Shown piece after piece: positions 1 to 64,000 of a stretch of 64,000 nt of DNA (the first letter of the stretch is position 1; each line of letters starts with the position of its first letter). Both the position numbers and the translations under genes were made by a program. The notes beneath the pieces are model-generated. The model saw only the letters and a list, made by a program, of their open reading frames with translations, was not told the origin of the DNA and did no database searches. Source of the DNA: Ylistrum balloti (taxonomy: Eukaryota); assembly GCF_031769215.1 (NCBI RefSeq), contig NW_026782212.1, positions 806,001-870,000 on the forward strand. The letters run 5' to 3'.

Positions 1-3000
1 TTTTCTGTGCTATACTGAATAGCTGTCATATCACCGTGTGTAGAGCCTTTTGTTAGGCAGCAATGACAATGATCCACCATTAATGGAGGTTATGGATGTC
101 TCAAGCTACGTTGATCAACAACATTTGAAAAGTTCACTTCTAAATGGTGATGAGAGGAGATGTACAAGGTACGTTAATCTGGTTTTGATTTCTTTAATTT
201 AATCACAAGTTCATCCTAAGGGATGGCAACAATGATCCTAGCAGGTAATTACAAATTCCTTTAACTTGCTCTGCAAGCAAATGTCAGATTGCAAAGTGTA
301 ATTTAATTAAACGAGTGGGCAGTCAATCGGAGAATAAGAGTAATTATCGGCCGTCATATGACAAATTTCCCTGTCTGAAGTAATGGAGAGAACTAGTGGA
401 AATGACTGACCAGAATCTAGAAGGAGATCCCAGAGAGTGAATCTTTATCATTCCCTTTCTTTATTAATTGTTTATTCATTATTCTAAATATTTAACTTAT
501 GTTGTATAACTTATCTGATTAGAATGCATGAAATATTTGAAAATCATTTTTACATGGCTTTGATGTATTACACAGTCAAGTGTGTATTTGAAAACTATTA
601 ATCAAAACATCTGTTATCAAAATGTGGGATTCGCCTTCTTGATAATTCCATGATGCAATACCATATCAATAAACCTGTCAGGATAAGACATATCACACAA
701 TCTCTAAATATCCCAGGATCTCAGATTTCAAGTAATTCATCAGCATTTAGCAGCAGACAGAAAATATCACAGAACAAGCAATATCAGTGAAAATCCAAAG
801 CAGACGGAGGTTACCTAATACTGGCAAAAGTGTACAAGGATAAATAACAAAGTTGACCCTAAATACACCGCAGATGAATGAAAGAATTCGGCGCTGAGAA
901 ACAAATGGTAAATGATGAAAAGTTTCACAACTGTATAGCTAAGGAAATGAAACAAAATAAAATTTCTACCAACAAAGGAATCAGCGGATCTCTTCTACGC
1001 GTTGACCATTGCCCATGAACATGCACCAGTTACAACAGAATTGGATTTTTTTACAATTGATCATTCAATAAGTACATGAGTTTTGAAACGGCTATCTTAC
1101 CTTGTGTCTCGATGATTGGAACAACTTGCACTTGTAGCCGCAGTTATATTGCGCGTTAACCACGATATCTGACCATCAAAACAACGCACTTGATAGCCGC
1201 TTGCACACAGAGAGTGACTTTGAGGCTAATATTTGGCTTATAACTGGGTCAGTGTGCGTTAAGACAAACTGATTCTATCGCTTGTAACATAAACAGTAGC
1301 CAGAGCATGGCGATACGTGGACGTGTATATGTTCGTAAATATATAGGTCAGTGCACGTTCCGGACAATTAGGAGTTAGTAGCAGATTTGGATGGTAAATG
1401 AGAAGTTCGAGAAACTGAATGGATACATTGTTCCATACGTTGTACTAATATTACTTTAGTATGTACAATGTACCTACATTATGCCAATGTTTTTTCCTCT
1501 TGTCAATACATTATATACAATATACTGTCATTCCATCCATGTGCTTAATTGATACAATGATAGCATAATATTCTTACATACACCATTTCTGATTTACAGG
1601 CATTATACCAAGTGCTTTATAATATTACACGACATTTCACAAGTGATATCTATTGAAACTGAACAAAAACACTATATGTATAATATACATGTATGTGAAC
1701 GCAACAATGGCATTATACGAGAACACTCTGTTGAAAACTTACTGAAACGCTTTTTAATGGTGCATTCAAATGATTTTTTCAATATTCAAGTTATTTAACG
1801 TATGTTTGAACGTATCATTGATCAATGCTCAATAAATGTTTTAATCTTCTTCACAACGGGACCTATCAAAGACTAAATAATAATGCACGCGCTAAAAAAG
1901 TAACCGAAAGGAGCCTCAGAGCATCACACCCATCGATTATATAATACCTTTCAGATAGAGTGCTGGAAATTGCACATCCTGTCCCAATATCATGATAAGT
2001 AACAAGTGATCAATTTTTTTTTTTTTTAAAGACAAATGCTTTTCCTTAATGTTGCCCTCGATACTGTCACAACATTGGCATTTAGCTGAGCGTTCGTCAA
2101 CCAGGCTTCGGATTTGGTTCCCAGGCTGAGACATATGTGAGTCTTAGAGATGGTAGTTTCCACTCACTATACATTGTTCAACATTGTGGTATTATGTAAT
2201 ACGCCTGAGATTAGTGGCCTGATGAGCCTTCGACTGTGTACTTCGTTGTGATAGTACTACAGAATCGGAATCAGGAGACTTCTCAACGAGGCTTGCAGGA
2301 ATTTATCTTATCCTCCCACAGACAAACACATTCATCACAATACAGAACAAACGCATTCACCCAGCATACAATAGGTGCTGTCAGGAAATGATCTTTGCTG
2401 CTGATAAGACGATAAACAGTGATAAAAAGAAAACATTTTTTTCATTTGACGATAACGGGAATAGGCAGAAAAAGTCTCGGATACAGTAAAAACATTTCGG
2501 AATCAAGAAAAACATACTTTCTCGGTGGTCTGACCGAATAACCAAACATTGTCTGGGAACTTTCCGTTCCAAGACATATATAAGTTGAATTTCTTCCTGT
2601 CATACGTTTTCCACCACTTTATTTGAAATCATAGAGAATGCCTTTTTGAAGCTATATTTGTGCATCGTTTAATATGAAACAGGTTGATTCAATAAGTGAT
2701 TTTCACTGAAACGTAGGATTTTACCCTCATGCACAGTGCTCTCGTGGAGTCTTGTGGTGAAAAGACTTACACTATGACTAAGAAGACCAACCTTGTATGC
2801 TTCATTGGTGATAAAGTAACACTGAAAATGGGTTATTCACATTGTAATTTTGAACGAGAGTATTTTTAAACTAGTAATGTAATTGGAAGAAAAATGAAAG
2901 TACTTACTCGAACAAAGCCGCATCTTTTCAAGTAGGACAAAATTCAGAAAATACGTTTTTGATGTACACCGACAGTCAAGTCAATAGTTTAGTCATATTT

Positions 3001-4392
3001 AGACAATTAAACAATCGTATCCGAAGAAGTCTTATCTTTCACTGCTATAAACAAGACAAGAAGGCACAAATTGCAGATGCAATATAATTGCGATCTTGTT
3101 ACGTACATAATCCTCATAACTATTGTTTTACATTTAGGACGTACGTACTCTTATTGTGGAATGTTAGATCACAGTCATGGACAAACTTGTATGTTACACG
3201 TCTAACATGCATGCACATTCTACATGTGTTACAAATTCCACTGGAAATCTTCCCACATGTAGTTTCTGTAGTGCAAGCAGGAGCTAAGAACGCTTTCTCA
3301 ACAGCTTGTCCTAATATAGTGGAATGATCAAGAAACTATACGATCTAACAATACTATAAGGATCCGCACCAACAATAACAGTAATGAAGTTATGAAGGTT
3401 AAACAGATACATAAACTAAAACGTCTACCGTTATTATAGACCAAGATATTGTTGACTTATTTCATAATGTAATATCCTTGCATTTATAATATATGTGCTG
3501 AATTATGCAATGGTTTTCAATGCCAACAAGTATACAACCGTTAGCTTACCATATAATCAATAGAAGCACTGTTAATATCAAACTCCACTCTATGTATGTA
3601 AACATAAAATCTATTTTCGATAAATCCCGTCTAAACATAACTTGTAACAACATTCCGAAAACTTACCTTTGCACTCCCTAACGCCATGCTTTGGTACACC
3701 AACTTTCAGATATATTTGGGGTACATCAACTTTCAGATATATTTAGTCATATGTCAGTCAGAATGCGTCGCAGCTGACTAACCCGAAAAGTCTTTTGCAA
3801 GAAGTGGAATTATATTTGTTTCCAGGTTCACAATGATTGTTCTACTTCGGTGATAATTCGATTTTTAATCATGGTTTGATACCATCCCTGATTCACACGA
3901 TTTCTGGACATCGTTATTTTTGTCAAACTCTATGTATATGTTTTAATTCCCTTATTATTTCATACCTGCTGATTGCAGTCATAAATTGTTTTTTAGAGTT
4001 GGCATCTCTCGGATATATGTCTAATTTCTATGTTGATAGTTATACTGATTTTTGTGCTTGTCATAAATATAACCACAAATAGCAGCTACACATATATTCG
4101 ATAAGCCGATCTATGTTAGTACATTTCCTACACAGTTAATCTAAATATCGATAATACACCCTCAATTTGATTGATGAATAAATTCGTAAACAGTATTCTT
4201 ATCAACGGTGACATATCAAACTAATGCATTTTAGATTGCAAATGCATATTTTTCAAAATTTTCAGATATATGAACATTGCGACATTGATGGAATTTTGGG
4301 GAAGTGAACTTCCCCCATTTAGATTTTTACATTTTTATCGATCATTTCGGTTTCTTTAGGTGCTTCCCTGGTTTCTAAAGTTAGTCCTAAGG

Positions 4393-4432
4393 ATCACTGA
4401 TGGGCCCTAAAAGGATGAAACAGTTGTATGAT
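4393..4432 (+). ncRNA. Type I hammerhead ribozyme fold, degenerate (copy 1)
   Basis: Stem I ATCA/TGAT; core CTGATGG (A9 changed to G); stem II GCCC-TAAAA-GGAT (imperfect); GAAA; short stem III with C-AGTT-G closed by the A-U pair; cleavage triplet GTA (4426-4428). Confidence 0.6.
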
Positions 4433-4698
4433 GCGGTGTAATTCATGAGTAGACTGGACTAAATCAAAGTCGAATTTTACATTTACATTTGTGTATTCTT
4501 CGTTTGTCGTATCATGCATACCTTGCGTTAATTAATTCGAATAGTTGCACGGTTCATTAAATACATATGAATTTGATGAAATGTTCCACATTTACAAAAC
4601 ATTGGGGTCAGTGCATCTCCCCATCGTGATTTTGACTTTTCTTTCGACCAATATTTATTTACCTCAGTCGCCTCCTAAGTTTCATAATGGCGCCCGTA

Positions 4699-4742
4699 GC
4701 ATCACTGACGAGTCCTGGAAGAACGAAACATCTGTGTGGTGC
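4699..4742 (+). ncRNA. Type I hammerhead ribozyme fold, degenerate (copy 2)
   Basis: Stem I GCATCA/TGGTGC; intact core CTGACGA; stem II GTCCT-GGA-AGAAC (one mismatch); GAAA; stem III C-ATCT-G; triplet GTG, which breaks the NUH rule, so probably inactive. Confidence 0.65.
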
Positions 4743-7700
4743 AGTTAAATTCATTTTTTGCTCAAAGTCAAAATTTATAGAGAAATCAATTGCATAAGAA
4801 TCCTTACTACTTAGATTACGAACTATACAGCCACATCATAGCTCATATGGAACTGACTGCTCATGCGTTGCAAACAATATGGCATCTCGCATGAGGCTGG
4901 CGATGAAAATCAGTCACTGCATGAGTCACAAAGCAGAGAGTATTCCAGTGATGATATGATAATCCGTCCGAAAATAAGGATAAGGAGTCCGTATGACAGA
5001 TGGATTTATTTCAAATAGTGAAGAACTATATGCACCGAAACAAAGAGGAAACATCATATGTGCGTGTGAATTGAAGTTGACAAGTAAGCATGTAATGTAA
5101 TGTTACGTTGAAATAACAACGTTTAAACTATAGTGAATACATTTTGGTCTGCTCTTAATACTGTGAAACATTATTTGCAAATAATATTTTACAAGAAGCG
5201 TATTTTAATAGGCTTTACCACTGATATCAATGCAAATTATTTCCGCAGGCGTAGGCAAACGTAACTGCCTCGTTCGCAATTGATTATTAACATGTACACA
5301 TATTATTAGCGCTATAAATAGACGGGCTTTCCGAAGAATCTAGGTGGTCAAACTTTACATTCGGAATTAACTATACGTATTGAGGGAGCATCACGATATA
5401 ATTTGATTCGTAGACAATTCTAATTTCTAAAATGATGGTTTTGAAGTATACAAACGTTCTATTTACAGACTTCTTTTCCGTGTACATCTTAGTTAGTGAG
5501 AATTGTTATTCTTTAGTCTAAAATATATCAGGAATTCCCATCGACACCATAGCTCAGGAGGCACTTAGTGTGCATGCGCTGAAGATAATGCTGTTGTAAA
5601 CATTCTATTCTGAGCATTTGTTGAAATGAATTTCTGAATCAGAAGGAGGAATCATTTCTTGATACAGGGTATGTAGGTCATGTAATTAATATATTTTCAG
5701 CACTTCCGGTCACAAACAAATACATTAATTGATGTTTGTGAAGCTGGTATTTTTTTATCAGCTGTTAAACTACGACTTTAACAGCCGTACGATAGTTTCA
5801 ACACAAAACACGATTTTTTTACGTAAGTAGGCAATATGAGTACCTTTGATAATGTCATTGGGGTTAGTGAAAAAATTAGGTAAAATGATATTGTCTTATC
5901 TATGCATAAAGTAATCTTCATGTTTGAGATCGTCTTATGAATGATACGGCTTCGGTAGACGAGAATCGGGGGCATTTAACTAGGAATAAGAGGAAGGAGA
6001 AAGCTTTGTATATCACACATGACTTACATAACTACAAATCCATTCATGTACTTATTTTCTAATTATTGACCACAAACATTAAAATAATTTCCATTTACCT
6101 GCTTGGTGCGTGTCCTCCATTTTTATTCCGGAGAAGAAGTTTCGTCCTTACGTTCTCGATCGGGTAGGCCAGTGTCGAAATGCTCTTTGTCTGTGTGCTT
6201 CTTTTGTGCTTGATCTTAAAGAATTCAAATTATCTCTAAGCGTATGTATGGTCACCACCATAGCAGTTCAAACACAAATCAGAGCTAGCTAATTTTAGGT
6301 TTACACTGGACAGATAGATTAACCGATTTCCTCTTAAGGTGAGAGTCTTCTGAAACTTTAACTATCACTACGGCTGTATTTCACCGGAAGTGTTTGTAGA
6401 TCGTATGAGGGTAGTAAGAGTCAATATCAATAAGTCCCAGGTAGTTCTATGTCCAGCAATCTCATGGTCGTTATCAACTATATCACCATGGGTTCCATAA
6501 TTTTAAGTATCTTTGGACCCTCATTATCTGAATGCTTAATGCGACACTTTAGATAAGACCAGACTTGACATTGGACAACTGATATAGCTGTCGCTAATAT
6601 TTAACAAGCTAGCATGACCTAATTGTAGTTTGTTCCAAAACTTTCTGATAAACGTATTAACATCAATCTCAATTTTAAGAAATCAGACTGAATTCCAATT
6701 ATTACATTCAATATTACCACTTATTTCACAGTTAAACTACTTTGAAACAAGTAATAGAAGTAAATGTCCTATCTAAAAAGTATTTATTCTTTTATCACTT
6801 TTATTTGTCAATCACGTTTACATATACATAATCATTTCTCGTTAATAAAAACGAAATATGACATCCGGTCTTTTTTTTTTAAATCCTTAATGAATATGAC
6901 GCGGTTATATAACTTTCCCTTCAAAATTTGGGCTTTCTAGGCTTTCGTAAATACTGATATGGTAGAACCAAAAATTTCTGTCTCTAAAATGTTTATGACA
7001 AACGCTGCTTTAAGCCAGTCTAAGTGCTATTAGTATCACTTTTAATTGCGGTGCCATTGAATTTTTAAGTCAAAGAGAAGAGAGAGAAAGACACTAGAAT
7101 GGATTAAAAATAGCAAGTTGTACGGTTTGAAAAAGTTAGTGATGTAAATAAACTTTTTTATGTTTTTAAATGAACCCACGTTGCTGGTCACGTTGTGGGA
7201 ATACTTGTTTAGTTCATGGTGTTTGCTTTTCTTCCACTTTTATAATCTCATCCGTTCTGTCTCTAAAATGAGCATAGTCAATAAAACATGTAAATATCAA
7301 TAACAGCATAATAAATGTGAATATGGACATTAAATTATCATTTAAGAGACATAAATGTTCGGTCTACGGATATGGTATCTGTAAAATATTACAACTGCGT
7401 CATATGCAAGTAAGAGTTATGTCTGTGCATATTTTATCCTTTAATGAAACGTGTAAACGGTATATGACTTCATCTTTACATGATCCCGAATTTGATACTT
7501 TGAATTAGAGACTTAAATAAAAACCAAAACATATCTGGCTTAGAAGGTATATATCACATGTATACATTTTACTTTTATTGAACTAAATCCTTGACAAGAC
7601 ACATTGGTTGAATTAAAATAATGTTGTTCAATGCAAATTGTTTCGTGTTGTGAAAGCAATATTTTTCATAAGCCTCTAATTTGTTTGAGATTCACAAATC

Positions 7701-8199
7701 GACTCTGTTGCAATGTCGATGTCACTAGAACGGATAAAAATGAATAATCAACAGTCACCTGTAAATTGGGTTACATGCACAGTGTGGTAGGAAGTAAATG
7801 TAAGAATACTGTACACGACAACAATTTTTCAAAGCATTTGTTAGGATAAGACTTCCAATGACCATGATCTATCATAAGATTCTGTTACGAAGTGTCGTCG
7901 AATCGCAAAAAAAAATGATCGGTATTTGGTATTCTTTTTTCGCAAGACATGTAATTTTTGTGTTAAACTAGACAGAAATATTATAGAATCTAAACCAACA
8001 CTGCGTTACAAGTAACGAGAAGTTGGAAATAAAAAGTAAAAAATTGGACATGACAATAATTTTTCAATGCATTGATCACGACAAGACATCTAATGACCAT
8101 TATCAATGATACGATATTATTACCTGGGTGTCGTTGAATCGTAAAAATTGATAAACAAAATAATTCGGCGAAGCACAGTCCCTCAATGACACGATATCA

Positions 8200-8515
8200 C
8201 CAATATGAAGTTCTAGTGACAAGAAGTGTAGGAGATAGAATCCAGACAAGTAGGTCAAATTAGGTCAAACTGTTCCAATTTAAGTAAGATTGACCTACTT
8301 TTGATCTACGACACACCACTTTAAACCATCTGAAGTACCAGTGACAAGTGTAGAAGATAATAGGGGAAAAGTTGTTGGTCCAAGGTCAAAATTTAGTGAT
8401 AAGTATTGAAGGACTTAGACCCCGGCACGGAAGTGAGCAGAAAAAAAAGGAAAAGACATTCGAAGCTATAGTAACTCACTCCCTTCCCGAGGTCGGTTCC
8501 CGGGGCAGGACAAAA
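8200..8515 (+). mobile_element. Possible HINE-like 3' part (degenerate core repeats plus GC-rich terminal hairpin and A-run)
   Basis: Two degenerate copies of gaagt(t/a)c(t/c)agtgacaag...gtgtag(g/a)agata, ending ctatagt...cccgaggtcggttcccggggcaggacaaaaaa. Confidence 0.3.
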
Positions 8516-8899
8516 AATATGCCTACTGCATTCACACATTAAGGACTGTTTATTTAAACACACGTTTGTACTTGTTTTCAATGTTGCATACGCTCTAAAT
8601 ATTCAGTTATCTCGGACTCGCCTGTACATAATCTCCAACGGTGTTGTGACACTATATATTCAAAACTAGAACATGCTTAAAGGCCTGGAGTAAAGGAAAA
8701 CTTCTATTAATACTTTATGCAAAATATCAGCATGACATGTAATATAACAGAGTTCTAGTTCTATGTAAAACTAGACAAAATTATAGAAGAGTCTAACGCA
8801 ACAAGTAAATGCCACCAGAATCATAATCCAAATTCATATTCAATAAAACCAGAGCAAGATATGAACAAAAGAAAGACTTGCACGACGACTCATGAAAAA

Positions 8900-9545
8900 G
8901 TACAAGGAGAAAAGCCCAGGTGCTCCGGAAGGATAAGCGTCTTCTGCTTGATTGATGACACCGCTGTGTATAACTTAGTCAATCATACTAAGTAATGTCA
9001 CATTCCCAGATGAGAATATGTTATACAACAATGTCCATCTGTATTTCGCACATTGAAAGAGGATATTTCTCAATGAGATCCCTCTGTAAGCCATAACACT
9101 TTTTCATCAACCTGCTTGTTTTGAAAACATACGTGATGATTTGGCTCGCCAGTTGACGATGTCTAGCACGAAAATAGTGATATTGGGACAGTCCTTTGGA
9201 TATCGAATATACTGTTCCATGCCAGCACCATTGGTTGTGGATGCGAAAATGTTGAAATGGATGATTATATAGATGTTGGTTTCCATGTAGGACAAAATGG
9301 AGAAAACGACCAATGTAGAAGAGTCTTTCATGTTCCAATACTGATGGGTATACTAATGGATGTTGCAAATATGTCATAGGTGTATTGCTATTGGTGGACG
9401 TCATCAAAAAGGTATTTAAAAGTGAAATTGGCTTTGTTAAGAATTTGTCACTTTCTGTCTTGATAAGCTCTTGGATTAGTTTAGCGTGGTATGAATACAA
9501 AAGCAAGTCAGTCAACAGAGGCTATAATTAGTTCCAGCAGGTATA
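8900..9545 (-). mobile_element. Penelope-like retroelement relic (RT C-terminal half plus 3' tail)
   Basis: Frameshifted translation gives IPAGTNY (GIPMGTNC-like), DLLLYSYHAKLIQELIK, KYLFDDV (YIDD-like), IRYPKDC and SQYHYFRARHRQLASQIITYVFKTSRLMKKCYG...DLIEKY. These are followed by the tail motif shared with the 26713-26749 copy. Confidence 0.8.
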
Positions 9546-11740
9546 TGCTAATAGTCTCATTAGTTGCCATTTTTGAAAGACATGTTTATTTGATCTTAAA
9601 CTTTTACAATAATCTGCATACCTTAATTAACATGTTTGCACGTGTTTAGATCATCTTAGAACTATCACCTGGTTTGTCTAATGTATTTTCTGTAATTTTA
9701 TAATACTAAATAACAGCGTCTATCTTGCTTTACCATTAAAATCTGTTTTCCAAATGTTTACGATAAAAGTATGTTTCCTTTATATAATTAACATGCGTCG
9801 GAGTTGTTGTACCTTGTACTTTGAACACCTGTTAACATGTAGAAACGTCAGACCACTTGTTTCAAACTGACATAACTGCTTTAGTGAATATTCTGTCTAC
9901 TTAATTGTTAAATATCACGGCGACGGCGTTGTAAACGGTAGATACGATAAAAAGAAAACGGTAGGTATTCCTGAAGGGCGAGTAGGAAATACTTGAATAG
10001 TTATGTAGCAGGTTTCATAGTCAAATCTAAGGGGAAGAAAACGACAGGTCTAGTTATAATAACGTCACAATGGGGGAAAGCTTTCATAATCTTTTTGATG
10101 AAAAAAGAGACAACAACCATAGTTATCATGATTTTTATATGAATAATAATAATTATATAAGAGTCAGACTGTAGAAAAACTACTAATCACCTACTATTTT
10201 ATAAATGCCATTGTTATGTGCATTTTCAAATGTAAGCAACAGTTAGCAGACACTCCAATTCGTTTGACTCCTGACGCATTGTTTAATTAGGAAAAGTCTG
10301 AGCGCATTCTAAAAACTTAAATTAATCATAATGTCGAACACACAGTCGGCCACTTTAAAGATGTTTAACATGGTTTTTACATTCATTATTCTTATTTTGG
10401 TCGCCATGAATTAATGAGGTCGTAATATCCATCGGATGGGAGCCGTCTCAAAGCACTTTGTAGCTTTTTAAAACAATTGTGACTAGTCTTTTTTCTAACA
10501 AATGACCTTTAAAGATTTTATGAACATAAAAAGCTACATAGCTATTTATTTCCATTTATATTTGGTGTCGCTTGCTGAAAATTATCCTTCTTCGCCGTCG
10601 ATAAATATACTTCTGGTTTATATAGTGTACTAGCAGCACTTTTCAAAGTCGATAACATTGGACGTTGAAATTCTTTTTCCCTTCCAAAACTGCATATAAT
10701 GATATTTTAGATCTACAGAAAACCTCTTTTCCAACAAAATCTACTCTTGTTAGAAGGACTTTTGGCAATGTTTCACTTATACCTAGAATTTCACAAAGTA
10801 CAGCCAAAACAGTAGATTGTATTGAAGACAAATTTGAAAATCTCCCTGTCTCTACTGATAACAAGGATACAAATTTTGGTGATATCATCTTTGGTTGGAG
10901 GAGTAAAAGATGCATATTGCATATGAAGATATTAAAAATACTTCATACATAACAGCCGAATGATAAATAAAAAATGTATTGATACAGACGGTACATTCGA
11001 ATTTACAACAATTATCAAAAAGAGTATATCCATTATTAAGCAGATCAACAAAAATTGTAAATTACGCTACATGTGATCGAAATGTTTCCCATCTATCAGA
11101 AATAACGTTATCTCCACCTATTGGATCCTAATGACCAAATCAGTTCCGTCTCTCATCATATAGTTATCCTACACGTACCTAACAAAGTAATAAGTAATCT
11201 ATGAAAAATAAACATATGCTTATGTAGCCAAATGAAGTTTGATGAATTCACATAATATTTAAATATAAAATAATTTTGTCTTTCTAACGTAATTGTTATC
11301 TAGTTCCAAAGATTCAGTAAGGAATCCGGGTACATGTATTCTAATTGATTGTACTGCTGTTGTAAAATCCTTATATACATGTAATGTATATAATATACAT
11401 ATAAATTAATCTAGTAGTTATGGAATGCTTTCGATATTGATTTATAAACTTTGAAAAGGGGATAGCTTTGATGTTTGATGAATATGGATTAATTTTTCAG
11501 TCTTGGTGAAGGTTTGCTGCTTGTCGTGGAGGCATCAGGCCAAGAAGACATTTGTTTGAGTGAATAGTAAACCTAACCTTTTTTTACATGTCGCACTTGA
11601 TTGGATATTCAAAGGCATGTCTCATTATCACGATTTTCGAACAAGATGCCGGCAATCAGTAAACTCACAATATAGGGTATCGAGAGATGAAGGTTGATGA
11701 AAACAATGTATCACATTCATCATAATGATCTGATTGAGAT

Positions 11741-11777
11741 GAAGCAGATGGCGCTTATCTTTCTGGAACACCTGGTC
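11741..11777 (+). repeat. Isolated copy of the Penelope-like 3' tail motif
   Basis: gaagcagatggcgcttatcttttctggaacacctggt aligns with 26713-26749. Confidence 0.65.
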
Positions 11778-13172
11778 ATATTATCCATGTGAATCTTCCC
11801 ATTGTTCATGAGTTTGTTGGGTTCTCTTCGTTGTTCCCCTGCAGGTGATCTAAATGTTGTAACATGGGAGGGAGTAACAACTTTTCAATATACAGCGAAC
11901 TTGGCTGATAACAATATACCAGGATTTGTAAGATTAATGTCAGGTTTCAAAGTCAGGGTTTTTACTACCAATGACCAAGTTCTGAAATCTAGAAAGTTTA
12001 ATTTAGAACTCGTGGACAAGTAGAGTGAAAATCCGCTTTGGGAAAAAGCCAGTGTACGTCTCAACCCTAGAACTAGACAAGCACTTATCTTACCCTGCAC
12101 AGGTAAATTTCCAGTGTGAGATTTCCTTGTGATGTGATCCGGAAGTGAAACTACATTTATGTTGCCACACACATGCGCTAGTTCGTCTGCAAGTGAAGTC
12201 ATGTGCTATTCTCAAAACTGAAAATATTGTGTTACATTTGTATCATCATGATTGAAGCTCATCTTAACGCAGAACTTATTATTTGAAATATAGAATAAAT
12301 ATCAAAAGTATAATTTTATTTGACATTTTATTGGCATATACACTAGAATTATATTTTGTGAGAAGCGCGGTCCTCGTCAACAGTTCATACGCCATCCTAG
12401 TCTTTTTGTTGACTTCGTCTTGCACTCAGACCAATGAAAAAAGGTAAGAAAAAAAAAATGCCATACCTCATGTTTGTAACCATAATAATCATCCCCCATC
12501 GGGTTTTAATACCCTTATCTCACTCTAAAGGAAGTGATTTTTTTCCAGGAAACACCCTTGTTTATTTATACTGTCGTCACATTTTGTAACCTTTAGATTT
12601 TAGACAAACATTGTTACTTTTTACATGCAGGTGATGCAGTATATAAACTACATATCGTTACAGTACATCGTCCTTTTAAACCACCTCAAGCTAAGGATAT
12701 GTACAACACCAACAACACAACAGGTCAAGGTAAAACTGAACATTTTAATATAACAATATAATTACTTGGCTAAACCAAGGTTCATATCCATTAAAAATGT
12801 TTTATCGTACATTGACAATCAATATTGAGCTTATATAGCTTATCTAGTCGTTGTATATGATGTATAGACATTGCATTAATTTGTATTAAAATTAAATTGT
12901 ATTATTTCACACCGTTAAGAAATGTCTTCCTCTGTGCCCAAAATCTTATTCTCCATCCATGGATGGAACAAAACCCAAGTCACAGTAACAGATAAACAGT
13001 ATTTATCTTAGTTTAACATACTAATGTCCAAAACCTTGATTAAAGTGTATTCACAAGAGAAAACTTTGATATTGGGAATTTTTACATAATCGGTTTTATT
13101 AAAGACTGCTGGCAGACCTAAGACATAAATAGCATTTAAATACTAATTATAGTATTATCAGCATGATGTAGC

Positions 13173-13293
13173 CTATAGTTTAGAGACCATGTCACCATCA
13201 GCGTTCGACGTAACATTTTCATCATCATGGACATACGCTGTATTGATGGTGGCCAGGGTAGTTTCATCCTTTTTCTTGCTTTTGTAAGCAGAC
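13173..13293 (-). CDS. SLC22: SLC22 exon 10, cytosolic tail ([39 protein letters not shown])
   Basis: Acceptor atccag, phase-compatible with exon 9, TAG at 13175-13173. An AATAAA lies on the minus strand at 13100-13095. Confidence 0.82.
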
Positions 13294-16200
13294 CTGGATA
13301 AATACAAACCATATGTAATTACAAATTCTGTTCCACAATCTAGCAGAATTCAGTATTAAAGGAAATAAATAGTACACTCTGTTGTGGCAAGGGTGCGTTT
13401 ACTTATTGTTAAACTACAAATATCTATATAGCAACTGAAATACTAAATGTATTTATGGAGCTAATGTGGCTTACATTTACCTTTGATAGAAATGTAGGAA
13501 ATGCATAAAGTTTGCTTACGTTCCAAATAAAATTCCGTCTTCAAGGGTTTCCGGCAGATCTTGATTCAGGGTTTCCGGTAAATGTAAAGCAAGAACTCCC
13601 GCCACAATAGTCGCTACTCCAAACACGACTAATGGGAAGGCCTTCCCCATTTTGCCCCCGATTTTATCTCCCTGAAAGTATACAGGACAGACAGATTGTG
13701 CCAAGTTTCTAGTTTCCTACTATCTCACTTGCATGGAACACAAATAACCACCTTCTGTATAGTGTTTGCAGTATTGCGAAATTACACTTTTTTGCTATTG
13801 TCCATGAAACGGTTCCTTTCACTGATAGTATTAACACATAATGAACTATCATAAACACGAACTGTCACAATACACGTCACTTTCAGTATATTGCTAATTT
13901 ATTTGCTAGTATAAAAAAATTGCGCATTGGACGAGGTAAGCGTTTCGCCGACACATGCATCGTTGAACGTGATAGATTCGACGGGGCTTCTGTAATGGTT
14001 TTGGAAGGCATCGCCCATAGAGTAAAACAACCTTAGTGGTCCCGGATCCAAACCGCAATGCTGTTCGATACAGAGACCAGATCTCCAATCACATGTCCTT
14101 CCACTTCTCAAACGTCATAACCTAGTTTTCCAGCAAGACAATGCTTGACCGCATGTTGCTAGAGTCTGTCGTGACTTTTTTCTCATGGCATACAATGTTT
14201 GGCCCCCATATAGCCCTGACATGTCTCCCATTGAGTATCGGTGAGAAGAGCTGGACAGGCGTATTAGGAAACGTCAAACGACAAAATATCATAGGCTATT
14301 GATTGCATAATTTAATTGTACGTATAGATTCTTCCCATCCAAATCTTTAGATCTTATATATGGCATCCTCGATATCTCAGGGGTTACGATCACTTCCGCT
14401 CTCTACACCCCTGGTCATTATTGAAGGCACATCCGCAATAACTGGATTGGTTTCAGGAGAAAATAAACACCAATCACGGGCTGATACGATCCTTTTAAAG
14501 ATTACAAACTAGAGATACCTAACTTCAAAGCTATAACAATATACCGTTATGCATTCCCGAAATTCGTTTGATGTACATTAAAGTATCAAACTAGTCTTTT
14601 CGTGTTGTCTACAAGGTGTCGAACATGGAACCTTCTATTTTGCCATAACATCTTCCAGGTGCAGAGAGCGAAAATGATTGTAAACCCTGGAGTATCGAGG
14701 ATGTAGTGATCGTAACCCCTGGAGTATCGAGGATGTAGTGATTGTTACCCCTGGAGTATCGATGATGTAGTGATCGTAACCCCTGGAGTATCGATGATGT
14801 AGTGATTGTAACCCCTGGAGTATCGATGATGCAGTGATTGTAACCCCTGGAGTATCTATGATGTAGTGATTGTAACCCCTGGAGTATAGAGGATGTAGTG
14901 ATTGTAACCCCTGGAGTATAGAGGATGTAGTGATTGTAACCCCTGGAGTATCGAGGATACAGTAATTGTAACCCCTGGAGTATCGATGATGCTATATGGT
15001 GATTCAGCACGAAACAGAAAATACCAGTATTTTATGACAGTGAAACACAACGTTTTGATCCAATATAATCTTTTGTTTGTAAACCCTTTATCATGGTTTC
15101 GGAGTATGTTATAATTTTAACCTCGATAAAACCTTGCCACAGAACTGGTTGAATCAGGTTTATGGTGGCGAGATGGTTCGTGCAACAAACATGATTGATC
15201 ACGAAGAAGGATGGCTATGGAACGTGATGAAATAGAATGTAGTGTGATTTGAATAAAGAAATGTTTTCTACTTTGATCCCGCCTTGACTTGTTCCAAAAG
15301 AAAGAAGAAATGTTTGGCTATGTTACATAATACTTGTACTTTGTTATACCGGGTCTACTCTTTAAGTTATCGCTATCCTATCAATAATACTTTTCCCCTA
15401 TCAACCCCCTCCATCCAACCACTCATACTATTATTCAATCAACCCCCTCCATCCTATCCACTAATTCTCTTCCCTCATCAACCCCCTCCCCTTCCCTCCA
15501 ACCTACCACTAATACTCTTCCCCTATCAACCCCCTTCCCCTCCCCTTCATCCTACCACTAATACCTTTCCGTTATCAACCCCCTTCCCCTCCATGCTACC
15601 ACTAATACATTTCCCCTATCAACCCTCTTTCCCCTTCATCATACCGCGGGCTCATTCGATCCTTTTGAAGATTACAAAAGAGAGACACCTAACTTCAAAG
15701 CTATAACAATATACCGTTATACATTCCCGAAATTCGTTTGATGTACATTAAAGTATCAAACTAGTCTTTTCGTGTTGTCTACAAGGTGTCGCAAGTGGAA
15801 CCTTCTATTTTGCCACTGGCATGTTCCAAGTGCAGAGAGAAAGTGATTGTAACCATTAGAGTATCGATGATGTAGTGATGATTGTAACCCCTGGAGTATC
15901 GAGGATGTAGTGATCGTAGCCCCTGGAGTATCGATAATGTAGTGATTTTAACCCCTGGAGTATCGAGGATGTAGTGATTGTAACCCACGGAGTATCGATG
16001 ATGTAGTGATTGTATCCCCTGGAGTATCGAGGATGTAGTGATCGTAACCCCTGGAGTATCGAGGATGTTGTGATCGTAACCCCTGGAGTATAAAGGATGT
16101 AGTGATTGTAACCCCTGGAGTATTGAGGATGTAGTGATTGTAACCCCTGGAGTATAGAGGATGCAGTGATTGTAACCCTAGGAGTATTGAGGATGTAGTG

Positions 16201-19200
16201 ATTGTAACCCTAGGAGTATTGAGGATGTAGTGATTGTAACCCTAGGAGTATTGAGGATGCAGTGATTGTAACCCTAGGAGTATTGAGGATGTAGTGATTG
16301 TAACCCCTGGAGTATTGAGGATGTAGTGATTGTAACCCCTGGAGTATAGAGGATGTAGTGATTGTAACCCCTGGAGTATCGAGGATGTAGTGATTGTAAC
16401 CCACGGAGTATCGATGATGTAGTGATTGTATCCCCTGGAGTATTGAGGATGTAGTGATTGTAACCCTAGGAGTATTGAGGATGCAGTGATTGTAACCCTA
16501 GGAGTATTGAGGATGTAGTGATTGTAACCCTAGGAGTATTGAGGATGTAGTGATTGTAACCCTAGGAGTATTGAGGATGTAGTGATTGTAACCCTAGGAG
16601 TATTGAGGATGTAGTGATTGTAACCCTAGGAGTATTGAGGATGCTATATGGTGATTCAGCACGAAACAGAAAATACCAGTATTTTATGACAGTGAAACAC
16701 ACCGTTTTGATCCAATATAATCTTTTGTTTGTAAACCCTTTATCATTGTATCGGAATATGTTAATTTTTTAACCTCGATAACATCTTGACACAGAACTGG
16801 TTGGATCAGGTTTATGGTGGCGAGATGGTTCGCGTAACAAACATGAGTGATCACGGAAAAGGATGGCTATGGAACGTGATGAAATAGAATGTAGTGTGAT
16901 TTGAATAAAGAAATGTTTTCTGCCTTTATCCCGCCTTGACTCGTTCCAAAAGAAAGAAGAAATGTTTGGCTATGTTACATAATACTTGTACTTTGTTATA
17001 CCGTGTCTATTCTTTTAAGTTATCACTATCCTACCAATAAACTCTCTCCCTATTAACACCCTAAATCCTGCAACTAATGCTTTTCCCCTATCAACCCCTA
17101 CCCCTTTCATCCTACCGCGGGCTCATACGATCCTTTTAAAGATAAAAAAGGAATGACACCTGACCTCAAAGGTATAACAATATACCGTTATGCATTCCCG
17201 AAATTCGTTTGATGTACATTAAAGTATCAAACTAGACTTTTCGTGTTGTCTACAAGGTGTCGCACGTGGAACCTTTATTTGCCATGTTCCAGGTGCAGAG
17301 AGAAAGTGATTGTAACTATTAAGTATCGAAACCTTGAAACATAACTTGTTGAATCAGGTTTACGGTGGCGAGATGGTTCGTGTAACAAACATGAGTGATC
17401 ACGGAGAAGGATGGCTACGGAACGTGATGAAACAGAATGTAGTGTGATTTGAATAAAGAAATGTTTTCTGCCTTGATCCCGCCTTGACTCGTTCCAAAAG
17501 AAGGAAGAAATGTTTGGCTATGTTACATAATACTTGTACTTTGTTATACCGTGTCTATTCTTTTAAGTTATCACTATCCTACCAATAAACTCTCTCCCTA
17601 TTAACACCCCCAATCCTGCAACTAATGCTTTTCCCCTATCAACCCCTACCCCTTTCATCCTACCGCGGGCTCATACGATCCTTTTAAAGATAAAAAAGGA
17701 ATGACACCTGACCTCAAAGGTATAACAATATACCGTTATGCATTCCCGAAATTCGTTTGATGTACATTAAAGTATCAAACTAGACTTTTCGTGTTGTCTA
17801 CAAGGTGTCGCACGTGGAACCTTCTATTTGCCATGTTCCAGGTGCAGAGAGAAAGTGATTGTAACTATTAGAGTATCGAAACCTTGAAACATAACTTGTT
17901 GAATCAGGTTTACGGTGGCGAGATGGTTCGTGTAACAAACATGAGTGATCACGGAGAAGGATGGCTATGGAACGTGATGAAACAGAATGTAGTGTGATTT
18001 GAATAAAGAAATGTTTTCTGCCTTGATCCCGCCTTGACTCGTTCCAAAAGAAGGAAGAAATGTTTGGCTATGTTACATAATACTTGTACTTTGTTATACC
18101 GTGTCTACTCTTTAAGTATTCGCCATCCTGCCAATAATACTTTCCCCCTATCAACCACCTCAATCCATCAACTCATACTCTTCCCCATCAACCCCCTTAA
18201 TCCTCCCACTAAAACTCCTCCCCTATCAACCCCCTCCATCCAACTACTCATACTCTTCTTCATCAACCCCCTCAATCCTACAACTAATACTTTTCTCCTA
18301 TCGACCCCCTTCCATCCTACCACTAATAATCTTCCCCTACCAACCCCCTTACCCCTCCATCCTACCAGTAATAATCTTCCCCTTACCCCTCCATCCTACC
18401 AGTAATACTCTTCCCAACCAAACCCCTCCCCCTCCATCCTACCACTTATACCCTTCCCTACCCCTATCCTACCGAAAATACTCTTTCTCTACTCCTACCT
18501 CCATCCCCTACATATCTTTTTTTCACACCTCACATTACTCACCTATCATTGTCAAAATGCGTCCAATTTTTTTAATCTTATATATGTACATTAATGAAGA
18601 CATGTTGCCTACATGCCGGTTGTCGTATTGGGCCGTTTTCATACAGCATAATGTATGTCCATGGCTCCCTATGACAGCTATTTTTGTGTCCTAGTTCATT
18701 GTCTATTAATATAGATATGTAAATACTTCTTCTAAATTCTCTCTGTATTGTATTGTTCGACGTTCATGTTAAATCGAATTAATCAATATTGTTTAACCCA
18801 AACTTGAGCGTTTCTTCCGTCTTACAAAACTTCACAAATTTCCTCTAAATGGCTTCAGTGAACTGGCTTACCGAATCAGCAATGAATGGCGCTGCAATGG
18901 CCCCTAATCTGGCAACACAAGAGCTCGCTCCCATCCCTGCGTTACGCACTACAGTTGGGAATAGCTCAGCGGAGTACATATATATGATGGCAAACGCTGC
19001 CGCAGCCCCTAGTTTCCCCAACATGGCTAGAGTTGTGGTCAGGGGCTGATATTCTGTAAACAATGTAATGTTGGCGGTGTTTATTTATTTATTCTTGAAT
19101 GATCTTAATGTCAAGATTATTTCAATATTAATCTAATATAGAAATATAAATGTGTTATCAACGAACGATTGATTTTTTAAAAGTGCTTTAATTGAATGAA

Positions 19201-22200
19201 TGTTCAATTAATAAAAACTGATGTAGGGATATTTAAGTGAAGATATCGATAAGAACGTTATTAATTTGCAGTCGCCTTTCAATTAGACACCCAGGGTTCG
19301 ATTCCCCGAACGGGGTCACCTGCCGTGCAAAAAAAAGTAATGGATATAAGTTGATAGCTTCTTCCGCAATTGTTAAGAAAATATATGTAAAGATATTGAA
19401 AGCGCTACAATACTACAATGTTATGGACAAGGTAAGCGACAACATTTACATACATTTTACTTACTTTTGTCTAAATACAGAATAGGGAATATTGTGGAGA
19501 GGCAGAACAACCCGCCCATGATCATACTGATGCAATGAAGCCACTTCCGCCCAACCCTGTCCACCAAGAGCATGACAAGAGTGTAGGCCGGGAACTCCAC
19601 CAGACCAGACAGGAAGAAGTTCAAGAAGTAGTTACCCCCAAGGTTACCGGAGTTAAGGGACAGACCATAATAGGCCATTGTCACCATGCACCTAAAGACA
19701 AAGAAAATATAATTTCGTTAAATTATTGAATAATCATGAACTTTGGACTAGGGAAATATTATAGTATTTCTATCATATACAAAAAGAAAATATAATTATT
19801 CCATTCCTGTCTATCCTGTAACTATGGAGAAAGTTAAACCCCTTTTTGCATCGCTGTCACCTTACTCCAGTAGAAATTGAAAATACATTCTGTAAAGTCA
19901 CCACTGTGCGACGCTGGAAAGATAACAGCATCAAGGTATTTGCTTTAAATTGTTCACCTGTTATTACGGCCGTCAGATTGTTAGTGTATGATATACTGAC
20001 AACGTCAGTTAAATATGAAGCATTCCCTAGCACGTGATAGAATCTCGTGACTGTTCTCAACAGTATTATTAATACCTCTTGGTATAATTAAAATTTCAGT
20101 AATAAAGTTAGTGTTTTAAGTATGAACCTACCAATTTACAAAAATCACCAAAGTTCTTAAGCATAACACCCGTGAGGTAAAGAGCTGCCAGACTCTCCCG
20201 TCATTTTGTTTACCGTCGTCAGTTTCCTTGTCCGATACTTGTAACAGATTATCATTTAACACGACCTTGTTCACCTTGGCTACCTTCTGTAGGACGACCT
20301 TGGCTTCTTCATATCTATGTTTGGTAATAAGCCATCTTGGCGACTCCGGCAATAGCCTTCGATTATAGAAGATTGTAAAAAAAAGAACAAACTTTGCGAA
20401 ATATTGTAACATAGGGAACAAAGAAGAGGAAAAAACAGTCATGAAATGTATTCATTACACGCAACATCACTTCTCGGAATGCACAAGATGGTACAGGTCA
20501 TCCAACGTTATGTTACTACATGTGGTACCCGTTATAATATCACGTTTATGCCACATAGGATATTCACCATTGCATTCTTATTTATCACATGTGGTATCGT
20601 CTAATGTCTTTTGTAAATATAGAGTATCATTCATTGTATTTCACGTCACCATATGTGTTACCCGCCTATTGCTTTCTATTAGCATTCGTCCTAGTGTAGC
20701 TTGTCACCACATTTGATACCTGTACCCGTCTAATACCTCTTGCAAGCATAGAGTATCCGTTGTTATGTTCCCAGTCACCACATGTGGAACCAGTCTAATA
20801 TCTTGTCAACTTAGATCGTCCGTCATTGTGTTGTGGTACCAGTATATTGTATTCTGTTAACATAGAATATCCATTATTGTGTTCACAGATACCACATGTG
20901 GACCCGTCTAATGTATTTTGTCGACAATGATTATCCGCCATTATGTTATGATACCCATCTAATTTCTCTCATGTACATAGTGTATTCGTCATTGTGTTCC
21001 CAGTCTCCACATGTGTTTTCCGCCGATGAGTTACCCCGCCAGAGGAAGGAATGTGCTGAATGACTAACCAACATTTCTATCGAATTATATAATGCTTAAT
21101 TTCTTTCCAATAATTCATTATATGTATATAGTGACTTCAATATTCCAATTTTTAAAAAAAAACAACAGATGTCTCACCACCAATAGGTCAGGATAATACT
21201 GAATGGAGCAGCACATGCTATCTCTATATATTTCCAGTGACGAATTAAGTAAGCTATTCCAGACAGGATTATTAGACCCAACGCAAAGAAGTACTCGCTG
21301 ACGATTCCGGCAAACGTTCGCTTTGTGGGTCCTACAAGTTCCATTCCTGTAATATGACAATTGACAGTATTATGTTACGTATGGTTTTCTACATTATTGA
21401 TACTAGTACAACATTCGTATACGTTTGAAAACATTAAGACGCTCAAGTGCTTCCGTGTTTAAAAGTGAAAACAAAATTAAAATCAAATTGAATTGGAAAA
21501 TTTAGTTTCCTGACAAATAACACAACACAATACCTGTATTATAACTATAACAAAAGGCACTGGTTGTTTTCGGATTCGAAAAATGAAGATAATACCTGAT
21601 ATTATTTACAGCTGTCTTGAAGGAATATAGACTATTATACGTACCGATCACAAATCCGACTAAGAAGACTCCCTGAGTTGTCGCCCCTATAGCGGTCATG
21701 AATATGGCGAACGCAATATAGTTTGGACTGAACGCTAAAGCCAAAGTTGAGGCCAACATAAGAATGACTCCGATGTAGAATGTTTTTTTCCGTCCGATTC
21801 TGGTGAGATATGTCAGTACATCATGTGGTAATATCTTACGTCCTCACTGTACAATACTAGCTACATAAAGGTATTTTTATAGAGTTATTCCATTAGTGTC
21901 TGCGTATTTATTGTTTATCTGTGGTGTCTTTTAGTATAGTTTCAATTCAAAATATAAAATGAACATATGAATTTACAAAAAAAAAGCCAAAACGTAACCT
22001 GCAATTCGCTCAACTCTAAACCTTTAACTGAGAAGTTACCTGACTTTATTTCAAGACTGTTTTTTTTTAATTCGTTAAAAACTGCATTTTGTACTTCTAG
22101 AGCAAACATCACATACATAGAATACCGTGTTTGAAACAGATAACAGGGTTAGTCTGGGTAACATGTAGTACTATATCGTATAAGGTCAGTAAAAATACCA

Positions 22201-25200
22201 TTTAACGACATAACGTAAGTTGATAAAATGTAGAACTATCGCCAGGATGGCCAACTTATAATCCCCGCTACCCAATCAACGGAGACCCCTCAGGTAAATT
22301 GTTTATAATGTGTTAGAATGAGCTCTCAATATACAAAACTGAACTACAGGAAGAATGGTCCGGACAAAAGGACGTGTAAAACGTAAGAGAAGAGCATTTC
22401 AGAAAGAATAATGGAAATAAATAGACCCCCAAAATTAATCGCAGGTGTACAACTTCAGTCTTGAATCTCCATATAGTTTCGATGAAAACTGTGGGAGTTG
22501 TTCAGACAAGATTCCCTAAATTTCTTTTCGGCGGTATAACAACACCGGTGAGCACAACCTACTTGTACAAGGTCAGTTAGAATGAAATGAATGCCAGGTA
22601 AAAACGTTACAAGCTCATTAAGTTTAATTGTGTAAAGGGAGAATTGACGTATGTCCCGACCGAGTCTTCATAAACACAGCCTTTGTAAAATTGATAATTT
22701 CATTCTCAAAAAGAAAATGATAAAAGTAGACCAACAACAAACTTGTAGACAAAATGAAATAAAAGAGTGAACTTACCCGTCAGATAAGTTACCAAAGGTG
22801 AACGCACCTATCAGAATCCCCACAAAGAATAAAGACTTTGATAGGGGTGGCTTATTGGAGTCATCACAGACAAGATTATGCTACAATAAAAACATATAAA
22901 TATGTAGAAAAGAATTAAAAAGATAATTTTTTATTGACAAATATATGTTCAATTTTACAGTGAAGCGATACCATACTTCGGTTGGCTTCTGGCAGCTACC
23001 GTATTGTGTTTACTACGTAATTCATTAAATAGCATTTCACATGTTGATACATGTATATACCAGGATAACAACATCACGCGAGAGTGATTGTACTAAATTC
23101 AGATCATCTGACATTCTTTCGAATGATGAATAAAACATTTCGTGTCATGATCGCAATGGGAAAACAGTGATGGTCTTAAATTCAGATTAAAACTCGGCAT
23201 ACTCTCAAACATAGACGAGCCTGGTTTGGTCTGGCCTGGTATAGCTTTGTCCGGTAAGGCCCGGCCTGGCCCGGTATTATCTGGTCTCGTAGTATAATTA
23301 TTTCCCCGATAAATGTGAGATCGATCATTGAACATCAATATATCAAAACCTTAGTAAAGTTATCAACTAATTACTGAATAGGATGTCAACAAACGAAAGT
23401 TGTCCCTGAAGCCATTGTTTTAAAAACCATTCGACCTGATCTTAATCCATCACGCCTAGTTTTGTATCGTGACATTGACTGTTTTAGACATAGCAAGGTG
23501 AGTGGTCTGAAGTCGAGCTTTAAGGGGGACGCCATAATGTTCACATTAGCCAAAGTCAGATATATTAGCTTTATACAAAAAATAACATATTGATTCCATG
23601 TTTTATAAGGACATATAACATTATGTGAAATGTTTGACTTTTCGTTACTAAATTTATTTATTCATAGCAACATAACAATTACGAGAAATATATACTTCTT
23701 GTAAAAGCTATTATTTTAAACTTAATCATTGGATCAACAATATTAAAATACACATGGCAAATGAGAATGTCACGATATCTATGTGGTCAGCGTACATGTT
23801 GTACCTGGGTTAGTTACCCACAACATAGACAGCTGTGTTATCGGCATCAAATTGCAGGAGGAAGATTAGCATAAAACTCTCTTTTCTTTTCCTCAAGTGA
23901 TGTACTTCCGCTAGAAACATCTAATTGATAACAGATTATCTTTATAGCTATACGCTTACACCGTTAATCTAAAACCGATTTTCCAATAAACTGCGAGAGA
24001 ATATAATTTAAGACCAGCCGAACTACTTGCTTTCATAATATTTAGACAAAGTTCGGCAAAAATAAACAGAGCTATGAAACCAGACCGAAAAGGATCAGAA
24101 CACGATATTACATCAAAGTTCGTGACTTTGGTCGGTAACATTGTGCAAATGAAGGGTATGTTGTAAAGAAGAGAACAAAGAACTTACTCAGAATTTGGTG
24201 AGACAATCTAATTAGGGAAATAATTCAGAATGTTGTATTTCATGAATGTTTAGGTCATCTGAAGCGAAAGGTCAAGATGACCTATAATCATCGTGATTCG
24301 CCTGCCGTCGTCCGCCATTCGCTGTCCGTAAACTTTTCCTTTAAATCGCTACTCCTCCTTAACTTTAAAGTCTGAGTGGCTATCGACCTGATTTGGTCTG
24401 AAACGTCATTGTGAGTGAGTAGTTATTTCTTGAATTCAGAAAGATGATTTGACTTCTGAGACACCACTCGTCCGTATAGAGACTTAACGGATAGATCTCG
24501 TTATTTATTGATTTTTCTATGATGCGTTTGATATAGAGAAATTATAATATATATATATTATAGTATAATATCATTATCATATTGTAGTTTTAATTAGACT
24601 ATTCACAAAATAATAGCACTTTTTGAGGAAAATTGATAAAGATTATCATCTTCTAACGCTGGTCGACATCGCCGTTCACTGTTTTGATCGGAGATAGCCG
24701 AGTTCATCACATGACCTTTCGGAACTTCGTATTATTCCGCCGAAAAAGGTACCCAGGGTAAGTGTAAACATTTGTCGCGTGAAGTCAGAAGAAGTGATAA
24801 ATTTGAAATTGTATAACGGGTATGATCTCTATGAACATCCTCCACGCATTTGTATCGCTATATGGATAACAGATGTGGATAAAGTAAGGTATGATATGGA
24901 CGTCCAACGATTATAATTCTTACACTTTACTTTCGAAGTTTCCAACATGGATTTGGCTTCCAAATGACAATTATGAAATTGTACGGGCTAATTTAATTTA
25001 ATCTGTGCAGTCTAACTTCTGTGACGTCGTTGTTATACTATCACAACAAAGATGCACCAGATCTGGAATAAAGTAAACAGGACTAGAAGTACAGACGACT
25101 GATCTAGCCGATCTTTTGAGCGCAATCGTTTAGAAGCTTTGCTTTACTGATTCTTCCAAACAAGGCTTACTCGCCGAAATATACGCTATTTAATTCCAAT

Positions 25201-27944
25201 ATTCAAAGACATCAGCACAAGGCCCGTCATTTTGATAGCAAAGATTTTTCCAGAATCAATCTGTGATTCACGCTTGAAACTTATCAGCTACTTTTTCCTG
25301 AATAGGAAAGCTGCTATCAGATTATTTATAGCTTATTTGCTTACTGCACTGTGGAGCAAATAGTCGATAAATTAACGGTGGCGTAGCTGTAAAGTTTTCA
25401 ATAAAAGGTTTGATTTATTTTCACCACGACTACGGTATAGTGACACAGGTCCCCAGTACAGTGTTATGTAAATACTTATCATCGTTAGATTGTAAATAAT
25501 ACTACCTATACCTCTATGTACTGCTTCTAATAATAATGGAGAAAACATAGCTAAAATGTCCCCAATTATTTCTGTACACAGACCTTTGTGATGGAATGAC
25601 CTATGTCCTATTACCACCAATACCTTCAAGTGAACCTGGCATATCAAAACTGCGATGTAAAATACATACACAGGAGGAAATACACTTGGTCCGGTTTAGA
25701 ATGGAACAACGGGACCGTCTTTCGAAAGTTACATTTGATCTTTGATCTGCCTAACATCAACAGAGCATGAAATGCTGATGACTTTCGTTGAGAATTGGCA
25801 GTTTAACGTAGCCAAATTCAACTTGGTCCTATGCTTACCATAAATATCAGCAAAGTAGATAGCATTCGTCACCGTTTCCTTTCCAAGAAAGATTAACAAT
25901 GGAACAAACATATGTTTGCTATCTATAATGAAGCTTTTTTCATGGAATATACGTCAAAATCAAAGACGAAATGTACGGAAAACATAAAAATGATCAAGTA
26001 TCTGGTTGACAACATGTTCGTCGAATTTGATAGTGAGATTTTTCAACAGAATATTGCCATGCCTCTGTTGACTAAACTTTTTTGTTTTCATAGGAGGCTG
26101 AATTTATCGAAAAGTGTATCAGAGCAGGTAACAAACACTTTGCAAAGTCGTTTAATTTCACTCAAGTATATTAATGACATCTTGCTTTTTAAATATCAAA
26201 ACAATCATTTACAACATCAATAGTATACACCCACCAGAATTGGAAATCAAGGACACAACATACTCTTCTAAATCGGCCGCTTATCTCGACTCTTTTTTAT
26301 AACGAAATCAACATTGACAACTTTCCACCAAGTATGGTGGTTTTGATTTCCTTAATATTAGTTTCCCACTTATTGATAGCAACATCCCTGTATCACCAAC
26401 CTAAGGTGCTGACATGTCGCAGTTGATTGCATATTCAATTGCCTGTTCCCATTATCACGATTATCATTCAAGAAGTCGTCAACTGACGGACATACTCATT
26501 ACACGTGGTTTTAAAAGATGCAAGTTAATGAAACTTTTTACGGTCGTCATACTGGTGTCATTGAGAAATATTCCATTTCTTTATGCGAACCTGGACGTGT
26601 TTTATGCTCGTTAGTTTGCCTGTTAGTTCCGTTGTTGTATACCTTATTCGCCTTTGAGAACGTGATATTACTTTCTTGTATTGACCAAGATTTACCTGGC
26701 GATATTGCCGCTGAAGCAGAGCACGCTTACTCTTCCGGAACATCTGGCCTTATTCTGCTTGTACTTTTAAGAAGTCTCGGTGAAATACCTTCAAGCCTTT
26801 TAATTAATTCAGACATTTTGACATTGTCTATCAATAAGAAGGAAATATATTAAAAACCGAAGACAAACAAAATAGCTACCTTTGATGTAAATGTTTCTTT
26901 AAACACATCGTCACTGTAAACCCATTCAGTACATTGTATCTTTGTTGCATTGATTGGGTGACTGGAGTTGTCGAACGTAACTGACGTAACGTTGTAGACA
27001 AACAAGTGACACTGGTCGTATAAGTAGGTCTCATCCGACGACGGAGGTATAAACTTGTTGATGAGTGTAAGGTGGTCGTCATTCTGTATATGATAAGTGT
27101 CATTATCATAGCCTGGTATCTTGCATCTGTAACGAAAGGTCAAAAGAAGTATCACTATTGAGTAAATAGGATCCTCACATCAAGTTGTATTCTCGACCTC
27201 GAGATACTACAATCACGCAACACTTCCATACGCAAATTGATTTAAAGCTGATCTAATAACGACAGTTATTGAAGATTGACAATGTTAAGTATATGTTGAT
27301 CGAGTTTCAATCATTCATCAAACACACAATGAAAAGTTGAAGCATTTCTCTTAAGGTTAATGTATGTGTTTCTAAATATACGGCCCATAGAATATCAAAA
27401 CATTTAAAAATTGTACAGTTTCCCTTTCTCTGCAATTACAGCCCCTGTCACTATGATACATATATATTTAGCGTGTTTGGTAAATGTATACTCATCTTAG
27501 TTGTGAAAAGTCATATTTAGTTAGGTAGCATCATACATGTCCCAGCTAGATTAGTTTTGAATAGAAGGCGGGTTTTTTCCAAGAATAGATAAATAGATAG
27601 ATGAATAAGTAGGATATTTTAACTTGTTTACTTTTTGTTGTAGTAGTGTATTAGAAAACCAAATTAAAGTTTGTAAACATTTGCTTCTTTAAAACTCAAC
27701 GGCATATATATTTTATCGATCTTTTTATTTATTTAACTTATGATGTAATTGTGTTGCGTTACAACAGGCTGTGAAATCAGAAACTCTCTGATTAGGCTCA
27801 CCTGTGATCTGGTGTATAGAGGAGCATCGCAGAAATAACCCCAAAAAGCCCGACAAACACTGAGGCTACACAAATAAGCAAATATAAAATCCTCTGGTAT
27901 GTTCCAAATGCTCCAAGTTTAGCAAATATTTTCTCGGTCTCCAT
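13173..27944 (-). CDS. SLC22: SLC22 family organic cation/anion/zwitterion transporter (Orct-like), 10 coding exons, 574 aa: complement(join(13173..13293,13520..13671,18872..19053,19465..19691,20132..20356,21178..21346,21645..21799,22777..22880,26880..27126,27802..27944))
   Basis: All nine introns are GT-AG with compatible phases. Exon lengths 143+247+104+155+169+225+227+182+152+121=1725 nt with no internal stop. Family motifs: [68 protein letters not shown]. The 104/155/169-nt exon series matches the SLC22 gene structure as I know it. Confidence 0.95.
13520..13671 (-). CDS. SLC22: SLC22 exon 9 ([18 protein letters not shown]...[21 protein letters not shown])
   Basis: Acceptor tttcag, donor gtaagc, 152 nt. 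Confidence 0.93.
13926..14277 (+). mobile_element. Tc1-family transposase relic (DDE domain) in SLC22 intron 8
   Basis: [41 protein letters not shown] (14128-14148), YSPDMSPIE (14212-14235), ELDRRIR. Stops and frameshifts are present. Confidence 0.9.
14675..14991. repeat. 32-bp minisatellite, about 10 copies (gtagtgattgtaacccctggagtatcgaggat)
   Basis: Period read directly from the sequence (14703, 14735, ...). Confidence 0.97.
15843..16643. repeat. 32-bp minisatellite, about 25 copies, same unit; a taggagtattgagg variant dominates the 3' half
   Basis: Direct reading. Confidence 0.97.
18872..19053 (-). CDS. SLC22: SLC22 exon 8 ([15 protein letters not shown]...[34 protein letters not shown])
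   Basis: Acceptor ttacag, donor gtaagc, 182 nt. Confidence 0.93.
19273..19315 (+). mobile_element. tRNA-derived SINE head fragment (B box) in SLC22 intron 7
   Basis: gcctttca...cagggttcgattccccgaacgggg contains a canonical GGTTCGATTCC B box. No A box or full cloverleaf. Confidence 0.55.
19465..19691 (-). CDS. SLC22: SLC22 exon 7 ([36 protein letters not shown]...DRVGRK...)
   Basis: Acceptor ctttag, donor gtaagt, 227 nt. Confidence 0.93.
20132..20356 (-). CDS. SLC22: SLC22 exon 6 (LLPESPRWL...RTLVIFVN/W)
   Basis: PESPRWL motif, acceptor tcgaag, donor gtaggt, 225 nt. Confidence 0.92.
20510..21015. repeat. Old degenerate tandem repeat of about 60 bp in SLC22 intron 5
   Basis: Recurrent ccacatgtgg(t)acccgtctaat...catagagtatcc...cattgtgttc. 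Confidence 0.75.
21178..21346 (-). CDS. SLC22: SLC22 exon 5 ([13 protein letters not shown]...[22 protein letters not shown])
   Basis: 169 nt, acceptor ttacag, donor gtgaga. Confidence 0.93.
21645..21799 (-). CDS. SLC22: SLC22 exon 4 ([10 protein letters not shown]...[11 protein letters not shown])
   Basis: 155 nt, acceptor caccag, donor gtacgt. Confidence 0.93.
22777..22880 (-). CDS. SLC22: SLC22 exon 3 ([35 protein letters not shown])
   Basis: 104 nt, acceptor ttgtag, donor gtaagt. Confidence 0.93.
24249..24420 (+). mobile_element. Helentron-associated (HINE/DINE-1-like) non-autonomous element 5' part, in SLC22 intron 2
   Basis: T-run start, subterminal inverted repeat AGGTCATCT (24252-24260) / AGATGACCT (24275-24283), then a ccgtcgtccg...cgtaaactttt microsatellite-like tract. 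This matches the HINE layout I know from bivalves. Confidence 0.5.
25912..26790 (+). mobile_element. Penelope-like retroelement relic in SLC22 intron 2 (antisense to the host gene)
   Basis: [88 protein letters not shown], with frameshifts and deletions. Tail motif gaagcagagcacgcttactcttccggaacatctggcc at 26713-26749. Confidence 0.85.
26880..27126 (-). CDS. SLC22: SLC22 exon 2, large extracellular loop ([11 protein letters not shown]...DQCHLF...[18 protein letters not shown])
   Basis: Acceptor ttacag, donor gtagct. Conserved loop cysteines and several N-x-S/T sequons (NDT, NVT, NSS, NAT). Confidence 0.93.
27802..27944 (-). CDS. SLC22: SLC22 exon 1 ([48 protein letters not shown])
   Basis: ATG at 27944, donor GTGAGC after CACAG, phase 2. 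Not in the supplied ORF track because it is under 60 aa. Confidence 0.9.
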
Positions 27945-28254
27945 TGCATTGGTTTTGTGAGGAATATTTTTGCTAGGTTGAATATATGCGCACAGATCTA
28001 CTATTTCTCTGATAACGTTTACTTGATATCACACTTAGTGATGTACTTTAGCTTAAAGAGCCAGACCCACTCCTCAACCGATATCATTTTATATAAACAA
28101 AAATTCATGATTTACTACTTTTCTCGGGTAGCAAAAGTCCTGACTAACCCTGTAATACCGCAATTTTAAAGTAAATCGCTACCAATCTAACGTAACAAAT
28201 ACTTGTTTAAAAAAGTATTTGAAACGACTCAGTGCTAATTCATAATTATGCGGG

Positions 28255-28444
28255 AAGTCCTGCCCTCTGACGCATGCGCAAAGAACTGTAAATAAACATG
28301 CCACCTTTCAACATGGCGGAAAGCGTGCGAGGGAAGCGGGGAAGAAAACGTATTTTGACGGACTCTTGGGCAAAAAGAAGGAAGATGGCTGGGACATACT
28401 CTGTATCGCTCTCTGTTTGGCTCTCTCGTGTAGTATCACTCTAA
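28255..28444 (+). promoter_or_regulatory. Small CpG-rich promoter-like island about 310-500 bp upstream of the SLC22 ATG
   Basis: CGCATGCGCA (NRF1-like, 28271-28280) and CAACATGGCGG (YY1-like, 28309-28319), overlapping a 43-codon basic ORF MAESVRGKRGRKRILTDSWAKRRK. Confidence 0.35.
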
Positions 28445-29631
28445 AATCATATTCATAAATACTCTTATCATCGAATATTCGCTTTAGATAGATCCATTTC
28501 GCGATGTTCTCTATGCTCGTTGCCGTATCGTAGCTCCCGTTTGAGGGCCTCTTTACAATTAATCGTAGTTTTTATCGTAATCTGCACGTTTATGTGTCAT
28601 ATCTAAGATCTAAGATGTGATCAATATATACGTTAGATGATTTCCATATAGGATATATAGAGTACTAATTGCATTTATCGGTAAAATCTCTTTACAAATG
28701 ATGTCACATGGACGAACTTCTCACCTCTTCCTCCATTTTTGTTTTGGTTCTGACCGCGTCTGATTGTATCATGTGACTTTTCCTCATCAATATTGATTAA
28801 CGACACTAATTCCGGCACCGATATCTCCAGTACCCTTTCAATTTCAAGTTCGAAACTTTATACAAGTTTTTATTGATATATTATCTATTAGTATAAAACA
28901 ATATTTCTGTCAAAAATTAATGAAAAAATATCTATAACGGAGTGGGTCTGGCTCTTTAACTGTTCAAATATAATGGATATGTGACATACTGCCTATAGAA
29001 GCATCTATTATAGATATGAATGCATATATTGTATACAAATTCATGTGCAAATGATATCATTCCGTGGAACTCTGAATATAAATCTAATAAACATCTCCCT
29101 TTCATATGTGAACTAAACGAACAATAAGGTACTATTTCGTACTGATAAAAATTAAACTCGCACATCATCAAGTATTGATATCTATGGGAAAAAGCCCTGT
29201 TAAGCAGAAAGTCCGTACTCATATCATATACCGAGTACATATTGTTATTGAAATTTCATGTACAATGGTTAGGAATATTGCCGAGAAAATAATACTTAAT
29301 CTTACCTGTGTTCTGGTGTACCAAGAAGGATTGCTGAAATTACGGCGAATAAACCCACAAACGCTGATGAAATACAGATAAGAGAGTACAGCCACTTTTG
29401 GTAACGACCAAAATCTCCTAGTTTTTCTAAAATAGCATCAAAATCCATCACGGTAAACTGATACTTTGGTATAGTTGAAGGAATACAGTGACTTATGACC
29501 AGACAGGGTGAGGGTTAATTACTGATAACAGTATCAGGAATAAATGGTTCACTAGCTATTCTGGAATTTATAAACAAAACAATATACTGGTGAATTAACG
29601 GGCGGAGTATTGTACATTACATCGTTGTTAA

Positions 29632-31192
29632 ATGTGATATATGTACTCGGTATATATGATCTACATCATGTACTCATTATATGTGATCTACATCATGTAC
29701 TCGTTATATGTGAACATCATGTACTCATTATATGTGATCTACATCATGTACTCGGTATATGTGATCTACATCATGTACTCGGTATATGTGATCTACATCA
29801 TGTACTCATTATATGTGATCTACATCATGTACTCGGTATATGTGATCTACATCATGTACTCGGTATATGTGAACATCATGTACACGTTATATATGATCTA
29901 CACCATGTACTCGCTATATGTGATCTACATCATGTACTCGGTATATGTGATCTACATCATGTACTCGGTATATGTGATCTACATAATGTACTCGGTATAT
30001 GTGATCTACATCATGTACTCGGTATATGTGATCTACATAATGTATTCGTGATATGTGATCTACATAATGTACTCGTTATATATGATCTACATCATGTACT
30101 CGGTATATGTGATCTACATCATGTACTCGGTATATGTGATCTACATAATGTACTCGGTATATGTGATCTACATCATGTACTCGGTATATGTGATCTACAT
30201 AATGTACTCGTTATATGTGATCTACATAATGTACTCGTTATATATGATCTACATCATGTACTCGGTATATGTGATCTACATTATGTACTCGGTATATGTG
30301 AACATCATGTACTCGTTATATGTGATCTACATCATGTACTCATTATATGTGATCTACATCATGTACTCGGTATATGTGATCTACATCATGTACTCGTTAT
30401 ATGTGATCTACATCATGTACTCGGTATATGTGATCTACATTATGTACTCGGTATATGTGATCTATATCATGTACTCGGTTTATGTGATCTACATCATGTA
30501 CTCGGTATATGTGATCTACATCATGTACTCATTATATGTGATCTACATCATGTACTCTGTATATGTGATCTACATCATGTACTCGGTATATGTGATCTAC
30601 ATTATGTACTCGTTATATGTGAACATCATGTACTCGTTATATGTGATCTACATCATGTACTCGGTATATGTGATCTACATCATGTACCCGGCATATGTGA
30701 ACATCATGTACTCTGTATATGTGAACATCATGTACTCGGTATATGTGATCTACATCATGTACTCGGTATATGTGATCTACATCATGTACTCGATATATGT
30801 GAACATCATGTACTCGGTTTATGTGATCTACATCATGTACTCGGTATATGTGATCTACATCATGTACTCGGTATATGTGAACATCATGTACTCGGTATAT
30901 GTGATCTACATCATGTACTCGATACATGTGATCTACATAATGTACTCGTTATATGTAATCTACATAATGTACTCGTTATATGTGATCTACATCATGTACT
31001 CGTGATATGTGATCTACATAATGTACTCTTTATATGTGATCTACATAATGTACTCGGTATATGTAATCTACATAATGTACTCGTTATATGTGATCTACAT
31101 CATGTACTCATTATATGTGATCTACATCATGTACTCGGTATATGTGATCTTCATAATGTACTCGGTATATGTGATCTACATAATGTACTCAT
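29632..31192. repeat. 27-bp minisatellite (atgtgatctacatcatgtactcggtat) with an interspersed 24-bp variant, about 58 units
   Basis: Direct reading. The 9-residue period of the ORF track (CDLHHVLGI / CEHHVLGI) reflects the 27/24-bp units. Confidence 0.98.
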
Positions 31193-32574
31193 TAACTCAA
31201 TAGTTATTCTTATATCACAGCCAGTAAGAACAGGTAATTAATTCTAACGAAGTAATCTAGATAACATTGTTCTATATCACAGATGATCATCGTAACAAGA
31301 GAAAATCCCACCTATGCTTACCTTAAACAATACTGAAAAGTGTCTTTGATTTACTTTCTTCCTTTTAAAGATAATCCTATTGAAGACGTCGACAGCTAAT
31401 CGTAGTAGAGACGATACCTACGATATAGCAAATGGAAGAGTCTTGGTGTCAAAAAACTGTAACCAATTATTTTATTTATTCTTTCATTTAAGAATGTGAC
31501 TGTACTTCCCGTATTACCGGCAATAGCAAGCAGATAGTTAATGATATGCAAACATATTTGTTTGACAACTCTTTAGTTTTTGCCCGCTTGTTCTGGTGTG
31601 AGTATCAGAGAAGCAAAACACATGCGGAAAAAAACCTTTAAATACGAATATTACATTATAGTGAACATTTAATAGAATATGATACTTATTTAATTGTATC
31701 AAATTTATAAATAACTTCAAGTGCATACATCCTCGTGAACCAGAAATGCTCAGATATGTCACATTCCTCTTGCATATAAAAGCAATGAACTGTACATGTT
31801 TTAAAAAGATGCCAAACTAAAGAAAAATCACAAAAATGTCATTTCGTCGAACAGTTACAAAATGTTTCAGCTCCGTAAATTATGCAAAATTCAAAACTTT
31901 AATTACTGCTTACTTCATAATGGAGAACATTTTGTTCATCTTTTCAAACATCAAATGAGTATAAGAAGAATTTATATTCGATATATTCTGCAACCACATA
32001 ACTGTGCTACTGGATATTTGATGTGTATATTCTGAACAGCACTCAATTGAATGCAAGCATGGCATGTATGGTTTACCAAACATCTGGGTCTGAAGTCCAT
32101 CAACAGGGTCTACCACCTTCAATCTCAAACAATTGTACAAAAGACCGACAAGATTTAACGTTATGGCGATCCGATTGTCTATCATTTTAACATTTGTTTA
32201 TTGAGTTCATCATCAACAGTAAAATCCTAGTTATGAGCGTCAAAAACCCGGGAACGATGATACGCTGTTTGGATATGTATGTTCAGACTCTCTCTGACGT
32301 AATTTTATGTCCTTGAATTTTTTTGTTATCTTTTGTGTGCTCATTCTTTTTTTTTTTTTTTTTTTTTCTTATTTTGCGATAATCATGGATGACCGACAAA
32401 CATGATACTGTGTCATAATTGAGCTGATATATTGCATTGGCTATTGCCAAGGTAGGTATTATAAAAAAATATGTTTTAATGCTAATTGTTTTTTCACACT
32501 TATCGGTGAAACAATTTGATTTATACGTCCATATCTTGATTCCTAGGCCTATATGATTCTTGAAAGATTCATTT

Positions 32575-33087
32575 AGGTGCTTTTGATCAACTGTCAGAAG
32601 TCTTGGTACTCAACGGGCTGAGAACTTTCCTCTTGCAAGATCATCTGTGTGAATAGAATGTACTCTTTCCTGTGAAACCCCAACTATGCTGGCTACATAT
32701 CTCTCTGTAAATCACCTGTCAGTCATAACAATATCATGGACTTCATTTACCATTTTTGGGGTTGCAACAGTGACAAGCTTTCCAGGATTTATGTCATTAC
32801 TAAGGCTCTGCCCAACCTTCACTATAGCCTATGAAGGGACATAATTCCCTTGTGTTGTTACCATATCCTTTGGTGTTCACCTTTCTTGCGCAAATATTGC
32901 ATCAGTGCTCATTTAGCGAGTTTGTCCATTTTGCAAAAGTCACTTGCCTTGTTTACTTTAGAGTGCTACCTGACCAAAACACCAGTCTTCGTGTACACAG
33001 CCTTAAATAGACAGGGGATTCTAGAGCTGAAAAAGACATGCCTGCTGAAATGCTTAAGAAGGCACACAAATGATCAATCAGTCCTCG
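32575..33087 (-). mobile_element. mariner-family element relic (5' end and N-terminal transposase)
   Basis: Begins TA-CGAGGACTGATT (TA at 33088-33089). Degraded MDKLAK*ALMQYLRKKG...VATPKMVNEVHDIVMTDR*FTERYVASIVGVSQERVHSI...KFSAR*VPRLLTVDQK, where *VPRLL is the WVPRLL motif with W changed to a stop. Confidence 0.9.
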
Positions 33088-33723
33088 TATTCATGTTATT
33101 CAAGTTTATAACAACAAAAGATCTTTGTCTTCCATCTTGTTTGACCTACTTTTATCCTAATACGGAATTCAGTCTCAGCTTACCACAATGAACGATCATA
33201 CTTATTCATTAATTGTAGAAATCACAGAAGACAAAGTATTAATTGCATTTAGATATGTTTACTAATTCTGCATTCATAATATTGTAACTAAATCATGGTT
33301 TTGCTTCTGTATACAACTGTAAACAGAATATAGAAGGAAATCAAATGTCTGTACTATCAGTTTAGCCATTTGTCAGTCATCAGTTATCAGTCATTTAACC
33401 AGATGCCAAAGATATGTTCGAAATAAATATTGTGAAATCAAATTTAAGGATGACCGTATTTGGAATTTCCTGTTTTTAATTTTTATATCTGTATTTCGTT
33501 TGATATTGGCCTTTTTAAGTATATTAACTCTTGAACAAATCTTGGTTCTTTTATTATATAAACCAAATGTAGTGTGAATTATGATGATTGTTAACATAAA
33601 TCTTTATTGAGGTTTTTCTGCCATTATACAGGTGTACTTCTCTCACAAAGGTAATGATCAATCTATGAGTAATTACTACACAGTTTGTAATACATTGATG
33701 TTATTACAGAACTCAGCAAATTC

Positions 33724-36700
33724 ATGCAGTTCGACGACATCTTCCCAATACATATATTGAGTACGTGTGTTTCTTGAGAGGCTGCAATAGAGGCTTCATA
33801 ACCCTACCTTGCCATCCCGTCTCATTATCCTGACAACCGACATATCTGTAACGCTACCACGTTGCTGTAAAGCAGGGAGAAGGCATTACCATTTTCAGGC
33901 ATATCTCTTCCGGAGGACGGAGTCGTAGGCCTTCACAGGTGCGAACGAGCCAGTAAAGGCCAAAAATTATTCAGTGTCAAAACAGATATTAGGAAGAAAA
34001 TACGCGTTTAGAAAGAAAAGACAGATCCGATTCCAAATTAAGTCGCCTCTTACAAATGGTAACAACAAGTACAACATCTTATGTCCTACCGTCAGAAATA
34101 CACATGGTATTTGTTTTACTTTTACAATAGCATGCACTAGTATGTCAAAGATGTTCATGTGTTAGGATACATTAGCAATTCAAGTTAATAACAGTAATAC
34201 CATTTTTACATAAGAATTGCATGCGTGTTGGATGTCTGGTATAATCGTGTTGGTAGGTTGGGTATAAGCGTGTTGGCAGTCTAGTATATGCATATTGATA
34301 TACAAAACTGTGCTCTATGCAAAATACGCTGTTGTACGGTCACATTAACATAAAACACATACGTAGGTTAATATAGTCCATTAAAATATCATTTTGGGAA
34401 TATTTTATCATATCTTAACATCCATATGGACGTAAATGTGACGTAAATATGGCGTACATGTGACGTTGATGTGACGTTTGTAATCCCTCATACAGTAGGT
34501 GTCAATACATGCTACTTCTATATTAAAATATGTAACATGTAGTATTGTTAATTACTATTGGGAATTCGATTCGTTTGCGAATTAATAGATTTGCTAGGTC
34601 AAGTATATTTCAATCTATTGTTGACTTTTCTTATAATTTCCATACCATAAAGAAATTGGGATATTATGAGAATGTCTCCAATCAATAGAGGAGTGCGTAT
34701 AATTTATATTATATACTATATATTTCATACAATTCCTGATATGTAGCTTTGGAGCTTGTTGGACCATCCAAACGTTGCTGGGCTGGGGTGCTGATTAATG
34801 TCGGCTATTTAGCCGGTTATGGAATCAGGAATTGCTTATGGTTTTCGTGACTGGAAATATATTCAGCATGCTCTGTGCCATTAGCGCTTTGTATTGTTTA
34901 CTGGTGGTAAGTATTCTGATTTTCACAATTATTATTATCATTGAAATATATGTCATGTCTTTTAAATATGAGTTTCATTCCTTGTATTTCACATCAAATG
35001 GGATATGTTACCTAAAACACAAAATAACATTGAAAAAATACCTTAATTCTATTATATACAAATCCAAACGAGCAAATCATTCTCAAAGCACACTGTTCAT
35101 TTCTATTAATTTCAACAAATTTTATTGATAAAAGATGTCAATGTGAATTAGATAACAGGCAAAGCCTATATAATTTTTCTTCACATAGTGGCCAGGGTGG
35201 AATAAATTGATTTACAGATAGATTTTACAAGATTGAAATGAAAATAACACAGCATAATGAATACAGAAATATAGAAATTAAAGGGAGATAACTCTCACAA
35301 AACATACACACTATACCATGTATATATACATTAATACAAATACAACATTTTTTATGATATCCTTTATACATTCAATTATATAGTCATCAACATGTATGGC
35401 ACACTGTTACCATTAGATTTGAACTAGAAAAATCAAACATCTATCAGGGTATATCATATATTTCCTGTAGGATGTTATAATGTACCACGCCTTATGTTTA
35501 TCCTTGTTAAAACTTGTGTAGGATTATATCACTGGCATCGTTGGAGAGACATACCATCAGTTAGGTGGTGAAAGGGCTTCATACTGAGCTTTGATAAAGT
35601 TTCAAGTTCTGGAGAGTCAATCTATTAAATAGGTTGCAGAGCGAGTGACTGCTATCTATGATTAGCCTCCCTTTGCTACTATCAAACGCTTGGTGAAAGC
35701 ATTTTGTATTGTTCAACGTCTTATCAACAACAATGACCATGTATGGAGGCCTCCTTGTGTATACGAGGTAAGTGTGAGTTGGGTGCATTTACTTTTGGAA
35801 GGTAGTGATATGGTCGTTAAAGTTTCCATGTGGAAGTACGGAACTGGGGTGTTAATAGTTTAAAGTGGTACCACATTAGATTGTTGTCGAATGCTCCCAG
35901 CAGGACAATTTTATACTGACAGCGTGCTTATCAGTAGTTACTTTAATACTGAACGTAAAGCAATGAGCGGCTACTACCACTTACTAAAGATTTCCTCACA
36001 TGTTCGACATAAGACCAAAAGTAAGGCAGTGTCAAAGGACACACTAAGGAAGAAGAAAGATATTTACGAAAAGTTCTTCAAAATTCAATCATCGCTGGTA
36101 AATGTTTTCATTTGTTTTTCATGAGTTTCAATTATTATTTTTTAATGTTTTATTTCGAAATCTGTATTGAATTCAAACATTTCATGGCCTAAATGAATTA
36201 TATGTTTTGCCACTGTGTCGTTAATTCGTTCGATAACGATGTCGATAAGTAAACAAAACTACTTTCCGTTGTACCACAACTGTATGCTACGTAAAATATA
36301 TTATGATAACATGTCGTATACAAACTTTTTGAATATGAGAGGTTTTATCTTTAAAATAAAATTGCATTTTGAAATTATTTTCATGTAAGTGCACCTTCCA
36401 TGCTTGGTTGTGGCCTTTCTTTTTATCACTTGGATATTTCCTTTCAGGCTTAAGGCCCTTAGCAGCACTAACGAATCCAGGCAGGACGAAATAATCGTAT
36501 ACTGCAGTTTGATCTGCAGTTTGATAATTTTTTACTCTACTTTATCTAACTCTAAAATTGCATTTAAAAGTGCTGTTCACTTGTGTCTTTTGTATAATCT
36601 TCTCGACATTAAAAGAAGGAAAAAAGTATACAATTTAATCTCTTCATAGGAGCGTTCCTGAATCTCCACGTTGGCTCATTAGTCAGGGTGGACATGAAGA

Positions 36701-38305
36701 GGCCTGCCTTGTAATACGTAAAATCACAAAATCGAATAATCATGAAGACAAACTTGACTTTCAACAATTAACCAACGATGAGGATGACGAACCCGAACAA
36801 TACAACGTCTGCCATTTATTCACATCTTTGACTATTTTACCCGATGTGCGATAATATGGACAAATTGGTAAATGTATAAAACAGATTTTTTCACATCGTT
36901 ATCCTTTCTGTAGAAATTTGATTCATTCTAGAGCAGTGCTTTTTAGAAAAAACAAATTACCGTTATCAGTACTATGAAATATGCATATTTCCGAAATTTG
37001 TAAAAACACTTTTTTTGATAATTTATATCAGAAATTTATATAAAACAATTTGTGATGCTCTCTGTGTCTACCATTGCCTTATTTATTTCAGGATGGTTAT
37101 ATACATAACATACTTCGGATTCTCCGTAAATACAGCAAATCTTAGTCTCTCTGGCCTTGTCGAGTTCCCTGGAAACGCTGTTGCGTTTGTGTTGTTGGAC
37201 AAGATTGGTCTTACAAAGCTCTTCATGTTAGGGATGTTTTTTGATGGATTCTGTTTGCTTATGTCGGGAGTAACTGAAATAGCATGGCCCATTGGCATTT
37301 ATCAATAAAGTAATTTGTTTAAATTAATTGTGTAAAAGTAACACAAAACTGTAAGTTCAGTAAATACGTTTTACATGCTAGTATCTGTCTATCCTCCTCA
37401 AGTGTACGTATCCGGATTTGAAAATTGTTTAAAAAGTTGATGCAAACGGGTATCCTCACAAGTGCCGATAATATACAATGATATAGAGAAACAAAAAACA
37501 ATGCCTTCCAAAGTCTTTGTTTGATAATGCCGTACTAAAAACAAAGAACATTTAAGAATTAATCGCCCCTTGTGTACCGCATTCTAAAGTTTCTGTCGAT
37601 TAATTTCAGTTTTCCTAAATCGCTTCCTCGGGTTCAAACTTTAGGCGCTTACCATCAATTACGAGGGACGGCTGTATGATGCAGTATAATGTATTGCAGG
37701 TTTTACTTTATCTAACCCTAAATTTGTATTGAAAGGTGTTATTCAGTGTCTATTTTACAGTCTTTAAAATGCGTTGCACCTCATGAGGGCTGTCATTTAA
37801 AACATAAGAATACATTATGGAGGTGAATACCGTGACAGTAAATGTACTGTCATGTTTCGTTTTCACTTTATACTCTTACCATTCCGTATCACCTGGTCTT
37901 TTATGATTTTTATCTTTTGTTCATATTTTGCCCAAGTTTTATCGGATTTGTGTATGAATCCCGTTAATAAATCGGCTTTTTCTTTTATCAAATGATTTAG
38001 TAACGACCTTCATATGTAAGCGAAGTAAATGCATGTGCTGTTTGCAGACTTCGAAAAATTCGAATAAGTTTTCTGATATAATTTGATATGGAACTGGTGT
38101 CGACTTTATAGTGATTACACACTTGTAAAGTGTACCAACACATTATACTGACAATGAGCACAACCACTGTTCACAACATCAAGGACCACAAACTGCCGAT
38201 ATTCCTGTTTGCTGCATTGGCTTTAAGGGGATCTTTTTTCGCTGTTATGTTACCGAAGACGACGATGGAACCCCTCCCAGAGACACTGCATTCTATAAAG
38301 GAGAG
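33724..38305 (+). pseudogene. SLC22 paralog pseudogene, divergently oriented to the intact gene
   Basis: Exon relics with splice sites in the same phases as the intact gene: 34747-34906 (ALELVGPSKRCWAG...GIAYGFRDWKYI...VYWW, two frameshifts and a stop); 36650-36867 ([13 protein letters not shown]...1-nt frameshift...IIWTNW); 37092-about 37309 (YFGFSVNTANL, lacking the GGNYFLNFF equivalent, [10 protein letters not shown]); 38184-38305 (KLPIFLF...MLPKTTMEPLPETL). Weaker 5' relic at 33724-about 34055 (MQFDDIF...ISLPEDGVVGLHRCER). I found no equivalents of exons 3, 4 or 8. Confidence 0.85.
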
Positions 38306-39049
38306 GTAATGCCAGGCTTTTATTTGGATAAGATAAACAAATCTGAACTCAAATGCCTGGCATAAAAACACAATCACACCTTTCTACACAATAGACTGCA
38401 TTCATAATTATAGGAACACTCGACAATATTGTCTTTTAATTCTGGCAATATTCATTCCTACATATTCTTCTCACGAAGAAACAATATGCTGAAAAATCAG
38501 ATTGGTTACACGTATAAAATGTAGGAAAAAAACATTTCTTTAAAATGTGTCAAAAGAATTGTTTGTTGTCTGGTCTTGGTGAACGAAGGGAAATGATGAT
38601 TGTTTTCAGATAAATGTGTATCATGATATCACAGACGTATCATTATTGATTGTTTTATCTTTTCATCATGAATGGCAACATTCGAACAATTTATTTTTCG
38701 ATATTATCGTTCTGGTAAATAATATTATTGGATTCTAACGCCTAGTAAGGAAATCTTTTGCTGTATTTTATTTAAATAACCTTCTTCCTTGACCAACAAG
38801 GTACATCAACGTTCACACGTAGACCATTTATTGGTTAGAAACTTTTTTACATTGCAGGTATGAGTCACCTAATGATATGGATACGAAGAGTAACGAGTGT
38901 ACACCTGTAATGGAGCATGCGCTGTTATCTAACTAGAACATATGTCGTATGACTGACTATTGCGATTCAGAATGCTACTTTTGAAAAAACAGCAAGAAAA
39001 TATGAAACATGTCAAATTCAATGAAAGAAAGATCTGCACCGAGACTACA

Positions 39050-39100
39050 GAGAAAGTACAAGAATAAGACCAGGTGTTCTGGAAGAGTAAGCGTCTTCTA
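39050..39100 (-). repeat. Isolated copy of the Penelope-like 3' tail motif
   Basis: gtacaagaataagaccaggtgttctggaagagtaagcgtcttct is near-identical to 8900-8945. Confidence 0.7.
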
Positions 39101-39919
39101 CTAGATTAACATAATCTTTATTCGAACCTAGATTCGATGAATAAAAATATCATAACGATTTCGTTCCAGTGATAGTACTGTCGTCTGACAGTCTGTTTAC
39201 ATGTAGTAGCTTGCTTGCAAAACTGGAATTCGAATCACAATGACAGTAAATATTCATTCCCAAGGTTTTAAACGTGCTTTTACGTGTTTTTAGTAAGGAT
39301 AATTGAATTCATAGATATAGAACGATGTGAAATCGATGATTAATTTACCTTCTAGTTTTGTGTTTTATTGGCCTCTGTCAGTTCTCTAAGAGGCCTCTCA
39401 AAATGCATTAAAACATTTCAGCTGCTTGTGAGAAATGTTAAATTGATGGACATAGAAAATAAAAGTAAATGCCCCTTACATGCTATTTTGTATAATTGAA
39501 GAACATATGTGTGATGAACAATGAATAACAGATACCTGCTGACTTCTATAAAAATGAACATGGCTTAAAATAGATAACCCTAATGTCCCGGTAAACAGTC
39601 AGGTGGTTATGAGCGAAAGTAGGATGATTGCTGATCATGTTTGTGAACATCTTTGTGTCTTTTACAATGACCTTTTCAATGTCTTGCCTGTACACTGTAT
39701 TCAAAGCCTGTTAATCCTGTTGATAAAATTAAAAATTAATTAAATATGTGCCTATTTATCGGACTTTTTGTTGCTATTAGAATTAATATAGACTTACATT
39801 AAAGAATTCTCAAAAAAGGATTTTGAGGAAAAATGTGATATCCATCCTGACTAATGAAGTATCCAAAGTGGCAGCGCGCACGTTACAATACAAACAAAAG
39901 AAAGGTTTTAACAAGTCCC

Positions 39920-40350
39920 CAGAAATAGTACAAGGAGGATAAGACCAGGTGTTCTGCAATAGTATGCATTTTGTGCTTCATCAACATATCCCGTTATACA
40001 AATTTAGTCGATCCAAGAAAGTAATGTCACGTCCCCGAATAGGGACAAGGTTAACAACAACACTAGACATGTAAATGAGCACCAAAGACTCACGACTTCA
40101 TTTTGCATAAGGAATCAGAATATTCCCCAAGAAATCAGTATGACGACAGCAAATTTTCCCGTAATCAATCTGTATAGCTCAAACCCGTACAGAGAGAGTT
40201 TATCTCTCAGTTGTTGACATTTTTCACAACAATCATGATATTAAAAACAGGTCCTTGATAATGACACAGGTATGGAAGCAAAACTGTTGATGTCCAGAAA
40301 TGGAAAATTCATTATAGCGAAATTGAAAGACACTGTTACGCTTATTATAC
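39920..40350 (-). mobile_element. Penelope-like retroelement relic (short RT C-terminus plus tail)
   Basis: FNFAIMNFPFLDINSFASIP is the same RT segment as in the other two relics. Tail motif near 39943-39979. Confidence 0.65.
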
Positions 40351-43300
40351 AGCTTGGTGGAAAACCGGGCCTGTTGGTTTCTTTGTAAGAAAATAGGTAA
40401 GTGGCTGTTGTAAAAAGGAAATCTTTCTTGTCTTCTTTCCATGTACGGTATGTATAATTGACAAATATGTTCAACACAGCCCTTTCAATTTCAATAAAGT
40501 TAACGACAAGACATTGATATATCGATAACTGCAACATCAGTATATACTTGGCAAGAGAGTTACCTGTTCTGCTGGTTTTTTTTTTTTTTTTTTTTTTCGA
40601 CACATTGGTCTCGAAACCGTAAGGTCATGCCATCCCGAATTTTAACTTTGTCTTTGGTGCAACAAAAACGTTCACAATCACAAACGGATTTACTGCATAC
40701 CATTTTTAAAACAAACATCCATTTTGGACATTTTGGATCTGGTCATTGTAGTGTAGCCGTTTTTGCAATGGAGCTGTACTTCAGCATTGAACAAACGTTC
40801 TCTAGCATTATAAAATTGGAGTTTGCATTATCAAAACAGGTGAATTGTTGCAGCTCTTTACCTACAAATCTAAGCAAAATATATATTAGGAAATTTCACC
40901 AAGACTGAGCATGCAGCAAACCTATCTTGTATTAAAAAAGTTTATATTGGTCTCTGATCCCATGAAGCATGTGGGTTCACCTAACCTTTGAGAAAGGCTT
41001 TACATTTGTGTTTTAAAATGGCAATTACCACTCTCTGCTTAACGCTCAGCATTCTGGTAATGTAACGATCGGTTTCTTCTTTATCAGTATAATCTTTATC
41101 TTTTTACGTCTTTTACTTGGAATAAATAAGATGCCAGTTCGTGTTTCAGTGAATGTGTAATCGGTATGCACTATGCATCCATTTGTCCACCGTATGGAAA
41201 GTTTCAACAGAATCTTTGTTAAGCAGAAATTCTCTCCTAAATGATTTTCGCTTAATACCAGGTTTGCAAACCACATATCTTAGAAGATGCTGTATAAGAC
41301 TTAATTGTATTGTTGACGAAATTCTAAATCAGTTGTTGAATCGGGAAAATATGTTATTATAGCTTTTTTATAGACCTAGCGTTTAAGATCGTTGATGGAC
41401 AATTTCAATGTTGCCTCTTGTGGTTATACTTCTACAACAAATAGTATAACAAATGCACGATTGACTTACCTCCCTTTGACTATAAATCTGGTACAGCTAA
41501 GATGTGGTTACCAATGCAGGCTTGTTTATGTTTATCTTATCTTCCTTTCACAGGAATAAAATACACTTTAAAATCCCTGAGTTAGAGTACTTTGTACTTA
41601 GATTGCAGGGAGTTTTTATCCATCCATAGCTTACTTAGTATGATACCATGCATTCATATAAATTCTGGAAAAACCAATTCTGAACCGAGTTTTAAGTCAG
41701 ACAAAGACGCTGGTTATACTTCCGGTTGTAACTAGAAGCCATTCTGATCAAACGAAAAACAAGACCGAGGTAAGAAGAATTAATTATGTCAGATGATTTG
41801 AGACATGTTAGGCACATCGTACACACACTGTGTTACGCATGTCACATTAAATACATTGCTTGCTTTGAAGATACTATCTTTCGATTGTACAATAGGTAAT
41901 AGATATGTAAATCAATGTAATATTCATACAATAATCAATATCTCGCTTCAGCCATTGTATTACGTAAGTCCGTCCTAATAAATCAATATCTCGAAATGTA
42001 CAACACTGATTCTACTTATCTCTATAAACATTTTACACGTATGCTATAATTGTCAATAATAACTTTTCATAGACTTTTGAAATGTATTATTTATAAAAGC
42101 TGCCATATAGCGGAGCGCTTTAAATCTTCAGGTCAGTGACTAATTTGATGGGCTAAACTACCAAAAAACGACACCACATAACCACACACAGAATTAAATA
42201 CTATATTATACTCCTAACCAACTACTATTTATAGAACAGATTATTACCACCAACCGTTTTATGGCACTTCTTAATTACAACTTACGTGCTATTTATTACT
42301 GTAAATATAAGAATGACACCTTGAGGTCCTACACTATGCGTGTAGTCACAGATGTGTGTTAAGATACAGTGTATGTTTACGGTACATAGTATAAGGATGG
42401 GTATTGTAATGTAAAATGTACGTTTATATCTATTGATTACGTAAAGTTAATGCATTTTTTAAATGTGTCAAGGACTCCGATATTCCAGGTATTCTTGACG
42501 TTTCTTGGAATATAGAACAAGATCATGTTGATCAATATTTCCGTGAGTAGAATCAGAGAAAGAAATAAAACCCAGAGGAATACCAAGTTGACTGGCCTAT
42601 CATTAAAGGAATAAGTTTCCACCTTCCATGTAAGTATTCTTGGTTCTGGAAAATCGTCATAAATATTTGTGACCTCCATCATCCTGGACATAATAAAAAT
42701 AATATCTAATCTTCGTAATTGAAAAATAAAATACGTAAACTCTTGTAAGTAAAGCTAGGGTTTTCGACAAAGGATTCCTACGTTACATATGACAAGCCTT
42801 ACAGCAGATGAAGATATATGTATTTCATTATTAATTTCACACATAGAAATATTTATAAAGCACATGTCTCTAGAATATTTAATTGATAAACAAAACAGTC
42901 CTTGTGTTCTGATCTCTTAGAATGCTCTAACCCTATATTTTACAGCAAGAGGGTGAGGGGGAGTCTAGAAATTAAATGCTGCAAGGTATCTCTTTAAATA
43001 AGGGGCTGTTAGCTAGTGTACATAAAACATGGCAGACACGAACAATCGTCCAAGTTCTGAATTTAAATGCTTTTGTGCACGACAGCTGTAACGTCGATTA
43101 TGTCCTTCATTGAACAAACATTGATCGGTGGTAATCATTGCAACATGTTGCATGATATGACTAACTAAGAACAATATACTGTGTGACATCACGATTGAAC
43201 AATTCTATCTAACAATTTGTATGTATTTTTATTTCCGTCTCATTGTGTTCTGTGGGTATATCATAACGTGTCCTGTGTCATGTCAACATTAGCTTTCAAA

Positions 43301-43739
43301 AAATCAAATCAGCTTTTTAAAAATGTGTAGTAATTACATGGTAAATATTCAGGTGCAAAATGAAAGCTTCTATTTCAATTTAAGTTGAGGGTTATCAGGA
43401 TATGTCCGAAACATTGGGGGGAGGCTTCAGTTATACAGGGTACTATTCTAAGTCACAAACTGGACGTCAGTAGTTAGTTGAATGGCCGTGCTATGGTTTA
43501 TTATGGTTTTCATGTGTGCGTCTGCCGTTAAGTGAAAGTTCTTTCTTGAGATAAATTCACACTGACAACGTCTTCATGAAAGTTCCATATTCCGTCCTAG
43601 TTTCGATTTCGGTTTCTTAAGAAAATGGGTTTAACTTAATGGTTATTGGGATATGCAGATTTAAGTTGATTTATTTCCGTACTGTACGAGTAGATTAGAT
43701 GTTTAAAGTTACAAGTGTTTACTAACTTACATTACTTAC

Positions 43740-44191
43740 GACATGTGTAACAGAAGTGAGATTGTAATTTTCTTGTCGACTACGATATCGCAGCATGCAT
43801 GATATGTATATTCCTTCTTTCTTATTCCCCGATGCCCATTGTTTTGTGCCTGGTTGTTTCTATCAATGACTAACTTAAATTGATGCATAAGACGCGTACC
43901 CTGTCGGAGCATCTGGATTTTATTCTCCTTGTACATCTCTATGGATCTCCAGATAGAGTCTTCTTGTCCATACTTTTACCTTCGTGTGTATTGGTTTCAT
44001 TTCAGCTCCTGTTATCATATTAATAGTTTCTTGTTTTCTTTTTCCACGTAGTACGGATGATATAAGATAGTCATGGATATCAAGTTGATACAATGTATAT
44101 GATGCAAACATAGAATTAAGATTGTTTTGTATATTGGCCATGTGACCAGAACTATCCTTTTGTTGATCTGCGTCCTCGAAACAGCCGTTCT
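43740..44191 (-). pseudogene. Possible disrupted exon of an unidentified gene
   Basis: Bounded by ttttcag and gtaagt. Two overlapping ORFs (98 aa and 66 aa) are joined by an apparent frameshift near 43925. No family recognised. Confidence 0.25.
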
Positions 44192-46941
44192 CTGAAAAGT
44201 CAAATTCATAAGACATGACAATAATGAAACATCCCCAACTAGTATAAAATATATCATCGTGACCAACTATGTGATCCCGGTATATATAAATTCACTCACC
44301 AGACATGAATGATTAACATTATACCTTCAGTGTTACAGAAATATACATGGTTGCTTTCTACTCAACTCAGTCTACTTTACAGTACCCGTAATTAAAACAA
44401 TTCAACATCATGAAAACCAGTGTAGTTTATGTTGAATTCTGTAAGAAAATTCTAAATTAAACGTCGTTTTCAAAAGTAATGTTAAGCTATTTCCATTTTG
44501 TTGTTACTGTAAAGTAGGCAAGCGTATTATTTACTTTGATGTTAAAATCTATTTTTAAAATTCCCTTCATTAGTCTCGCAGCTGTTTCATGATATTGATA
44601 ACTGCGTATAATTGCTTCTGGTCAGGAAAATACTTGGAATTTGAAATATATTAATGTACGAGAAATGTCGGTATTTAAATAAGTGGAGGAGAGTAGAGTT
44701 TGTTGTATACTACTCTTTATGTAGTCGGTAATTATAGGAGTAATCAGCATATATAAAATCAAACTGTAAATCATAAAATGTTGACTTAAATAGGCAATGA
44801 AATGACTTTTATATATTTTCAATGTTCATTCTACTCACCAAATTTAACTTCCTGGTTTGGTTCATAGTTATTAATTAATGTCTAATCAGGGTAATCAAAT
44901 ACGGACGCTATCAGATTATATTTTACTGAGTTTAAACATGCAAGATCTAATGTCGATAGGATGATTTGAACTAGTACACATGGCGGAAATTGAAACTTAA
45001 AGGTAACTTGGGATTGTCCTAATCTGGATACAAACAGAGTAGTGTCAAACAAGTATACTAGTAGGCAGACCTGTTTCAAAATCGCAGGTTTAACTAAAAC
45101 TTGACATGGTCAAAACGAAAACATAATTAATGTATTAGTTATATCAGATTTATTCCAAGACAAAATAGTGTGTACAATTCCAGCTGATACAAACTGTTCT
45201 AACAAAATCATATGCACATATATTCAAAGATTTCACATTGTTCACAAAGTGACAATTTTATAACTTCAACGAAAAAGACATACTATTACCAGTTTTCATG
45301 GTGAGCACACTAATGCCTGTAGTTGGTAATTATACATTTTTTTTCTAAACAGTTTTATTGTATTAAAGATGATGGAGCTCTTTCTGGTGTTAATTAAAAT
45401 ATATCTCGGTTAATTGAGCGTTTAGCACACGTTTATTTCCATAAGCCAATGCATGGGTAGTAAAAGCGATATTTTCCATCTCAAAGATTATCAGCCTCAT
45501 ATATGCAAACACTTATACATTCCAGAAAGTCATTTTTCTTCGAGTATAAAACTCTGATATAAAGATTAATCCTTTTTTCTCGGATCTATGTAAATGAGCT
45601 CATTTTAATCCTCTTTGATTTGTGTTGTTTTTTGTAACAGTTCTTATTTTCTTTCAATAGAGAAGTAAGTCCCTTATACCATATTTTGGCCATATCCTGG
45701 TTTGTTGTTTCGTTAAAATGTTGTTTTTTTTTCAAAAGATAAAACATCACTTAATCACTATTCTTACCATTCAAATTTGTTTGTTAAAAAATGTGGACCA
45801 GGGAAATGTAATGTCCTGCTTCACTGTCGGGAAGCACATTTACAGAAGTGTAAAAAAACAAAATAAAAGCATGCTTTGTGCACTTCACCATATCAGTTTA
45901 GGTGTAACTCACACTTCCGTGTATGCTGTTACCTTTGGCCCGCCTTTTACCTGAAACATAGACCTCCTCTGTATTAACATAGACAACATTTTGTCTCATA
46001 CAGTAAGTCTTGAATCCATTGTGTAATTTACCATTGCTCTCCTTTTGAAACTTCTACGACGACTTTACCTCTGTACGTTCAACCAGATCAATTTTATTCA
46101 TAAGTGTTTCCCCTTGCCTTTGAACCCTACAGTATAATGATATGGGAGAGGGCTTGGAAAATAGCGGTAAAAGCCTTGCATTTCACTAACTTGGAGGGTT
46201 TTGTACCTTCATTATGGGTAATGGGGGAAATCGATTAATCAAATATAGCACTTCTGATGGCTATTTCCAAAACTTATTACTGGAAATGGATAGGGATGCA
46301 CAGTTGTAGCTTGATATGCTCACGGTATGTGTGACTAGTTTAAGACAATATCCAAATTTCAGTTTTAGTATTAGCATGTTATCAAGATTAAATCACAAAG
46401 CTGTGGGTCATCCACTGTTCTTTTGTATTTTATCTTATCGTTGATAGGAACTTTACCTGTACCTGTATCTACCTGTAAAGCTTTATATGTGACTATTTAA
46501 TTAGACAGACACATGTATAATATGAGGTAAGATTCATCTCGAATAAAACAAGCGAAGGTAACAGTATGACTGATGATACAAGCTTTGTTATATGTGATGG
46601 AAACAAGCCTCAAGCAATACAATATGTTTGAAATGGAGACCGGTTAGAGCTGAACTCTGTTCTCCCTCACACGTTATAGTTTGAGACGTAGAACGTAAAC
46701 CGTAGCATCATTTTATATTACTATAGAACATATTTATTTCATATAAACCAGGTATGTAACCTTTGCCTAAGACAAGTGGCTTTCCTTTAGAAACTCTTCT
46801 TTCAGCTCTACGCAAGTGCAATTCATCTATGTCAGCTATATTCACCATATACAGTAATAAAACTGATTTTCTTCATGGTTATAACATATCCTTTTCATTC
46901 TTTAATACGAATTTAATTCTGTTTCAGACAATGTATACACG

Positions 46942-48330
46942 ATGGCGTTCGACTTCATCAACAATCTTGAGCCACGTTTGATCATTGACTTTCTGTACGA
47001 ACAGGAAGTGATAACACTAGATGAGCTAAGCACACTTAATGATACAGACCTAAAACAAATAGACAGGCGATGGCAGTTACTCGATAGCGTAGCAGCACGG
47101 GGACAGAAAGCATTTTGTATATTTAAACAAGCAATTGAAAATACACCGGAACTGTCTGAGTTATCAAATGAACTCAAAATCGTTGATTTTACAACGTTTA
47201 AACAATCCCTTCAGAGTAAACCAGGAGTGTCTCGATTAACAAGCACGACAAAAATATCGAGGAAACGGCGAAGAGCATGTGAAAATGAAAACAGAAAATC
47301 ACGAGACAGTGAACAATATAAAAGAGCTAGAAAAGATACAAAGCAACTTGTTGAGGCCACACGTGTTCCTCGACCGGTGTCATCGGAGCGAAAACATATT
47401 AAGCATGTTGAGAAAACATTTGACATTCTTGCTGACATGTACAACAATGGACAAAGTAACGAATTTGCAATAGAATGTATCAAATTACAAGCAGAAAGAC
47501 CTAACTGTAATGATACATTGTTCACAGTGGCGTACATGCAAGTCTTGTTTGCCCAACGAAAGTTAGATTATGTTTCGGAAAAGACATACCTTGTTGTCGC
47601 AAAGAACCTTATGCCAAAAACCAAAGATCCTCTGTATTCCCAATTGCTAGTATTATCTCCGCAAACAAGAAAATATCTATTGCAGAAGAAGTTTGCTAAA
47701 CTGCAAAATATAATCGATGACAGAAAAATGATTGTTCAGTCCGATCCCTTGCATTGCACCGGAAGAGGTGCAGCATGGGTTTACTACAACGAAGGGAGAA
47801 GTAACGCGTTACAGCTAGATATGATCAGTGACAAAAGTGAAGGCGAAGCAAAAGCTGTAGATGTAATGCGAGAACGCACTCTGGAAAGCTACAATAGATC
47901 CTTACAACATTTCAATGAGGAGAAAGGCCAAGACAGGATATACGGGGCAGCCTATGTAAAGTTCCAGTTAGTGGTTCTATTACTAAGATGTGGTTGTAAT
48001 GGACTAGGCATGGGCCGCAAAACAAAAGTTCCAAAGAAAGACGAGAAAATTGCTGACTTTATCATGAAAGAATATGAAGAATCGAATTCAATAACTTGTC
48101 CTATTCTTACCATGTACTTCAGCATTGCGAATTGCGATCGCATGTTTAGGAAAAATCTCTTGAAAGAAGCATTAAGAAATGCTGAAACAGCACTCATCCT
48201 CGCTAAAGAGAATATGACTGAGTATATACAGCCCATACAAAATCGCGTTGACTATCTCCGACGCAATACGGCTCAGTTTACAAAGCCGTTAATTTTAGAA
48301 GCAGACTCGTCGACAGATTTACCTTATTAG
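46942..48330 (+). CDS. Uncharacterised 462-aa protein: CARD-like death fold (about aa 1-75), basic NLS-like linker, alpha-helical TPR-like C-terminal domain
   Basis: 1389-nt ORF with no repeat content in AT-rich DNA. The N-terminus fits the CARD pattern (LEPRLIIDFLYEQEVITLDE...DRRWQLLDSVAARGQKAFCIFKQAIE). A strong acceptor (tttaattctgtttcag, ending 46927) lies 14 nt upstream with the frame open (NVYT), so the true N-terminus may be on an upstream exon. Confidence 0.88.
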   Translation: MAFDFINNLEPRLIIDFLYEQEVITLDELSTLNDTDLKQIDRRWQLLDSVAARGQKAFCIFKQAIENTPELSELSNELKIVDFTTFKQSLQSKPGVSRLTSTTKISRKRRRACENENRKSRDSEQYKRARKDTKQLVEATRVPRPVSSERKHIKHVEKTFDILADMYNNGQSNEFAIECIKLQAERPNCNDTLFTVAYMQVLFAQRKLDYVSEKTYLVVAKNLMPKTKDPLYSQLLVLSPQTRKYLLQKKFAKLQNIIDDRKMIVQSDPLHCTGRGAAWVYYNEGRSNALQLDMISDKSEGEAKAVDVMRERTLESYNRSLQHFNEEKGQDRIYGAAYVKFQLVVLLLRCGCNGLGMGRKTKVPKKDEKIADFIMKEYEESNSITCPILTMYFSIANCDRMFRKNLLKEALRNAETALILAKENMTEYIQPIQNRVDYLRRNTAQFTKPLILEADSSTDLPY

Positions 48331-48462
48331 TCTGCGGTGACTCCTAAACTGAGTTACATCAATAATCTGCTGCATTAGGCTGCTGTGTAAGACATTAAGT
48401 AACTTCAATAGCCTGCTGTGACAGAGTAACAAATTAAGTAACTTCAATAGGCTGCTATGACA

Positions 48463-49060
48463 GAGTTACTTAGTCAGACTACTGTGACAGACTCATCTGC
48501 TGAGTTACTTAGTAAGACTACTGTGACAGACTCATCTGCTGAGTTACTTAGTCAGACTACTGTGACAGACTCATCTGCTGAGTTACTTAGACTACTGTGA
48601 CAGACTCATCTACTGAGTTACTTAGTCAGACTCCTGTGATAGACTCATCTGCTGAGTTACATGGTCAGACCACTGTGACAAACTCATCTGCTGAGTTACT
48701 TTGCCAGACTCCTGTGATAGACTCATCTGCTGAGTTACATGGTCAGACCACTGTGACAAACTCATCTGCTGAGTTACTTTGCCAGACTACTGTGACAGAC
48801 TCATCGGCTGAGTTACATAGTCAGACTCCTGTGATAGACTCATCTGCTGAGTTACATGGTCAGACCACTGTGACAAACTCATCTGCTGAGTTACTTTGCC
48901 AGACTACTGTGACAGACTCATCTGCTGAGTTACTTTGTCAGACTACTGTGACAGACTCATCTGCTGATTTACTTAGTCAGACTACTGTGACAGACTCATC
49001 TGCTGAGTTACCTAGTCAGACTACTGTGACAGAAAGCTCTGCATGTGACAAACTCCTCAG
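48463..49060. repeat. 39-bp minisatellite, subfamily A (ttacttagtcagactactgtgacagactcatctgctgag)
   Basis: Direct reading. Alternating variants (catggtc...cactgtgacaaac / ctttgcc...ctcctgtgatagac) give a higher-order pattern. Confidence 0.95.
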
Positions 49061-49216
49061 CTGAATTACCCTATAAATCAATTATGACAGACACTGTAAC
49101 CGAGTTACCTAGACTACCATGATGATTCATTTGCTGATTTACCTGTGACAGATACCTCTACAATGTTCGTGAAAGATTACTCAGTTTATCTGTCTTTTAC
49201 AGTTGTTTCATTGTAG

Positions 49217-49535
49217 CAGACTCCTCAGCTGAGTAACATCATCACACTACAATGACAGACTCCGCAGCTGAGTAACATCATCACACTACAATGACAGACT
49301 CCGCGGCTGAGTAACATCATCACACTACAATGACAGACACCGCAGCTGAGTAACATCATCACACAACAATGACAGACTCCGCAGCTGAGTAACATCATCA
49401 CACTACAATGACAGACACAGTAGCTGAGTAACATCATCACAAACAATGACAGACTCCGCAGCTGAGTAACATCATCACACTACAATGACAGACTCCGCGG
49501 CTGAGTAACATCATCACACTACAATGACAGACTCC
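49217..49535. repeat. 39-bp minisatellite, subfamily B (gctgagtaacatcatcacactacaatgacagactccgca), about 8 copies
   Basis: Direct reading. Shares gctgagt and tgacagactc with subfamily A at the same spacing. Confidence 0.95.
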
Positions 49536-49792
49536 TGGTAGCCTGCTAGACACCTCGTTATAATTATGTGTTTGGTATATTAACTGGACACACCATGATC
49601 GATTCAAAAGGGATAACCAGGACAGGAAGTTGTACTTTCCTCACCTTTTGATTCAACAATTTCAGAACAGTTATTGTCCTTTTTTGAATTTCATTTTCAC
49701 TGAAAATCACTTTTACATGCCCTTTTGAGACTTGGTTGGATTGATCAGATATGCTTTCTAAGCTATATAAACTATATATCAAAAATGATATG

Positions 49793-50793
49793 TGTAGTAG
49801 GGTACAATTTTGTAAATTGACTTTGTAAGGTATTTTTAATATAAGTGAGCAAGTTGCGGTCCCGTGTTTTGTAACGCAATTGTAGGTCTTATTTTATAAT
49901 GTATTGTAAACCGCCTCTGTGATATGTCAAAGGGCAAATATATTTTTATCGAACTGCCCAGTGGTAATCGCGCAAGGCGCGCGGTAAAATGGCGTTTGGG
50001 TTTTATTGAGAGAGGCCCTTTTTCGTCCTTTGTTGTTCGGAAATTATATTAAGTACCGATCATGTATATTGACTTTTTTTTTTTTTTTAAGTTTCATAAA
50101 TCATGTATATTGACTGTATTGTAAATAAGTAACTTTTTACAATTATTGTAATTGCATCCTCTTGTAAAGATCGATGTCGAATTATATTTAATAGGCTCTG
50201 TTAAATTGTGAGTAAATCGATCTTTGGTAATTTGAATTTCATATTGTTTGGAGTTCATGGTTATCTTTTACATTATTCAGAGGAGGTGTGTTGTGATATA
50301 TTTTTGATCATTATAATTTTTTCCTAAATTCTGGTTAAAGTTTGTTATTTTTTTCTTTGCTAATTATTTAACATAATTTATAGATCCGCTGTTTCGTTCT
50401 GTGGCCAGCTAAACCGTCATCCGCGGGTTGTGTCCCTTAAGCCCTCTTCCCTTTTTGAAGAGGTATGTTGTTGCCTTAACGTATTGTGTATCGTAACTTA
50501 TAACCTATGAAGTTTCGGCTCTGTAATGTATGATAGTGACTGGGTTATTCAGTATTTTACTTTAATAGTATTTGTATAGTTAAGCGTTTTTGTGCTGAGT
50601 GCGTTAATCGGTCGTGTTCGATCTGAACGAGTTCATAACTCGTTCAGGTAGTGTGAGTTTGAGAATTAGTTTTAATGTATTGTTATATTGTTGTTATAGG
50701 GTTTAATTGGGCATCCAGAATAAACCATTTGGTAATGAACTGCCGTCTTTGCGGTGCTTGTACGTTGCGATCCGGAGCAGATACACTGCTACA
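49793..50793 (+). mobile_element. Candidate solo LTR (about 1.0 kb)
   Basis: Termini TGTAGTAG...CTGCTACA (7/8 inverted match), flanked by TATG/TATA (near 4-bp TSD), with AATAAA about 70 nt from the 3' end and an internal perfect 11-bp hairpin at 50623-50647. Confidence 0.5.
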
Positions 50794-53364
50794 TATAATA
50801 CGTTCTAAGATCCTAACATTCATAACTCAGATTTCAATACAAATTAGCGAATTGATTATTTCAAAGAAACCATCAGAAATTATTAAACAGTGTTTCTTGA
50901 AACATCATAAAACTGGTACAGATAGATAAGTGTGATGTCTTTTATTGACTAATTCTTTAAAGTGAAAACTTTATAGTATTGTGATTTGTGGTGATATATA
51001 CAGATAATGATTTCAAGAACTGTAACACTAGTACCAGGGGCATATAGATTACAGATATAAAACAGGCTTAAGTGAGCTGACGAGAAGTGATGATAGTTGG
51101 TGATTTCAAAGCATTCTCCATCATTATTGATGGTTTTTAGAGTCTTGTAAGTCAATTTATCAAGGGCTGGATATTGATCTCATTTCGTGTAATTTAGTAG
51201 TTATAAGATACCCTTTACTTAATTAAAGTCATTCTTGTTTACGATGTAACAAATTTGTTGTTTGTTTTAGTAATAAGTCTTGAGTGACGGTAAATCATGC
51301 AGTGACTGACTTATTGAATACTTCTCACCTCGAACAAGCCAACAAAGGAGGGACTGAATAAGCTCACCTTGTCAGCCCGCATACCCGGACTTTTTATTGT
51401 TCTCTGTATAATTTGCCTGAACCTGTATGAGTGAATATTTCTCGGTACCGGGGTACTTTTGGCTCAGCCACTATTCATTATAATTGACACGAGTATTATG
51501 AATGTGATAAATGGAATTTGGGCTTTAAATCAACAAACTATGGCGGGAAATTATTTATATTTCGGCACAAAATGTTCCGAGAGGATCACGAAAATTAAAA
51601 AATGTTTTAAAAAGTGAGGGTCGTTGTGACTTGTACATAGTGTTAGATAGTGTTAAATATGGTCTGTCACTCATCTGAAAGAGCATGCTGCTTTAGAGGT
51701 GTAGGTGTGGTTAAATTCAACATCAGTTACACTGAAGAAACAAGTTATAGTTAGAGAAAAGTTGGGAAACCAACATTAAGTAATATTTTATCATGAGTGA
51801 AATAGTTTAAATGCAGGATACTAATACCATTTTCAAGCAGGAGACATTTTCAGTCTTAAGTAATTCAAGTATTTCCTTGTCAGTATCTTTTAAGTAATGG
51901 TTTATTATGAATGTGTTATTTTGTGATCAATGTAATAAACAATGTATTTCCTGGAAATCACATATACAATATAACTGTACTTTTGCAGAAAAAGATGAAA
52001 AATGTTCACATTTGAACGGAAACATTGTGTAAACTGTGTGAAATATGTGAAAACCAAGGCTTTACAATCGTATTGTTGTGAATCACGTGTATTTTATTAT
52101 GGTTAAAAGTTACCCTTTCATCTGTACCATTGACCTAAACATTACTGCGTGTAATTTATTTATCATCTCCCCTTTATGACCAAAGTCCACTGCCCACAGT
52201 CCTTTACTTCATCCTAAGTGACATTCACCGTCCACTGTCATCATATTCAGACAAATAAAACCCGTCACACCACATGACCTTGTGCATTCAAGACGTACTT
52301 GTGACAGGAACATACACGTTCCAAATTTCCATGAGCTACATACATATATTTAGGTAAAGATATCATTATCTTTGCGGTGTGTCGAGTCTGTCTAACGATA
52401 ACAACTTCCGGGTAAGATTACATTTATTTTATACATATAATGTTCACCTGTATTCAATGTTAACATATCACCTATCTGCCTCCATTATGTAAACAATGAA
52501 ATCATAGTTACAAAATATTGAAAGGTAAGATTTTTCCAGGAAAATAGCGGGGTTATCAGCTTCGAACCTATTCAAGGCATACGTACAACGCTACAAAACA
52601 ACTTTTATCAAAGCATTGATTTAAATATATATAAAAACAATAGAAAAAACAACAGAAAGAATGTATATATGTACAGTATATACCTCTTGACAAATAAAAT
52701 CTTAGGCCTGAATAGTTATGATATTCAATATCTAGAACGCTTGTTACTATGTGTTACAATATACAGTATTTCAATATTACAATATTATACCCATGAACAT
52801 ATAAAGTCTTAATCTTGTTTTCATTCGAGAGGTATACTGATTTATGGTGGTTAATTACGCTGTGGTTCTCTTTTACGTGTTAAGTATTAAATCAGAACTC
52901 TGGCCTGAAAAATGTTGAAACAGTGAACAAAGTTAATAAACAAACTCAGCAATTAAGATTGGTGGTATAAGGGAGACAACTCTTGATTATCTTCCGTTAA
53001 ACAAAAATGCACAGATTTATCTATACATAAACGGAGTGAAGTAGATATCAACAGTGCTTTGTGTTGGAATTAAGGTATATAATGTATATCGGATAGTATC
53101 CGTGGAATCAACAGGAATGTAATACGGTTTTATGAAATGGCGTCAAGTATGCAATTTCATAAAGTTTCATAAACTTGCATTTAGTTATAGTATTTTCTGT
53201 TATCCCGTACTTCAGACATTACAGCACCTTCTGGAGAGCTTTAGTACTTTCTAAACATAATAACAGAACAAACGATAAAGTTTACAAGGCAGAACAAACC
53301 TTAACATGGTCTACTATGCTGGCCTGCACATAACTGAAATATATGATACATTATGATTAGGTCT

Positions 53365-54252
53365 TCAAGTTAGGCGTGAAGTAGGTAGTGGGCACACGCC
53401 ATTGCCCAGTTAAAATGAAATTTATAAAAGAAAAAAGAAAAGAATAGAAATACTGAAGCTATTTCGTGAATCCCCAAAAAAGATAAACACACAAATAGAT
53501 TGTAAGACGGCAGTAAAAAGCAACCTAATAGACAGACTGCGTGAGATGACAATTCCTAAGAAGACCAAAAAACACCTCAGTAAAGTTTCTTAAAAGGAGA
53601 CAGAAAAGTAAATTTAAAGTAATGAAAGTCTATCTGTTGCGTTTACATCCAAGAAAATTGTCAAGAAAACACGAGATTTCTGCATACACCCAGTTCACGG
53701 ACAAATATTCCTCAGTCTGTTTGGTAGCTACATGCTATTCTCATTTTATCACTTAACAGTGTTGTAGTCGGAAAGGACTCTTTAGGATTTCATTTGTGTT
53801 CTTTCACTATTGTTATATATACTTTTATTGACAAAGTTTGAACAGGCGATCGAATGAAAAAAAACACGTTCGTATCCACACTAATGTTATGTCACAAGTA
53901 TTAATGTTAATGACGTCACTGTAGAAAAAACAACTGACGAGCAATCATTTCAAATTACCAAGATGCATCATCATTTCTGTCTATAAATAAACTATCTCGG
54001 GACTCCAGCTCCAGCATGACTATCGATTTCGTCAAGTTAGGCGTGAAGTAGGTAGTGGGCACACGGCATTGCCCAGTTAAAATGAGATTTATAAATGAAA
54101 AAAGAATAGAAAGGAAATACTGAAGCTATTTCGTAAATCCTCAAGAAAGATAAACACACAAATAGATTTTAAAATGGCAATAAAAAGCAACCTAATAGAC
54201 AGACTATCTGCGTGAAATGACAATTCCGAAGAAAACCAAAAATCTTAACACC

Positions 54253-54283
<31 letters not shown>

Positions 54284-54866
54284 GACAGAGAGTGAGGAAG
54301 AACAAAGGGAAGTAACTCCGAGAGATCAGAATGGCACAAAACATATCGGACTACATGATTTGTGCGATTGAATCATTGTCTTTTCGTGTCGGTTTTTATT
54401 TGATCTTCATTTGTTGACAACACGGTAATTAGTTGTTTGTTATTGTGATCACATTTTCTAACTTTGTCAATAAAAGTATATATAACAATAGTGAAAGAAC
54501 ACAAATGAAATCCTAAAGGGTCCTTTCCGACTACAACACTGTTAAGTGATAAAATGAGAATAGCATGTAGCTACCACACAGACTGAGGAATATTTGTCCG
54601 TGAACTGGATGTATGCAGAAATCTCGTGTTTTCTTGGCAATTTTCTTGGATGTAAACGCAACAGATAGACTTTTATTTCTTTAAAATCCTGAATAAAAAT
54701 ACACGTTCGTATATACACTAATGTTGTGTCACCAGTATTAATGTTAATGACGTCACTGTAGAAAAAAACTGACGGGCAATCATTTCAAATTACCAATATG
54801 CATCATCATTTCTGTCTATAAATAAACTATCTCGGGACTCCAGCACCAGCATGACTATCGATTTCG
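53365..54866. repeat. Local duplication A-B-C / A'-(GACA)n-spacer-B'(inverted)-C'
   Basis: A 53365-about 53575 vs A' 54032-about 54245 (direct). B 53625-53838 vs B' 54460-54673 (reverse complement, 214 bp). C 53852-54031 vs C' 54691-54866 (direct). Confidence 0.92.
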
Positions 54867-56056
54867 AGGTACCAAGGGAGATAACTTGAAGTGATATTCC
54901 GATTTGATCACTTTACTGTTGTAGTCAATTCACTTTATACTTGTAAGTAATGTAATTCTATTACTGAATTATATAAACACATCAATGTTGTGTAAATTCA
55001 CATTTATAGTACGTGACATATGTCGCGAAGTTTCACACAACTCGGATATAAACATAATATCAGCCCTGTATAGGAAGTTTCGTATGCATGATTGAGGTCA
55101 TCATGTCAGTACGGTAGGAAATATTGTGCACATGTATGACCCCAACCTTGTTATGTTGAACGTTAAAGTCCATATTTCATAAAAAAAATCGGTTTTCTTA
55201 AGAAGAAATCCCAGTTTGAAATCAAGACTTATCTTATAATGGGTTCCGGTCTTTATATCATCTACGCCTTCTGTAATTGTACTGCATAAGACATTCCTAT
55301 ATATATATGGTTCTATATTGTTTATTTAATGGTCAGTTGTATAAGGGTAGAATTGTACAAATTTGGTTTGACCAAAGGGCCGTTCCCTATGTTGTTAACT
55401 ACTCGTCTTTAAATGTGAAGGACAACGAAAGCGCCATAACGTAAGATAAAGTGAGATGCCTTTGAAATCTAATCAATACCCCCAAGGCCGGGACCAGGAA
55501 GGAACGGCCTGAAATAGCAGATACAAGGGCAACTATTTCTCAAACAGATACATATATCTTTACTTAGTCTATACCGACAATCAAAGTAAAGGTTAGAATA
55601 TAAAAAGAAAACGAAACAGAAAGTATATTTGTTGACGGTGTTACGTCGTTACAACAGCCAGGGTGGTATAAGACGGTGTACACGGATGATGGCACAACTG
55701 AGTCATTATCAGACGCCTTTGTAGTGCCATTTCGTTGAAATGGTGTATGATATTAGTATAATACCTGGTCACATCTTACGGACCACTGATTAGCCGAACG
55801 CATATAGTTCAATGCTGAGCAGAAACCAGCGGAGACTATGTACCATTTAACTATATATCATGACTTGATGATAAAACCCAGAATAACTATATATCATGAC
55901 TTGATGACAAAACCCAGAACACAGAAAACAAATATTGATGATGTCAGAGCACTGACGCCGCTATCAAATGTTGATGCTGTTAGGACAATAATGACTCAGT
56001 CAAACGCTGGCGCCATCAGGAAATGGCATGTCAACTCTATCAAATGTTAATATTGT

Positions 56057-56660
56057 CAGAACACAGATGACGCTATCCGAACACAGAAGACTGTATCTAA
56101 TGGCGACGCTGTCAGAACACAGAAGACGCTATCCGAACACTAAGAACTCTATCTCATGTTAACTCTGCCAGAACACAGACGACTGTATCTAATGGCGACG
56201 CTGTCAGAACACAGATGACGCTATCCGAACACAGACGACTGTATCTAATGGCGACGCTGTCAGAACACAGACGACGCTATCCGAACACAGACGACTGTAT
56301 CTAATGGCGACGCTGTCAGAACACAGACGACGCTATCCGAACACAGAAGACTGTATTTAATGGCGACGCTGTAGAACACATATGACGCTATCCGAACACA
56401 GACGACTGTATCTAATGGCGACGCTGTCAGAACACAGAAGACGCTATCCGAACACTAAGAACTCTATCTCATGGTAACACTGCCAGAACACAGACGACTG
56501 TATCTAATGGCGACGCTGTCAGAACACAGATGACGCTATCCGAACACAGACGACTGTATCTAATGGCGACGCTGTCAGAACACAGATGACGCTATCCGAA
56601 CACAAACGACTGTATCTAATGGCGACGCTGTCAGAACAAAGACGACGCTATCCGAAAACT
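56057..56660. repeat. 56-bp higher-order tandem repeat (36-bp plus 20-bp subunits, both starting gaacacaga), with degenerate flanks about 55850-56790
   Basis: gaacacagacgactgtatctaatggcgacgctgtca alternates with gaacacagatgacgctatcc, with a recurring gaacactaagaactctatctcatg variant. Confidence 0.93.
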
Positions 56661-56989
56661 AAGGACTCTATCAAATGTTTACACTGTCAGACCACTGACG
56701 ACGCTATCAAAAGTTGACATTGTCATAACACTAACGATACCATCTGAGCACTGACGACACTATCAAAATGCTGAGAACACCATCAGAGACATCTACTTAG
56801 TGACAGTATCAACACACCGAAGGTTTCAGTTACCAACGTAGACATATATACGAAGCCTTTTGACGATGAAATAACCTTTGAAACGCGCGCGCACATACAC
56901 ACAGTGCCGAAAAAAAACAAACATAACTTCATCATCGTTTTGTTTTAAATACAAAATGAACGTGAGTAGTAATAAATCAGCAGCCTAGT

Positions 56990-57666
56990 TGTCAGAGCCA
57001 CATGTGTTCTGTCTGTAACAGAAGTCTTACGTAAGCTCGGTAAAAACGACCTTTACTAAAATAGACGGGCCAACCATTGATTAACCTTAAATTTGTATAG
57101 GTTGTGGCGCTACACTCTGACCGAGGCTGTCCTCCCTCCCACACTACTACAGCAGTAGACCAGTGATGGGGGAGGGGGCAATCTCCCCGCGAGAAGCCAC
57201 GATGCGCCAAAAATAACTCATTTACACAGCAGACAAGAGTAAGGTAAGACTGTTCACCGTAACACCTAGGTGTACACAGCTCAATACAGGACTGTTGAGA
57301 GAGACTACTACTATCGGACAGACCAAAGGGATCAAATTGTGTATCGGTGGGAATATTGATGCTGATGTTAATCTATTCTGTGTACTAACTACGCACACCG
57401 AGACTAACTGCTCACGGGGCAGGTGAGTTAGGACATTCGCCTGACGGGTCCTCAAAGTACCTCGTTCACCAAACGACATGTGTACTGGGAACTGTAAACA
57501 AAGGAGAAGGTTTGGTCGGAGGTAGAGAGACAGTCAACCGTTTCGGCAGTGATATATACTGTGTGTTTGGATACTGCTTAATTCCTTAGGATGTCACTGC
57601 GTGAAGTTTGTGAAAACTGCCATTTGTTGAAACTTATCATTAATCTTGTTTCAATAAATTGCAACA
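56990..57666 (+). mobile_element. Candidate solo LTR (677 bp)
   Basis: TGT...ACA termini flanked by a perfect 4-bp direct repeat TAGT (56986-56989 and 57667-57670). GC-richer than its flanks, with AATAAA at 57653-57658. Confidence 0.55.
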
Positions 57667-57780
57667 TAGTCTCCCAACAAAGTTTTGCGATGTAAGGGAC
57701 AAAAGCAGACCATGCATGGGTAGTGTGTATCAAATGATGCCATCATTTTGTGATCATTTCGTTTCAAAATAATGCACACT

Positions 57781-57931
57781 ATGTCTAAGCCGAGCTTCGC
57801 CGTCCAGGCAAAATTCAAATTTTACACGGACGAGGAATCTTTGGCGGGAGAATGGAAGCACGCGGCCAAATGTAATGCCAGTCAGATTACATTCTTGGAG
57901 GGCATTCTGCTGAAAACTCTCGACCACAACT
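57781..57931 (+). CDS. Candidate first coding exon of an unidentified gene (MSKPSFAVQAKFKFYTDEESLAGEWKHAAKCNASQITFLEGILLKTLDHN)
   Basis: ATG, 50 open codons with a GC-richer coding-like composition, then a consensus GTAAGT donor at 57932. No family recognised. Confidence 0.35.
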
Positions 57932-60900
57932 GTAAGTACCCCCTACCCTCCACCCGCACCCCCAATGTGACACAAATGCTATCATCTTGCTTGTAAAACA
58001 ATAGATTTCGTCTTCAAACAAATTGTAAATATTTCACTTCAATCAAGGGGTAACTATATCTCTTTCCTAAATGAACGCATCTCCTCCTCAGACAAAGGGT
58101 TCAATCCTTGTCCTTAACAAGCAAACTGTAAACTAATCACGAGTGTTTACAATTCCCCCACAAGAAAACCTTTCCCCTCTTAAATAAACGGAAAATAGGG
58201 GGGAGGGGGGTTCTCCTCAAAGGATGAGGACTTTTTGCCTTATCAATCAGAGTAAACACCGACCACCCCCCCACCCCCACCCCCCTCCCCACCCGAACCA
58301 CACACAAACAAATACTAAATGTAATTTTGTCCTTAAGCATCTGTCGTTTTCCTCATTTTACAAAGGGTTACACATTCCATTTTTAAATAACATTAAATAA
58401 TCAATACTTCTCCTAAACAAATGGATTACCTATAACTGACATTTAAATGAATAAAAGCGGATATAACTTTACGTGCTAATCCATTAGTACTACATGTAAG
58501 GAAAGTATGAGGCAATTATCGTCAAAGCTCCTGTGTTTTTCTCATACGTCCCTTACTGCAACCATTTTAGCAAATATAATCGCATATTCATACCAATCGG
58601 GATAAGCACATTGACTCATTAATCAAATTATGTACACTAAGACACAGTTTTAAATCAAAGGGAAATCAAGTTCAAAAGTATAAAGAGGCACTAACATATT
58701 CTGAAAACATTATAAACACATCTGCTCATAAGTAGAAAGGCTAGATATTTATAACTTTATCAAAAGGTAAATCTATTTTACCCAGGTATAAGTTCTGAAC
58801 AAAGAATACATGTAACTTAGGACCTTAACCGAAGATATATTAACATGTAAAAGAAAACAAATGTATATTTAGCATAGTTATCCTAATACACGAAAGTATA
58901 CACAAACTTTGATAAAATGTCGAGTATCGCACTATGATTCAGTTCATTATCAATTTTCAAATCACTTTGCCAAGATTCTGGACATCATGCCGTTGGCATG
59001 GATGTCAAAGAACGACAACTCTGGTTAGAAGAGGTGCCGGTTCTTACCCAAACAATCATATTGCATGAAATAATTGTCTATCAGAACTTTTTGTTTTGAT
59101 TTCTTTTGATCGTTTGATGGGATATTATTTTATAAAATGTGATAAAATGAATCAGAATAAAAGTTTTGTGCATTAATTGAAGAAAACACATCCACAGAAT
59201 TAGCTCGGGGTACTGAATACCATCTCTCTTTTTTATTAACAGCCGAGGTGTTTACTGTATACCGGTTCTATTCTGTAGTTACCGTAGTACATTCCGCACG
59301 CTTTTCTCGTGCTTTTCTTATTGCTACAGCGATGGTACCTACCGATGCATGCTGCACGTGACTTTGGTAGGTGCCTTGTTATGAGTGATTCTAATGACCT
59401 ACTTTGACATTGTGGAGACAATGATTGGCAGTACTTCGTAGACGAGCAATGCACATGACATTCCTAGGATGTCTGATATCAGAAAAAACGCCTGTTAACA
59501 AATAGTAGCTTTATAATAGATGAATCTGCTTCTATTTTTATTGGTAATGTACATTGTACATATAATATCTTGTTTTGCTATATAACGAAATCATTTGATC
59601 TTTGACGCACATTTCGTTCAAATCATAGCTTATATTCCGGACAATTTGGAGAGAGGAAACTCTACCGTTTTCTTTGCAAGTACTCAAATCCTCTTCAAGT
59701 CTGTTAATTCCCTTTTGTTACAAAACTTTCCCGTTGAGCAAATGTTAAAGATGATCATCGCTAAAAGATAACGAAGTACATTTTAAGTTTGTCTATGTTC
59801 CTTTTGGCTTCTAAAATAACTAATGAAGGAAATCCTAATCCGATCGAGCTCGTCAGACTAATTAGATAACATGTAAGTTGGGCAACTATATTTAGCCTTC
59901 GAATCCCATAATGCTCTGCACATAGCACACGTAACGGTGAAAACAACATGGCCGAAAAAAACGCGTGCGGAAGAAAATTATGGGGAAATCTGAACTAGAT
60001 TGGAATAGACAACATCGATAAACTTCGGATGATATAATTATTCTTTGAAGAATCGTTTTGGTGTCAAAGTTGTTAACAGACATGTACAATAAATTTGCAT
60101 CAAACTCGGTTTGTCACTACTGTCCCACATTTTGACACTTCATTTGTCAGATGTAGCCTTGTTTTCGATGCACATCGCCACTCTTCTAAACAAGGCTTAA
60201 AACCTCGCTATTTTTAGAATAGTACTCTCATGGCCAGTTTGGACACTCGATCAAGAAACGCCCATCTAAATGGAAAAATTAAACTCCTCTATATTTTATT
60301 AGGTGGGCAGTGTCCACCTGTAAGTCACGTGATCGCCGTATATGATTTTGAAGGGAGCAGTCCTTAGGAGTTTGACTGTAATGTTCCAGAGATCTCGGAC
60401 GAATCTGGTCCGTAGTTACTGTAGCAGATAGTACGCAGGAAAAGCTTCCACGAATGCATTTATCATAATATGTATTCATAACATTACGCCTCACTTTACA
60501 ATGTACATGTACAATGGATGTTTTCATAATAATTCAAATCTATCAAATTGTATCCTTGGCCTGCTAGTCCCTTAACGAACATGACTGTGACGGAAGGAAT
60601 AGATTGTCATGATCCTTTCTCAAAGTCTGGCAAACCACACGTATAAAAGAAAACGCGACCACGACAATTGTATATGTACGTCTGCTGGGATTGTACACAG
60701 CTGTTATACAAAAATTCTATACGTAAAAAAAAGTCAAGCGTATAAACTCGATAAATGGGCTGCCGTCCAAGTTTGTCCGATATATATGACTATCGTACAC
60801 GTTTGTCAAACAATTCTACTCCACAACTCCGATAAAATGGCTACTGTACACGTTTATTCTGTCCCACACCTCCGATTAACAGGGCTACCGTACACATGGA

Positions 60901-60973
60901 TTCCTTGTTCCATACTAGGGAACTGATATAACATACACCTTAACTTCATAACAGGATCGTTAATAATTTTTTG

Positions 60974-61457
60974 CATCAGTCCGTACTAACGGGATCGTTA
61001 TAGATTTCTACGTCTACATCAGTCCGTACTAACGGGATCGTTATAGATTTCTACATCTACATCAGTCCATACTAACGGGATCGTTATAGATTTCTACGTC
61101 TACATCAGTCCGTACTAACGGGATCGTTATAGATTTCTACATCAACATCAGTCCGTACTAACGGGATCGTTATAGATTTCTACATCAACATCAGTCCGTA
61201 CCAACGGGATCGTTATAGATTTCTACATCTACATCAGTCCGTACTAACGGGATCGTTGTAGATTTCTACATCAACATCAGTCCGTACTAACGGGATCGTT
61301 GTAGCTTTCTACATCAACATCAGTCCGTACTAACGGGATCGTTGTAGCTTTCCACATCTACATCAGTCCGTACTAACGGGATCGTTATAGATTTCTACAT
61401 CTACATCAGTCCGTACTAACGGGATCGTTGTAGCTTTCTACATCAACATCAGTCCGT
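60974..61457. repeat. 43-bp minisatellite, about 11 copies (catcagtccgtactaacgggatcgttatagatttctacatcta)
   Basis: Direct reading (61021, 61064, ...). Confidence 0.97.
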
Positions 61458-62239
61458 GTTGACGGTGTCGTTCTATCCTACCAAACCGTTCCGTACTAAC
61501 GGAAGCGCTATACCATGTTGTATATATACACTTTTTCAATCCATACTTACGGGTCAGCGATACCTTGGCCGCGTGAAGTCATATTTCATCTGTTTGACCT
61601 GAGATGTGATCAGTTTAACAAATGAACAGAAACAACTTTACGGAATCAAATGGTGAACAGTACTGATCTTTTATATATCGCTGTCCTATACCAGAATGAA
61701 GATTCAATTTCTTGTTGGCATTTTTCCAATTTAACTGTCAACAATGTAGTTACATGCAATATGTTTGCTTGTGGCTGGGACGCGCCAGTGTACCAATTCT
61801 GGTGCCGAAGTCTCGATTGGGACAAACAAGGCTTGTATACATACAGAATAAAACGTTATTGGGGTGCAGTTTAAGCAAAGTTTCGCAATTATCCGCCCGC
61901 ATTATTTAAATCAACAGAATACACGGGCTACATCCGATGATTATATAAATATTTAATGTAATATCTCCAATAATAGTCTGTTGTACTGAAATCAATCATG
62001 TATCTGGCACTGTGACAAGGATTGTAGAGAACATATGTTTATTATTAACTTACCAGTATAAAGAGCTTAGAATAGATCGATTTTTCAATGACAAAGTTTA
62101 GTATTAATGTTAGTATTTATGTATTACAACGGTATCACACTGTCTTCATTCATTTATTGTCAATTTCGTTCACTTGATACGTCCATTGTCATACATGGCT
62201 TTTTCAATAGGCAAGTGACTTTTTGTGACATTTGGTAAC

Positions 62240-64000
62240 GTCTACAGCCTGTCTCTGTCAGGGGAGTGGGTATAGTCTACACCCTGTCTCTGTCAGGGGA
62301 GTGGGTATAGTCTACACCCTGTCTCTGTCAGAGGAGTGGACATAGTCTACACACTGTCTCTGTCAGAGGAGTGAACATAGTCTACACCCTGTCTCTGTCA
62401 GGGGAGTGGGTATAGTCTGCACCCTGTCTCTGTCAGAGGAGTGGACATAGTCTACACTGTCTCTGCCAGAGGAGTGGACATAGTCTACTCACTGTCTCTG
62501 TCAGAGGAGTGGACATAGTCTACACACTGTCTCTGTCAGAGGAGTGGACATAGTCTACACCCTGTCTCTGTCAGAGGAGTGGGTATAGTCTACACCCTGT
62601 CTCTGTCAGAGGAGTGGACATAGTCTACACACTGTCTCTGTCAGAGGAGTGAACATAGTCTACACCCTGTCTCTGTCAGGGGAGTGGACATAGTCTACAC
62701 CCTGTCTCTGTCAGAGGAGTGGGTATAGTCTACACCCTGTCTCTGTCAGAGGAGTGGGTATAGTCTGCACCCTGTCTCTGTCAGAGGAGTGGACATAGTC
62801 TACACACTGTCTCTGTCAGAGGAGTGGACATAGTCTACACCCTGTCTCTGTCAGAGGAGTGGACATAGTCTACACACTGTCTCTGTCAGAGGAGTGGGCA
62901 TAGTCTACACACTGTCTCTGTCAGAGGAGTGGATATAGTCTACATCCTGTCTCTGTCAGAGGAGTGGGTATAGTCTACACCCTGTCTCTGTCAGGGGAGT
63001 GGACATAGTCTACACCCTGTCTCTGTCAGGGGAGTGGACATAGTCTACACCCTGTCTCTGTCAGGGGAGTGGGCATAGTCTACACCCTGTCTCTGTCAGG
63101 GGAGTGGACATAGTCTACACCCTGTCTCTGTCAGGGGAGTGGACATAGTCTACACCCTGTCTCTGTCAGGGGAGTGGACATAGTCTACACCCTGTCTCTG
63201 TCAGGGGAGTGGACATAGTCTACACCCTGTCTCTGTCAGGGGAGTGGACATAGTCTACACCCTGTCTCTGTCAGGGGAGTGGACATAGTCTACACCCTGT
63301 CTCTGTCAGAGGAGTGGGTATAGTCTACACCCTGTCTCTTACAGAGGAGTGGGTATAGTCTACACCCTGTCTCTGTCAGAGGAGTGGACATAGTCTACAC
63401 CCTGTCTCTGTCAGGGGAGTGGACATAGTCTACACCCTGTCTCTGTCAGGGGAGTGGACATAGTCTACACCTTGTCTCTGTCATGGGAGTGGACATAGTC
63501 TACACCCTGTCTCTGTCAGAAGAGTGGGTATAGTCTACACCCTGTCTCTGTCAGAGGAGTGGGTATAGTCTACATCCTGTCTCTGTCAGGGGAGTGGGTA
63601 TAGTCTACACCCTGTCTCTGTCAGGGGAGTGGGTATAGTCTACACCCTGTCTCTGTCAGAGGAGTGGGTATAGTCTACACCCTGTCTCTGTCAGGGGAGT
63701 GGGTATAGTCTACATCCTGTCTCTGTCAGGGGAGTGGGTATAGTCTACACCCTGTCTCTGTCAGAGGAGAGGGTATAGTCTACATCCTGTCTCTGTCAGG
63801 GGAGTTGGTATAGTCTACACCCTGTTTCTGTCAGGGGAGTGGGTATCGTCTACACCCTGTCTCTGTCAGGGGAGTGGGTATAGTCTACACACTGTCTCTG
63901 TGAGAGGAGTGGACATAGTCTACACACTGTCTCTGTCAGAGGAGTGGACATAGTCTACACACTGTCTCTGTCAGAGGAGTGGGTATAGTCTACACACTGT
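62240..64000. repeat. 35-bp satellite, about 50 copies, running off the window end (tctacaccctgtctctgtcagaggagtggacatag)
   Basis: Direct reading (62281, 62316, ...). Confidence 0.98.

What the first reader, a model, noticed from the sequence alone, without database searches (positions are those of the whole stretch)
46942..48330. Single-exon CARD + NLS + TPR-like protein with no NACHT, protease or helicase domain
Seen: an intact 462-codon ORF among decayed elements. The N-terminal 75 aa fit a CARD pattern. A basic linker (KISRKRRR...YKRARK) resembles a nuclear localisation signal. The roughly 300-aa helical C-terminus has TPR-like segments (AAWVYYNEGRSNALQL...TLESYNRSLQHF; YFSIANCDRMFRKNLLKEALRNAETALILAKE). 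Established: CARDs nucleate caspase and innate-immune signalling, and are usually coupled to NACHT/NB-ARC, RIG-I helicase or caspase domains. Inference: a direct CARD-TPR sensor/adaptor, possibly nuclear, from a lineage-expanded invertebrate immune family that I cannot name. This is the best protein-level candidate for an undescribed system in the window.
Basis: partly seen in the sequence, partly recalled or inferred. Interest (0 to 1): 0.72.

Follow-up and report, generated by a model that had tools for sequence, protein, structure and literature searches.

The report
Scallop CARD plus TPR-like adaptor gene
This is a real, conserved scallop gene that joins a caspase-recruitment (CARD) domain through a basic, nuclear-signal-like linker to a TPR-like helical domain; it is a shortened offshoot of an undescribed protein family found across molluscs, brachiopods and annelids that pairs Apaf-1-like CARDs with this domain and has no ATPase, protease or helicase part.

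Summary

Pecten, Mizuhopecten, Ylistrum and one unnamed Logan sequence each have one orthologue. All have a single coding exon, a conserved 5' splice acceptor and a conserved overlapping uORF. dN/dS is 0.12-0.28.

The C-terminal domain defines a family of 57 cluster representatives. All named members are lophotrochozoan and all are annotated as uncharacterised. The only other Pfam domain found in them is CARD. The canonical members carry two CARDs, the first of Apaf-1/RAIDD type, and are 64-65% identical between scallop, limpet and Lingula. The window gene belongs to a scallop-specific clade that is shortened and fast-evolved.

I infer a nuclear-capable CARD adaptor or sensor without an NTPase. 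It is not MAVS, an NLR, an RLR or a CARD-only decoy. Expression in this species is unproven. A second haplotype carries mostly nonsynonymous changes, which I cannot explain.

The parts
46917..46927 (+). Polypyrimidine tract and CAG splice acceptor, which implies an upstream non-coding 5' exon
   Evidence: Sequence read. TTTCAG/TTCCAG is conserved at the same position in the Pecten, Mizuhopecten and Ylistrum loci. The Logan contig L004 diverges exactly at this junction and lacks the pyrimidine tract, as a spliced mRNA would.
46931..46981 (+). Short out-of-frame upstream ORF (16 codons) whose ATG lies 11 nt before the main ATG and which overlaps the start of the CDS
   Evidence: The uATG is invariant in position in all five orthologous sequences, with uORFs of 8-16 codons.
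46942..48330 (+). Complete coding sequence, 462 codons plus stop, in a single coding exon
   Evidence: The orthologous gene models are also single-exon.
46942..47178 (+). CARD (residues 1-79, six helices)
47179..47370 (+). Basic, poorly conserved linker (residues 80-143), predicted disordered or a single helix
   Evidence: The segment analysed (residues 76-143) has pI 10.75 and 19 K+R. pLDDT is below 50. dN/dS is 0.27-0.62, yet the basic character is kept in all orthologues.
47251..47274 (+). Basic cluster 1 (residues 104-111, KISRKRRR), which matches a monopartite NLS pattern
   Evidence: K[KR]x[KR] match at residue 108. Equivalent clusters occur in all orthologues.
47320..47334 (+). Basic cluster 2 (residues 127-131, KRARK); Y126, K127 and R130 are invariant in the clade
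47371..48282 (+). TPR-like 14-helix superhelix (residues 144-447), the family-defining domain
48283..48327 (+). Acidic Ser/Thr-rich C-terminal tail (residues 448-462), ending S-T-D/E-x-P-Y in three of the five clade members (Ylistrum has -SY followed by an extension; P0005 lacks it)
   Evidence: Alignment. The last 20 residues have pI about 4. Low pLDDT.
48463..49535 (.). Two 39-bp tandem-repeat arrays (48463-49033 with 14.7 copies, 49217-49535 with 8.2 copies) just downstream of the stop codon. They may lie in the 3' UTR, but whether they belong to the transcript is untested.

Best explanation
Shown: a functional, single-coding-exon scallop gene encodes an N-terminal CARD, a basic NLS-like linker and a C-terminal seven-hairpin TPR-like superhelix. 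It is the pectinid-specific, one-CARD, shortened paralogue of an undescribed lophotrochozoan family. That family's canonical form is CARD1 (Apaf-1/RAIDD type), a CxxC segment, CARD2, a linker and the same TPR-like domain. Inferred: it works as an NTPase-free CARD adaptor or sensor. The TPR-like groove binds a peptide or protein partner. That binding, or the clustering it causes, brings the CARD into homotypic assembly with another CARD protein. The most likely partners are a CARD-bearing initiator caspase (caspase-2/9-like), Apaf-1 or the canonical two-CARD paralogue. In function this resembles RAIDD, a small two-domain bridge, with a TPR dock in place of the death domain. The conserved basic clusters make a nuclear or nucleolar site of action plausible. 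The conserved overlapping uORF suggests that translation is kept low or regulated.
For: Gene reality and constraint: an intact ORF; one orthologue in each of three named scallop genera at 65-67% identity, plus a Logan contig at 56%; dN/dS 0.12-0.28 overall and 0.08-0.23 in the TPR-like domain; a conserved splice acceptor and uATG. CARD. TPR-like ligand-binding fold: and the Atlas structure rows. The nearest structures are peptide or degron receptors and sensor domains: APPBP2, Rap/NprR/PlcR/AimR, LGN and MalT domain III. Dedicated CARD partnership: 35 of 58 family members hit CARD, 15 also hit CARD_2, and no other Pfam domain occurs. Apoptotic-type ancestry: the canonical CARD1 profile hits Apaf-1 at 1e-14 (aligned 1-89 to 1-89), RAIDD at 5e-14, then CARD8, CED-3, CED-4 and caspase-9. 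The window CARD aligns best to CARD1. Deep conservation of the canonical form, 64-65% identity from Pecten to Lottia and Lingula, argues for a specific conserved partner. Basic clusters are conserved despite linker divergence, and there is no TM segment.
Against: There is no functional, localisation or interaction datum for any family member. No RNA evidence exists for this species: the only run holding the sequence is genomic. The TPR matches are generic (TM about 0.5, 6-13% identity), so the ligand class is unknown. The window clade's CARD is divergent, and its best solved match is the decoy ICEBERG. In a second haplotype 9 of 10 listed coding SNPs are nonsynonymous, including W279G at a family-wide near-invariant site. 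That fits poorly with strong current constraint. dS between genera exceeds 1, so the dN/dS values are approximate.
Confidence: 0.5

Rival explanations
1. It is a negative regulator or decoy. The one-CARD short form would cap or sequester CARD assemblies, or heterodimerise through its TPR-like domain with the canonical two-CARD paralogue. It would damp signalling as ICEBERG/COP proteins or LGP2-like truncated paralogues do.
For: It lost CARD2 and most of the linker relative to the canonical form. The best solved match of its CARD is ICEBERG. It sits on a long stem branch of 1.74 substitutions per site followed by constraint, the pattern of a changed function after duplication. The canonical paralogue coexists in every annotated scallop genome in the hit list.
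Against: Known CARD decoys are CARD-only proteins of about 90-100 aa, whereas this protein keeps a fully conserved 300-aa TPR-like domain. Similarity to ICEBERG is weak (E 1.8e-6 for the profile, 23% identity). Nothing was tested.
Confidence: 0.22
2. It is a nuclear scaffold unrelated to cell death or immunity. The TPR-like domain would bind a nuclear protein such as a histone, a ubiquitin-ligase substrate or a transcription factor, and the CARD would serve only as an oligomerisation module.
For: NLS-like basic clusters are conserved. Structural neighbours include APPBP2 (a CRL2 substrate receptor), APC/C TPR subunits, TSK/BRU1 bound to H3.1 and NASP histone chaperones. It is a single copy with steady purifying selection, unlike a typical fast-turnover immune gene.
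Against: Those structural matches are generic TPR similarity. CARDs are, by established knowledge, almost always used in caspase, NF-kB or innate-immune assemblies. The ancestral CARD is Apaf-1/RAIDD-like.
Confidence: 0.15
3. In this species it is a dispensable or decaying gene: an ORF still open but no longer maintained, or a presence/absence-type locus.
For: 9 of 10 listed coding differences in a second individual are nonsynonymous. These include K253T at a position invariant in the clade and W279G at a position conserved in at least 90% of the family. This fits omega = 1 (P = 0.34) far better than omega = 0.15 (P = 0.0007). There is no RNA evidence. The surroundings are repeat-rich.
Against: The window allele keeps every clade-invariant residue. 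The ORF has no indel in the second individual. Orthologues are intact in four other scallop lineages with omega of 0.12-0.28. The splice site and uORF are conserved. The SNP sample is small, and it comes from one contig at a depth of about 11.
Confidence: 0.08

Closest known systems
RAIDD/CRADD (CARD + death domain adaptor of the PIDDosome)
   Same: Both are small, non-enzymatic, two-domain adaptors with an N-terminal apoptotic-type CARD. RAIDD is among the best solved matches: E 5e-14 for the canonical CARD1 profile and 1.4e-3 for the window clade. By established knowledge, PIDDosome and caspase-2 activation can take place in the nucleus or nucleolus.
   Different: The second domain is a 300-aa TPR-like superhelix, not a death domain. 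No PIDD-like partner is known. It is an analogy of function, not a member of that family.
Apaf-1 / CED-4 (CARD + NB-ARC + WD40 apoptosome scaffolds)
   Different: There is no NB-ARC/STAND NTPase, so nucleotide-driven oligomerisation is absent. The repeats are TPR-like, not WD40.
STAND/NLR proteins with TPR sensors (for example MalT domain III, and bacterial and invertebrate NACHT-TPR or NB-ARC-TPR proteins)
   Different: The central NTPase switch is missing altogether, and there is no detectable sequence relationship.
RRNPP-type and LGN-type peptide-binding TPR domains (NprR, Rap, PlcR, AimR, LGN/Pins)
   Different: Identity is 6-13%, they are bacterial or polarity proteins, they have no CARD, and the similarity is at the level of the general fold only.
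ICEBERG/CARD18 and other CARD-only decoys
   Same: ICEBERG is the best solved sequence match of the window clade's CARD (E 1.8e-6; Foldseek prob 1.0).
   Different: Decoys consist of the CARD alone. This protein has a conserved linker and a large conserved C-terminal domain.
MAVS, including oyster CgMAVS (CARD + Death + TM; PMC5557890)
   Same: Both have an N-terminal CARD and a non-enzymatic remainder. Some canonical family members give sub-threshold CARD_2 (PF16739) hits.
   Different: There is no C-terminal transmembrane anchor (maximum hydropathy 1.36), no death domain and no proline-rich region. CgMAVS has a different architecture. The CARD is nearer to Apaf-1/RAIDD than to MAVS/RIG-I.

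Membership tests
CARD (Pfam PF00619, death-fold superfamily) | Sequence match to the family model above the curated threshold | tested here: met
   35.1 bits against a gathering cutoff of 23.9, E 1.4e-8, residues 5-68. All four orthologues carry the same precomputed hit.
CARD (Pfam PF00619, death-fold superfamily) | Six-helix antiparallel bundle superposable on solved CARDs | tested here: met
CARD (Pfam PF00619, death-fold superfamily) | Homotypic CARD-CARD binding or filament formation | not testable with these tools
   Needs pull-down, yeast two-hybrid, EM or a multimer prediction.
TPR clan (tetratricopeptide-like helical repeats) | Match to a TPR sequence model above threshold | tested here: not met
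   No TPR Pfam hit for the window protein even at E 10. Only three relatives give sub-threshold TPR_2, TPR_12 or TPR_15 hits.
TPR clan (tetratricopeptide-like helical repeats) | Right-handed superhelix of helix-turn-helix hairpins | tested here: met
MAVS | C-terminal transmembrane anchor | tested here: not met
   The maximum 19-residue Kyte-Doolittle mean is 1.36 and lies inside a TPR helix; the tail is acidic.
NLR / Apaf-1-type STAND proteins | NACHT or NB-ARC NTPase domain between the effector and the repeats | tested here: not met
   No such Pfam hit in the window protein or in any of 58 family members. The linker is 64-68 residues long and disordered.
RIG-I-like receptors | DExD/H helicase and C-terminal regulatory domain after the CARDs | tested here: not met
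CARD-only decoys (ICEBERG/COP/INCA) | A protein that consists essentially of one CARD | tested here: not met
   462 aa with a conserved 300-aa C-terminal domain.
New lophotrochozoan CARD + TPR-like family (defined here) | C-terminal domain matching the family profile end to end, with the near-invariant residues G274, W279, F324, G335, C350, D399, R403 and R435 | tested here: met
   The profile search gives 45 representatives at E below 1e-10 that cover the whole domain. The window protein has all of these residues.
Classical nuclear localisation signal | K-K/R-x-K/R basic cluster in an exposed region | tested here: met
   Matches at residues 108 and 127, in a linker with pLDDT below 50, and present in all orthologues. 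This is a pattern match only; nuclear import itself cannot be tested here.

The most novel reading that the evidence does not exclude
The family is an NTPase-free death-fold signalling platform. A TPR-like sensor binds a ligand such as a peptide, degron or danger signal, and directly drives Apaf-1-type CARD assembly and initiator-caspase activation. That would be an apoptosome or inflammasome logic without the STAND switch, conserved across Lophotrochozoa. Scallops would have added a nuclear one-CARD derivative, the window gene, as a separate sensor or regulator.
Probability: 0.2. Interest if true: 0.78.

Novelty: new variant of a known kind. Interest (0 to 1): 0.56.

Why it matters
CARD signalling is understood almost entirely from vertebrate, fly and worm proteins. 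In those, the CARD is coupled to an NTPase, helicase, kinase, protease, coiled coil or another death-fold domain. Here the CARD is coupled directly and exclusively to a TPR-like domain. The family is conserved at 64-65% identity across three named lineages (scallop, limpet, brachiopod), has no Pfam model for the C-terminal domain, no curated name and no paper in the searchable library. It is therefore a testable candidate for a missing adaptor in lophotrochozoan apoptosis or innate immunity, in animals (scallops, clams, mussels) where mass mortality and disease matter economically. The scallop-specific short form gives a natural comparison of a one-CARD, NLS-rich form with the two-CARD form, which could be used to dissect the mechanism.

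Tried and rejected
1. MAVS homology. Rejected: there is no TM segment, oyster CgMAVS is CARD + Death + TM, and the CARD type is Apaf-1/RAIDD-like.

2. Retrogene origin of the single-exon CDS. Rejected as an inference: the canonical Pecten paralogue also has a single coding exon, so an intronless CDS is a family trait.

3. RNA evidence. The only run holding the sequence (X1) proved to be genomic DNA of another individual, because its contigs cover the intergenic DNA as well. No conclusion on expression is possible.

4. Sequence search of the C-terminal profile against solved structures. Only chance-level hits.

5. Foldseek on the full-length model. It was swamped by the low-confidence C-terminus, and only ICEBERG was informative.

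6. Word-indexed search with the full-length family profile A5. It returned only the scallop clade and one fragment, and added nothing.

7. Synteny by tblastx against the three orthologous loci. Beyond the gene itself, only weak or repeat-like matches appeared. The MFS transporter that neighbours the Mizuhopecten gene was not detected in the window.

8. Transposon-protein origin. Rejected: there is no Pfam or structural match to one, the gene lies at orthologous single-copy loci with a conserved splice site, and it is under purifying selection.

9. The careful maximum-likelihood tree did not finish in the time allowed. The quick tree (SH-aLRT) was used. The join of P0031 with the window clade was flagged as possible long-branch attraction.

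10. Literature searches for CARD-TPR, for the locus names, and for tandem CARD with bivalve and TPR found nothing relevant.

Full report
**1. The observation**

The local sequence is 36-40% G+C. At that composition a stop codon is expected about every 14 codons. The chance of a 462-codon open frame is about 1e-15 per position and about 1e-10 over the window. Only five ORFs of 150 aa or more exist in the 64 kb. Of the other four, one is a low-complexity repeat by Pfam and one lies within the 39-bp tandem array downstream of this gene.

**2. Domains**

- also MDA5, RIG-I, caspase-1 and ASC

The death fold is therefore confirmed.

*Linker.* Residues 80-143 model at low confidence (pLDDT below 50). 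The segment analysed, residues 76-143, is strongly basic, with pI 10.75 and 19 K+R. It has K[KR]x[KR] matches at residues 108 and 127.

*C-terminal domain.* Residues 144-462 have no Pfam hit even at E 10 and no sequence relative among solved structures. With only five sequences the C-terminal model was poor. With a 51-sequence family alignment it reached pLDDT 90 and pTM 0.87, as 14 helices forming seven hairpins.
- Foldseek against the PDB gives only generic TPR superhelices: NprR at E 2e-3 and TM 0.5, then KLC, LGN and Rap.
- The ESM Atlas gives TPR_12-type clusters.

The domain is TPR-like by fold, with no close solved relative. It is not a TPR by the sequence models. No transmembrane segment exists.

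**3. Is it a real gene?**

One full-length orthologue each was found in Pecten maximus (67% identity), Mizuhopecten yessoensis (65%), Ylistrum balloti (66%) and an unnamed Logan assembly (56%). All are annotated as uncharacterised or as CARD domain-containing. The three genomic orthologues have single coding exons.

Pairwise Nei-Gojobori dN/dS:

| Region | dN/dS |
|---|---|
| Whole protein | 0.12-0.28 |
| CARD | 0.11-0.38 |
| TPR-like domain | 0.08-0.23 |
| Linker | 0.27-0.62 |

dS exceeds 1 in most pairs, so the ratios are approximate.

Fifteen nucleotides upstream of the ATG lies a polypyrimidine tract and a CAG acceptor. This acceptor is conserved in all four genomes. The Logan contig L004 diverges exactly at that junction and lacks the pyrimidine tract, as a spliced mRNA would. 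This is suggestive evidence for transcription in a relative, not proof.

An out-of-frame ATG 11 nt before the start codon is invariant in all five sequences and opens an overlapping uORF of 8-16 codons.

For this species no RNA run was found. The only holder, X1, is genomic, because its contigs also cover the intergenic DNA.

**4. The family**

A profile of the C-terminal domain, searched exhaustively against 1.84 billion representatives, found 57 proteins at E up to 1e-3, of which 45 are at E up to 1e-10. Most are 600-1000 aa with the domain at the C-terminus.

Pfam scans show one or two N-terminal CARDs and nothing else. Of 58 members, 35 hit CARD, 15 also hit CARD_2, and three give sub-threshold TPR hits.

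All named members are lophotrochozoan and all are uncharacterised:
- bivalves: Pecten, Mizuhopecten, Ylistrum, Argopecten, Mytilus, Dreissena, Mercenaria, Mya, Mactra, Potamilus, Sinanodonta
- gastropods: Lottia, Haliotis
- a chiton: Liolophura
- the brachiopod Lingula
- the annelid Capitella

The canonical form is CARD1, a short CxxC-containing segment, CARD2, a linker and the TPR-like domain. Its C-terminal domain is 64-65% identical between Pecten, Lottia and Lingula. That is unusually slow evolution for a putative immune or death protein.

A profile of canonical CARD1 hits the Apaf-1 CARD at E 1e-14, aligned end to end. It then hits RAIDD (5e-14), CARD8, CED-3, CED-4 and caspase-9. RIG-I, MDA5 and MAVS-type CARDs score far lower. 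The window clade's CARD is more divergent: ICEBERG 1.8e-6, CARD11 1e-3, RAIDD 1.4e-3. It aligns best to CARD1 of the canonical Pecten paralogue.

In a quick maximum-likelihood tree the five scallop short forms make a clade with 100% support on a stem of 1.74 substitutions per site, beside or within the canonical group. Branches inside the clade are short. This pattern indicates a duplication in the scallop lineage, loss of CARD2 and most of the linker, a burst of change, and then purifying selection.

Pecten maximus has at least four family members, and Mizuhopecten and Ylistrum at least three. The family is modest in size, not massively expanded.

**5. Mechanism**

*Shown.* The architecture, the folds, the exclusive CARD association, the CARD type, the selection regime, and the conserved basic clusters and uORF.

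*Inferred.* The nearest folds of the TPR-like superhelix are peptide or degron receptors and sensor arms, so it probably binds a partner. The CARD then engages another CARD protein. Because no NTPase is present, assembly must be driven by ligand- or partner-induced clustering, or by relief of autoinhibition.

Given the Apaf-1/RAIDD-type ancestry, the most likely clients are CARD-bearing initiator caspases, Apaf-1 or the canonical paralogue. The functional analogy is RAIDD, with a TPR dock in place of a death domain. Basic clusters are retained in every orthologue although the linker sequence drifts. This makes nuclear import, or nucleic-acid or nucleolar association, plausible. Lingula's canonical protein also has an RRRHKRRRR cluster before the domain.

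I give this adaptor/sensor reading about 0.5. The rivals are a decoy or regulator of the canonical pathway (0.22), a nuclear scaffold unrelated to death or immunity (0.15), and a gene that is decaying in this species (0.08).

**6. An unexplained point**

In the second individual's contig the ORF has no indel, but 9 of the 10 listed coding differences are nonsynonymous. They include K253T at a position invariant in the clade and W279G at a position conserved in at least 90% of the family.

This pattern fits omega = 1 (P = 0.34) and not omega = 0.15 (P = 0.0007). Up to three differences in that contig were not listed. Even if all of them were synonymous coding changes, P would be 0.015 at omega 0.15.

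The window allele keeps the conserved residues. The cause could be relaxed constraint, a decaying allele, diversifying selection or contig error. Only population data can decide.

**7. Comparison and novelty**

It is a CARD protein by every test I could run. It is not MAVS: it has no TM segment, and oyster CgMAVS is CARD + Death + TM (PMC5557890). It is not an NLR or Apaf-1-type protein, because it has no NTPase. It is not an RLR, because it has no helicase. It is not a CARD-only decoy.

Searches of the paper library for CARD-TPR, for the locus names and for related terms found no description. Subscription journals are not covered, so an earlier description cannot be excluded.

I rate it a new variant of a known kind: a death-fold adaptor with an undescribed, dedicated TPR-like partner domain and no NTPase. 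Interest is moderate to high for the family, and somewhat lower for this particular derived copy, because function and expression remain untested.

Noticed in passing
window 46931-46981: An out-of-frame upstream ATG lies 3 nt after the splice junction and 11 nt before the start codon. Its position is invariant in all five scallop sequences. It opens an overlapping uORF of 8-16 codons, which may act as a translational brake.
   Followed up: partly
window 47062-48168 (second haplotype in run X1): 9 of 10 listed coding SNPs are nonsynonymous, including K253T and W279G at conserved positions. The ORF stays open. This pattern is at odds with the long-term dN/dS of about 0.15.
   Followed up: partly
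window 48387-49535: Two different 39-bp tandem arrays (14.7 and 8.2 copies, 88-93% matches), plus a 2-copy 39-bp repeat, start 57 nt after the stop codon. They create spurious ORFs on both strands (48597-49064 +, 49225-49446 -).
   Followed up: partly
window 29610-31241: The second-longest ORF (543 aa) is a low-complexity histidine-rich repeat. Its Pfam hit to Plasmodium_HRP is compositional. It is most likely a minisatellite, not a gene.
   Followed up: partly
P0010, P0009, P0019 (canonical family members), between CARD1 and CARD2: A short conserved CxxC-containing segment (CSKC, CEEC, CKKC) sits between the two CARDs of the canonical proteins. It could be a metal-binding or redox motif, and it is absent from the window protein.
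   Followed up: no
L002 1-10152 (Mizuhopecten locus): An MFS sugar-transporter gene model on the opposite strand reaches into the first 150 nt of the Mizuhopecten CARD gene. tblastx found no counterpart in the window, so local synteny is not conserved, or the overlap is an annotation artefact.
   Followed up: partly
window 27801-27947, 29305-29448 and 13522-13674: These short stretches have translated similarity (43-59% identity over about 50 aa) to flanks of the Mizuhopecten and Ylistrum loci. They are probably shared transposon fragments.
   Followed up: no
one search hit list: No oyster (Crassostrea or Ostrea) or cephalopod protein appears among the 54 named or unnamed relatives of the canonical form, although many other bivalves do. 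This could be lineage loss or a limit of the search.
   Followed up: no
It is unrelated to this gene and was not examined.
   Followed up: no
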